A stretch of 64,000 nucleotides of DNA from positions 157,232,001 to 157,296,000 of the forward strand of contig OZ024742.1 of the NCBI GenBank assembly GCA_964016885.1. The letters run 5' to 3'. The notes below the pieces were generated by a model. The model saw nothing but the letters and a program-made list of their open reading frames with translations. It was not told the origin of the DNA and did not search any database. Below, piece after piece: positions 1 through 64,000 of the stretch. Both the position numbers and the translations under genes were made by a program. The first letter of the stretch is position 1. Every line of letters starts with the position of its first letter. Source of the stretch: Eledone cirrhosa (Eukaryota).

Positions 1-134
1 AAAAAAAATTACAATGAAAAATTCCCCAAAAGGGGTGAGTCTTCCGAGGGACATTTGTGGAGAAAGCCCATTAAAAGGCCACAGTGACCCTGACCACCAG
101 GGCAAGTGCCCTCTCCCAGTTTTCCACCTTTAAT

Positions 135-3100
135 TTAGAGACACATACTCAGAGTAGGCCCATTCACTCGGGCCATACTTGCTTCTATCACCCATCTTTC
201 AACAAAATGCTGGGAAGAGAGTACTTCCCTCTCTACCCTGATTTTTCCTTTTCAAATGAAATTTGAAAAAGTTAATCAGGGCATAAGCGAAGGTAAGTGC
301 TCGTCTTCAGCCCTTTCAAACGTGTCCACCATACTATCACTTTCACCATGGCCACCAGACAGGTAAAAACTGCCTGCCCTTCCCGGCTAAAGGAAGAAGG
401 CGGGGCAATCCTCACGGTGGACTCAGCTGATAGCTGGATCCGTCCTACACGTGACAGGAGGTGTTCGACATAAACCCACAAGTCAGCAATGCTCGGACAC
501 TGGACGAATGCGTGCAGGACGGTTTCGTCGCCGTGCGCGCATCTCGGACATGCCGCGATGCCTGTAGAGTTTATCCCGAACTGACAAAGCTCCTCGGTAG
601 CACTGCCAGGCCAGGGATTTCTAGAAGTTGTCCATAGGCCCCGGCCCGAAAGTCCTTCCAAAGAGATTGGCTAGTTGATTTTCGTCGACGCCTAGAGTTT
701 CTCCAAGTAGGTCGTCGCTCTTCCCATCCACTAATCCTCTATAGAACGCCAAGGTGGAGTTTCCACCGACCACATTGCCCGATTGGTCGAGGGCTGTGAG
801 CGCCTGAAGACATTCCAGTCTCCAAGCGCTCCCACTCAGTCTTCGCTTGACCCAGGACTGCAGCTCCGTCAAGGAGACGAGCTGGGTAGAGACCTGTCTA
901 GCAAACGGCGACCACACCTGATCACCGTCGAGGAAGAGGTGGAGATGTCGTAGACATCATCAGCCACGGCATGCCCAGCCCTCCACGTAGCGGGTGCTGA
1001 CAACAGATGGACCGCCTGACCATCGGAGCACGTCGTTTCCACAAAAAGCGAAAGGGCAAACGCTCAAGCGAAGTCAGGTGGGGCTTAGGACATGGTACGA
1101 CGGTCAGGCGGTAGTAGATGACGTACGCGATGTACACGTTAGCCACTTCCGCTCGACCTTTCAGGGATAGCTTCCTCTCCGCCCATTTCTGAGTGAGAGA
1201 AGCCACCCTGCTCGTCACCTCGTCCCAGTTTTTGTCCGTCTGGAGGTCCGGACCGAACCAGACCCCTAGTAATTTAACCGGTGCGTCCGTCCAGCGCCCG
1301 ACGATGCTGTTGGACGGCATGGACCTGCCTCTCCAGGTGCCGAGCTGCAGGCACACTGACTTTTTCTGATTGATGATTGCTCCTGTCACCGCTTCGTATT
1401 CTCTTAGTGTAGTGCCAGTCGCCTCGATATGTTTGGCGTTCGACACCACTACGGTAACATCGTCCGCATATGCTGACACGGACCTTCCGATTCCTAGTTC
1501 GCGCAGCACCCCCCTCAACGTCTCCAGTTTGTGCAGTAATGGCTCGACGGTCAATACGTACAAGAGGGACGAGAGGGAACATCCTTGGCAGACCGAGCGC
1601 ATGATGTTGAACGGTTCCGCAAGGTGACCGTTCACTCTCACCACAGAGCAGTGTCGCGTTGCAGGGCAGCGATCCAGCCTCTGAAGACGAGCCCAAAGCC
1701 AACCGCCCTCAGGACTGCCGCTAGGTAACGATGGTCGACCCTATCGAAAGCTTTCGACTGATGTAAATTGATCAAGGACCCACCCGTGCCAGCTTCTCTA
1801 GCTACGCTCTCTACGATGTATCGCATAAGGTGGAGGTTGTCGTGGATAGATATGTCGGGAATGGCGCATGTCTGCACCTCTCCCACCAGACCACCAACGA
1901 CAAGCGCCAACCTCTTTGCTAGCACCTTGGCCAAAATATTGAACTCTGTGTTTTACAGAGTTATCCCCCTTGTTCGGATCCTTTATCATCAGCGCCACCG
2001 CTCCTCGGCTCACAGAGCTGGGAATCCTCCCGTTCGTTTTCCATTTGCAGTAGTGGTCCGCCAAGAGGCCTCCGAACAAGTCTGGCATTTGTACGTAAAG
2101 TTCATAGGGCAGACCATCCGACCAGGCGATTTAACCCTTGTGCAGTTAGTCATTTCCTCCCGTACTTCAGCGGCTGTTATCGGCTTTTCGCAACACTCCG
2201 CCTCAGTGGCCGAGAGCCGCGGCAGTTCGTCGAGGTAGACACTAAAGTCCATCCCTCGATCCGGCCCGCCGCTGCCCCCGAACAGTTGAGTGAAGTATCA
2301 CTGAAAAGCTTCACACATTTGCCCGGGATCGAGTAGCATGCGCCCGTCGTGGTCCACCAAATACCGGATCGTGGCTTTGTTACCACGATGCGCCTCCGCC
2401 ACTCGGGTGCATTGAACGGCTTTCGTCCCCTCATGTCTGAGAGCACGCACCCTAGCTCTGACAACGCAGCCTTCGTGCTTTGCATTGAAGAATTGGTCAA
2501 GGGCCAATTTCGCCGCAAGTACGTCGGTCGCGATGCCTTTGCTACGCCTCGTCTAATTTTCTTAATAATTCTCCCTCTGCTCTATTTTTCTCTATTGCTA
2601 AAGCCTTACTAAACCTAATGGACTCTATTCTAATTGCTCTTTTCAGAGCAAACCACCACTTGTTGTTGACGATGGTCACCGTCAACGCCCGCTTAACTAG
2701 TTCGCTAACCCGGTCTCTGTAGGCCTTCCGCGCTGGTAAGCACGCGTTTAGCTTCCAGTAGCCGGCTCCTCGTCTATGAAGCCTATCTAAGTCAAGCACA
2801 CAAATCACAAATCTGTGGTCCGTGTAGCTGACTATCTTGAAATGTGGACCTATCTATTTCCCTACAAAATACTCTATCTAGATATTATCTGGATGACCCT
2901 ATGCGATTTGTCCAAGTCCACATGTGCACATTCGGGAAATCCAATGTGAACCTGTCAGACAGTTCAAAATGCTTAGCAGGTTGGTGAGGCTATTGCACCG
3001 TCCACCCCTATCCGCTAATCCCACACAGTCCCAGCGTGCATCCCGTTCCAGTCGCCCACTAACAGTAAAGAGCGGGACGTTCCAAGAAAGGTATCCAGAC

Positions 3101-3470
3101 GCCGAAAGAAATCAGGCCGCCCTGCTCCTGTCGGGGCATAGACGGCCACTAGCCTGAAAGCTTGCCCGTCTCCGCTGGTCACGTCTAGCAAACCAAATTA
3201 CCTTCTGGGTCCAGGAAGATGGCCCGTATGGCGAGATACAAACCTCTTCGAAAAAGCACAGCAACTCATCCCCCCAATCCCGGACGGCTGGGAGATGCGT
3301 ACACATCGTAGCCGCCGAAGATCGGTGCGAAGGCCTGTGCTTCGGAGATCCTGGTCTCGCTGATGACCACGATCTATGTTTAGTGACATGAGGTCGTTGA
3401 GCAGGTGGCCCTGCTTCTACGACGACCCCAAGCCACGCGCATTTATGCTGCCTATTCTGAGTGAAGTCAT
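135..3470 (-). pseudogene. ORF2 (APE endonuclease + reverse transcriptase + C-terminal Zn motif), frameshifted
   Basis: ORF-track pieces 272-661, 922-1644, 1638-1934, 2010-2252, 2298-2507 and 2542-2808 carry GAGYWKLN, KSPG, QSKAFDRVDH, AYADD, LSLKGRAEV and GGLG motifs typical of Tx1/L1 ORF2. Confidence 0.88.
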
Positions 3471-3503
3471 GTTGAAATGAGAGGAAAAGATGGGAATGAC
3501 CAC

Positions 3504-5413
3504 TTACCTTACTTCTTGTAGAGGAAGGATGGTTTGTCCATTCCTTTCACTGCTTGTGGCCTCCTCCGGAAGGATGACCTTATAAATCCTCCTAGAGAGT
3601 GTTTGTCGAAAGTCTCCGATGTCTTTGGGGAATTTTTGTTTTAGTGTCGTGTACGTTTTCTGTGTGATGCGAGTGATTTGTATGTGTGGAGGTGGTGTGA
3701 ACTTTTGGGTTGTTGTGTAGTCTTTTTCTGTGATGCTGGTGTTGTGTTGCATCTAGTGTAATACTTGGTTGTTGTTCAAATTTAATGTGTAGTGTGTATC
3801 GTTTTGGTTGTTTTGTTTTGTTTGTGTTTGGTGTCAGTTTGTTTCTGTTACGCTTGTTGGTGACTTTTGTGGTGTTGGTGATGGTGGTGTTGGGGTTAAT
3901 GATGGTGATGGTGTTGGTGATTGTGGTGATGGGGTTGGTGATGCTGGTGTGGATGGTGGCATATCTGTCCTAACTTTTTGGTTTGATAGTTTATTTGTTT
4001 CTCTCTGTATATTGTTTTTGGAGGGGGAAGGAAGGGAATTCTTTTCTTTTTTGGCTTCTTTTATTCTTTTTTCCTGATACCCTTTCCCACTCCTCGTAGT
4101 CACAATCTGTCTCCAGTTGCTATAAGCCGGGGAGTGGAAAATCCTCCACAGGCGTTGGTTTTGGTTGTGGCGTGGTGGATGGTGTAGGCGCTGGTGCTAC
4201 TTCTGGCGCGTTTGGTGGTGTTGGTGTTGGTTTTGCTACTGTTGCTGCGGTTGTTGCTGTTACAGTTGCTTCTGTTGTTGCTGCTACAGTTGTTGCCGCC
4301 ATCTCTGCTGCTTGTGGTGTTGATGGTTGAGTCACTGGGGTGGGTAAGAGAGGTGGCCTCAACCTTTTAGCCTGAGGGCAGAAAGCCCTTAGGTGGGTTC
4401 CTTCACCACAAACGACACACCTAGGCCTTCTGCCCTTGACGATTACGGTGAGGTGGCTGCCGTCAGTGAGGTCTGTTACATCTGGGATCACCTCAATGCT
4501 GTTATGGTCCGCTTGGATCAGAAGCTCCATTCCAGATCCGGACCAGTTCTCCTGCTTTTCTTTCGCTATTTCGATTATCTTGGTGTTGGCCTCGATGCCG
4601 GCGAGGGCGGCAGCCATTAGCCAGGAAGTTTCGATGGCCGGTGGAACGTGGGTCACCCTGATATTCACGAATCTCTGGCCACAATAGCTTGGGACGAGTG
4701 TGAAGTCGACACTTCTTAATGGGGCCATGGAGTGTTCTCTGGCCTCCTGTGGTGTTTCAAAGAACACGTCCACGGTTCCATATTTCTACCCACGTCTGAT
4801 GTTTTTTTTTTTGCCCACACATGTCCCAAAGCTCTTTGGAATTTGGACTCGGATGCCCGTTCCACTCGGCGCGATTTTATATCCGATAAGATATAGGCGA
4901 CGATGCTCCATATTATTAGGTGTGTGTAGGGGGGGCGGCGCTGACCCTGAACCCATCTTTCTTTACCATTCTTTTGGCTTCTTCTAATTCCTCCTGAGTT
5001 ACCTGGATCGCTTCGCACGTTTTTGCTACTTTCGCAAAAGACGGTAGTTTTCTTAATTTCATTGTTGTTGTTGTTACCGTTATTTTTGTTATTGTTAATT
5101 TTTTTAGTTTCAGTTGTGGTGGTGTCGGTGGTGTTCGGTGTGGAAGAGTTCATTTTGGTTGAATTCATTTCGATATCACGAGTTAATTTTTTTTTCTTTT
5201 GTTTCTGTTGTCGCTGTGGTGATAGTGGTGGGGGTTGCCTGCTTTAACACCTGCAGTGATTGGTAATGGCGGGAAATGAATGTCTGCCTGAGACAAATTT
5301 AAAATATTGATACTGCTTATATTTTTAGTGTTGGCAAACGTAGTAATATTTACAATTGTGGTGTCGGTGTGCGGGGTTAGTTTGTGAGGAAGGTGTGAAT
5401 CTGAGTCGGCCAT
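3504..5413 (-). pseudogene. ORF1 (gag-like nucleic-acid-binding protein with CCHC zinc knuckle), frameshifted
   Basis: RCVVCGEGTHLRAFCP (CX2CX4HX4C) in ORF 4120-4773, with Thr/Asn/Pro-rich flanks. Lies directly upstream of ORF2. Confidence 0.8.
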
Positions 5414-5971
5414 GATTGTTCAAAGAAATTGTTTGTTTGTTTGATAATTATTAAAAGTTTAAATTTTGGGCTCAAGGCCCCAATCTTTTTGAGTGTCCTT
5501 TTCTGAAATCAATGTATGTGCACTTATATATAGTTAACAATAAAAATGTTCCATAAATGGCAATGTTAAACAACTGAAAATAACAAACCTTTGCGGAGCT
5601 CACGATGATACGATATACTACGTAGGTCGCCAATAATAATAATAATAATAATGATTTCTTTATTGGCCACAAGGGCTGACATCAAGAAAAACATTACAGA
5701 CGGCACAGGACGGTACGATGTGGGTTTTGTGCGTGTAAATATTTATATTATTTATATAAGAAAAGAAAAAAATGACATAGAAACATATATATATATCTAT
5801 ATATATATATATATATATATAAACGATAAAAATGAAAATTGAAACAATGAAAAATTCCCCAGTAGGGGGGTAATCCTCCGAGGGTTACTCGTGGCGAAAA
5901 CCACACAAAATACAACGGCCAACCTGACCACCAGGGCAAGCGCCCTCTCTCAATTGTTTCCATTTCTCAAA

Positions 5972-8900
5972 CTACTGACGTATATTCAGAGTTGTCCCGT
6001 TCACTCGCACCATTCTCGCTACATTCACCCACCTTTCAACAAACTTGCTAGAAGGCAGCACTTGCCTCTCCATCCTGATTTTCCTCTTCAAATGAAACTT
6101 GAAAAAGTTAATTAGGGATTCGCTGAAGAGGAAGGTGTCTGTCTTTAACTCGTTTAACATTGTCCACCACACAAGCTCTTTCGCCATGGCCACCAGGCAG
6201 ATGAAAACGCTTGCCCTTCCTCCACGAAGGAAGACGGCGTGACCATCTGCACAATGGACTCAGTCGACAACCAGATCAGTCCTACACGCGACAGCAACTG
6301 TTCGACATTGCTCCACAAGTCAGCAATGCTCGGGCATTGAACGAGTGCGTGCATAACGCTTTCGTCGCTCTGCGCGCATCTCGGACAGGCTCGGCTGGCG
6401 GCACTTCCGTGACTGTAGAGCTTATCTCGAACCGGCAACGCTCCCCGGTAGCACTGCCAGGCCACGGATTTTTGGAAGTTATCCATAGGCTCTGGGCTGA
6501 AAGTTCTCCGGAAGAGAGCAAACAGCTAATCTTCGACGCCCAGGATCTCTCCGAGAATGTCGTCGCTCTTCCCCTCCACTAGTCCTCTATAGAAGCCGAG
6601 ATGGATGTTCCACCGATACTGGTGCCCAGCTGCCAGAGAGCAGTGAGCGCGTGGAAACATTCCAGTTTCCAAGCGCTATCCCTCCGTCTTTTTCTGACCC
6701 AGGACTGCAGCTCCATCAAGGAGACGAGCTGTGGGAAAACGTGCCTGGCGAACGGCGATTACACCTGTTCACCATCAAGGAAGCACCAGATATGTCGCAG
6801 CCTCAGCGCATGTTTGCGCATCATTAGCCATGGCATGCTCAGTCCTCCATGCAACGGGTGTTGACAGCAGATGGATCGCCTGTCAATGGGAGCGCGTCCC
6901 TTCCACAAAAAGCGGAAGAGTAGGCGCTCCATTTTGGTGAGAGTTGGGCTGGAGCAAGGGACGACGGTGAGGCGGTAGCAGATGACGGATGCGATGTACG
7001 CATTCGCCACCTCCGCCCGGCCTTTCAGGGACAGCTTCCTCTCGCCCCATTTCTGGAGGTTCGCTCCGAACGAGACCCCGAGCAATTTAACCGGTCCGTC
7101 CGTTCAACGCCCCACGACGCTGTCGGACGGCATGGACTTGCCTCTCCAGGTGCCGAGCTGCAAGCCGATCGACTTTTCCTGGTTTATCTTTGTTCCTGTC
7201 ATCTTTGGACCCGCATCCTAGTTCGTATTGGAGGCCCCTCATCGCCTCCAGTTTGTGCAGTATCGGCTCGAGAGCCAATACGTACAAGAGGGACGAGAGG
7301 GGACAACCCTGGCGGACTGAGCGCATGATGCTGAACGGCTGCGACAGGTGACCGTTGACCCTCACAACTGAGCAGATGTCGCTGTACATTGCTGTACATT
7401 GCTGCGAAAATCTTGACCTCTGCGCTTAGCAGAGTTATGGGCCTGAAATTATCGATAACATCCCCCTTGTTCGGGTCTTTTCTCAGCAGCACCACTGCTC
7501 CCCTGCTCACAAAACTAGGAATACTCCCGTCTGCTGCCAGTTGCACTAGACGTCTGCCAAGAGGTCACCGAAAAAGTCTGTCATAAATGCATAAAGCTCG
7601 TAGGGAAGACCACCCAAACCTGACGATTTACTCCTTGTGCAGTTAGCCATCGCTTCCCGTATTTCACCAGCTGTTATTGGCTTTTCGCAACACTGTGCTG
7701 CGGTCGTCGAGAGCTGAGGCAGTCCGTCGAGCTATTCACTGAAGTCCATGCCCCGATCCGGGCCACCGCCGCTCCCGAACAGTTCAGCAAAGTGCTGCTG
7801 AAAAGCTTCACACATCTGCTCGGGTTCGAGCATCACGCACCCGTTTTGGTCAGACAAAGACCGAATTGTGGCTTTGTTGCCACGTCGCGCCTCTGACACC
7901 TGGGCCCATTGGACGGCTTTTGTCCCCTCGTGTTTCACAGCACGCGCTCTAGCTCTGACAACGCAGCCTTCGTGTTTTGCATTGAAGAATTGGTCGAGTT
8001 CCAATCTCGACGCAAGCACGTCAGTTGCGATGCCTGTCCTAAACGCCGCTTCTAGCTTTCTGACTAGCTCTCCTTCTACTCTATTTTCATCACTACTCCT
8101 TTGCTAAACCTAATCAACTCTCCTTTAATTGCCCTTTTCAGGGTGAAATACCACCTGTTGTTGACGACCCCTCCCGTCAACGCCCGCTTAACTAATACGC
8201 TAATCCGGTCTCTGTAGGCTTTGCGCGCCGGGAAAGACGCGTTCAGCTTCCATTAACCAGGCCCTTTTCTATGAAGTCTGTCTATGTCGATCTCAAAGAT
8301 CACAAATTTGTGGTCTCTGTAGTCGATTATTTTAAATTATGGACAACTTAAACTAGCATTATCTAGTTCTCTGCAGAATACCCTATCGAGATACGATCTT
8401 GATGACCCGATGCGGTTTGTCCATGTCCACATTGGTACATTCGGGTGAACCAGTCGATACCTGTCAGACAATTCAAAACGTCTGAGCAGGTTGCTCAGGC
8501 TCTTGCACCCTCCTCTACTAGCCCCATGCACTAGCCCCACACAATCCCAGCGTGCATCCAAGATACCGTTCCAGTCGCCCACTAACACTAAAGAGCGGGA
8601 CGTTCCAAGAAAGGTCAGAAGAATTCTGGCCGTCCTGCCCCTGTTGGGCGTAGATGGCTACACGCCTGAAAGCATTGCCTTCGCTGCCGGCCACGACCAG
8701 CACCACCGTCCCACCCCCTGGGTCCAGGAAGATGGCCCGTATCGCGAGATCCAAGCCTCTACGAAAAAGGACGGCAACCCCGCCCCCCGATCCAGGACGG
8801 CTGGGAGATGCGTATACATCGTAGCCGCCGAAGATCGGTGCGAAGGCTTGTGCCTCGGAGATTCTGGCTTCACTGATGGCCACCACATCCATGTTTAGTG

Positions 8901-8985
8901 ACCTGAGGTCGTTGAGCAGGTGACCCTGCTTCCAAGATGACTCCAGACCATGTGCACCTATACTCTCCATTCTGAGTACGTCCAT
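5972..8985 (-). pseudogene. ORF2 (APE + RT + Zn motif) with internal deletions
   Basis: Motifs VVAISE, LVGDWN, TWTN..SYLDRVF, FRPITLL, SVRQGCPLS and CPRC..ESVMHALVQCP. The YADD segment (about 7200) and the KAFD segment (about 7390) present in copy 1 are deleted. Confidence 0.88.
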
Positions 8986-9020
8986 GTTGGATGAGAAACG
9001 GAGCAAGTGAGAAAGGGTCA

Positions 9021-11050
9021 CTTACCTTGATCGTGTGGTGAAGGGACAGTAGAACCGTCCCTTTCGCTGGTCATGGGTGTTTCCAAGAGGATGTCAGTAT
9101 ATATCCTTCTTGGTAACCGACCTTCTGAAGTCTCCAACTACGTTGGGGAATTTTTGTTTTAAAAGTTTGTACTGTTCTATTGAGATTTCGATGATGCTTA
9201 TATTTGTTGGGAGAGTTCTTGGTGTTGGTGGGGTATAGTAGTTTTTTTCTGTGATGTCTGTGCGCAGCTTTATATATTGTATGAGTTCTTTTTTTGCCAT
9301 GTTTAAGGCTGTGTACTTTATGGGGGGAGGTGTGACTTGTTGCTGTTTTCTTCTTGTTACTGTTTGGTGTGCGTGTCTTGATGTGTTTCCGTTGTTGGTG
9401 TTTTTGGTGATGCTGGTGGTGGTGTGGTTGTTGTTGTCAGTGGTGCCAGTGGTGGTGATGGTGGTGGTGTTGCTGCAAGTTTCCTTGCTGCCTTTACCCC
9501 TCTTTGTATGCCTTCGCTTTTGGAGGGTGAATCTAAGGGTGTTTTTGTTTTTTGTTTTTTGTGGCAGACCGTTTGCCACTTCACTCCCGCCTCAAACTCC
9601 ATGTCCGATTTTGTGGCGTCTGGGTGCGGTATGTCCTCCACGGCTGTTAGTGGTGGTAGTGGAGCCGTCTTCGGCAATTTTGTTGCTGGTGTAGCTACTT
9701 CAAATGTAGCTATTGGTGTTGCCTCCACTGATTATGCTGCTTTTGTTGTCCGTGGCCTTGGTACGGGTGCTACGGACGTTGCCCTCCTACTCACCGTGGA
9801 ACGGGCTTCTGCGTTTGTTACCTGCCCTGTTCTTGGTAGCAGCGGACCAGGTATTGGAAGGAGAGGGGCCTTCTTCTTCGTTGTCTTCTGCGGGCAAAAG
9901 GCCCTGAGATGACCCTTCGACCCACAGAGATAACATTTTGGCCGTCTTCCTTCTACACTTATACGGAGTTGGAGTCCTTCCTTGATGTCTATGATATCGG
10001 GGATAGCGTCGATACATTCCTGGTCAGTTTGTATAAACATTTGCATGCCTATACCTGACCAGTTCTCTCTCCCTATTTTTTCTACTTGCAGCACGGTCGT
10101 CCTGTTTTCGATTCCAGCAAGGACAGACGCGGCCAGCCAATGTATGGGCACGTCGGGTGGGACCTGGGTCACTTTGACTCTCACAATTTTCTGCCCGCAG
10201 TAGGAGGTCACCAAGACTATCTCCTCACTCTTTAGGGTTTCCAAAGAGTAAGACTTCGCTTTTTGGAATAGTACGTCTACTGTGGTGTACTTTCTGCCTC
10301 GGGTGATGTCGGTTTTGCGTGCCCAGACGCACCCCAAGGCCTTTTGGATTTGAGCCTCCGTGGCTCTCTCCACCCGATGTGAGATTTTGCTTACGGTGTG
10401 GTAAGTCACCGTCCGTAGCTGCTGGTTCTTAAAAAAAATCGGGTGGAGGTTTCAGGGATACTCTATTGGCGCTTCTTGTCACCATGGCCCTTGCGACTGC
10501 CATCTCCCCCTCTGTGACTAACACTGTTTCGATATTTCGGGCGACACCTTCAAAAGAAGTGGTCCCTTTTTCAGCGGCACCACTATTATTGCTGCTACTG
10601 GTCTTGCCGGTCGTGCTGAGATTGCTGTTACAGGTATTGATGTCATTGTTGTTGTTTTCGTTGGTACAGTTGTTGGTGTTGTTGTTGTCATTGTTGTTGT
10701 TTTCGTTGATACCGTTGCTGTTGTTACTGTTATTGTGGCTGTTGTTATTATTCTTGTTTGTGTTGATACTGTTCCTACTATTATTGTTGTTGTGGTTGTT
10801 GTTATTGCCATTGTTATTTTCGTTCTCGACCTTAACGCTGTTATTTGTGTTATTGTCGTTCTCGACTTTACGCTGTTATTTTTGTTGTTGCTGTTGTTAT
10901 TAATGGTTTTGTTGTTGGTGTTGTTGTTGGTGTTATTGTTGGTGTTGTTTGTGTTAGAAATATTTGTTAATTTTAAATCTGTAACAATATTTTCCTTTGT
11001 AATATTTTCATTTATATTTACCTCCGCTAGAACGCTGTCTTGTTGACATG
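9021..11050 (-). pseudogene. ORF1 (CCHC zinc knuckle), disrupted
   Basis: KCYLCGSKGHLRAFCP in ORF 9732-10409, homologous to copy 1 ORF1. The N-terminal part is low-complexity and (AAC)n-derived. Confidence 0.8.
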
Positions 11051-11099
11051 CTGATAAAGTCTCCCTCTCTCTGTGTTGTCTGACAGCGCTCTCTCTCTT

Positions 11100-11245
11100 T
11101 CTTTTTCGTTTCTTAAATAAATAATAAAAATATTTACACATCGTACCGTCTTGTACCGTACTGTGATGTCTGTAATGTTTTTTTCTTGATGTCAAACCTT
11201 GTGGCCGATAAATAATCCATTATTAATATTATTATTATTTTTATT
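11100..11245 (+). mobile_element. Inverted copy of the Tx1 element 3' UTR and tail
   Basis: cacatcgtaccgtc...ctgtaatgtttttttcttgatgtcaaaccttgtggccgataaa...(att)n is the reverse complement of 5632-5770. Confidence 0.8.
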
Positions 11246-11249
11246 ATTG

Positions 11250-12030
11250 TTCTTCGTGTCTCAGTCATTGATATTGGTTAACTGGAAAGTTTGTTGAAAT
11301 GAATATCAAGCCACTACTTGCAGCCTCAGATATTTAGGACGTATCGGACGGTTATTGTTGTTCCCAGCAAGCATGCCTTTTGAAGTGTTCCAAAAAGCGG
11401 GGCGGGCCAATTTTCGTTAACCATCCCTGGAAACTCTTTGAGATAGTACCTAGTGCGCCTATGACAATTGGGACCACTTTGACTTCATGGCAGTTTCAAA
11501 TCATTTTTACCTCCCACTTTAAGTCATGGTATCGGTTCATTTTCTCTCTCACCTTCTCTTGCACTCTCTTGTCGAATGGGCAGGCCACATACACAATCAG
11601 GCACGATCTTTTTTCCTTGTCCAAAACCACCAAGTCAGGTCTATTGTGTTCCAGTTTCTTGTCCGTCTGTATCATAAAATCCTACAGCACCTTCACCTGA
11701 TCGTTTTCTATCACCGACTTTGGCTTATGCTCATACCACTTCTCAGAATGTGGTAAATTGATTACTTTGCATAGGTGCCAGTGGGTCACCCTGCCCATCA
11801 CATCATGTCTCCAGCCTTTATAGTGAGTCTGCACTGTGGGCTAGCCTCCTCCTTGTAAATATGGTGTTTCAGCCACTTCGTGTTGAGGGCCTGCTCTTGC
11901 GCAGCCATTAACATTCCTTCTGTAGTCTTTTTAAGGTCTCCTCTTTTCAACCAGTTCCATGCCTGTGGATCTCTGAATTCAGCTTTCTCAAAGAAGGTAC
12001 TATGAAGGGATTTTTCATAAAGCTTGCTCT
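11250..12030 (-). mobile_element. R4/Dong-like RLE non-LTR retrotransposon, 3' fragment
   Basis: AWNWLKRGDLKKTTEGMLMAAQEQAL...CRL, followed by TDKKLEHNRPDLVVLDK..ACPFD..VVPIVIGALG (restriction-like endonuclease). Bounded by (TAA/ATT)n on both sides. Confidence 0.8.
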
Positions 12031-12069
12031 TTCTCCTTGTTGTTATATTGCTCTCTCTCCTTGCTGTTA

Positions 12070-12113
12070 TATTATTATTATTATTATTATTAGTAGTAGT
12101 AGTAGTAGTAGTG

Positions 12114-12164
<51 letters not shown>

Positions 12165-12165
12165 A

Positions 12166-12236
<71 letters not shown>

Positions 12237-12330
12237 ATAGTAGTAGTAGTAGTAGTTGTAGTAGTGGTAGTAGTAGTAGTAGTAGGAGCAGTAGTAGTAG
12301 CAGCAGCAGCACTAGTATTAGTAGTTACAG
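12070..12330. repeat. Compound trinucleotide microsatellite (ATT)n/(AGT)n/(AGC)n
   Basis: Directly visible. Confidence 0.95.
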
Positions 12331-12549
12331 TGATGTTGCTGGTTAAAAGACAAACTCTGCAGCAACTACGGCAGCAGACACGGGGTATATAATAGTGTAG
12401 TGACAGGTGAAGCAGTTGCAGTAACAAAGCTAGCTGCCATGAGAAAAGAGGAATGTATGACTACAATGTGAACTAAATATACAGCAGTATTCCTAAAGAT
12501 GCGTCTATGGTAGCATACATCACACATAGTTGCAAAACTAGTTAACTAC

Positions 12550-12856
12550 ATACATATCTATCTATCTATATATATATATATATTTATCTATCTATCTATC
12601 TATTTATCTATCTACCTATTTTTCATATATCTATCTGTATATATCTATCTATGTATCTATCTATCTGTGTATCTACCTATCTATCACTTTATCTATCTAT
12701 CAATTTATCTGTCTATCTAAGTATCTATCTATCTATCTACTTCCCCTGATACGTATATACTAATATATACACAGAGATAAACACGATATATATGCATACA
12801 TACAAGCACATTAAATATATGCACGCATACACAAAACATACATACACACATACATA

Positions 12857-12933
<77 letters not shown>

Positions 12934-13070
12934 ACATACATACACATACATACACACATACATATATACAAACTTGCATACACACACGTACATACATTCA
13001 CGCATACATACATACACACACATACAGACGCATACATACATAGATACATACATACATACATGTATACATA
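12550..13070. repeat. (TATC)n, (TA)n and (TACA)n microsatellite block
   Basis: Directly visible. Confidence 0.9.
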
Positions 13071-13395
13071 CAGAACCCTACATATACAATCCTTACATAT
13101 AGTATTCTTACATACACAAAGGTATTTTGATGAAAAATATCCAATTACTTAATGCAATGTGACTTAATCTATAATATGTGTCGAATGTCAAGAGAGTAAG
13201 AAGTAGTATTGTTTTCATTTTAAAGCCAATGTATTTTTATTTATCTAGAACCTTTCCTCAATGGGTAAATCAGTACAGAACTGGAATTGCTATTCCGAAA
13301 ATTAGAAACGTACAAAATGACAATCAAATACAAACAAATACATACATACCGACACCCACACACATATATCTATATCTATATCTACATATATATAT

Positions 13396-13523
13396 CAGCG
13401 GCGAAGGGTCCGTGCATGCAACGCATGCAGTGCATGCGTTATAGAATATTGAGTCGATCAATAGGGTCGATTGACGCAAGCAGTATTTTGGCTGCTTACT
13501 AAAACGTATAGACACAAAAAAAT

Positions 13524-13563
<40 letters not shown>

Positions 13564-13791
13564 AAGACATACACACAAACACACAACAGCTTTGTGGCAA
13601 GCAGAATTTTGACTAATATGTAGACACATAAAAAGATAACACACACACACACACTAGATAACACTACAAGCGGCTTTGCCCGGGAGGATCATTTAGAGGG
13701 AATTGGAGGGGGTGTTAACGCTGCACAGCCCCACTTTCTGCCATGGCGATTGGACTGCATGCCCTGCTTTCCAGGTAACTCTTCGCCACTG
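13396..13791. mobile_element. Non-autonomous DNA transposon (MITE) with imperfect TIRs of about 40 bp, in (TA)n
   Basis: Left end CAGCGGCGAAGGGT...GCATGCAGTGCA. Right end (reverse complement) CAGTGGCGAAGAGT...GCATGCAGTCCA. Flanks are atatatat / atatatgt. Confidence 0.65.
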
Positions 13792-14238
<447 letters not shown>

Positions 14239-14572
14239 CTATTTTCTAATTTCAAACCTGCTCACTGTTTCAAAACATACTTACTTGTCATATATATATA
14301 TATAAATAGTAATAATAATTCGTTCACCATACAGACGCATACATACATAGATACATACATACATGCATACAAAGACATACACACTTTATGAACATTTATG
14401 CAGTTTGATGAAGTAAAAACATAACGTCTATGAAAAAATATCCTTTATATATATATATAATACTCTACTATATAATATAATACTCTACTATATAATATAA
14501 TACTCTACTACCTCAAGTATTGAGTACTTTGGTGCGTTATGGTCCACCTGGTTCCTTACCACATTTCCTTCG

Positions 14573-14624
<52 letters not shown>

Positions 14625-14753
14625 ATATATGAATATAGACATAGAATATTCGAAAATATTCTGTATGTTTATAATAAACATTTTGAAGACCTAATCGCTA
14701 TAGAATAGAATACGTCACGTATTACAATTAGATTCTCGATAAAAGCAAGGGAA

Positions 14754-14796
14754 GTAATCTACGCGTTTCATTCTTATTAGAAATCTTCAGGACTAC
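14754..14796 (-). ncRNA. Type I hammerhead ribozyme (310-nt family)
   Basis: Reverse complement of the motif at 15138-15180. Confidence 0.8.
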
Positions 14797-15137
14797 ATAT
14801 CCAGTGCTTTTATCGAGAATGACACAGCTAGAGACTTATAGAATACTTAGCTGTGTACAGGAACTGGTTTGAAAGAGCGGTTGCCGGTCCGGCAGAAATT
14901 AGAAATTGGAATAAATGCTCTGAAATAGCGATATATATGTGAATATAGACATAGAATATTCGAAAATATTCTGTATTCTGTATGTCTATATTCACATATA
15001 TATCGCTATTTCAGAGCATTTATTCCAATTTCTAATTTCTGCCGGACCGGCAACCGCTCTTTCAAACCAGTTCCTGTACACAGCTAAGTATTCTATAAGT
15101 CTCTAGCTGTGTCATTCTCGATAAAAGCACTGGATAT

Positions 15138-15180
15138 GTAGTCCTGAAGATTTCTAATAAGAATGAAACGCGTAGATTAC
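15138..15180 (+). ncRNA. Type I hammerhead ribozyme (310-nt family)
   Basis: gtagtc-CTGAAGA-t ttct aata agaa t-GAAA-cgcgt-A-gattac. Palindromic stem III ACGCGT, GUA site. Stem I is extended by a 15-bp ttctcgataaaagca/tgcttttatcgagaa helix. Confidence 0.82.
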
Positions 15181-15447
15181 TTCCCTTGCTTTTATCGAGA
15201 ATCTAATTGTAATACGTGACGTATTCTATTCTATAGCGATTAGGTCTTCAAAATGTTTATTATAAACATACAGAATATTTTCGAATATTCTATGTCTATA
15301 TTCACATATATATCGCTATTTCAGAGCATTTATTCCAATTTCTAATTTCTGCCGGACCGGCAACCGCTCTTTCAAACCAGTTCCTGTACACAGCTAAGTA
15401 TTCTATAAGTCTCTAGCTGTGTCATTCTCGATAAAAGCACTGGATAT

Positions 15448-15490
15448 GTAGTCCTGAAGATTTCTAATAAGAATGAAACGCGTAGATTAC
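15448..15490 (+). ncRNA. Type I hammerhead ribozyme (310-nt family)
   Basis: Identical to 15138-15180, one period downstream. Confidence 0.82.
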
Positions 15491-15807
15491 TTCCCTTGCT
15501 TTTATCGAGAATCTAATTGTAATACGTGACGTATTCTATTCTATAGCGATTAGGTCTTCAAAATGTTTATTATAAACATACAGAATATTTTCGAATATTC
15601 TATGTCTATATTCACATATATATCGCTATTTCAGAGCATTTATTCCAATATATATATATATATTAAGTTGTTAAACAATATTCGATGATTATGACAAAAA
15701 ATGAGTTTTACTGTAGATTGGAAGCACTCACCGGGTTAAAAAAATTATTTTCAGGTGTTATTAATATTAAATTATAAGTATTAATAAAATAGATGTTCTT
15801 TTGATGA

Positions 15808-15870
15808 ATTACATTTTATCATACATATTTCGGATGTATAGCAGTACGTCCTCATCAGACAAAATATAAT
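15808..15870 (-). ncRNA. Degenerate type I hammerhead in the PLE pLTR
   Basis: attatattttgt-CTGATGA-ggacgta ctgcta tacatcc-GAAA-tatgtatg-ataaaatgtaat. The partner copy at 20035-20099 (+) has lost GAAA. Confidence 0.55.
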
Positions 15871-17776
15871 GATACATGGCAAACCCTGAGATGTTAAATG
15901 GTTATGATTTAATCACGGTAGTGATTACCCGATAGAAAACTTTACTTTTATAATATCTGTGTGAAAGTGCGAAAACGTAATGAATTCATTAGAGAATGTG
16001 TGAGTAAGAAAAAACGTTGCATACTGTAAGTGTTCTAAAATTTTAAAGTGTTTGATACAACCATATATCTAGGGAAACGTCTCTTGAATCATAACAGTCA
16101 GTGATAGCCACTGGAAAAAGATTTATAAGGAGGGAAAGATAAAGTGTGGGTTTTTTTTTCGAAAGTTAAACGGTTAGATTTGAAAATATTTAATTTATAA
16201 TATAAAGGTGAAGACTCCAAATTTCAGGATTATTTGCTAATTATTTATATACTATTTATATAAATTCGATAAGTGTGTTATCATTTCTAAACTTCTGAAT
16301 TTTATGATGGTAACATTTAAAGGATTTAGCTGGCACATAAAGAATGAAATATTATACTGTTGATTATTTACCTCAATTCAAACTTTTAAAAATATACCAA
16401 CATATTAGGTATGTAAAGCTTTTGAAGTACTTATTGTTATAAATATGTAAATAACTATTATGTATATAGGTATATATTAATATATTGATGAGCCAGTATG
16501 TTTAAGGTAAATAATAACGAAGATAACAATAAAATAAGATAATATATTGAAGGATGTTAAGGATAAATATATACCTATATATAACTGGGTGTAAATGCAC
16601 TAATTATTCTTCAACCAAGATATCAACTTAGATATATATTAGGTATTATTAGTGTAGTATACTTTAGGTAAATGATAACAGTTATAAGTTTATCAATGTG
16701 TCACATTTAAATACATGCATATATATATATATTTAAGAAAAACAACAATTGGAAAAAATGAAACGAAATTTCATTTCTCACTCTTAGTACGGCTGTTACT
16801 TAAATATAAATATGTATACGTACATACACATATGTATACAGACGTATGTATATATATACATACATGCACATATATATATTTATATATTAACGTCTGGATT
16901 TAACGAGCATTTATTATAATGCTCGGTTTGTTTGTAATCAAACATCCCGAATTAAGCCGTATAGTGTTTAGCAACCATCGTTGCCCTTTTGTTCAACACT
17001 GACAAAGAAACGATATACTAGTTTCAAGCTTATTAGCTATCGTCAGCACCGTATACCTTCCTGCCAGATGATTGAACGTATACATACTTATATAAAAACA
17101 ACAATGAGTGCATGGATAATACAGAGTTCAAAATAATGTCTATAATAATTTTTAGTTTGGATATTTTCTCTATATTTGAATCATATATATAGAAATGTGG
17201 TAGATATATTTAAAAATATATAAAATATAATATATAACTACATACATATTATAATACATTATATTATAAATAGATGAGAGATCGAAAGCGGGGAAAAAAA
17301 TTCACATTTATATATAAGTTTGAATCCGTCTCAAGTTTTAGATTTTATAGTGCAGTAAATATATTTATAAGAAATATATGCTATATTATACAATAAATAA
17401 TAGATCAAAAACTCATTAAAAATTTAGAGTTATAGATAAGTTTCATAAAAATTTATGGATTGGGTATTAAACTACAATTTAAGAGATCACAAATGTTTTA
17501 AACATTCACAGTTAAATAAATTCTGTAAATATGTAAGGATTAGGTATTATACTAAATTATAGGCATATATAGGACGATAGATGGAGAAATAAGGAGATAA
17601 AGAAATGATGGTATTGATCTAAGTTAACAAATAATGTTGTGTGTATCAATGTTTAGGCATGTTAATTGAAATATTGTCATTCATTCTAGCGTTTTTTCTT
17701 CTATAGATATTTATAAAATAAAGCTATAGTAAATAGCTATAGTAAATAGTATAAGTAAAAAGCTATAGTAAATAGT

Positions 17777-18600
17777 ATGCAAAAACCTATTAATGAAATA
17801 TCAGCTAATAAAGATATATTTGATAAAAATGCGGAATATTACAACAACGCTTTAAAAAGAGCAGGATACATGAATAATATAGAATATGTAGATAATAACA
17901 ATCCAATTATTATTCCTCATAATAATAATAAAAATTATAACAAATATAAGAGTAACTCTAATAACTACAACTCAAACACACATACGCTAAATAAATCGAG
18001 AATACGAACTAGATCTAAACCAGTCATATGGTTTGCACCCCCTGCTTCGGTCGCAGTTAAAACACCAATTGCAAAACTATTCTTTAAATCTTGACACCTC
18101 TTTCCCTACTCAACATAAATACCATTCCATTTTTAATAGGCATACCATTAAATTCGCAAATTCTACAACCAGTAGCATGGCCCAAAACATCGCCAAATTA
18201 AACGCCAAAATTCTAAAACGAAACCAACATAATGATCATAATAATAGAAATAACATTAATGATACTAAACCAAAATGTAATTGTAGAAATAAAAGTTTAG
18301 ATAATAATTGTTTAGATAGTAATTTGGTTTATAAATGCACGGTAAAAACTGACAATAAAACATACAATTACGATCAACCTCGTCCACATTCAAACTTCGT
18401 TTCGCGAACCATAAATGCTAAGTCTCGAACTCTAAGAAGAAATCATCCACGTCTTTATCACAGCTCATATGGCCTTTAAAAGAGAAGGATCTGGAATACT
18501 CCATTCTCTGGACCAAACTTCGTAACTGTGGAATTCACCGCAACTCTAGTATGTCAAATAACTGCCCGCTCTGTACAATGGAGACCCTGTTAACTTTGAT
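17777..18600 (+). pseudogene. Penelope RT thumb/linker + GIY-YIG endonuclease fragment
   Basis: IFDKNAEYYNNALKRAGY, VIWFAPP, HKYHSIFNRHTIK, CNCRNK..CLDSNLVYKCTV, and downstream CPLCTME. Confidence 0.8.
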
Positions 18601-19142
18601 CAACACCATCATGTATCTATAATTTAATACAATACCTAATCCTTACATATATATTGAATTTATGTAACTGTGAATTTTTAATACATTTGTGATCTCTTTT
18701 GGATTTTGGTTTTGGTGCCCAATCTAAACATTTTTACGAAACTTATCTATAACTCCAAATTTTTAATGACTTTTTGATCTATTATGTATAGTATCATATA
18801 GCATATATTTCTTTTAAATATACTTACTGCATTATAAAATCTAAATTTGAGACGGATTCAAACTTATATATAAATATGAATTTTTCGCTGTACTTTCGAT
18901 CTCTTATTTATTTATTTATAATATAATTGTATTATAATATATATGTAGTTATATATTGTATTTTATATATTTTTAAATATTTTTAAATATACCTACCATA
19001 CTTCTATATACTTGATTCAAATATAGTGAAAATATTTTTGGATTGGGTATTGAAACTCAAATTTAAAGGAGATCACAAACTAAAAATTATTATAGACATT
19101 ATTTTGAACTTTATATTATACATGCACTCATTGTTTGTTTTT

Positions 19143-19191
<49 letters not shown>

Positions 19192-20131
19192 CAATGTAGC
19201 ACGTTGTTAAGTGTATAACTGTTATCATTTACCTAAAGTATACTACATTAATAATACCTATTATATATGTATATATATACATCCCTATATCTAATAATAT
19301 GTTGATATCTTGGTTGAAGAATAATTAGTACATTTACACCCAATTATACATATGTATAAATTTATCCGTAACATATTATTTTATTTTATTTTTATCGTCG
19401 TCGGTATTATTTACCTTAAACATACTGACTCATTAATATATACCTATATACATATTAGTTATTCAAATAGTTATAACAATAAGTACTTCAAAAGCTTTTC
19501 ATACCTAATATGTTGGGATATTTGTTAAAGTTTTAGATTTAGGTAATTAATCAACAGTATAATATTTCATTCTTTATGTGCCAGCTAAATCCTTTATTCT
19601 CACAATTCAGAAGTTTAGAAATGATAACACACTTATCGTATTTATATAAATAATATATAAATAATTAGCAAATAAACCTGAAATCTGGATTCTTCACCTT
19701 AATATTATAAATTAAATATTTTCAAATGTAACCGTTTAACTTTAGACATCCCCCCTCATACTTTATCTTTTCCTCCTTATAAATCTTTTTCCAGTGGCTA
19801 TCACTGGCTGTTATGATTCATGAGACGTTTCCCTAGATATATATTAGTATCATACACTTTAACATTTTAGAACACTTACAGTATGCAACGTTTTTTCTTA
19901 TTCACACATTCTCTGATGAATTCATTACATTTTCGCACTTTCACACAGATATTATATAAGTAACATTTTCTATCGGGTAATCACTACCTTGATTAAATCT
20001 TAACCATTTAACATCTCAGGGTATGTCATGTATCATTATATTTTGTCTGATGAGGACGTACTTTTGTACATCCGTATTTATGTATAATGAAATGTAATTG
20101 ATCAAAAGAACATCTATTTTATTAATACTTA

Positions 20132-20271
<140 letters not shown>

Positions 20272-20342
20272 CGTAGGTCCCGGGTTGAGTCGGGGATAAC
20301 CACAGTAAGTAAGGTACTCAATACATGGCAGAGTAAAATGTT

Positions 20343-20376
<34 letters not shown>

Positions 20377-20411
20377 CTTACGTGCATGCCTGTGAATGTG
20401 TACGTATATGA

Positions 20412-20444
<33 letters not shown>

Positions 20445-20477
20445 ATATATATATGTATGTATATATATATATATGTA

Positions 20478-20560
<83 letters not shown>

Positions 20561-20779
20561 GTGTGTGTGTGCGTGTGTGTGAGGATGTATGTCTGTTTTT
20601 ACATTTACTGTTTGTAATGTAAGTTGTTGGGCAACAGTAGGTCGATAAATTAAGTTCATGATTATATTAACTAAGTAATATGATCCTTATCTCTGATTAA
20701 ATTCCTTCAAGGAACGCTATATAAAAATATTCTGAAATACATCTGGATATATAAAAAACTGATACCGGGGAAAACTTGT

Positions 20780-20985
20780 TAATGTGCAAATATATGTATC
20801 ATATCATCACCCACAATGTGTCATTGAAAATCGTAAACTACTCTGGGAAAACAGCGTTGACCACAACAGATCTAATATCGTAGTTGTGCACATAAAAGGG
20901 CATAAATACAAGACTATTGGTTTTGCCATACTAGGTGACCATAAAATAGGTTTGAAGGAAATACGAAAATAACATATTAATCTGC
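20780..20985 (+). mobile_element. Very decayed RLE (R4-like) endonuclease fragment
   Basis: HHPQCVIENRKLLWENSVDHNRSNIVVVH..GFAILGDHKIGLKEIRK resembles the H.P..V.EN..LLWD...NRPDIVV..D.A.PGD..KE.EK pattern. Confidence 0.5.
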
Positions 20986-22382
20986 TATGAAAATCGTAAT
21001 TACACGATTGCTGATTATATTAATTAACAAGGCATAATGACTACATATGCGAGAGACACTTTTGGCCGAATTCTTCTAAAGCTGGGAGGGTTTCTTAAAC
21101 AAATAGACCCCTAATCATAAATTGCTTTACTAAAAAGATTGCTTTGTTGACACTGGATATACACTCAGTAAATAAGGTCTAAATTCCTCCTGTTAACTAT
21201 TACTTGTGTACTTCATAGTAACAAGGCTATAATAGTGTTGCCGATAGACAACATAGAAACATTACTTTATATAAATTTGTGGATCATCAATGTGATATAG
21301 GGCAAATATAATCTATGTATGCTTCACTTAATTTATTTTTCTTCTACGTTTTCTGATATACTAGCAAGGTACTAATATTTCTGGGAATCATATAATCAGA
21401 TTCATAATGAAAATTACGCTGTGACCCAATGCAAACTTATGTCAACTATAGTTAGTTAATAGATACAAATAGGAGGGAGAGAAGGAGTGGAACGAAATAG
21501 TATGAGAGAGAGTGTGGGGGACACGGAGAGAAGTCTCTATCCCAAATTGATAGATAATTATATATAACGGTTAATATATATGATCATATTATTGAAGATG
21601 ACCCTTAAATTCTATAAATATGTTATTATTTAATATAAGATACATTCTAAACTAAAACGAATGCCAAACAAAATAAAATTACTTTGGATGATTGAAACTA
21701 ATAATAAAGGCTGCATATATCTTGAAAACAATAGCAATTTATCGGTTTCTAAGAAAAAAAGACGTCTTCTTTTGTTTGTTTTCATTTTGTATGAAATCTA
21801 TGCGATATTGTTCATGGTATGACAAACATAACAGAAATATCCACTATAAACATATTATAAAGAAATTAGAAAAAGGACATTAATATGCTGGTAGAAAGAA
21901 AAGTATATGGCAATTAAATATAATAAACAAATGAGAAACAATCACATGCTTTCGATATTAAAGAAACACTTGTCACAGACGCCATCTTAGAAACAGCATT
22001 AGGCGCCTATTATACAATGTAACTATACATTTTTCAGTCACTCCCTTACTCTCTCCCTGCTTGCTTCGGCCTATATATTAACTTATCTGCATATACAAAT
22101 CTGTATTTATTTGTAAATATGCATGTAAGTATGTGTGCATGTATCTACGTATGTATATTCTTCTGGTTTTATAATTTCACAAAGTTTTACCAATAGAGAG
22201 AGAGTCGGTTTCTAACATAGACACAAGACTCTCTCATTGGAATTTACACAACAACAACTAGGTAGCTATGTATGTATGCATGCATGTGTAGATAGGGATG
22301 TTATTGTATGTGTGGATGTGTATGTTTTGAGTTGTATGTGTGTATGTGTATATGCTTTGTATCTGTACATGTGTATATGCAG

Positions 22383-23670
22383 TTATTAGATGCAACATTT
22401 TTGGAATGTTTTGCATATTTTTACTGTTCCATTAATGGATTGTACTTGTAGTTTCCTAACTAGTTGTGTTCTTTCTGTTCCTGTGAAGCCTAGCTTCTCA
22501 AGATTTGTATTGAGGCAGTTACTAACATATGCCAGTGCCCCAATAATCACAGGCATAAGTCTGAAGGTGTAATCAGAGTGGAGTATCTGCAGATTTCTCA
22601 TCAGTTCTGCATAAATATTCTCCTTTTCACTAATCTTTGATATTATATTGGCATCTGCTGGGCAGCTAATTTCCACTACTGTGCATGTTTTCTTCTCCCT
22701 GTCTCATATCATAATATCTGGTCTGTTATGCCTGCATTTTCTTGGGGTTTTTACTGGAACATTCGACCAGTACTCTTTCATATTATGTACATGGATGTCT
22801 TCCACATTGTTGTAGCTTTTAATGTGTTTATTATCGGGGCTATCTTGTTTACGAACTGCATTGTACAGTGTTTTGGCCACTACATCATGCCTCATAGGTA
22901 GATAGTAGCGCGATGACATATTTGGACAGCTGCTGATGACATGGGTGATATCCTCGATGTTAGTTCTACAGAGTATGCACTTGTTATCACATCTATGTGT
23001 TTTGCCTGCATCCCTATCTCTTTTGTGAATCAGGTATTTCGTGCTAATCTCCTGTTTTGGGATTGCAAAAGCGTTTCCTTCAAAGTGGGAGCCAATATAG
23101 CGGTTGTTGGTCCAAGATAGACTACTTTCCTCATCTATATTACTCTCATTCTAGAGCTTCCTGGCAACATATCCATGCATGATTTTTTGCTGATAGGCAT
23201 GCAGTTTTCTATCCATGGATTCACTGCGATACTGCTGAGCGACATCTCTGGGTGTGAGTTTTTGATTATCACATAGTGAATATCTCTCAAGGAGTTCCTT
23301 CCCAACTCTCATGATCTTATCTGTTTCATGCAGATAGACTTGCTCGAGAAGCGGGCTCCTACGCTTCGAGGTTCGTAGATGTTGTCGGAGAGATATGATG
23401 CGACATTCAAATGTTGTCTGGACTGATGTTAGGCCTCTGCCTCCCTGCTTACGTTTCAAGTAAAGGCGGTCTATGTCACTGTTGGTGTGGAAGTTTCCGG
23501 TGTTGTTCAGTATTTTTTGAGTTCCAACATCAACTGCTCGGATTTCGTCTATCGTCCAATTGAGTATTCCAAACGTTGGTGTTAGGACAGACACAACAAA
23601 CACATTGTGAGCCACTGTTCTGTTTTGCGCAGAGATTTCTGATGACCAGATCTTTCTTAATCGGGTGTAT
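22383..23670 (-). mobile_element. R4/Dong-like RLE non-LTR retrotransposon, 3' fragment (second family)
   Basis: IDRLYLKRKQGGRGL, MHGY, YLPMRHDVVAK, HNRPDIMI, EISCPAD..EKENIY, MPVIIGAL. Confidence 0.85.
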
Positions 23671-24932
23671 ATATGTATGTATATATGTATGAATGTATTT
23701 ATGAATGTAAATGTATGATATGAGCGTGGAGATGGAAATACTCGATTTGGTGCAGGAACGCTCAGTTAGCCCGCCCTTGAGTGAGACATCCCTAGTGTTT
23801 GTTAGGATATCATGCTTGGAGAAGCAAAACTCTCATTTAAAACCTGCGACTCGGTGGCAGCCAATGATTTTTACCTGTCCTTCTTTTTGCAATGATCTCA
23901 CCGTTTTTCAGAGTGTAGGATTGATGCGATGCAAGGTATTTTTGCATGTACAAATGCTTCAAGCAGAGGCATCACTCGTTCTAAACGGCTTTCACGTGTC
24001 CATGGCATTATCTGTTGTTGTTGTTGTCTTTTCCTTTCTCTTCATCATGTGAATCCAAGGAATCTAATTCTTGTTGGGTGGGTGTGGATGTCTATGTAAA
24101 TATGTACGTTCGCCCGTATGTTTATATATACGTGTTATATGTGTAGATAAATAGGCATGTCTGACGCACCTCATACATATGCTGAAGATATTGATCAAAT
24201 TCGCTTTAAAACCTTTGCAGTGATACAACGTTAATGCTCGTCAAAACCTCAGTCTAGGAAGGCATTCTGACTATTCTAACCTACGATGGGACTTCAGATA
24301 ACAAATGCCCTATTTGAAAAGTGAAATAAATTCTCCAAAACATTCTTTCAGTGTAATCAATTTCACACAGAACTTCTTAAATCCATAGGGGGTACACCTA
24401 CATTTCAAATATGGACAATTTCGTCGCAATGTTTCTGAGACAACTCATAACTCCTATAGTTCTCCCTCATGTATAGTTCGGTGGTATATGTAGTAGAGGC
24501 AGGAGCGATTAAACACATTCACATGTGACTATCATATAGACGTGTTGTCTATTGTAGCTCCATACTTAATTTGTGCTGAGGTTTTAGAATAGTGTCAGGA
24601 AAATGGTTGCATTCAGCAACGATTTGATCTCTGCCAAATACGTAGGCTTATATATATGACTACATTTGTAAATCTGGTTCGGTATTGAAATCGGGCATCA
24701 TAATAATGAAATTACGAATCATCATCTGCCAATAAAAAAAAGCTTTCAGAGAAAATATTCAGTGAAATATATTCCTTTGAAATATATATATATTGGAGAA
24801 AACAATGTGTGGTGGTTGATGTCTGATGAAAAGTGTGCCAATGATAATCATAATCAGGAGTAGATACTTAGATAGCTTTATCTATATACATCCATTACCT
24901 AATTAAACCCACGCCCCTTCACATACAAACAC

Positions 24933-24967
<35 letters not shown>

Positions 24968-25053
24968 GTAACTATAATAAATTTGAAAAGTAATAAATAT
25001 ATATATATATATATATATAGTAATAATAATAAATTTGAAGACTGATAAATATG

Positions 25054-25147
<94 letters not shown>

Positions 25148-26041
25148 GCCAAGTTGTCTCGGGTGTAACTAGAGTGAGAAAACACGCAATTCATTGGTAG
25201 AGTATAGGCATTTTGTATGTATATATATATATATATATGTACAATAATGGGTTTTCTGAATGTTGTATTATTAATTCTATTCTCTGATTGATTTATTTAT
25301 TGTAATCAATTTCACGCTGAATATCTTGAAACCAGTGAGGGTCCTCCTACATTTCAAATGTGGATAATGCCATCGCAGTGGTCTTAATAGGCCGCGTTTG
25401 TGTGATAATGAAATATCACATCTACGATAGAATTCTCACATCAGAATGTCGGTATCAGATGTAATATAGGCAGTAGCCATATACTGGTCCACAAGTGGAT
25501 ATGGCTCCCGTTTCCTGCGTGTCATCTATTGTGGCTACTTAAATCATGAAAACTGAGTTTTAAGAACTTTGTTCGGCCTAATATTAAAACTCCGCCAAAT
25601 ACATGCTGTCCGAATAATATGTATACACACTTTGATTTCGCGTACAGGCAATATTTATTATAATGTTTTTTGGGACAACCTGTATGTAGGCATTTATATA
25701 TGACTACACGTGTAAATCAGTTGAGGAATTCACGACGGTCACAATAATAGTGAGATTACATATTATCAGCTGCCAATAAAAAGTAAGTTTAATATTCAGT
25801 GAAATATATTTCTTTGAAACAAATCCGTTGGAGAAACAATGTGTGAAGTTTTATGTATGAGAATCATTCCCGCGAGTTAATATTTAAATTACTTTATCAC
25901 TATACAGCCATTATCTAATACACACTCATGCACGTGCAAAGAAACACAGATACACATGCACACGCACACAATCCCTCATACACATATATATATATATATA
26001 TATAGATTACAGTAATCAAAGTTCAGTTTAAGTCATTTATT

Positions 26042-26088
26042 TGCTTACAATTGTTTCCTCCAAACCGAGGTTTGGATTCTTCGGAGCA
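26042..26088 (-). ncRNA. Type I hammerhead ribozyme, CCGAAGA core variant
   Basis: tgct-CCGAAGA-a tccaaacc tc ggtttgga g-GAAA-caattgt-A-agca, followed by AATAAA and then (TA)n. Confidence 0.7.
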
Positions 26089-26118
26089 GTTATTTATAAC
26101 ATACTTGACCTCCTTTTC

Positions 26119-26154
<36 letters not shown>

Positions 26155-27760
26155 CCCTGTTGAAGAAGGTTTTGGACTTACTCCGCCGTCAATGATCTAG
26201 ATAGGGGGATCATTGAACATTGCAGGAAAACCTCTCCTCTTCAACAATGGAGTAGCGTGGTCAAAGAATTCAACTATTTCAGAACTATTCGACGTACGAA
26301 AGTGATCATTCGATAGTGCTGATACAGGCGAATTGGTTGGCTTATTTGTTTTAGATACGTTACGTACTAGATCTCTGGACTTCCTCACGGGCTTATACCC
26401 TGACAATAGTCTGACACGCGCGAACCATAAAAGTGTTCACGACCTGGACCGTTTTTTTTTTAAATTACTATTTTTAATGAGTAAGGACTTACGATAATAA
26501 TAGCTACCAACCTCACTGTCATAGATTATTTAGGCATAAATGTAGATCTTCACACACACACACACCTTTAGACACTTCCATAAACTAAATGAAAACTAAA
26601 TTACATACAAAAGTCCTCACGCCATCCTCTAATAACTTTTAGAAACTTCGTGAAAAATATCGGCACTAGAATCTCTACCCTCTCCTCTAATAAAGCAATA
26701 TTTGACGGAGCGGCTCCCTACTACAACACGGCGTTAGATAACAACAACTTGTCACAACCAATTGCTTACTCTCCTACTAAGGTCAACGAAAATAAGAAAA
26801 TAAATCGTGCTAATAGAAAATAATTTTGTTCCACGCCCCCTTCTCAATCAACGTAAAAACTAATATAGGCAAAATATGTTTAGCTCACGTAGATAGTCAC
26901 TTACTCATAGGTCACACATACCGTTCCATCTTTAACAGACACAGGGTGAAACTAGGATAATCATGTGCTAAGAATATGAAGGGCCACATCACCAACAGCC
27001 CTAAGAGCAATACCCCACAAGGAGGATCTTGCCAAAGGCTGGAAGCATGTCCCTTTCAACAACAATGTAACACACCCGCTGTAATTTACGATACTGTGGT
27101 TACCACTAATAGACCAAATCAACAACAAGAGGTTAAATCGTATGTAGGTATGGTGGAGTGCAGGTTTACGGAAAGCTTCCTGAATGATTTGTCGACCTTC
27201 AGATATCCGCACAAATGATTGTCCAGGAAGATCGCAAGCCACGTATGTTCCCTCAAGGACACAGGCATGGATTACTCCATCCAATGGTAGGTTATTACTG
27301 GATCTAAGCCATACGGAGGTGGGAATACGTATTGTAGGTTGTGCATTGAAGAAAGAATCAATATCATGAAAAGTTTAAGTAAAAGCGGTTGTCTAATTTC
27401 AAAGAATGCACTTTTTCGCGTTGTCCACACGTCTGGAAATATTTCTTACATAATTACAAAGCTTCACATTGACTAATGTGTATAATTTATAATTATTCCA
27501 AGCATCCACAGTTATGTCTCTACATAGATCTATCGTTGGTTTACCTCCCCTTTGTGAGGGGGCTGTTTCTGCACAAGCGTATTCGTACGGTTGTTTTTCC
27601 TTTTCCCAACAATCTTATCTAAACCGAGCTGATGATCCAACGAAGGTGAAACAATTGTTCTCGGTAATGGTAAACTAACTGTTGTAGAACTACTGATACC
27701 AAACTCGTCCCACGGAATGAGTGCTCTTCTACTACGGATATAACCCACCAGCGTTCTACC
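26155..27760 (+). mobile_element. Decayed Penelope-like element (RT C-half, GIY-YIG, 3' UTR with HHR)
   Basis: Translated remnants SFDSADTGELVGLFVL, IGTRISTLSSNKAIFDGAAPYYNTAL, HTYRSIFNRH, CQRLEACPFQQQCNTPAVIY..SYVG and CRLCIEERI. Confidence 0.8.
27623..27665 (+). ncRNA. Type I hammerhead ribozyme in the PLE 3' UTR
   Basis: accgag-CTGATGA-tccaacgaaggt-GAAA-caattgt-T-ctcggt. Perfect 6-bp stem I, palindromic ACAATTGT stem III. Confidence 0.85.
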
Positions 27761-27762
27761 AT

Positions 27763-27824
<62 letters not shown>

Positions 27825-27908
27825 GAAGGTGAGTTTTATTGTAGTACAATAAAGCAATGCAGATATCGGATAAGAAGCACTCTACAGTTTGTAGGACTGG
27901 AGTATACA

Positions 27909-29256
27909 TAATATATAAGATCAAAAGATGTTTAAATGAGTTCCATGTATTTTGTTATGCGCATTTTAAAAACAAATATCATCATGCAATAACATTTTTG
28001 TTTTTATCAGATAAAATAGGAAGACATGATATGAAGGTTAAAAACACTTGTGGATAGGGCAGTTTTAAATCAGCATATGAAAAGTAGTTTTAGAATGATG
28101 TTTGATATTGGGAAATTAAAAAAAAAAAAAAAAATGGGGGTGGGTGGGTGGAAAGGATGAAAAAGAAGAGGAGATGAGAGTAAAAAGTGGAGGGGGAGGA
28201 GTATAATGAGGAAGGATGAGATAGGAGGAGAGATGGGTGATAGAGAGAGAGAGATGGCTTTTATAACTGAGAAAAATATATTGTTTTACATAGAGTGGTT
28301 GAAAAACCGTTGGAAGATAATGTATAAATTAAAAGAATTTGAAAATTAACGAAGAGAAAATTAATGTAAAGTTAAGGTTTGTATATTGAAGGGTTTAATA
28401 ATATGTGCGATGATACTTTGTAAACATAAACATTTTTTTTGACGTTAGATTATGCATCCTCTATTCATTATTTTTTTCTCCCTTTCATCTAACTTACTCA
28501 TGCTCATCTCACAATATATCCTTACTTACATTACTTTTGTTTTTTTTAATAATACATATTAACATTTTCTTTCCATCGCACATATTATTAAACCCTAAAT
28601 ATTATTCTTAATACATATTAAAATTTTCTTTCCATCGCACATATTATTAAACCCTTAAATATTATTCTTAATACAGATTAACATTTTCTTTTCATCGCAC
28701 ATATTATTAAACCCTTAAATATTATTCTTAATACATATTAACAATTTCTCTTCATCGCACATATTATTAAACCCTTCAATATACAAACCTTAACTTTACA
28801 TTATTTTTCTCTTCGTTAATTTTCAAATTCTTTTAATTTATACATTATCTTCCAACGGTTTTTCAACCTCTCTATGTAAAACAATATATTTTTCTCAGTT
28901 TTAAAAGCCATCTCTCTCTCTCTATCACCCATCTCTCCTCCTATCTCATCCTTCCTCATTATACTCCTCCCCCTCCACTTGTTACTCTCATCTCCTCTTC
29001 TTTTTCATCCTTTCCACCCCCACCCCCACCCCCACCCCATTTTTTTTTTTTTTTTTTTTTTTCCAATATCACACATCATTCTAAAACTACTTTTCATATG
29101 CTGATTTAGAACTGCACTATCCACAAGTGTTTTTAACCTTCATATCATGTCTTCCTATTTTATCTGATGAAAACACAAATGTTATTGCATGATGATATTT
29201 GTTTTTGAAATGCGCATAACAAAATACATGGAACTCATTTAACCATCTTTTGATCT

Positions 29257-29266
<10 letters not shown>
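27909..29266. repeat. Fold-back element: inverted arms of about 500 bp with an internal 60-bp tandem repeat
   Basis: 27909-28412 is the near-identical reverse complement of 28752-29266. attattctta recurs at 28601, 28661 and 28721. Confidence 0.9.
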
Positions 29267-29335
<69 letters not shown>

Positions 29336-30444
29336 TTTGTTTCTGCGCGTATATGTGAATTTGTTGTGTGTACCTGTGTAAGTTTTGCTTAAGATTACTT
29401 TGGGTACCAGATACACTACAAATGAGAGGTAATTGGCTGAAACCATAGAATAACAGATGTGAGTTACGTGGGGACATATCCTCATAGTTGTCATGCTATT
29501 ATGTGCATGTTACCTGACCAGGGACACATTTCCACTATAGATTCCACCCACTGAGTATTTATTCTTATGTTGTGGAACAAATCCAACCTTTTATTCAATA
29601 TCCTATCGTCAACGACACAAAAGTGCATGTACCATTACTACAATGCTCTCACTAATCTCTAAAGATATTTTTATGTTAACATGTTTGGGTTCGTACTTTT
29701 CCAAGTGTGCTGAAGGCTATGTTAAATGGTATAACATTATCATCGGATTAAGCTTCATGATAATCGCGTCAAAGAGGCAAACGTATTTGTAAAAGACAGG
29801 TATTGTCAAATTCATTAATATTCCTTATTTATGGAACCTAAGGAGTTAAACTTTTTAACATATCAATCCTGGATTTGGATAATCTTATTCGGAGAATTTA
29901 TACCCGAACAAATATATATTGCTTTATTAGCCTATTGGTGACGCAAACGGGAACCGAGGATCTCCAGTATTTAAAGCCGCCTTCAGCTCAGATTTTTAAA
30001 GAAAACTTAAGCCTAAAAAATATAAGATACCGAAGGAAAACAATTTTGTTTTTCGACGTCTTCTTACATTTGTAGTTTGATTTCTAATATCGATAATGTT
30101 GCAGTAGATTAGCTCACATAAAGTATATATCTAAGATAGGAATGTAAAGAATTGAACCCCAGGTTCTACAATATGTATTAATGTGCATATTAGAGCTATA
30201 TAAATGATCAATTTGAATATTAGCGCCAGCCTCGCTAATGTACACAAAACTAATTACAAATTCATGATATGTTTTCGTTAATGAAGGTGTAGATATACAC
30301 CATTTAAAAGAAATAAAATTGAATATTCCAATATTGATACTAAGAATAATATATATATATATTTTTTCGATCGACTTTCGTCAAATCGGACCGAGGAAAC
30401 AATGTTTCCGTTGGTCTTTCCAATTGCTAGTACTATATATCGGT

Positions 30445-30580
30445 CGCAACTCCAGGTAGAATGAGCAACGTGAAATAAAGTGTTTTGCTCAAGGACATAA
30501 CGCATCGCCCGGTCCAGGAATCGAATTCACAACCTCACGATAGCGAACCCAATTCTCTAACCACTCAGCCACATGCCGCT
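30445..30580 (-). mobile_element. tRNA-derived CORE-type SINE, 5' part
   Basis: Minus strand: A box TGGCTGAGTGG, B-box-like GAATTCGATTCC, then TCCTTGAGCAAAACACTTTATTTCAC. Confidence 0.7.
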
Positions 30581-30779
30581 ACTAAGAATAATATCAAATA
30601 TAAATTGTCTTTCAAATCAGATATATGACAGCATATGGATAAATATGCACACAAATCCTTACACAGAGGCATGTACACCCATAAACAAAGGAATATAAAC
30701 TTTCACACACACATTTGTAATACACATGTAAATGTGTGAATTTTGATTTGGCAGAAATCGCTATTGCTACAGATTGTTT

Positions 30780-32345
30780 TGGTAAAGTTGTCAGGTATTG
30801 AATCCTCAAAGACATCAAGGATGCTTGGAGAGAAGGAGATTCTTGGACATTGCGGTATAAAAAACAAACCTGTCAAATACCGGGCAAGCACATGGCTGTC
30901 AATGTCTAGTAATTAGGAAGTATAAAAGCGATATATTGTTATAAAATGCATTTCTGTAATGGCCTTCATCAACTAATGCGCAATATTTTATGAAATAATG
31001 TCGAAATTGTGGTCAGCTTATTATTTCCCGACGTTTAGTTTTATACACAATGATAATTTCTTGAAGAAGCGTCTATCTATGCTGGGGTACCGTTGTGTTT
31101 AGCTATGTTTGTTTGCCTTTTTATTCCATGTTATTATAAATGAGTAAAACCGAAGATACGAACTTACGAAGGTGATCTGCACAAACACTGAACTTGTCAG
31201 AAGCAACACACAAGTCAGTCTCTATTACCTGAAAGAAGCACAGAATAATGTCATAATATATCAACTCATAAACATAGAGTGCTGTCATATCAGGCATGAC
31301 ACTTATCAAATGTAATGCAGCGCAAATATCACAAACTTCATTTGGAGGAATAATCAAGATCCTTAGATCGTATCTATTTGTATATTTCCCATCTATTGAA
31401 AAGAAAAAAGAATTGTGTGACAGCCATCGTAGTTCATCAAATCTTTCTGTGGCTAACAAGATCCTTGCTCGAGTGCCTTCAACAGAAATAAAACTCACCT
31501 AGTAGATCATATTTATCGTGTATCCCACTGTAGCCTCAAGGCTGGGAGAGTAACTATGGACACGGTATATTTCTTGCGTCATGTTTGAAAGTAAGTACAA
31601 GAGAAGCAGAGCGACATATTCAAAGCATTTGTTGCTTTAACAAAATCTTTTCACTCCAGCAATGACGGTGCTTTGTCGGCAGATCTGAAGAAGCTTGGTA
31701 CTCCCAATAAGATGCTCAGTATTATAACACCCTTCCATGAAATCATGCATGCGTCCATTAAATCGGATAGCGCTTTATGTTATCAACTCTAACAAATGAG
31801 ACAAAACAGTATAATTAATAGCACTTTGTTTGCACAAGAAGTTCTAAGCCGGTTTTCCTCTGCGGAAAATGCATTTGGCTTATAAATAAATTTGAAAAAG
31901 AGAGAGATTATATACAAGTTAAAACAAAACCCTATCCAAAGAAGAGGCCTGACCCTTCCTAAGGCTCAATACAGCACACCTTTACGTAGAATTATTATGG
32001 ACACCAAGCCTCTAACGTCTGTGAAATCCCTCCTATAATTAGGAAGTAAAATCCATTCTAGTAGTTTGTTAGATGATAGAATAGTAAATAAAATGACGGA
32101 GGCTAGTGCTAATTTTTGAAAGTGTATGGAATGAGTGTGGAATGAGTTTTAAAACAGAAATCCCAGTTTACCGTTCAGATGTCTCAACATTGTTGTATAT
32201 GAATTATGGAATCCAATTTGAAAGCATATCACAAAACTAGACACTTTCTACAAGAGATTTCTTATAAATATCTGTCGTTTCACATGACAGGACACAGTTT
32301 CCAATAGAGATTTCTTTCATAAGTGGGATATAAAAACCATAGAGA
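30780..32345 (+). mobile_element. Highly decayed RTE-clade LINE
   Basis: Remnants CDSHRSSSNLSVANKILARV, TMDTVYFLRHV..VQEK..AFVALTKSF..LKKLGTPNKMLSII and LGSKI..LDDRIVNKMTEASANF..HITKLDTFYKRFL..QDTVSN. Confidence 0.65.
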
Positions 32346-33920
32346 CCCCCTCTCACTTCCGGTTCCTCCGTTTTTCTCTCTTTCAGCACTTACTTTCACT
32401 GAGAATAGACGCGGATTTACCTAGCTCCTCTGTTAAAATTACCCCCGGGCTTAAACCCAACTGCTTTTTTAAACTTGATTTATGTACTCTTCGGTTACTC
32501 ACTTACATGTTCCTTTGTCCCGTGCTTCCCCGTCTATCGGTATGCTTACTTCTTTTTTTCCCTTTTTTTCTTCCTTTTTTCTTCTCTCTTCCCTATCACT
32601 TCTTGGCTTTTTGATAGATAACATGATATGGGCACGCTTCGGATAGATGTTCTGTTTATGATGCGCCGAAACATCGGTGATCTGTAGTAAACAGCTGACG
32701 AAGGGAAACTGTCCATCTCTTGTTTGTGTCGCCTTACCTTCTAACACTCGTTATCAGTGACCACACAGCCTCGCCTTCCTCAATATATATATATATATAT
32801 ATATACTTTCAATTTATATATATATGCTTTAAATTTAATGTGTATAGGCGAAGAGGAAGTGTGGAATAAACCGAAAGCGAAATGATAAAAAAACAGACAG
32901 TGAAAGCAATTAAAATTGCACACATACATCCCATTTTATATAATAATCGTGATACTTCTGTTTACTCTGCATAATCCCGTAAACCTATACAGAAAAAGAA
33001 ATACTGGTTGATTCATAGAACAAATGTAAATATAGCTACAGACATTGATAAACATTGATAAACATAGATAAAGATAGAATAACGTAGAAATGATTCCACG
33101 GGAAACGCAATATGTATAATCGTATAACAATAATGTATACTAGAGAATATTGTAGAAAAGAATAGGTATCAAGGGGTAAAATGGAAAATAACTTGAACAA
33201 ATTGCAAAAACGTATCAAAATGTGAAAAGAAAACATACAATTTAAAATAAGATATATATCACAGCCTCGTGTTACATGCAACCGTAGAAATAAAATATCG
33301 CCCTGTACTCCGACCCTAGTGCACGCCTTTATGAATATTATTTATATCATATCTATAACAAGTACATGCTTCTTTCGGCGTGTTTTGGGGTGTCATTCTT
33401 TAAAATCCTCAACTATTGTACGAGATTGAAAATATAATCGAATTCTTCTACACAGTGAAAAATGTTAAAAAGATATATATAGTGTTGCAGCTACATAGTA
33501 ACAAGACCACAACATTTAATTTCTTATTATACTTACAATATCAATTCATAAATAATTCACATACTACGTTTAAGCTATGGTTTGATTATCATCATTTATA
33601 GTTCAATATATTATATTGCATTACTATTGAGGCGGTGGGGATAGATTGAGCGAAGCGCTCTGCTTGTAGGTTAAATATTTACTTTACCCAAATGATTGTT
33701 TTCAGAATGTGAGACATGATTGTTTGTGTACAATATATCTGAAGTGCCTCCTTGATCGTTTTCGCCTCTAAATTTGTGGACATAGTGATTTCAAAGCAGC
33801 AAAGAGAACTTCGAAAAGTGCTTAAACTGTAGTGTAGGTGTATGTTGACACAGCTTTCCGCCCACAAATTCCCCATCCAATACCTTGTGTATTTAATTGT
33901 ATTCCACGCATATGCAAACA

Positions 33921-34232
<312 letters not shown>

Positions 34233-34494
34233 TATAGTTGTAAAATGAGACCTTTCATAGTTGTTGAATAAGAGAGTTAACTTTGTATCTATTGAAGATA
34301 GAGTAATACTTATGTGATCTAGGGAAACATTTATCCAAGGCTTTAAAAAATATGCCAAAGGTGTTTTAATAGCTAAAGATGCTGGTGGGACATACCCAAT
34401 TATAATCTAGTCCTATTTTTTTCCCCGATTTATACTTCAAGTTGTTATTTTTACAGTCAGTTTTATTTTTTATTATTATTATTATGAATATTAG

Positions 34495-34690
34495 GGCGGT
34501 GGATTGGCAGTATCGGTAGAGGGTAAGACGCCATGCTTACCAGCATAGTTACGTCCCTTTACGATCTGAGTTCAAATCCCGCGGAGGTTGACTTTGCCTT
34601 TCATCCTTACGGGGTCGATAAAATAAAGTACAAGTAATGCACTGGGTAATTGCTGGCCTTGTGCTTAAAGTAGAAACAATTATTATTATG
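34495..34690 (+). mobile_element. tRNA-derived SINE, near full length (Meta/MESC-like core)
   Basis: B box GAGTTCAAATCC, core GACTTTGCCTTTCATCCTTACGGGGTCGATAAAATAAAGTAC, (ATT)n tail. Several other copies occur in the window. Confidence 0.8.
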
Positions 34691-34699
34691 AATATTGTG

Positions 34700-35330
34700 T
34701 TTATAATTAATATTATTTTTTTCTACATATTGAATATTATTTTTATATCCTGCTTTATGTAACGCTTCATTCTAATATGCAGCGTTTCTATTAAAAATGG
34801 ATCTGTTAGTAGATAGTCTGGATATTCCTTGTTGGATACTATTGACTATTGCATTTTTAACACTTTTAGGATGATTAGAGTAAAAGCTAACATAATTTAG
34901 GTTTTCAATGAGTTTATCGTAATATAGGCCTGAGTTTAAATTAAGGGTTACGTCTAAAAAGTTAACTATTTTATTCTTATTTTCTACCTATAATTTCAGG
35001 TCGTAATTTCTAAAGAATTCTATAATTACTTTCTTTACTCTATTTAATTCGCTATTAGTATGTCTAACTGCAGTAAATAATATATCATCTCTATATAAAC
35101 CACCGGTAATCTCTGGCAGTTTTCTATTTATCATTTTAAGGATGAAAATTTCCACAAGATCGGTAACTTGCGCCGAATCGGACAAGCCCTTGGTAATGTC
35201 GAAATGTTTCTGCCTATCTGAACGAGTCCAAAAATCATTATTAAAGTCAATCAAGGTTCGCCTTGCCGTTAAAATAATATTAATCTCGCCACTAGATAGA
35301 TCCGTCTGTTTATATGCATATGAAAGCATA
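34700..35330 (-). pseudogene. Penelope RT fragment
   Basis: FDITKGLSDSAQVTDLVEIFIL...GGLYRDD, followed by VNFLDVTLNL. Confidence 0.8.
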
Positions 35331-36000
35331 TGAATATTGCTATGAATATTGCTCAAAATATTGCAAAAATTAATAGCAAAATTCTTAATTCGAACCAGCA
35401 TATAATTAGCGATAATAACAATAATAATAATAATAATAATAATACATTAGTTAATGTGAATAACAATAACAATAATTTAAATACGAATAATAGTAGAACA
35501 CCTAGAAATAATAACACTGATAATACAAACAGTTTAGGTTATTGAAATAACAGGGAATTGAACTGTAACTGTAGAAGGAAATCTGAATGCCCTTTACAAA
35601 ATAATTGCCTTGATAAGAATTTAGTATATAAATGTACCATTAAGACAAATAATAATAATACTTATAACTACATAGGTGCCACTTCCTCAAACTTTAAGTT
35701 TCACTTTTCCAATCATAATCATTCTTTCTCAAATCCAGATAAAAATTGTTCTACTTCATTATCATAATTAATATGGGTTTTAAAAGAGAAAAATATTAAA
35801 TACTCAATTTCTTGGAATAAACTTAAGATTTCTGATTCCTATCGGAACGCTTCCATTTCACCAAACTGCATGCAATCTTTGCAATTTAGAAACTATATTA
35901 ATAATTACCAATTATGGTAATTTAATTAATAAAAAAATGAATTATTTGGTACTTGTCTACATACATGTGGAAAGACATTTCAAGCATTATACAATTTCAG
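35330..36000 (+). pseudogene. Penelope GIY-YIG endonuclease fragment
   Basis: NIAQNIAKINSKIL, CNCRRKSECPLQNNCLDKNLVYKCTI..YNYIGATSSNFKFHFSNHNHSF..STSLS. Confidence 0.8.
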
Positions 36001-37442
36001 AAAAAAAATACTGACTAAGAAGAAAAAAATATTGACTATTATTAATAATTCTTGAAATATTATTATTGTTATTATATATATAATAGTTGGCCTTACCTTA
36101 AAAATTGTATATCGTTTTTATATAGTAAATTAATCTCATGATGTGACTCAGTATCCTAAGTTAGGATTTAGAATGGTCATTGTATAACTTGAAATTTCTG
36201 AATTTGCGGTTTGAAATATCTGTTGGCTTCCATAGCACTTAGATAATATAAATGATCACATAAGTTGTACGGATTATCTTCCTTTGTTTACATTCTTCGT
36301 AAATAATGTTCGTTCTATGCAAATAGATTAATAATGTATATTTAACATGATTTATACAGTTTAATAATATACGAAAAATCCTTAAAGGGAAACTACATAT
36401 ATTAAGATGTAGTTACAGGAGTAAAATCGAAATAATAATAGTTTTAAGAGTAAATATAACTATATATTAATCCTATAAGTAAATGACAACTAATCAATTG
36501 AACTGTTTTTATAACGAAAAAAGAATAATTCAGATAATAATTCTAAACATTATATAAAATCTATATACTGATGGTGATAAGCGCATAAGTGTGGTAAATA
36601 TTCTTATAGATATTTAATAGGTATGTAAACTTGCTTTATAGATAAAAATGTTTTTGAATTTTGTAACAAAATATTTAATATATATATTAATTAAATTATG
36701 CTTCTGATTATTATATAAGATATGTTTATATTGTTTAATTTTGATATAATATATTAGTATAATTAGCTTAAACATAACCAAATACAAAAGATATAAAAAA
36801 TTCATAGTATTTAATTGGTCGCTTCTATTTGACTTAATATTTGAAAACAACGGTCACGCATCATGTCTCTTTCTTCCTTCTTTCTTTCTTTCTTTCCTTT
36901 TTGCAGTTATGTCTTTCCTCTTCTCTCTTCTATCTCTCTCTCTCTCCTTCTCCTCTCTTCTCTTCTTTCTTCACTCTTCTTTTTTTTCTTCTCTTCTATC
37001 TCCTCTTTCTCTCTTTCTTTATCTTCCCTAACACGGATATTTACGCATTTAAATATTTATGTAGGTATGCGTTTATTTATTTCTTCTTGCATTCTCTCAT
37101 ACTCCTTATACGTATATCTCGCTCCATATTTAAGTTTATCATGTTATTATTTGTGTTATATAAATATTGAGAGGTGTTGTAATAAATCACTACCAATACT
37201 GGAATTGAGCCATCAAGACAGTTGGGGTGTGTCATACATCAATTAATGTATTTTATATGACAAGGGCGTACTGAAAAAACAGCACAGTACCTCCGAAATA
37301 ATTATAGTAAAACATATATGTTGATTAAGTGAACGTCTTCATTTATTAATATTTTGAATAATATTAATAACTCCAGAAAACTTCGCTGTAGAGTGCTTTT
37401 AATTTGTGTAATCAATGAACCATATTAATCTTTGGTTTTATA

Positions 37443-37517
<75 letters not shown>

Positions 37518-37580
37518 AAACTTTCCTCTACATTGCTGAATACGATAAATGTAATCTGAGTTTTTTCGAATATTAATAAT

Positions 37581-37742
37581 TGTTTCTACTTTTGGCACAA
37601 GGCCAGCAATTATCCCAGTGTATTACTGGTACTTTATTTTATCGACCCCGTAAGGATGAAAGGCAAAGTTAACCCCGGCGTGATTTGAACTCAGAATGGC
37701 AAGGGCGGTAACTCTATGCGTCAAAGCATGGCGTCCAACCCT
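37581..37742 (-). mobile_element. SINE with a 13-bp target-site duplication
   Basis: Same family as 34495. gaatattaataat occurs at 37568-37580 and 37743-37755. Confidence 0.85.
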
Positions 37743-37880
37743 GAATATTAATAATAACATTCAATCCGTTTGCAATTGTGCAAATAAGCCTAAATTATAT
37801 AGCCATGTCAGCAGAATGAACACTTCATTCTTGCTCTTATGTTGGCATGCGAACAGCTGACAGTTTGGCAGGGGAACAGT

Positions 37881-37930
37881 GAGCTGTACTGATGAAGGGT
37901 GATACCCAGAAACGTTAATGCTTGCAGTTC
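37881..37930 (+). ncRNA. Type I hammerhead (438-nt family), cleavage triplet mutated
   Basis: gagctgta-CTGATGA-a gggt gat accc a-GAAA-cgttaatgc-T-tgcagttc. The tandem copy at 38319-38368 has its core mutated to GGGATGA. Confidence 0.7.
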
Positions 37931-38991
37931 TGTTCGCATGCCAACTTAGGAACAAGAATGAAGTGTTCATTCTCCTGACATGACTATAAAATTGAGGCTT
38001 GTTTGCAAAATTGCAAACAAATCGAATGTTATTATTAATATTCGAAAGACTCAAATTAGATTTATTGTATTCAGCGATGTAGAGCGAAATGTTCTTTTTT
38101 ATTTGAATTTGGCAAAGTCTGCCATTTATCGCTCGTATACAGGAAACTGACTGGCCTGGCCGCTGATATGCAAATCTGGCTGATCAGTAGATCTGCTAAT
38201 ATGCAAATCTGACTGATCAACCAATCAGCTAATATGCAAATCAGGCCGATCAGTCTCTGTGTATTTTTGAAAATAGCATATATTTTCACTAGCTCTGACA
38301 GTCTGGCAGGTGAATAGTGAGCTGTGGGGATGAAGGGTGATACCCAGAAACATTAGTGTTTGCAGTTCTGTTCGCATGCCAACATAAGAGCAAAAATGAA
38401 GTGTTCATTCTCCTGACATGACTATAAAAATGAGGCTTGTTTGCAAAATTGCAAACAAATTGAATGTTATTATTAATATTCGAAAAACTCAAATTACATT
38501 TATTATAAATTTATATATATATATATATATACACGGGGTAACAAATAATAGTTAAATGCAGTCCACTTAGATAGAGTCCAGTTATGGTATTCCAGGTAGT
38601 GGATGATATTAACGCTTGGCTTGGCTTGACTCAACAAGGCGTTTTCATAGTGATGCTGCGGGTATTTAGCTTTGACAGTGTTGTCCCACTCATGTACACT
38701 ATTGAAGATGAAGAGAAAGACTGTAAACACTGGCTTATCTTTATAATTTAAAATTGATACACACTTCGATACTCTGTACATGCCAAACTCTTACTTCTGC
38801 CTGATGATAGCTAGTTTTACACGCCGTAACGTTAGATACATTATATACCCCCCACCTAAGTAATGTCAGGGTCTCCTCAAATAATTTATTAATAGCATTG
38901 TTGTAATTGTTGTTATTGTTCTAATTGAATGCAATTACTACTTCATATAGTAGCCTGTATATTCTTGTCTTGCCTGTGTATTTTCTTCATT

Positions 38992-39110
38992 CTCACATGC
39001 TCCGAAGATCTGACTGGTTATAATTTTGTATTGGCGATCGAGTAACGCGAAAATAAGCGAATAGCGATCTCTAGACCTACCAGTACAGAGAAACAATTGT
39101 TAGCTATGAG
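38992..39110 (+). ncRNA. Type I hammerhead with CCGAAGA core and a very long stem II insert
   Basis: ctcacatgct-CCGAAGA-tctgactggt [about 60 nt] accagtacaga-GAAA-caattgt-T-agctatgag, then ATTAAA, then (TA)n. Confidence 0.6.
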
Positions 39111-39157
39111 ATTAAAAACCTTTTTTGTATAGCAAACCATGTCAACCTTCTTTCCTG

Positions 39158-39220
<63 letters not shown>

Positions 39221-39571
39221 TAACAGACGCCACGTACCATTCCTCTCCGACAGATAACTTTTCCCCCAGGAAAACCGCCCAGTTGATGGATGCGAGTCTG
39301 AAATATAGATACAATTAAATCTCTCCCACAGTAATTATTTCTCGTGTTATTATTTTTATATTTTACGCTCTTTCCAACGTTCTTCTACACACTATAGATC
39401 TCACTCTACATTTCCTCTTACATCTCCCTCTTCACCACCGGATTCTGTTACCCGGAGATTTACCTATCTGCATTGTGGAGGCTTCCAAAACGACCAAAAA
39501 ATATGTCTTTATTATTCCACAATGCTTCAAGCAATCTTCAATACTCTCATATTTTCTACTCTCAGATTCTC

Positions 39572-40199
39572 TGTTTTCTTCGGAAAATATATTTATTCCA
39601 TTTCAGAAACTAATTAGTTGGAAGTGATATTTTAGAAAGTAAGTTAATTTTATAATTTTCTTATTTTACGACTCTCATATTATTGTTCTGCAACCCCATG
39701 CATTGAACCACAAAGTTACTAAGACAAAACCTATATATTTGCTAGCATTGATATGCATCTGTATGTATATATATGTTACTAGATATTAATTCTTTATAAT
39801 TATCTCCAAATTATTTGTCGAGCAATATTGGCCAAGACTGCTGCTATGGTAGCAGGCAGGCCGCTGTCTTATTAGCAAACCACTTTCCACTGATTGACCT
39901 CGATGTCACGTGATTGATTCTTTTTGAATTTGCCACCGACGCTGAGGCAGTGATTTTCTCAATGGCTAGGAATTCAGTCCACGCTTTGCTATTTTCTATC
40001 CACTGAATTATGTTTGAATAAGTTTCCAGAGTCCACGCTTTGCCTGGATACTTAGATGAGAATAGTCTTCCCTGACGACGAAATGATTCTTAATGTTTTC
40101 TTCGGAAAATATATTTATTCCATTTCAGAAACTAATTAGTTGGAAGTGATATTTTAGTAAGTAAATTAATTTTATAATTTTCTTATTTTACGTCTCTCA

Positions 40200-40203
<4 letters not shown>
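39572..40203 (+). repeat. Diverged 1.2-unit (522-bp period) relative of the 557-bp HHR array
   Basis: Direct repeat at 39572/40094. Shares gaaactaattagttgga, ttattgttctgca, tttgctagcat, tttgtcgagcaa and tgtcacgtgattgattcttt with the 44.5-46.2 kb units. Confidence 0.85.
40067..40146 (+). ncRNA. Type I hammerhead with extended stem II (cUUCGg-capped)
   Basis: cttcc-CTGACGA-c gaaatg..tgttttc ttcg gaaaata..catttc a-GAAA-ctaattagt-T-ggaag. Confidence 0.85.
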
Positions 40204-40263
<60 letters not shown>

Positions 40264-40835
40264 AAATTAAGATAAATTAAATGAATTTAATCTAAATTAA
40301 AATTATGGGTGACATGCCATAACGGCATGCGCCATATCACCCGGAAAATAAGTTCAAAGATTCTATCGAGTAGGTCCGACCATTTTATAATAACTAGAAA
40401 TTGATTAACATATATATAAACATGAATAATCACAGGAGATAATTTTTACAAGTGTGTAACCCTACATAGCTAGGAATGTAACTAAATGAAGTTGATTAGA
40501 ACTTCAAAAATAGATACCTTATAATATGATTAATCTTCCCTGAATATATTCCATTAAAGAAATATATTTTACCAATTAATCAGATGGTACATCACAGAAG
40601 TGAATATTTTTGATTTTCAACAAGGAAGAAAATTTCCAGCAATCCATGTTTACTCTACAAGTTCAAATCTGCAACTCGCTACTACCACGTGTTGTATTTA
40701 CACTTCATAGCAGCTTCGTCTCAGTGGCGTGAATAGGGTTATCGACAACTAGAAACAGCAGTCGATTCCTTTCAACAGAGTTAGCTCTACAATTAAGGAG
40801 CCGTATTTATATATCTATATCCAAAATTAAGATAA

Positions 40836-40874
<39 letters not shown>

Positions 40875-41959
40875 TTATAACATCTAGTTGAGAGCTTATC
40901 ATGATGATTAGCGGAAATTAAAATATTTCCTTTCGCTAACAATTTTAATGACCCGCCTAAAACCGGGGGTTATTTCCCTTGCCGGAATTAACACGTGATA
41001 GCTATAGATACGATAAGCCGCATGTAGCAGCAACATATAATTTATCACTCCGGTCCTAAGCAGAACGAAAAGCCTATTGATAAACTGAATCCTCCGTTCG
41101 ATCACCAATACCATGAGATTGCCAATCACGTAGGTCTGATATTTGATTTCGGATTCAAAGAAACAAACTTTATACGATTGATCGTTTGATTTGTCCAGGT
41201 GTACTTTTCTCAACCTGATTAGTTCTATCGTTACTTTGGTATATATTGTGTGTTAGATTCGCCTACCAGAATGTTCGATTTGTCAAGCTACTTAAACGTA
41301 TTTTATTACTCTAAGGCCCTATCTTATCGAGTGCTTTGCTAACTCATAAGTAGGCCGAATTTACTTGCAAACCGCCAGAGATTCGATTTTACTGATTTCC
41401 AATTTTATATATTTATATATAGATAACAAATATATATATATAATGCCAGTAATTGGCTGTACTACCCACAGTATATATATATATATCAGACACGTAACCT
41501 TATTATATATGATGGTATCTGGTGATATCAGATAACTGTTTGTGTGATTGAACAATCCACGTAACTATGATAGCTATGGAAATATGTTTTACAGCTTTGT
41601 TTATGAAGGTTTTTAAACATCTACACGAAACTTTGCGTTTTTCTGATTGTATATATACTTCTGTACAAAATTGACATAAATATCCAAGGGTTTACTGCAC
41701 TCACTGGATAGGACGATTTAAGGATGATTAGTTAAATCAGTGACATGTACAGATACGTTTCGTTGTGTTATTCACCGCAACTCTTTCAGATGTTAGAAAG
41801 TGTAAGAGAGTTCTAAGGGTAGGTAATCTCGGAAGTATCTATAATTAGACAAAGACCTTAAGTAATGTAAGTGAGAAGGGAGGCAAGTATAAACAAACAA
41901 GGTATACAACTTGCGTTTCACAGGGAGCCCTGTGGTAAAGTAGAAAATTCGAAGACTAT

Positions 41960-42470
41960 CCGTTAATGCACATGGGTTGATTCAATCGACGTTCCCCTCC
42001 CCACAAAACTGTTGGCCTTACGCCTAAATCAGAAACCCTTATTATGAACATGAATATGTGGTATCACCAGAGTGATATACAATAAGCTTTGCGCCATGTA
42101 GGTACGACAATGCACGTTCTAAGACCAAATCCATCCCACGTTAGCACTGCTTTTCATCCTTACGGTGTCGAAAGATATAGTACCAGTTATTAACCGGTGT
42201 CGATGTAATCAACTTTCCCATCATCCATAATTTTTAGCCTAGTGTCTAAATAATAAACCCTTATTATTAGGGTGTGGATTGGCGTTATGGTGAAGCACTG
42301 GACAATAGGCTTTGCCCTTTACCTTCAAATTTCAAATCCCCCCAAGTTTAGCTTTGCATTTCATCTATTACGAGGTAGATAATGCAAATACATGTAACGT
42401 ATTGGGTCGATTTAATCGAGTTTCCCATTCTCAAATTGCAGGCCTTTTACCTGATATGGAAACAATTATT
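41960..42470 (+). mobile_element. Cluster of old SINE copies (34495-related)
   Basis: Degenerate cores cttttcatccttacggtgtcgaaa and ctttgcatttcatctattacgaggtagataa, with ggcct...aaaccttattat tails. Confidence 0.6.
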
Positions 42471-42747
42471 GTATTTATTTAACCATTCTCGTGAGTACCC
42501 GCACTTTAAATTTGTCGTTAGAAATATAGCTTGTCATTGATTTCTTTTTTCTAAAGAATCTTTATTAACAAATTTTTTTAATGAATTTTCTCGATATATT
42601 TTGTAACATGCCTTATTATTGTCTTCTTTTAAATGTACGAAATATAAAGGAAATAAAAATTTAACCTTCGGGCATAAACATCTCATAGAATTCAATTGCA
42701 TAAAAAAATAATAACGAAATATATCGTTTACATATTCATTCTCAGAG

Positions 42748-42811
<64 letters not shown>

Positions 42812-42883
42812 GTGTTATAAACTCAAATAGTCGTTTACAATTAATTAGCTCAAAGAAAGGAATATTTCCGAGCTGAGTAATAC

Positions 42884-43066
42884 AAATGAATATATGATAG
42901 GGATAAACACTGATACGAGTATACATGTGTTCGTCCTGCAAATAACCAAGTTAACTAGATTGAAAAGTACTAATTAAAATTATACGGTTTGCCTGCTAAC
43001 TTGGTAATTTTCAATACGAACACTTGTATACGCATATCAGTGTTTATCCCTATCATATATTCATTT
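42884..43066. repeat. Inverted repeat (arms of about 65 bp)
   Basis: aaatgaatatatgatagggataaacactgata pairs with tatcagtgtttatccctatcatatattcattt. Confidence 0.85.
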
Positions 43067-43158
43067 CTATATATATATATATATAAAGGACGTAAAATAA
43101 GAAAATATTTTTAAAAAAAAAAATTTTTTTTTTAAATTTTTTACTTACTTAAATTTTC

Positions 43159-43240
43159 ACTCCAACTAATTAGTTTCTGCAATGGGATAAAGACAGTTAC
43201 GTAATCCAACTGTCGAGAATTCATTGTGTCATCAGGGAGT
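43159..43240 (-). ncRNA. Type I hammerhead (557-nt family)
   Basis: Reverse complement of 44854-44935 with one stem II substitution. Confidence 0.8.
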
Positions 43241-43717
43241 CTATTCTCAGTTAAGTCTCCAGGCAATGCGCGGACACTGGCGGCTCATATAAAAATAATA
43301 ATAATTCGGTAGATCGAACAGCTTGCGAGGACTGGATTCTATGTACCGAAATTCTCACTGCTTCAAGTCAAATGGCCGATTCTAAAGAATCAATCACGTG
43401 ACACAGAGGCTAGTTAGAAGGAATGGGATGGTAAGATGACTGACGCCTACTAACACCCCAAAAAAAAATTTTTTTAGAAGTGGTTTTGGCAAGTTTGCTC
43501 GACAAATCAGTGATTTGGAGATAAATATAGATAATTTAATATATCAACTAACATAAGCGCACAGATGCACGCCCATGCTAGCAAATACACAGGTTATGTC
43601 ATAGTACCTAGGTCGTTCAATGCAGGAGAATGCAGAACAATAATATAAAGGACGTAAAATAAGAAAATATTTAAAAAAAAAAATTTTTTTTTAATTTTTT
43701 TACTTTCTTAAATTTTC

Positions 43718-43799
43718 ACTCCAACTAATTAGTTTCTGCAATGGGATAAAGACAGTTACGTAATCCAACTGTCGAGAATTCATTGCGTCATCAGGGAGT
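43718..43799 (-). ncRNA. Type I hammerhead (557-nt family)
   Basis: Reverse complement of 44854-44935. Confidence 0.85.
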
Positions 43800-44274
43800 C
43801 TATTCTCAGTTAAGTCTCCAGGCAATGCGCGGACACTGGCGGCTCATATAAAAATAATAATAATTCGGTAGATCGAACAGCTTGCGAGGACTGGATTCTA
43901 TATACCGAAATTCTCACTGCTTCAAGTCAAATGGCCGATTCTAAGAATCACTCACGTGACACAGAGGCTAGTTAGAAGGAATGGGATGGTAAGATGACTG
44001 ACGCCTACTAACACCCCAAAAAAATTTTTTTTAGAAGTGGTTTTGGCAAGTTTGCTCGACAAATCAGTGATTTGGAGATAAATATAGATAATTTAATATA
44101 TCAACTAACATAAGCGCACAGATGCACGCCCATGCTAGCAAATACACAGGTTATGTCATAGTACCTAGGTCGTTCAATGCAGGAGAATGCAGAACAATAA
44201 TATAAAGGACGTAAAATAAGAAAATATTTTTTAAAAAAAAATTTTTTTTTAATTTTTTACTTACTTAAATTTTC

Positions 44275-44356
44275 ACTCCAGCTAATTAGTTTCTGCAATG
44301 GGATAAAGACAGTTACGTAATCCAACTGTCGAGAATTCATTGCGTCATCAGGGAGT
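44275..44356 (-). ncRNA. Type I hammerhead (557-nt family), GUU>GCU cleavage-site mutant
   Basis: The plus strand reads actccagctaattagtttc instead of actccaactaattagtttc. Confidence 0.7.
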
Positions 44357-44853
44357 CTATTCTCAGTTAATTCTCCAGGCAATGCGCGGACACTGGCGGC
44401 TCATATAAAAATAATAATAATTCGGTAGATCGAACAGCTTGCGAGGACTGGATTCTATGTACCGAAATTCTCACTGCTTCAAGTCAAATGGCCGATTCTA
44501 AAGAATCAATCACGTGACATGGGCGTGCATCTGTGCGCTTATGTTAGTTGATATATTAAATTATCTATATTTATCTCCAAATCACCGATTTGTCGAGCAA
44601 ACTTGCCAAAACCACTTCTAAAAAAATTTTTTTTGGGGTGTTAGTAGGCGTCAGTCATCTTACCATCCCATTCCTTCTAACTAGCCTCTGTGTCACGTGA
44701 TTGATTCTTTAGAATCGGCCATTTGACTTGAAGCAGTGAGAATTTCGGTACATAGAATCCAGTCCTCGCAAGCTGTTCGATCTACCGAATTATTATTATT
44801 TTTATATGAGCCGCCAGTGTCCGCGCATTGCCTGGAGACTTAACTGAGAATAG

Positions 44854-44935
44854 ACTCCCTGATGACGCAATGAATTCTCGACAGTTGGATTACGTAACTG
44901 TCTTTATCCCATTGCAGAAACTAATTAGTTGGAGT
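44854..44935 (+). ncRNA. Type I hammerhead with extended stem II (557-nt family)
   Basis: actcc-CTGATGA-c gcaatg aattctc gacagtt ggattacgt aactgtc tttatcc cattgc a-GAAA-ctaattagt-T-ggagt. Palindromic AACTAATTAGTT. Confidence 0.88.
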
Positions 44936-45410
44936 GAAAATTTAAGTAAGTAAAAAATTTAAAAATTTTTTTTTTTTTTTAATATTTTCTTATTTTACGT
45001 CCTTTATATTATTGTTCTGCATTCTCCTGCATTGAACGACCTAGGTACTATGACATAACCTGTGTATTTGCTAGCATGGGCGTGCATCTGTGCGCTTATG
45101 TTAGTTGATATATTAAATTATCTATATTTATCTCCAAATCACTGATTTGTCGAGCAAACTTGCCAAAACCACTTCTAAAAAAATTTTTTTTGGGGTGTTA
45201 GTAGGCGTCAGTCATCTTACCATCCCATTCCTTCTAACTAGCCTCTGTGTCACGTGATTGATTCTTTAGAATCGGCCATTTGACTTGAAGCAGTGAGAAT
45301 TTCGGTACATAGAATCCAGTCCTCGCAAGCTGTTCGATCTACCGAATTATTATTATTTTTATATGAGCCGCCAGTGTCCGCGCATTGCCTGGAGACTTAA
45401 CTGAGAATAG

Positions 45411-45492
45411 ACTCCCTGATGACGCAATGAATTCTCGACAGTTGGATTACGTAACTGTCTTTATCCCATTGCAGAAACTAATTAGTTGGAGT
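45411..45492 (+). ncRNA. Type I hammerhead (557-nt family)
   Basis: Same as 44854-44935. Confidence 0.88.
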
Positions 45493-45967
45493 GAAAATTT
45501 AAGTAAGTAAAAAATTTAAAAATTTTTTTTTTTTTTTAATATTTTCTTATTTTACGTCCTTTATATTATTGTTCTGCATTCTCCTGCATTGAACGACCTA
45601 GGTACTATGACATAACCTGTGTATTTGCTAGCATGGGCGTGCATCTGTGCGCTTATGTTAGTTGATATATTAAATTATCTATATTTATCTCCAAATCACT
45701 GATTTGTCGAGCAAACTTGCCAAAACCACTTCTAAAAAAATTTTTTTTGGGGTGTTAGTAGGCGTCAGTCATCTTACCATCCCATTCCTTCTAACTAGCC
45801 TCTGTGTCACGTGATTGATTCTTTAGAATCGGCCATTTGACTTGAAGCAGTGAGAATTTCGGTACATAGAATCCAGTCCTCGCAAGCTGTTCGATCTACC
45901 GAATTATTATTATTTTTATATGAGCCGCCAGTGTCCGCGCATTGCCTGGAGACTTAACTGAGAATAG

Positions 45968-46049
45968 ACTCCCTGATGACGCAATGAATTCTCGACAGTT
46001 GGATTACGTAAATGTCTTCATCCCATTGCAGAAACTAATTAGTTGGAGT
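45968..46049 (+). ncRNA. Type I hammerhead (557-nt family)
   Basis: Same motif, with two substitutions in the distal stem II. Confidence 0.85.
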
Positions 46050-46234
46050 GAAAATTTAAGTAAGTAAAAAATTAAAAAAAAATTTTTTTTTTAAAATATT
46101 TTCTTATTTTACGTCCTTTATATTATTGTTCTGCATTCTCCTGCATTGAACGACCTAGGTACTATGACATAACCTGTGTATTTGCTAGCATGGGCGTGCA
46201 TCTGTGCGCTTATGTTAGTTGATATATTAAATTA

Positions 46235-46360
<126 letters not shown>

Positions 46361-46787
46361 CACACACACAGATACTACGTAGACACGAAACATGATATTT
46401 GAAGGCAATTACAATATATGTAAAACATGCACTCATGAACGACGAACACGGAAAATATTATACTAAATTTTCAACATTCAAATATATTCAGATCTCTGTT
46501 GAGAAACACCTCGCTAATATTTCTTACACGCAATTGATATGAAAATCAAAACAATTGTGAAATCATATTTTTGAAGAAAATAATCCATTACTGGATTCCT
46601 GCCCTCTCATAAACGATATTTTATCCATTGATAGATTCTACTTTAAAGGTGGTATTCAGTATGAATTTTATAGATTTTGGAATGAAAATATAATCAAATA
46701 TATGCAACAATGCCAATAATATAATTTCAACACTCTCATCTTTACATCTATATATCTATATATATGGCTACACGAGTATTTAGATAC

Positions 46788-46913
<126 letters not shown>

Positions 46914-47184
46914 ATGCCGGGTTCAATCGGGGGGTAACCACATTAAGTAAGGTACTCAATACATAGCAGAGTTTAAATATTTAATATAGAAATGTCTTCT
47001 ATGGAACTAGAACTGTTATTCGGAGGGAATCATCAGGGAAAGCCGACTGTCAAAGTAATATACTGGTATTTATACATTTTCTGGTGGTAGGTGAGGGTGG
47101 TGTATACATACCACCATATTTCATTGATAGTCGGCTTTCTTGATGATTTCCTCCGAATGAAACTCATCTAGGATTAACCGTCTG

Positions 47185-47490
47185 CGATTATAAGACACGA
47201 TATTACAAACACCAACATACATTTAGAAACCTAGCCCCGCGACACTCAACAGCACTTTCTGGCCCTATTTGTGACGTCCAAAAGAACAATATCACCTACG
47301 ATCCAAGCTGGAGCATACTTTTCTAGTCAAAATCTTACTCGGGAGGACGCCGTCCGTGTAATTTATGCTCGGAGGAAACGATCCAAATGCTGTTTGCAAA
47401 GGCCCAACAATTACACAAGAAGGATGAACTTGTTACCTCATTTAAACACAGAATGCGTAGGACATATCTTACCTTCAAACCCCCTCACGA
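47185..47490 (+). pseudogene. Penelope GIY-YIG C-terminal fragment
   Basis: [36 protein letters not shown] related copy lies at 55985-56320. Confidence 0.7.
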
Positions 47491-48122
47491 CCCGGGTGGG
47501 TATACCACGGCTGTATCTTTTTCCTATTTACAAACTAAGGTATAGGAAACCCCAAGCAAACATACTTAGGTAGAAGAATATATTTTTCCTTTTTTTTTTC
47601 ATTAGTTACACACTCTAATTACACTTAGGCTGATTATTGATTATCTCCACTATTATATTCAGTTTCCATTCTTCCTTAGTCCTTAGATTAACCAAAGTAT
47701 GTTCACTCCTGTTAAATATATATAGTAAACGGCCGCACACATACTTTGGGGTGGGTAATCATTATTGAAGATAAAATTGATAAATTACTACATTGAGGTG
47801 TTGTTCTAGTGTATTACAGTAGTTGAAAATGAATTTTAGTAATTAAGAATGTTGTATTAAATTAAATTTTCTTTGCCCTTTAGCCAATGCTAAACCTGGC
47901 ATACCCATATTCACTCTACAACATTCCTTATTTAACATAGGTCCTTGCCCGCTTTAGAGATGGCTGTAAAGAATTCTCTCTTAACGCATGACCGGTAAAG
48001 CATCCACAGGTCAGATTGTCATATTACTCTCTCCCCTAAGTTATACAGGCAAGTTCCGATCTAACTGTCGAAACGGTCGGAGCTAGGCCGGCGGGATACT
48101 GGCTCCATTCCTATATACATAT

Positions 48123-48186
<64 letters not shown>

Positions 48187-48902
48187 TGAAACAGAAATCA
48201 AAAAAGCAACGAGGAAGCGAAGAGCAGAACAAAATGTTAATATTAGTTTACGCTTGAGAGTTGAGGGAGGGGGGCAAATTTTCGGGCATAAGCCCCTCAT
48301 TGGGAGAAAAGTGGGCAGCAAAAGAGTTCCGAGGGAGTGAGGGGGAGTCGTGGAAATACATTAAAATGGGGGGAGGGGGAGAAGTAAGGGAGAAAAACAT
48401 TTTTTTTCAGAGGGTAAAAAAAGTTTAAATGAAACAAGTGGTGAAAAGGTGTGCGGAGTGTAGGGATGGTGGTGGATGGAGGGGAGATAGGAGAGGAGGA
48501 CGGGGTCATAGCAGGGAGGGCTGATAGTGGTGTGTGTGTATGTGTGTAGGTGTACGTATATGTAGGTGTGAGTGGATGTGAATTTGATATTTGGGGGTAG
48601 AACGAGGTTCCATGTTCGGGCAATAGGGAAACCGGTGTGTACATGGGGTGGGGGTGTTAGTCGGTGTGTGTGTGCTTGTGGAGGGAGGGGATTCAGAGGT
48701 CGTGGGGGAGAAGCGGCGTGTTTAGTCTGGAGGCAGAGTGTGTGTATGTGAGTAAACGCACGTGTGTGTCTGTTTTTGTGTGGTGGAGATGTATGGTTGC
48801 GTGGTGCGAAAATAGTGTAAGTGTTTGTGTGTGTGTGTGTGTGTGTTACTTGATATTTTCCACGGACGGTAGGAACGGATCTTTAAAATTCCTAGTGCAT
48901 CA

Positions 48903-48947
<45 letters not shown>

Positions 48948-48950
<3 letters not shown>

Positions 48951-49232
48951 CTGATCAGGCAGTCTGCTAATGTGAAAATCAGGCCGATCAGTGACTGTGT
49001 ATTTTTGAAAATAGCATATATTTTCACTAGCTCTGACAGTTTGGCAGGTGAACAGTGAGCTGTACTGATGAAGGGTGATACCCAGAAACATTAGTGTCTG
49101 CAGTTTTACTCGCATGCGAACACAAGAGCAAGAATGAAGTGTTCATTCTACTGATATGGCTATAAAATGGAGGCTTGTTTTCATAATTGTAAACGAATCG
49201 AATGTTATTATTAATATTCGAGAAACTCAGAT

Positions 49233-49236
<4 letters not shown>
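48948..49236 (+). repeat. Dispersed partial copy of the 438-bp HHR unit between (TA)n tracts
   Basis: Homologous to 38200-38500. Confidence 0.85.
49057..49106 (+). ncRNA. Type I hammerhead (438-nt family), canonical GUC site
   Basis: gagctgta-CTGATGA-a gggt gat accc a-GAAA-cattagtgt-C-tgcagttt. Confidence 0.85.
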
Positions 49237-49291
<55 letters not shown>

Positions 49292-49530
49292 ATACTAATA
49301 AATTTGAAGACTAAAATCCAAAGAGGACTCGATAAGGATAAATATATATCAGATATATAAGAACCGTAGAGCAAATATTTATTGAAATAACAGATTAAAG
49401 TTTAAACAATGAATCGCTGCTTTCACCCTTAACGGGATCTTCTGAAACTAAAAATGTCAATCTGTGAACGCAGAAGTAAATATTTCAAACAACGTTGCAA
49501 CCGAACGAAGACAGGAAGACGAAACTTTGT

Positions 49531-49806
49531 TTCATGGAAAGGTTCCCTGGCAAAGAACGGAAAAAAATGAAGATAATACGTAATTATTTGTTGCGGTGAA
49601 AACAATTACACACAAAGACAAAACCACGTTTGGGTATAAATGAAGTCGTAGACTAATATTCTATTAGGTGTTCATGGAGAGGTTCTCTGCCAATGAACGG
49701 AAAAAAACGAAGATAATACGTCATTATGTGGAGCAGTGAGATCAATTACACGCAAATACAAAACAACGTAAATGGCATAACTGAAGTCGTAGACTAAAAT
49801 TCTATT
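49531..49806. repeat. Diverged tandem duplication with a ~141-bp period
   Basis: ttcatgga..ggttc...tgaagtcgtagactaa..ttctatt occurs twice. Confidence 0.85.
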
Positions 49807-50371
49807 TAGGAAACCGAATGATTCTCGGCTTCAGAGTTAAGAATAAAGTAAATAAAATACAGAGGTAATTCAAAATCCATATATACATACACGCATCCAT
49901 TTACGCACATACATAACCATACGCGAAAACACTCGCCATGGGTATGCAAATAGAAGCACGTACACAAAACAACACGCACGCACATACAGAACCCATGCGA
50001 CGCCTGTACCCGTACACATACGAACGTATACAGTGGTGAATTTGCAATTTTCAACTGTTGAAAATTGCAAACTTGACTGTCACCACTGAATATGAACCTT
50101 AAGATTGCGAATGCATGAAAGTACTTGTTCACTTAAAATTGGATATTCTTAAAATTGAATATTCTACCATACGTTTTCATTATAATATCATTATAATGTT
50201 AAAGAATTGTAAATAAAACGAGTAAATCAGACAAAGTTGGAATTCCTTTTATTAATATAATCTTCTATACACCATCATACACACCCGTGTATATTTATAT
50301 ATATATATATATAAAATTGAAAAAGTGAAGAATAGCATGGTCAACAATACAAACAAGGAAATTTATTTAGC

Positions 50372-50466
50372 GTCTAACAATTGTTTCTATGATAGAGTTG
50401 TCTAAAAATTGCTAACATTGCCACTCAATTTAAAATACATGATATCTACAACATTTCGTCAGAGAC
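50372..50466 (-). ncRNA. Type I hammerhead with a long stem II insert
   Basis: gtct-CTGACGA-aatgttgtaga..[about 68 nt in total]..tctatcata-GAAA-caattgt-T-agac, then AATAAA, then (TA)n. Confidence 0.6.
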
Positions 50467-51883
50467 TGAGAGAAAATAAAGAAATACATGCGTAACGGTA
50501 AATTTATAGATTCAAATTACCACAGCAATAATAATATTAATAATAAAGATATAGAGAGAAAGAAAGGAAGGGAGACAGATGGAAAGGAGGGGGGGGGGAC
50601 GAAAGAGAAAAAGAAAATCCAAATATATGCTTAACCGGCAAAATTACGAATTCAAACTATTACATCAAAATAATATTAATAATAAAGATACCAATAGAAA
50701 GAAAAGAGGGGGATAAATGTAGTAAAGGTAGAGAAGAGAAGAAAAAGAAGGATGAAGAAGGAAAACGAGAAAGAGACAGAGAAAGATGAAGAAGGAAATG
50801 GAGAAAAGAAATACAGGTAGAGAAGGAAGAAGACTGGGAAGTTATTACATCTGAAAATACGCAAGCATAGACATCATGTGAAAGATAGAAGAGTTAAGAC
50901 GTGCGACCGGATGAGTAATTGTTGATAAATACAGGCAGAAATAGGATGGCGAGAATAAGGAATATGAACAGACAGACGAATATACGTTAATGCAAGAATG
51001 AAAGCAAGTAAAAATAGAGAGTTAGGCATATAAACAAATGAACAAATAAATAAATAAAAAGATAAATAAATAAATAGATGGATGAGTAAATAAATAAATT
51101 ACATTTATTGTTATATATAATGGTATAATATTTGAAACGTAGAGATGTGAATAAATAAATAAATAAATGCGTTGAAGAGACTAATAATAGTAATATTAAT
51201 GTTATTAATGTTATTGCGAATAGTTATTAATGAATTATTAAATATGGATAGATGTTAAGTTGAAAATATTATAATATCGGATGTATTTATGTGTGTATTG
51301 GATATTTTAATAAGTAAATTAACTAGTTTAAGATGTATTATATGATAAGATAAAATGATCGAGATGAAATAGGTTTAACTAGAGAAATGCAAAGACAAAT
51401 TGTGAAAGATAGAGGTGTATGAAATAAGAATGTAAAAACAAAAGGTTCGGATGGTGTCCTTTCGTAATTATAATGGTGACAATGCTGCTGATAATGTGCT
51501 ATGGTAGTAGATTCTAATGGTATAAAAGGGATAAGGAATAGAAAATGGAATTAAGTTGGTCTAAAGATCTAGAATTTCTACGTAAAGTACTTGTTGATTC
51601 ACACAACGCCGTACGTCAAAAGTTTGACAAGCGCACCTCAGCGTGAAAGGTCGTTCTAAAAACGAAACAATACCTCCTACGTTAACCAAGAACTCCTAAG
51701 ACCTAACTTAATTTATAAAATATTTTTTTTTAAGAAAAAAAAAAAAAATTTTTTTTCTAATCCGGAAAAAAATTATTTTTGGATTTTGTGAAGAAAATAA
51801 ATTTGTTGAAATCACAAGTGAAGCCATTTTTTCTTCCCCCAGTCTTAATATACTTAACTGTACCAAGGATTACACACATTTTT

Positions 51884-51924
<41 letters not shown>

Positions 51925-52009
51925 ACCGGAAATAGCCGTCGAGACAGCTTGAGCTCGGCGGTCGGGGTCTTTAACATTTTCCTATATATATTTATATATA
52001 TATATAGAG

Positions 52010-53960
52010 AGAGAATTCAAAAGAATCAAAGTTATGTTAAAAGCATTTATTCACTTACAATTGTTTCATCCAAACCTAGGCTTGGGATCTTCGGACCATT
52101 TTTCAATGTTTGTACACATAATTGACCTCCTTTCCAACGCAAGAGACATACATATACATATATATATATATTGATGTAGATTGGAGTGACATATATTATA
52201 TTATACTATGTTTGTACAGCAATTCAAATTCAAAATCAAAATTAAAATCAAAATTAAAATACATTCGGCAGATAACACAGATAATGCAAGAGGATAGTTT
52301 GATAGTTAGATCTAGTAGGTAGTGTATGCGTCAGTTACACATGGAGCATGCAAGTGTGTCTCATTTTTATACTATTATTGTGTGGCAGGGTGTTACACGT
52401 TATGCAAGCACTTTAAGCGGGTAAGCAAGATTATTATCGTGGCTGTAGTGGTAAGGTATTTTTTTGTATAGAACAAAAAAGTATGTGTGCAGAAATAAAA
52501 ATAAAAAGAAGAAGCAAAAGAAAGTTATTATTTTTGTATACACCACCATTTTCACATTCAGAAAAAGTAAGAAATAGTTTCAACATCCATCACATAAGTA
52601 ACGATGATTCTGTATTAAATGTTTGATGCATTAAAATAAATTATTTTAGCGTATTGAGGCTCAGTGTTATTTAATCCAAGTTTATAGAATAGGTTGATTC
52701 TGCTGCGAGAATTTACAGCGGTTTATTACCCGGAAATATGTGTGTAATTAAGTGGAGTTAATGCGTAAGGGGAGGTACCTAGCCGAATCTCATAATTAAT
52801 TTCATTGTTCTAACAAACATTATAAGGCGCCTATATTGACTCCCTTATATAGACGGTTATATCTAGTTTCCAATTTTAAATACAGTCTACTCTATCATGA
52901 TGTACTAAAGGTATCTATATTAAGTTGATTACTCCCTATTATATAGTCCTACAATTGAATATTCCATACAAAGTGCCATATCTTTATATCAACGTTCACT
53001 GTAAATGCAGTCTACTCTCAGAATATATCAGGGGACCTATTAGAATTTTGTCTACATAACCCCTGGCAAGTTATGGAGCAGCGTATGGCTGTTTGCATGG
53101 CAAAACAAAATAGATCTCTAGGGAAGGCAAATACATCCCTCATTTACAATGTCATTAATCTATCCATCAAGTTATACTTGCATATATAATTCATACATAA
53201 TTCATTGCAGCTCCCTACATATAAGTTAGTCAGATCTCTTATGTTATTAAATTAATCTTATATATATCCAATGTTATCACTCCATACATTTAATTACAAA
53301 TGCATAAATAATTAATTGCCGTATCTAGTATTTAAAGTTTATATAGACTGTGTATTATATAATTATAAGTAATTGAAAGTAGTTATATTAAAGGTAGGTG
53401 TTTATGGGGATATTTCTAGGGTATACAGTTATAGATAGATGGAATGATTTGTGTCGAAATAGGGTGGACCAAAGAGTGTGGAGTTGTGGTGTAAGGTGTG
53501 CCCTTGAGGTATGGTGTTACAAGTGGTGATGGGGTCAAGTCCGACATTGTTATATATTGGGTTTAAAGTTTTGGAAGTGTGCCGGAAGCGGTGCTGTCAC
53601 GATGCAAACACTTCCGGTTTTTTATTGAGGAGGTTATGGTTTGAGAAGATTATAGTATATGTCTCTAGTAGACAGAGGTTACAGAATGTATTAGGTGGTT
53701 TGTACGATGCCGCCTTACCTATCACTTCCCATTGAAGTGTATAAGATCTATTTTTAGTATTTAGATAGTGTATGTAGCTAGATAGTGAAGTGGAGTTGGC
53801 TAGACTGTGTTTTTTGAAAGAATGGAGGTGTGAATTGTATCTGGTTTTGAAGCACTTCGAAGTAGAGCCTTTATAGGTTTCAGAAGAGTGCATGAGTATA
53901 TGATGTCCTTGATTAAGCAGTTTTTATCTAACGGGCGGGTTCTATTAGATCTACAGTTAT
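52010..53960 (-). mobile_element. 5'-truncated Penelope-like element: GIY-YIG end, long 3' UTR, terminal HHR
   Basis: ORF 53597-53893 reads YKGSTSKCFKTRYNSHLHSF..STSLSSYI..CNLCLLE..LLNKKPE. The HHR at 52051-52100 is on the same strand. Confidence 0.75.
52051..52100 (-). ncRNA. Type I hammerhead, CCGAAGA variant (related to 26042)
   Basis: aatggt-CCGAAGA-tcccaagcc ta ggtttggat-GAAA-caattgt-A-agtgaataaa. Stem I is decayed. Confidence 0.6.
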
Positions 53961-54064
53961 ATATATGTAAAGTAGGATGTGTGGTAAGGAACCAGATGGA
54001 CCATAACGCACCAAAATTAGCCGTTGAAACGGTTTGAGCTCTGCCGGCGGGGTTAAAGATGTTC

Positions 54065-54111
<47 letters not shown>

Positions 54112-54120
54112 GATATATAT

Positions 54121-54305
54121 AATTGTTTTTATTTTAGGCACAATGCCAGCAATTTCTCAGTACATTACTGGTACTTTATTTTATCGACCCCGTAAGGATG
54201 AAAGGCAAAGTTAACCTTGTCGGAATTTGAACTCAGCTCATAAAGGGACGTAACTCTATGCTTCAAAGCATGGTGTCCGACTCTCTACCGATAATGCCAA
54301 TCCAA
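54121..54305 (-). mobile_element. tRNA-derived SINE (34495 family)
   Basis: ttatcgaccccgtaaggatgaaaggcaaagtt...gaatttgaactcag. Confidence 0.8.
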
Positions 54306-55204
54306 ATGATAGAAACAAAATAATAATTGGACAAGAGTAGTTGTTGCTTAATTGTTTTACGAAAGTTTATATTCATGCTCTACTTCATATATGAGTGCAC
54401 AATATTGTTTAATTATTTTGTTGCAGTTTTGTTTATTCCTAGTTACCGGGGATTAAATTCTGTTCATTTCCAATGTATTATGGTCGACAGTTCCAATAAC
54501 TGTAGAAGATCAACCATCTAGATTTCCACTCAAGTGATTATTTATAGGGTCAGATCTCTTAAGTTTATTGTTAGTAATGTCTTCACTTTCATGTTTACAT
54601 CATTGTGGGTCTGCGTGATATGAGAGACAAAATGAGGATTGACATAGTGTAGAGGATCGCAAAATATTTACTTCAATTGAGGCTCTGTTGATTAGTAGAT
54701 TCATTTTTCTGGCACTCTGCTATTTGAAAATTGAATGTTATTACATGTATCTATTCTGTTTTCGAGAAGACGGGTAATGAAATTGAAAATTTGTATTAAA
54801 TGTCGAGTGACATTTGTACAATGACATTATTTCAGATAGGTGGTATTTTACTTGACAGTAGAAAGCTGGGATTTAAATCCTAACTTCATTCCTCTCCATA
54901 ATGTCATTGCTATTTACATTTTCAATTTTTTAGTGATATCCGCAATATTTGTATTAATCGTTTTTCCATTTGTAGTAACACTGTATATTGTGTCTATATT
55001 CGAAACCGGCTCTCCCCCACCCTAAAGGAAAAAATAATATAAGATAATAAAACCAGAAAAACATATATACATGCAAACACAGGTATATAGACTAACACAC
55101 AATTGATCATGTGATAACTGCGTGTGCAATCATATCGGTACAGAAACACACACACGCACGCAGACACACACACATATACAACCCCACAAAACACACACAC
55201 ACAA

Positions 55205-55313
<109 letters not shown>

Positions 55314-55364
55314 CAGACACACACACACATACATACACACCCCTACCCCCACATCCCCCACACA

Positions 55365-55421
<57 letters not shown>

Positions 55422-55504
55422 ATTTGTGTATAGTGGTAGCTATGGTGCTTCAGTAGGCGGTATGCCAAAATTAGCACTCGATATTCATCAGAGAAGAGTG
55501 TAGG

Positions 55505-55837
55505 TATTATAAAGAAAACGAAAAATAAGTGATGCATCTGGACTTAGTTTATTTCTTGTTACAAATGTTTCGCCGGCATGTAGCTCGAGTCATGGTCCCT
55601 GTATCGATCTGACTGATTCTACTTCTGCGGGTTCTTTCAGACACGGGTCTTATGCCCGGAGCAAATTGTATCACTGTGATAAGATTTGCTCCGGATATAA
55701 CACCCGTGTCTGAAAAAACCCACAGATGTAGAATCAGCCAGATCCATACAAGGACAATGACTCGAGCGACATGCCGCCGAAACATTTGTAACACGAAATA
55801 AACTAAGTTCAGATGCATCACTGATTTTTCGTTTTCT

Positions 55838-55844
<7 letters not shown>
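55505..55844. repeat. Near-spacerless palindrome (arms of about 170 bp), each arm with a hammerhead-like motif
   Basis: The arms meet at about 55675. Right arm: cgtgt-CTGAAAA...GAAA-catttgt-A-acacg-aAATAAA (55705-55802). Confidence 0.85.
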
Positions 55845-55899
<55 letters not shown>

Positions 55900-55902
55900 T
55901 AG

Positions 55903-55983
<81 letters not shown>

Positions 55984-55984
55984 C

Positions 55985-56320
55985 TCGGAGGAAACGATCC
56001 AAATGCTGTCTGCAACTCTTAAACAAAAAGGATTACCAACACCAACATACATTTAGAAACCCAGCCCCGCGACATACAACACCACATTCTGGCCGTATTT
56101 GGGACGTCCAAACAACAATATCACCTACCATCCCAGCTGGAGCATATTTTCCTAGTCAAAATCTTACTCGGGAGGACACCGTCCGTGTAATTTATGCTCG
56201 GAGGAAACGATACAAATACTGCTTGCAAAGGCCCAACTCTTACACAAAAAGATTGAACTTGTTACCTCATGTAAACACAGAATGCGTAGGACATATCTTA
56301 CCTTCAAACCCCCTCATGAC
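55985..56320 (+). pseudogene. Penelope GIY-YIG C-terminal fragment (second copy of the 47185 family)
   Basis: Nucleotide homology to 47210-47490. Confidence 0.7.
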
Positions 56321-56365
56321 CTCTGTAAATCTAAGCATGTGATGGTATCCATACTTGCACACATA

Positions 56366-56429
<64 letters not shown>

Positions 56430-57639
56430 CATACACATACTCACACAAATACACACATACACTCATACACATACACTCATACACATACATATATAATTAA
56501 CTTGATGGTGTTGCCTAAATTCTAAAAGAAATATCCTCTCTCTCAACATCTCTCCCTCTCTCTTCATATTTACGTGAATTTAATTGAGAAATAAAACCAG
56601 AAAATACATGCATACATGATTGAGAAGTCAATCGTTCCCTTTATGTCTATGTAGCATCAAAGATACAAAAGAATGATGGTAACAACACACCATTGATGGG
56701 GTGTTTCCATATCTAGTATGCACAATTCAGCTTCATTTCCATCACTATTGGAACTCCATGATATACACCAAACAGCCTGGACAAAAGTAGGACTGAAATT
56801 AGATTCTTAGAAAAGGAACACAACAGTTTACACCTTACGTTACAATGATGAATTTATCTGGAGCTTCCAGCATCTGTAAATATTTCTTAAGTTTAAAACG
56901 ATTGACTACTTTATGAGGCACGGAAACAATTCCCTTTCCTTTTCCATAATGCATCCGGGAAGGGGCCGATAAAAATAAACTCCAAATTAAGAGAAAGCAA
57001 CAACACATTTACACTTACATACTTAAATACGTACATACATGTATACATACATGCATACATACATATTGTGAAAATAAAAAAAGGAAACATATACATACAT
57101 ACACGCACACACAGATACATGCATACATACATACATACATACATAAATACATACAAACATACATACATACATATTTGTTGTGTATTGTATTATATTTAAA
57201 TTGCTTTGTGTTACAATAATTGATACAAGCGTTTGATGGAAATATTACTGGAGACATTCATATTGGCTTTAACTAAGTTGGTCAAACTCATTGATTGGGG
57301 TATTGTTACATCAGTTACGCCCGATGGATTCATTTTAAAAAGCGTGTTATTCTCTTTGTCATATAATTTTAAAATTTGATGAGAAAAAAATCAGATACAT
57401 GTAAACGATGTTAGTATGTTATAATTGTTCTTGGTTTTAAATATTCCAATGTTATTTCTTGTTAGTAAGGAATAGTGAATTTACAATGATTGCCTATAGA
57501 AAAAAGTAATATGCGTAATATATTTTCGATTCAAATCAACAAATGATATTGCAGCTCTACAGAAGTGTGTGTAATGTAGCCGTATGTACATATAAATACA
57601 TTAGTGAATTTATGTCCATGTTTACAATGAAAATAAAAT

Positions 57640-57706
57640 AATTGTTTCTACTTTTGGCACAAGGGCAGGAATTACGCAGTACATTACTGGTACTTTATTT
57701 TATCGA
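57640..57706 (-). mobile_element. SINE 3' fragment
   Basis: aattgtttctacttttggcacaagg...ggtactttattttatcga. Confidence 0.7.
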
Positions 57707-58887
57707 AAATGTTATTTTAATGAAAATTTATTTTAATGAAAATGAAATAATAATAATAGTTTACGTTTATACACAACTGTATACACAAGCACGAACACAG
57801 TTTCACATATTCCCAAATCCCACAAAAATACATATAGACACATACATATATATATATATATTGTTATATAGATGTATGCTGGCTGCAGACTCTGGTAAGA
57901 GTATTGTAATAGCGTCTAACATACCCTGAACAAACAATGCCTGTGCTTGGAAGGTTTTTTAAGTGGGGAAATGCTTTGCACTCGAAAACACTACACGAAA
58001 AGGAGAACTTGTCAACATCATCGGATGAGTTTCCCTCTCTTAAAAAGGTGCTGTGACAACAACTGGGTGTCTTTCACTACCAGGTGGGGAAAAATACTTA
58101 ATGGATGGCCGTATATCGCTGTATACAGACATAGATACACCACCACGCATAATAATATTATAACTAATCATATTGTTAAAACTTAAACTCCTCGGTGCTA
58201 ATCGGAATGGATTATTTAAAATTAACGGAAATATATTGTCACACATAAATGTTACATTTAAATACTCGTTTCTAATTCAAGCACAAGACGAGCAATTTTC
58301 GGTAAAGGCAAAGTTGATAAAATCAAACCTTGTACTTGAATAGTACTTTAGTTTATCGCTGCCGGAAGGAGGGAAAGCAAATTCGATCCCCGTGAAGAAC
58401 ATAAACATAAAAAAATATATATATATATATATATCAAAATTGATTTTTATCCAATGTTCTCCCAATTCTGCAATCCACCACATTTAGTATCTAAGAGATA
58501 TTAATAATATAAATAAAGAACATTGATAAAGGCATAACTAGTAACAACATGATGTTGAAGTTACAACTATTATTAAGAAAATATTTCAAAATGCATACAA
58601 TAAATAAACAAGTAGAAAGAATACGTCTTGAGGGTTTATAGTATTAGATTCAATAGAGAAGATGAATGGTTGTGATAATGTTTAGATGTTTGAATTTCGA
58701 GACAACTATCATTTATTTCGTAAAAGTTAAAACGATAATCATACACCTATCCTTTGTAATTTATTTGAAACAAATATGAACTGCAGACGAAGCGAAATAG
58801 TGAATAAAAACGGAACTAACTGAAACTAAATTTCAAATAATTGAAATGATTGTAACGGCAATTCAGTTTGTAAAAGTTAGCCGTTTC

Positions 58888-58988
<101 letters not shown>

Positions 58989-59054
58989 GCACACACACTT
59001 TCTCTCTCTCCCTCACACACACACACACACACACTCACATATCTATACATATAT

Positions 59055-59295
59055 CAGGTAAAGACCACCTTCTGTCACGAAGGCCATGGGATTTTAACTA
59101 GAAAGTTTTGCTCTCGGGCAAAATTTCGGGCAAAGTTGTTTGTGGGAGTGGAGCAGTAACCGATGCATACCAGTCTCCCCTATCCACATCACTGATGCTG
59201 TCTACGGGAAAAGCAAAACCCGATTCAGCTTGGCAGCAGTGAAGTCACAACTCATTTTTACAACTGAATGAACTGGAACAAGGTGAAATAATGTG
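59055..59295 (-). mobile_element. Probable SINE body (CORE-type, related to 30445)
   Basis: Ends in gaatgaactggaacaaggtgaaataatgtg, which resembles gagcaacgtgaaataaagtg at about 30465. Confidence 0.45.
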
Positions 59296-59374
59296 CGACT
59301 CCAAGTTTACCTGATCTTCAGACCAGTGTTAACACAACACAAAATCACATCAAATATGTTAACCAAAACAAGCA

Positions 59375-59466
<92 letters not shown>

Positions 59467-59656
59467 AATCTACCAAAATATACGGTAGTGTCCAATCCGT
59501 ATGAAGAACTCAATATAATCCAAATATCATGAAAAGAGAAGATGTATTCAAAAATGTTTTCGATGAAAATCACAGGCAAACAGAGAAATTAATAAAAACA
59601 ATGAATAACAGTTCCTTAAGGAACTGTTTCTTTGTTTTTATTCATTGTTTTTATTA

Positions 59657-59724
<68 letters not shown>

Positions 59725-60574
59725 ACAGATATATAGTTATATTTGGGGAGGCTTATGTTTTTATAATATTGCCAGAAATATATGATGAATCACAATCACT
59801 GTTTATATATATATATTAATTTTATTGTGGTGTGACGCTCGTTTCACCATTGATAGGGCCAAGACTCGATATATGTGTATGTGTGTGTCTGTGTGCGTGT
59901 GCGCGCGCGCGGGCGCGTGTGTGTGCACGCGTGGCTATATCTACGTGTGTGTGTATGTGTGTGTGTGGTTGAGTATATGTACTTGTATGTGCGCTTCTCT
60001 TTGTATGTTAATACATAGGTTAGTGCCTGGAGTGTACTACAATATGAAATATAGTTGGCCTCTTCATCAACATACAGAATGCGTACTGATGTGATAATTT
60101 ATTTAAAGAGGTATTATAAGCAGTGATTACATTGTACGTTAATGCACAGGGTTTGAATTTGAAGATATATATGTTAATCTCGAAAAGTAGCAACTTTATA
60201 GATACATTATTGAATGCATATTGATCTGTTTATGTTTTTCGATTTCACTTATTTAAACTAGATATCGTATTCCCAGAATCAAAACGTGTAATCAAGTTTA
60301 CAAATAGACAATCTTTAAATAGTCTATCGCAATAGTAAACACATTTGATTATCCTGAAGGTATATCATTCCTTTGTACATAACATTAAGAGTTTTACTAG
60401 ACTTTGATAATAATAGTAGTAAAACTCTACACTTTCTGTTAATAATTATCTGGTTCTTGTTTTGTATGTGAATATATATATATATTTAAAGACGTGTAAC
60501 ACACGAGTTGTGATATATTAGTAAGAGGAAAAGAAAATACTGACAAATTTTTCCCAGTGAAAAATAATTTAATA

Positions 60575-61720
60575 TGGTTGTAATCCATTGTGAATTGTAA
60601 GTTAGTGTTGACCTCATTCAGAAGGGTTTTGAACTCAAACAGACTATCTATAATTTCAGGCCAGAGGATGAAAAGTCGTCCAGATATATCTTCCAGTTTT
60701 TTCTACGTGTTGGTAGAAGTGGTTGCCGTATTGGTCTAGAACTTTGCGTTAGAGAATGGTTTTCCAAATATCCCATGAATATCCTTCTACGGTATCCCCA
60801 AGACACACAAAAGCGAAGTAATAGGCAGGGCCTACAAGCAAGCCACAGACGTTTACATCACTATAGCCTCTCCTGATGACCTTAAATTCAGACCCATAAT
60901 AGCAGGCACCACATGTGAAACCCATCGCCTAAGCAACTTCGTAGATATTCTGCTTAAACCTTTTCTAAAACATATAAAAAGCTTCATAAGGGACGACCTT
61001 TACATGCTCAACCACCTCCCAACAACACTCAATAATGAATATACCCTACTAGTAACCTTTGATGTCATCAATTTATATTCCAATATCCTACACAACGTAG
61101 GTATAGAGACAATACAATTCTGGATGGAACATTTCCCTAGTAAACTTCCACAGCGCATCCCTAAAGAATTTGTGTTGGAGGGAATCAAATTCATCTTGGA
61201 AAACAATTTCTTCGAATTCAATGCCAAATACTACATACAGAAATCTGGGACTGCCATGGGCATGAAAGTGGCCCCCTTATACGCCAACCTTGTCATGGGA
61301 TATTTGGAAACCATTCTCTACCGCAAAGTTCTAGATAAATACGGCAACCACTTCTACCAACACATAGGAAAGAACTGGAAGAGATATCTGGACGACTTCT
61401 TCATCGTCTGGCATGAAAGTATAGATAGACAGATTGAGTTTAAAACCCCTGTGAATGAGCTCAACACTAACTTACAATTCACAATGGATTACAGCCATGA
61501 ACAACTCCCTTTCCTCGACATCTTCATCAAGAAAACAAGCAACAAAATAGAAACAGACATATAATACAAACCCACAGACTCCAAACAATACCTTCCATTA
61601 AACTCGTGCCACCCTAGACACAACAAAATAGCAATTCCTTATAACCTAGCCAGAAGGATCTGCATAATAGTTTCAGATAAATACACATTCTACACATAAC
61701 TAGAAGAATTAAAAAACACA
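60575..61720 (+). mobile_element. Penelope-like (possibly Neptune-type) RT fragment with an inverted 5' duplication
   Basis: FRPIIAG, LLVTFDVINLYSNI, YYIQKSGTAMG..APLYANL, WKRYLDD, LPFLD, KPTDSKQYL..SCHP. 60575-60778 is a diverged reverse complement of 61295-61499. Confidence 0.85.
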
Positions 61721-61981
61721 CTTATATATATATAAACCCTTCGGTCATAAATAACCATGGTATTGAACGTAGAATATTTTCCTCCGTGGAACAATTCTGG
61801 GCAAAATTGTTAGTGGAAAGCCAGCCGCTGCCCATGCATATAGTTCTCCCCTCACCACACTATAGGTGTTGTCCAATTTAAAAGGCAATGTCAGGTAGCG
61901 TTTAGCAGCAGTGACGATGCTACTCATTTCAACGGGGGAGTAATGAATTTGTTTTGCAAGATTTCCAACTGTTGTGTAACC

Positions 61982-62117
<136 letters not shown>

Positions 62118-62690
62118 TTTATATAGAGCTGATATCTCCCTGTTTATAACTGATCATTTCATACAAAGGAAGCATTTCTAGTAGTAGTAGTAGTAGTAGA
62201 TTAATGTGAGTGAAGATAATGAACTAACCAGGTGTTGCAGATTTGCACTATGATACAATTCGTTCCGTGTGAATTGTGACACCCAAACAGAGAAATAAAA
62301 CGAAGACAAGATTAAGACTTAGAACACCAATAAATCTATAACACTGAGTGCATTGTATATTAAACATAGGAACAAAATGTGTTAAAGAGTAATAGTGTTG
62401 TACAACTTGGATATGCTGGTTACTAAACACTGTATCCAGGATAGGAAAAATATGTCTAATACAGTCGTATGTATGTTAATAATTGTGGAGGTATATGTGC
62501 CACAATGTTCACGCATGTATTTATAAATGGGTGTGTTCTTTTATAGATATTTGTATTTAAATAAGTGTTCTTGTTCCAGCATAAATGTACGTAAAATTGT
62601 TTATATAAGTATGCATACACATGCACGATTATACGTCTGTCATTCTCTTTTTCACAATATCTCCTTTTCGCATATATTTATGTATATATA

Positions 62691-62769
<79 letters not shown>

Positions 62770-62899
62770 ATATTATTATTTATAGTTATATATACACTAT
62801 ATACAAATATAAACAGGAAAGGTCAGTAATTCATTACTACCTTATTAAACAGTAAGAAAAATAGCTAATGTAAATACATCATGTGTTTTACAGAGCAGG

Positions 62900-63770
62900 A
62901 ATATATATTTTAAAAGCCCACCTCACAACACTTATTAAACTCTTTCGAAAATAATCTAATAAAACTAGTTAAGAACATAAGGAACAGAAAACATCATAAT
63001 AGAAACAATACCTTCTTAAACAACCTTAAAGGATTTAATAAAAGTAAATAAATTCTAGTACATGCTGATAAAACTAATAATATATATAGCCTAGATTACG
63101 ATACATATAGAACAGTTATATATATAAAGAACTACATAGGAGCTATAAGAAAACCACTATTAAAAACCTAGAGGATATAAATATAGAAGGCCATAGTATA
63201 GTGTATAAATTAGGACTTCAGAAACATACACAGTCATACACCCCTAACCCCCCAAGATTATCTCTGAAATATCATAAGGAAGACTTTAATGGTAACCCTT
63301 ATATAAGACATTGGAATTATCAGGAAAACATATTAGATAGAATCATCCTCCAATTTAAGCATAAAATATATCTTAACAAGTGGGGAAATACAGGTGAAGT
63401 TATTGAATGGTTATATTTTATTAAAGTGAATAAAAATAATAAATTTATAAAATTTGATATTAATTCATACTAAACCGCTATTTCCCCTATCCTATTAAAT
63501 AAGGCATTAATTATGGCTAGGAACAATAGTGACCATATTAGATCCCAAATTGATGTCATCCTTGCGGCCCGAAAAACCATAATTGCATTTGAAGATCAAT
63601 TATGGACCCACAAGGATTCACCTAACAACTTTGATATGACTATGGGATCTAGTGACTCGGCGCAGGGCACTAATTTTGTGGGCCTATATCTCTTAAATGA
63701 AATCCATAAGAATCTACACTACCTCAATGGTGGTTTATACCGCGATGATGCACTACTGCTTATTGTCTAT
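62900..63770 (+). pseudogene. Decayed Penelope RT (related to 34700-35330)
   Basis: VHADKTNNIY, FIKFDINSY, FDMTMGSSDSAQGTNFVGLYLL..GGLYRDD. Confidence 0.8.
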
Positions 63771-64000
63771 CTATCTAGGGCGGGTAAAATTCCCGAGATC
63801 CATGGACGAGTTCTCTCCAGCGGTCTCTGTCCCTCATGATCGCTGCCATGTCCTGTGTCTCCAACAGACCAGTGACTGTCCTTAGGGCATCACCATACGT
63901 TAACCTTGGTCTTCCTCTCCAGTGTGTCCATGTAGGGACTCGCACAGGACCACTGAGTGCAATGTCAACTCTGACTGCAATGTCAACACTTTATTGACTA
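63770..64000 (-). mobile_element. RTE-clade LINE 3' end inserted into the Penelope RT
   Basis: The minus strand encodes RGRPRLTYGDALRTVTGLLETQDMAAIMRDRDRWRELV, followed by a short (TAGA) tail. Confidence 0.65.

What the first reader, a model, noticed from the sequence alone, without database searches (positions are those of the whole stretch)
14630..15648. Second, unrelated fold-back HHR array (310-nt unit) with the same architecture
Identical 310-bp units (1.1 in one orientation, 2.15 inverted) sit inside (TA)n and contain three HHRs with palindromic ACGCGT stem III and a GUA site. The unit is highly structured: a 15-bp distal stem I beyond an internal loop, an acacagcta/tagctgtgt hairpin and a gaatatt/aatattc hairpin. 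The inversion junction (about 14976-14980) falls right beside that last hairpin, which suggests snap-back or template-switch priming. The near-zero divergence between units implies a recent insertion. The same layout in an unrelated sequence points to a shared mobilisation mechanism.
Basis: partly seen in the sequence, partly recalled or inferred. Interest (0 to 1): 0.8.

Follow-up and report, generated by a model that had tools for sequence, protein, structure and literature searches.

The report
Twin-primed hammerhead retrozyme of Penelope type
A 310-base non-coding repeat carrying a predicted self-cutting RNA motif sits in about 17,000 copies in this animal genome, mostly as two back-to-back arrays inside TA microsatellites whose outer ends always pair one fixed stop point with another, likely because a Penelope-type reverse transcriptase copies one RNA (probably a circle) from both cut DNA strands.

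Summary
The array is real and as described. It is one insertion of a young family: 16,968 hammerhead cores and at least about 1,500 insertion ends in G000. It is a non-LTR retrozyme, a non-autonomous Penelope-like element (PLE) parasite. The inverted arm, the 35-nt tail at one end and the (TA)n target are published PLE marks.

What seems new is the regularity. In 86 of 86 resolved two-armed insertions the arms diverge, one ending at site A and the other at site B (one older copy is ambiguous). Both arms carry the same sequence variant (54 of 57, against 11% between insertions) and run up to about 45 units. Junctions are scattered, so snap-back at the hairpin is not the general rule.

Best mechanism (inferred): a PLE protein nicks both strands of (TA)n and primes two reverse transcriptions on one RNA, probably a circle; the two cDNA ends then join by microhomology. 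A young intact Hydra-type PLE is a candidate helper, not a proven one. Cleavage, expression and circles are untested. The scan noted a similar ribozyme-free array in another genome (e1-7881736).

The parts
14574..14629 (.). (TA)n target tract, left part
14630..14976 (-). Left arm, 1.12 units; outer end at site B (unit 130-139, counted from the base after the predicted cut), inner end at unit 94
14732..14820 (-). Type I hammerhead with distal stem; predicted cut after 14760 on the minus strand
   Evidence: core at 14790; limits mapped from the identical plus copy
14977..14980 (.). Inversion junction: 4 extra bases, part of a 7-nt local duplication, at the foot of the gaatatt hairpin
14981..15649 (+). 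Right arm, 2.16 units; inner end at unit 117, outer end at site A (unit 165)
15114..15202 (+). Type I hammerhead: distal stem 15114-15129/15187-15202, stem I 15138-15143/15175-15180, core from 15144, stem II with U-U at its base, palindromic stem III 15168-15173, predicted cut after 15174
15175..15484 (+). Cut-to-cut 310-nt monomer, the predicted linear or circular RNA
   Evidence: folds; expression untested
15424..15512 (+). Third hammerhead; predicted cut after 15484
15615..15649 (+). 35-nt 'tail' between sites B and A, present at this outer end only; begins with the internal CATATATAT that matches the target
15650..15663 (.). (TA)n target tract, right part

Best explanation
This is one young insertion of a non-coding, hammerhead-bearing 310-nt tandem repeat family, likely a parasite of Penelope-like retroelements, whose two back-to-back arms were likely made by one PLE complex nicking both strands of a TA tract and priming two reverse transcriptions on the same RNA, probably a circle. 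Shown: family size, divergent arms, strict A+B pairing of outer ends, the same variant in both arms, multi-unit arms, scattered junctions with short microhomology, TA targets, and young intact PLEs in the genome. Inferred steps: (1) arrays are transcribed and cut by the hammerheads, probably as dimers through palindromic stem III, and closed to 310-nt circles; (2) a PLE RT/GIY-YIG protein, probably a dimer, binds one RNA and nicks both strands of (TA)n; (3) one DNA end primes at site A with only about 2 nt of homology, the other at site B by pairing with the internal UAUAUAU; (4) each copies round the template a variable number of times; (5) the two cDNA 3' ends are joined by microhomology, sometimes with short extra sequence. 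The helper may be the Hydra-type PLE found here.
For: A+B in 86 of 86 resolved two-armed insertions, none A+A or B+B. By selection: 38 of 38 picked on A had B opposite; 26 of 26 picked on B without an exact A match had an A-region end, unit 160-172; 22 of 23 picked on the ribozyme core were A+B. Arms share a variant in 54 of 57 insertions against 11% of 3,192 between-insertion pairs; 35 variants among 87 insertions; within-arm mismatch 63 of 143,241. New variants fixed across whole arrays imply a one-unit bottleneck followed by re-amplification. One arm reaches about 45 units. Junction-side ends are not enriched at the ribozyme cut (4 of 172 against 5.5 expected). B exceeds A by more than one unit in 23 of 86, and B-only insertions outnumber A-only among core-selected loci (5 to 1), so B can prime alone. 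At B the internal C is replaced by T in 58 of 97 ends, as expected if the target strand overlaps it. Junction overlap of 3 or more nt in 16 of 50 junctions without extra bases against 6.8% at random. Published: a purified anole PLE cuts and extends both strands, starts at two sites that bound the tail, and is predicted to be a dimer (PMC11167929); retrozyme circles exist and PLEs were proposed as helpers (PMC7229834; bioRxiv 10.64898/2026.07.22.740005).
Against: No RNA, circle or cleavage data for this family. L121 switches variant (3 linked sites) after two outer units in both arms, and L105 and L265 share one private variant in register. A monomer circle alone does not explain these; they need a multimer template, a coordinated switch or arm-to-arm conversion. 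Arm lengths correlate (rho 0.33, p 0.002) and 7 of 86 are near-symmetric against 3.3 by permutation (p about 0.05), which fold-back also predicts. Junction-side ends are mildly non-uniform (p 0.035). The anole PLE did not need ribozyme cleavage and showed no strand difference in start site (PMC11167929). The candidate helper shares only the hammerhead core and stem II; the rest is not above shuffles. All loci but the window come from the first 184 Mb of one chromosome.
Confidence: 0.55

Rival explanations
1. Same two-ended PLE priming, but on a linear uncleaved multi-unit transcript; long arms grow later by unequal exchange.
For: In-register sharing in L121, L105 and L265; weak stem III and U-U at the base of stem II may slow cleavage; the anole PLE used unprocessed RNA (PMC11167929).
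Against: 35 variants, each nearly uniform across whole arrays and both arms, need a one-unit bottleneck. L097 switches in the A arm only. Most minority substitutions are not shared in register (shared at 3 loci among 68 calls).
Confidence: 0.2
2. Snap-back: the first cDNA (from A) folds back and copies itself to B, where the internal TA run anneals to the other target end; deletions at the palindrome centre then scatter the junctions.
For: Explains A+B pairing, shared variants, L121, correlated lengths, the small excess of symmetric arms and junction microhomology.
Against: B longer than A by more than one unit in 23 of 86; B-only insertions of up to 13.8 units; L097 arms differ in register; no junction enrichment at the hairpin (21 of 172 against 17.2) and junction-side ends are not close together (14 of 86 within 20 nt against 11.4 expected).
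Confidence: 0.17
3. Self-priming on an antisense RNA makes the head-to-head structure, as proposed for rotifer PLEs.
For: Proposed in PMC3846280 from palindromes at inverted junctions; two-armed loci could be transcribed in both directions.
Against: Junctions here are rarely palindromic or fixed; it does not by itself explain strict A+B pairing.
Confidence: 0.05
4. Fold-back read or assembly artefact.
For: This junction was not seen bridged among the listed contig pieces (most pieces were not shown).
Against: Artefacts would mirror the flanks and end at random. Of 78 loci, 10 gave a mirror-flank score: 9 in simple repeats and 1 (L114) in two diverged copies of another repeat. Outer ends are fixed and asymmetric.
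Confidence: 0.02

Closest known systems
Animal non-LTR retrozymes (Cervera and de la Pena 2020, PMC7229834; Li, Clavereau and Pollet 2026, bioRxiv 10.64898/2026.07.22.740005)
   Same: Tandem 150-450-bp low-GC units with one type I hammerhead each, no coding capacity, thousands of copies, co-occurring PLEs; U-U at the base of helix II and a palindromic helix III loop also occur in axolotl motifs.
   Different: Word searches of both main texts found no description of inverted arms, tails or microsatellite targets. The preprint favours local satellite-like amplification from a pLTR and finds pLTR homology; here the arrays look inserted ready-made, and no homologous pLTR was found.
EN+ Penelope-like elements with inverted pLTR and tail (PMC8557442, PMC3846280, PMC11167929)
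   Same: Inverted 5'-truncated copy head-to-head with the main copy, 30-40-nt tail at one end only, (TA)n preference, hammerhead, two start sites.
   Different: No ORF; both arms are multi-unit arrays; the tail, called optional in those papers, follows a strict one-A-one-B rule here.
L1 twin priming (recalled, no call)
   Same: Second target strand primes on the same RNA by short homology, giving divergent arms joined by microhomology.
   Different: Second site is fixed, not random; no poly(A); arms longer than one unit of template.
Non-autonomous Chlamys elements such as MRC1 (passage in PMC8557442)
   Same: Non-autonomous PLE derivatives with multicopy head-to-tail insertions.
   Different: Those share 3' sequence with their autonomous partner, and N-terminal-EN PLEs lack canonical hammerheads.

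Membership tests
Non-LTR retrozyme | Tandem units of about 150-450 bp, GC below 50% | tested here: met
   310 bp; 106 of 310 G+C in the majority unit
Non-LTR retrozyme | Type I hammerhead motif in every unit, core conserved | tested here: met
   Core motif and stems I-III present; 16 core positions invariant in 70 of 70 insertions not selected on the core; Rfam only E 0.5
Non-LTR retrozyme | Dispersed multicopy, no LTR or coding frame | tested here: met
   16,968 core matches; no frame of 120 aa or more over the array
Non-LTR retrozyme | Self-cleavage of the RNA | not testable with these tools
   Needs in vitro transcription
Non-LTR retrozyme | Expressed as monomeric circular RNA | tested here: inconclusive
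   340-base closed contigs in X4 and X5 fit a circle or tandem DNA equally
PLE-type insertion | Inverted 5'-truncated copy, head-to-head | tested here: met
   All 86 resolved two-armed insertions diverge
PLE-type insertion | 30-40-nt tail at one end only | tested here: met
   Ends at unit 130-139 and 160-172, paired 86 of 86
PLE-type insertion | (TA)n target | tested here: met
   TA run of 6 nt or more at both ends in 69 of 78 loci, at either end in 77 of 78
Autonomous PLE | RT plus GIY-YIG ORF in the element | tested here: not met
   No ORF in the unit
Derivative of a PLE pLTR in this genome | Sequence homology to an autonomous pLTR outside the ribozyme | tested here: not met
   None to the 784-aa family or the 713-aa family; other PLE families were not examined
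Hydra-clade PLE (candidate helper, L216-L245) | DKT, RWK-like and CxCX5C motifs, C-terminal GIY-YIG, hammerhead in pLTR, (TA)n | tested here: met
   DKT 116, RWR 38, CxCX5C 566, YRDD 347, TYIG 601; GIY-YIG only E 0.025, below cut-off; motifs as listed in PMC8557442; no tree was built

The most novel reading that the evidence does not exclude
Double rolling-circle target-primed reverse transcription: a PLE dimer holds one 310-nt ribozyme-made RNA circle, and each subunit takes one nicked strand of (TA)n and one of two fixed start sites. This single geometry would explain the PLE tail, head-to-head inversions and retrozyme arrays. The arrays would also record edits to the circle (A>G 10 against T>C 4 among array-fixed variants; 7 against 17 among private ones, Fisher p 0.018, post hoc).
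Probability: 0.33. Interest if true: 0.8.

Novelty: new variant of a known kind. Interest (0 to 1): 0.55.

Why it matters
How retrozymes enter the genome, and why PLE insertions carry an inverted copy and a one-sided tail, are stated as open in the papers read (PMC7229834, PMC8557442, PMC11167929). A non-coding 310-nt substrate with over a thousand near-identical young insertions, natural sequence variants that act as barcodes, and an intact young PLE in the same genome makes those questions directly testable. Each insertion also creates a long inverted repeat, and the family holds about 5.3 Mb (16,968 x 310). The family class itself is known.

Tried and rejected
DNA search of G000 with the unit returned nothing; the tool skips very common words, and pattern searches then found it. 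Rfam microRNA hits at the junction only reflect the inverted repeat.

No RNA holder listed. Horizontal transfer was considered because 20 runs under 18 organism labels hold at least 67% of the words; three holders (X1, X4, X5) and one related run (X23) of the 24 listed were laid. X4 and X5 hold the unit only as one 340-base contig. X4 also has host-type neighbouring repeats at low depth. Hi-C reads from X4's study (X23, 1,938 million letters) have none on the unit. Carry-over is therefore the simpler reading and transfer is not claimed; the other 17 holders are unexamined.

No match in metagenome or viral contigs. The 784-aa Neptune-like PLE family (clade label is my recall; RVT_1 plus GIY-YIG) shows no likeness to the unit. 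A test of selection on pairing was uninformative: 10 of 16 paired variants keep the pair against 9.0 expected. The count of junctions with extra bases (39 of 89) is inflated by variants near junctions and is not used. Target-site duplications cannot be read inside (TA)n.

Rows dropped before counts: L034 and L123 (duplicates), one of two identical L039 copies, the partial second array in L250, L076 (older copy with a 33-nt inverted stub ending at unit 149, fitting neither A nor B), L246 (101 bases, not analysed), and L077 in the junction counts.

Full report
OBSERVATION. The window is G000:C3:157232001-157296000 of a 3.0-Gb genome rich in microsatellites and retroelement fragments; the host was not identified. 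The finding is an exact structure: (TA)n, a 347-nt arm on the minus strand (14630-14976), four extra bases, a 669-nt arm on the plus strand (14981-15649), then (TA)n. Units are 310 nt and identical. Each unit has a type I hammerhead motif: stem I of 6 bp with a 16-bp distal extension, CUGAAGA, stem II with U-U at its base, GAAA, palindromic ACGCGU and a GUA site ending at 15174. The monomer is more structured than shuffles. Rfam does not call it at threshold.

FAMILY. The exact core occurs 2,575 times in G000 and the degenerate core 16,968 times, with controls of 0. Numbering the unit from the base after the predicted cut, outer ends fall at two sites. Site A (about 165) has 1,013 exact pattern matches; site B (130-139, at an internal CATATATAT) has 1,492, control 9. 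Both patterns miss variants, so these are lower bounds. I parsed 112 insertions, all from the first 184 Mb of C1 except the window, chosen three ways: by core, by A end, and by B end lacking an exact A partner. The result was 86 two-armed with both ends seen, 16 B only (two of these show an A stub of 8-22 nt), 6 A only (two cut by a gap or the fetch limit) and 4 with one end out of range. All 86 are divergent and pair one A with one B. Three of the cut cases (L108, L112, L127) have a B end at the expected side. One older copy, L076, fits neither and was set aside. Median arm lengths are 3.8 (A) and 3.1 (B) units, biased down by the fetch size; the longest is about 45.

TEMPLATE. The two arms of one insertion carry the same variant in 54 of 57 cases against 11% between insertions; 87 insertions hold 35 variants, and the catalytic core is invariant in 70 of 70 insertions not selected on it. 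Arrays are nearly uniform inside (0.044%). So both arms come from one RNA variant, and new variants pass through a single unit and are re-amplified, which is what a circle gives (inference). Against a pure monomer circle: L121 changes variant after two outer units in both arms, and L105 and L265 share one private base in register. L097 changes in the A arm only, which counts against in-register copying. An A>G excess among array-fixed variants (10 against 4 T>C; private variants 7 against 17; p 0.018) hints at RNA editing but is post hoc.

JUNCTIONS AND FLANKS. Among 50 junctions without extra bases, 16 overlap by 3 nt or more against 6.8% at random. One junction holds 272 foreign bases (L251). 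TA runs flank both ends in 69 of 78 loci, and flanks are not mirror images, which argues against read fold-back artefacts. This locus's junction was not confirmed in reads.

MECHANISM. Papers, and what I saw of each. Craig et al. 2021 (PMC8557442, passages) describe inverted 5'-truncated copies, a 30-40-bp tail often at one end only, and (TA)n bias for PLEs. Frangieh et al. 2024 (PMC11167929, parts 1-2 of 4) show a PLE protein cutting and extending both strands from two internal RNA sites that bound the tail, predict a dimer, and find ribozyme cleavage dispensable in vitro. Arkhipova et al. 2013 (PMC3846280, passages) explain head-to-head repeats by antisense self-priming. Cervera and de la Pena 2020 (PMC7229834, passages and Discussion) show retrozyme circles and propose RT-made tandem cDNA with PLEs as helpers. 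Li et al. 2026 (bioRxiv, parts 1-3 of 5 and a word search) link retrozymes to pLTRs. The data here fit two-ended priming on one RNA: A with about 2 nt of homology, B by pairing with the TA run (C replaced by T in 58 of 97 B ends). B-only insertions and 23 of 86 cases with B much longer than A argue against fold-back from A. L1 twin priming is a recalled analogy.

HELPER. Two young intact PLE families were found. A 784-aa family with an upstream 455-aa frame shows no likeness to the unit. A 713-aa family, with copies 1.2% apart, has Hydra-clade motifs; its pLTR hammerhead shares core and stem II with the unit (about 89% over 28 nt; 22,645 matches to the related pattern). It also ends in (TA)n at two sites about 70 nt apart, paired one of each in 4 of 4 divergent pairs seen (one pair is 6.5 kb apart and not verified as one insertion). 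Homology outside the ribozyme is not above shuffles, so the partnership is a candidate only.

NOVELTY. The class is known and the anatomy is PLE-typical. Six paper searches (mostly listings only) turned up no report of inverted multi-unit retrozyme arms, a strict A+B rule or shared variants between arms; the library is incomplete and supplements were not seen. The scan's notes hold a ribozyme-free tandem array with PLE-type ends in another genome (e1-7881736, unchecked), and nothing for this sequence or genome.

VERDICT. Real. New variant of a known kind. Family assignment about 0.9; twin priming on one, probably circular, RNA 0.55; interest 0.55.

Noticed in passing
window 43081-46245 (diverged relative at 39572-40202): 557-bp array with the same divergent layout and two different outer ends about 125 nt apart. 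Its best alignment to the 310 unit is not significant but starts at GATTAC and ends at the B-like end in both.
   Followed up: partly
L216-L245 (e.g. G000:C1:334029760-334034109): Very young, abundant, intact 713-aa Hydra-type PLE with a hammerhead pLTR and paired ends; a good substrate for biochemistry.
   Followed up: partly
L166-L180: Young PLE family with a 784-aa RT/GIY-YIG frame preceded by an overlapping 455-aa frame with no Pfam match, about 4.8-kb tandem period, and no hammerhead of its own found by my pattern.
   Followed up: partly
window 15764-16735 and 19165-20142: Inverted pair (86%) with hammerhead-like cores at 15858(-) and 20047(+), around a PLE-like frame at 17991-18479; probably an older PLE insertion.
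   Followed up: no
window 14484-14573: End of another very high-copy repeat abutting the same TA tract; similar ends flank both sides of L114. Likeness to the Hydra pLTR tail is borderline (score 42, shuffle maximum 44).
   Followed up: partly
L251:1499-1770: 272 bases of unrelated sequence captured at an inversion junction.
   Followed up: no
L130:3500-3891, L086:3873-4209, L045:3718-3822, L171:8694-9102: Older relatives of the unit at 68-81% identity, some still spaced as tandems: the family has a long history here.
   Followed up: no
window 1-10900 and 60779-61564: Two diverged copies of an APE/RT LINE-like element (73-74% alike) and a PLE RT fragment (RVT_1).
   Followed up: partly
runs X4, X5: Runs under other organism labels hold the unit as a closed 340-base contig with variants that also occur in G000; carry-over suspected.
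   Followed up: partly
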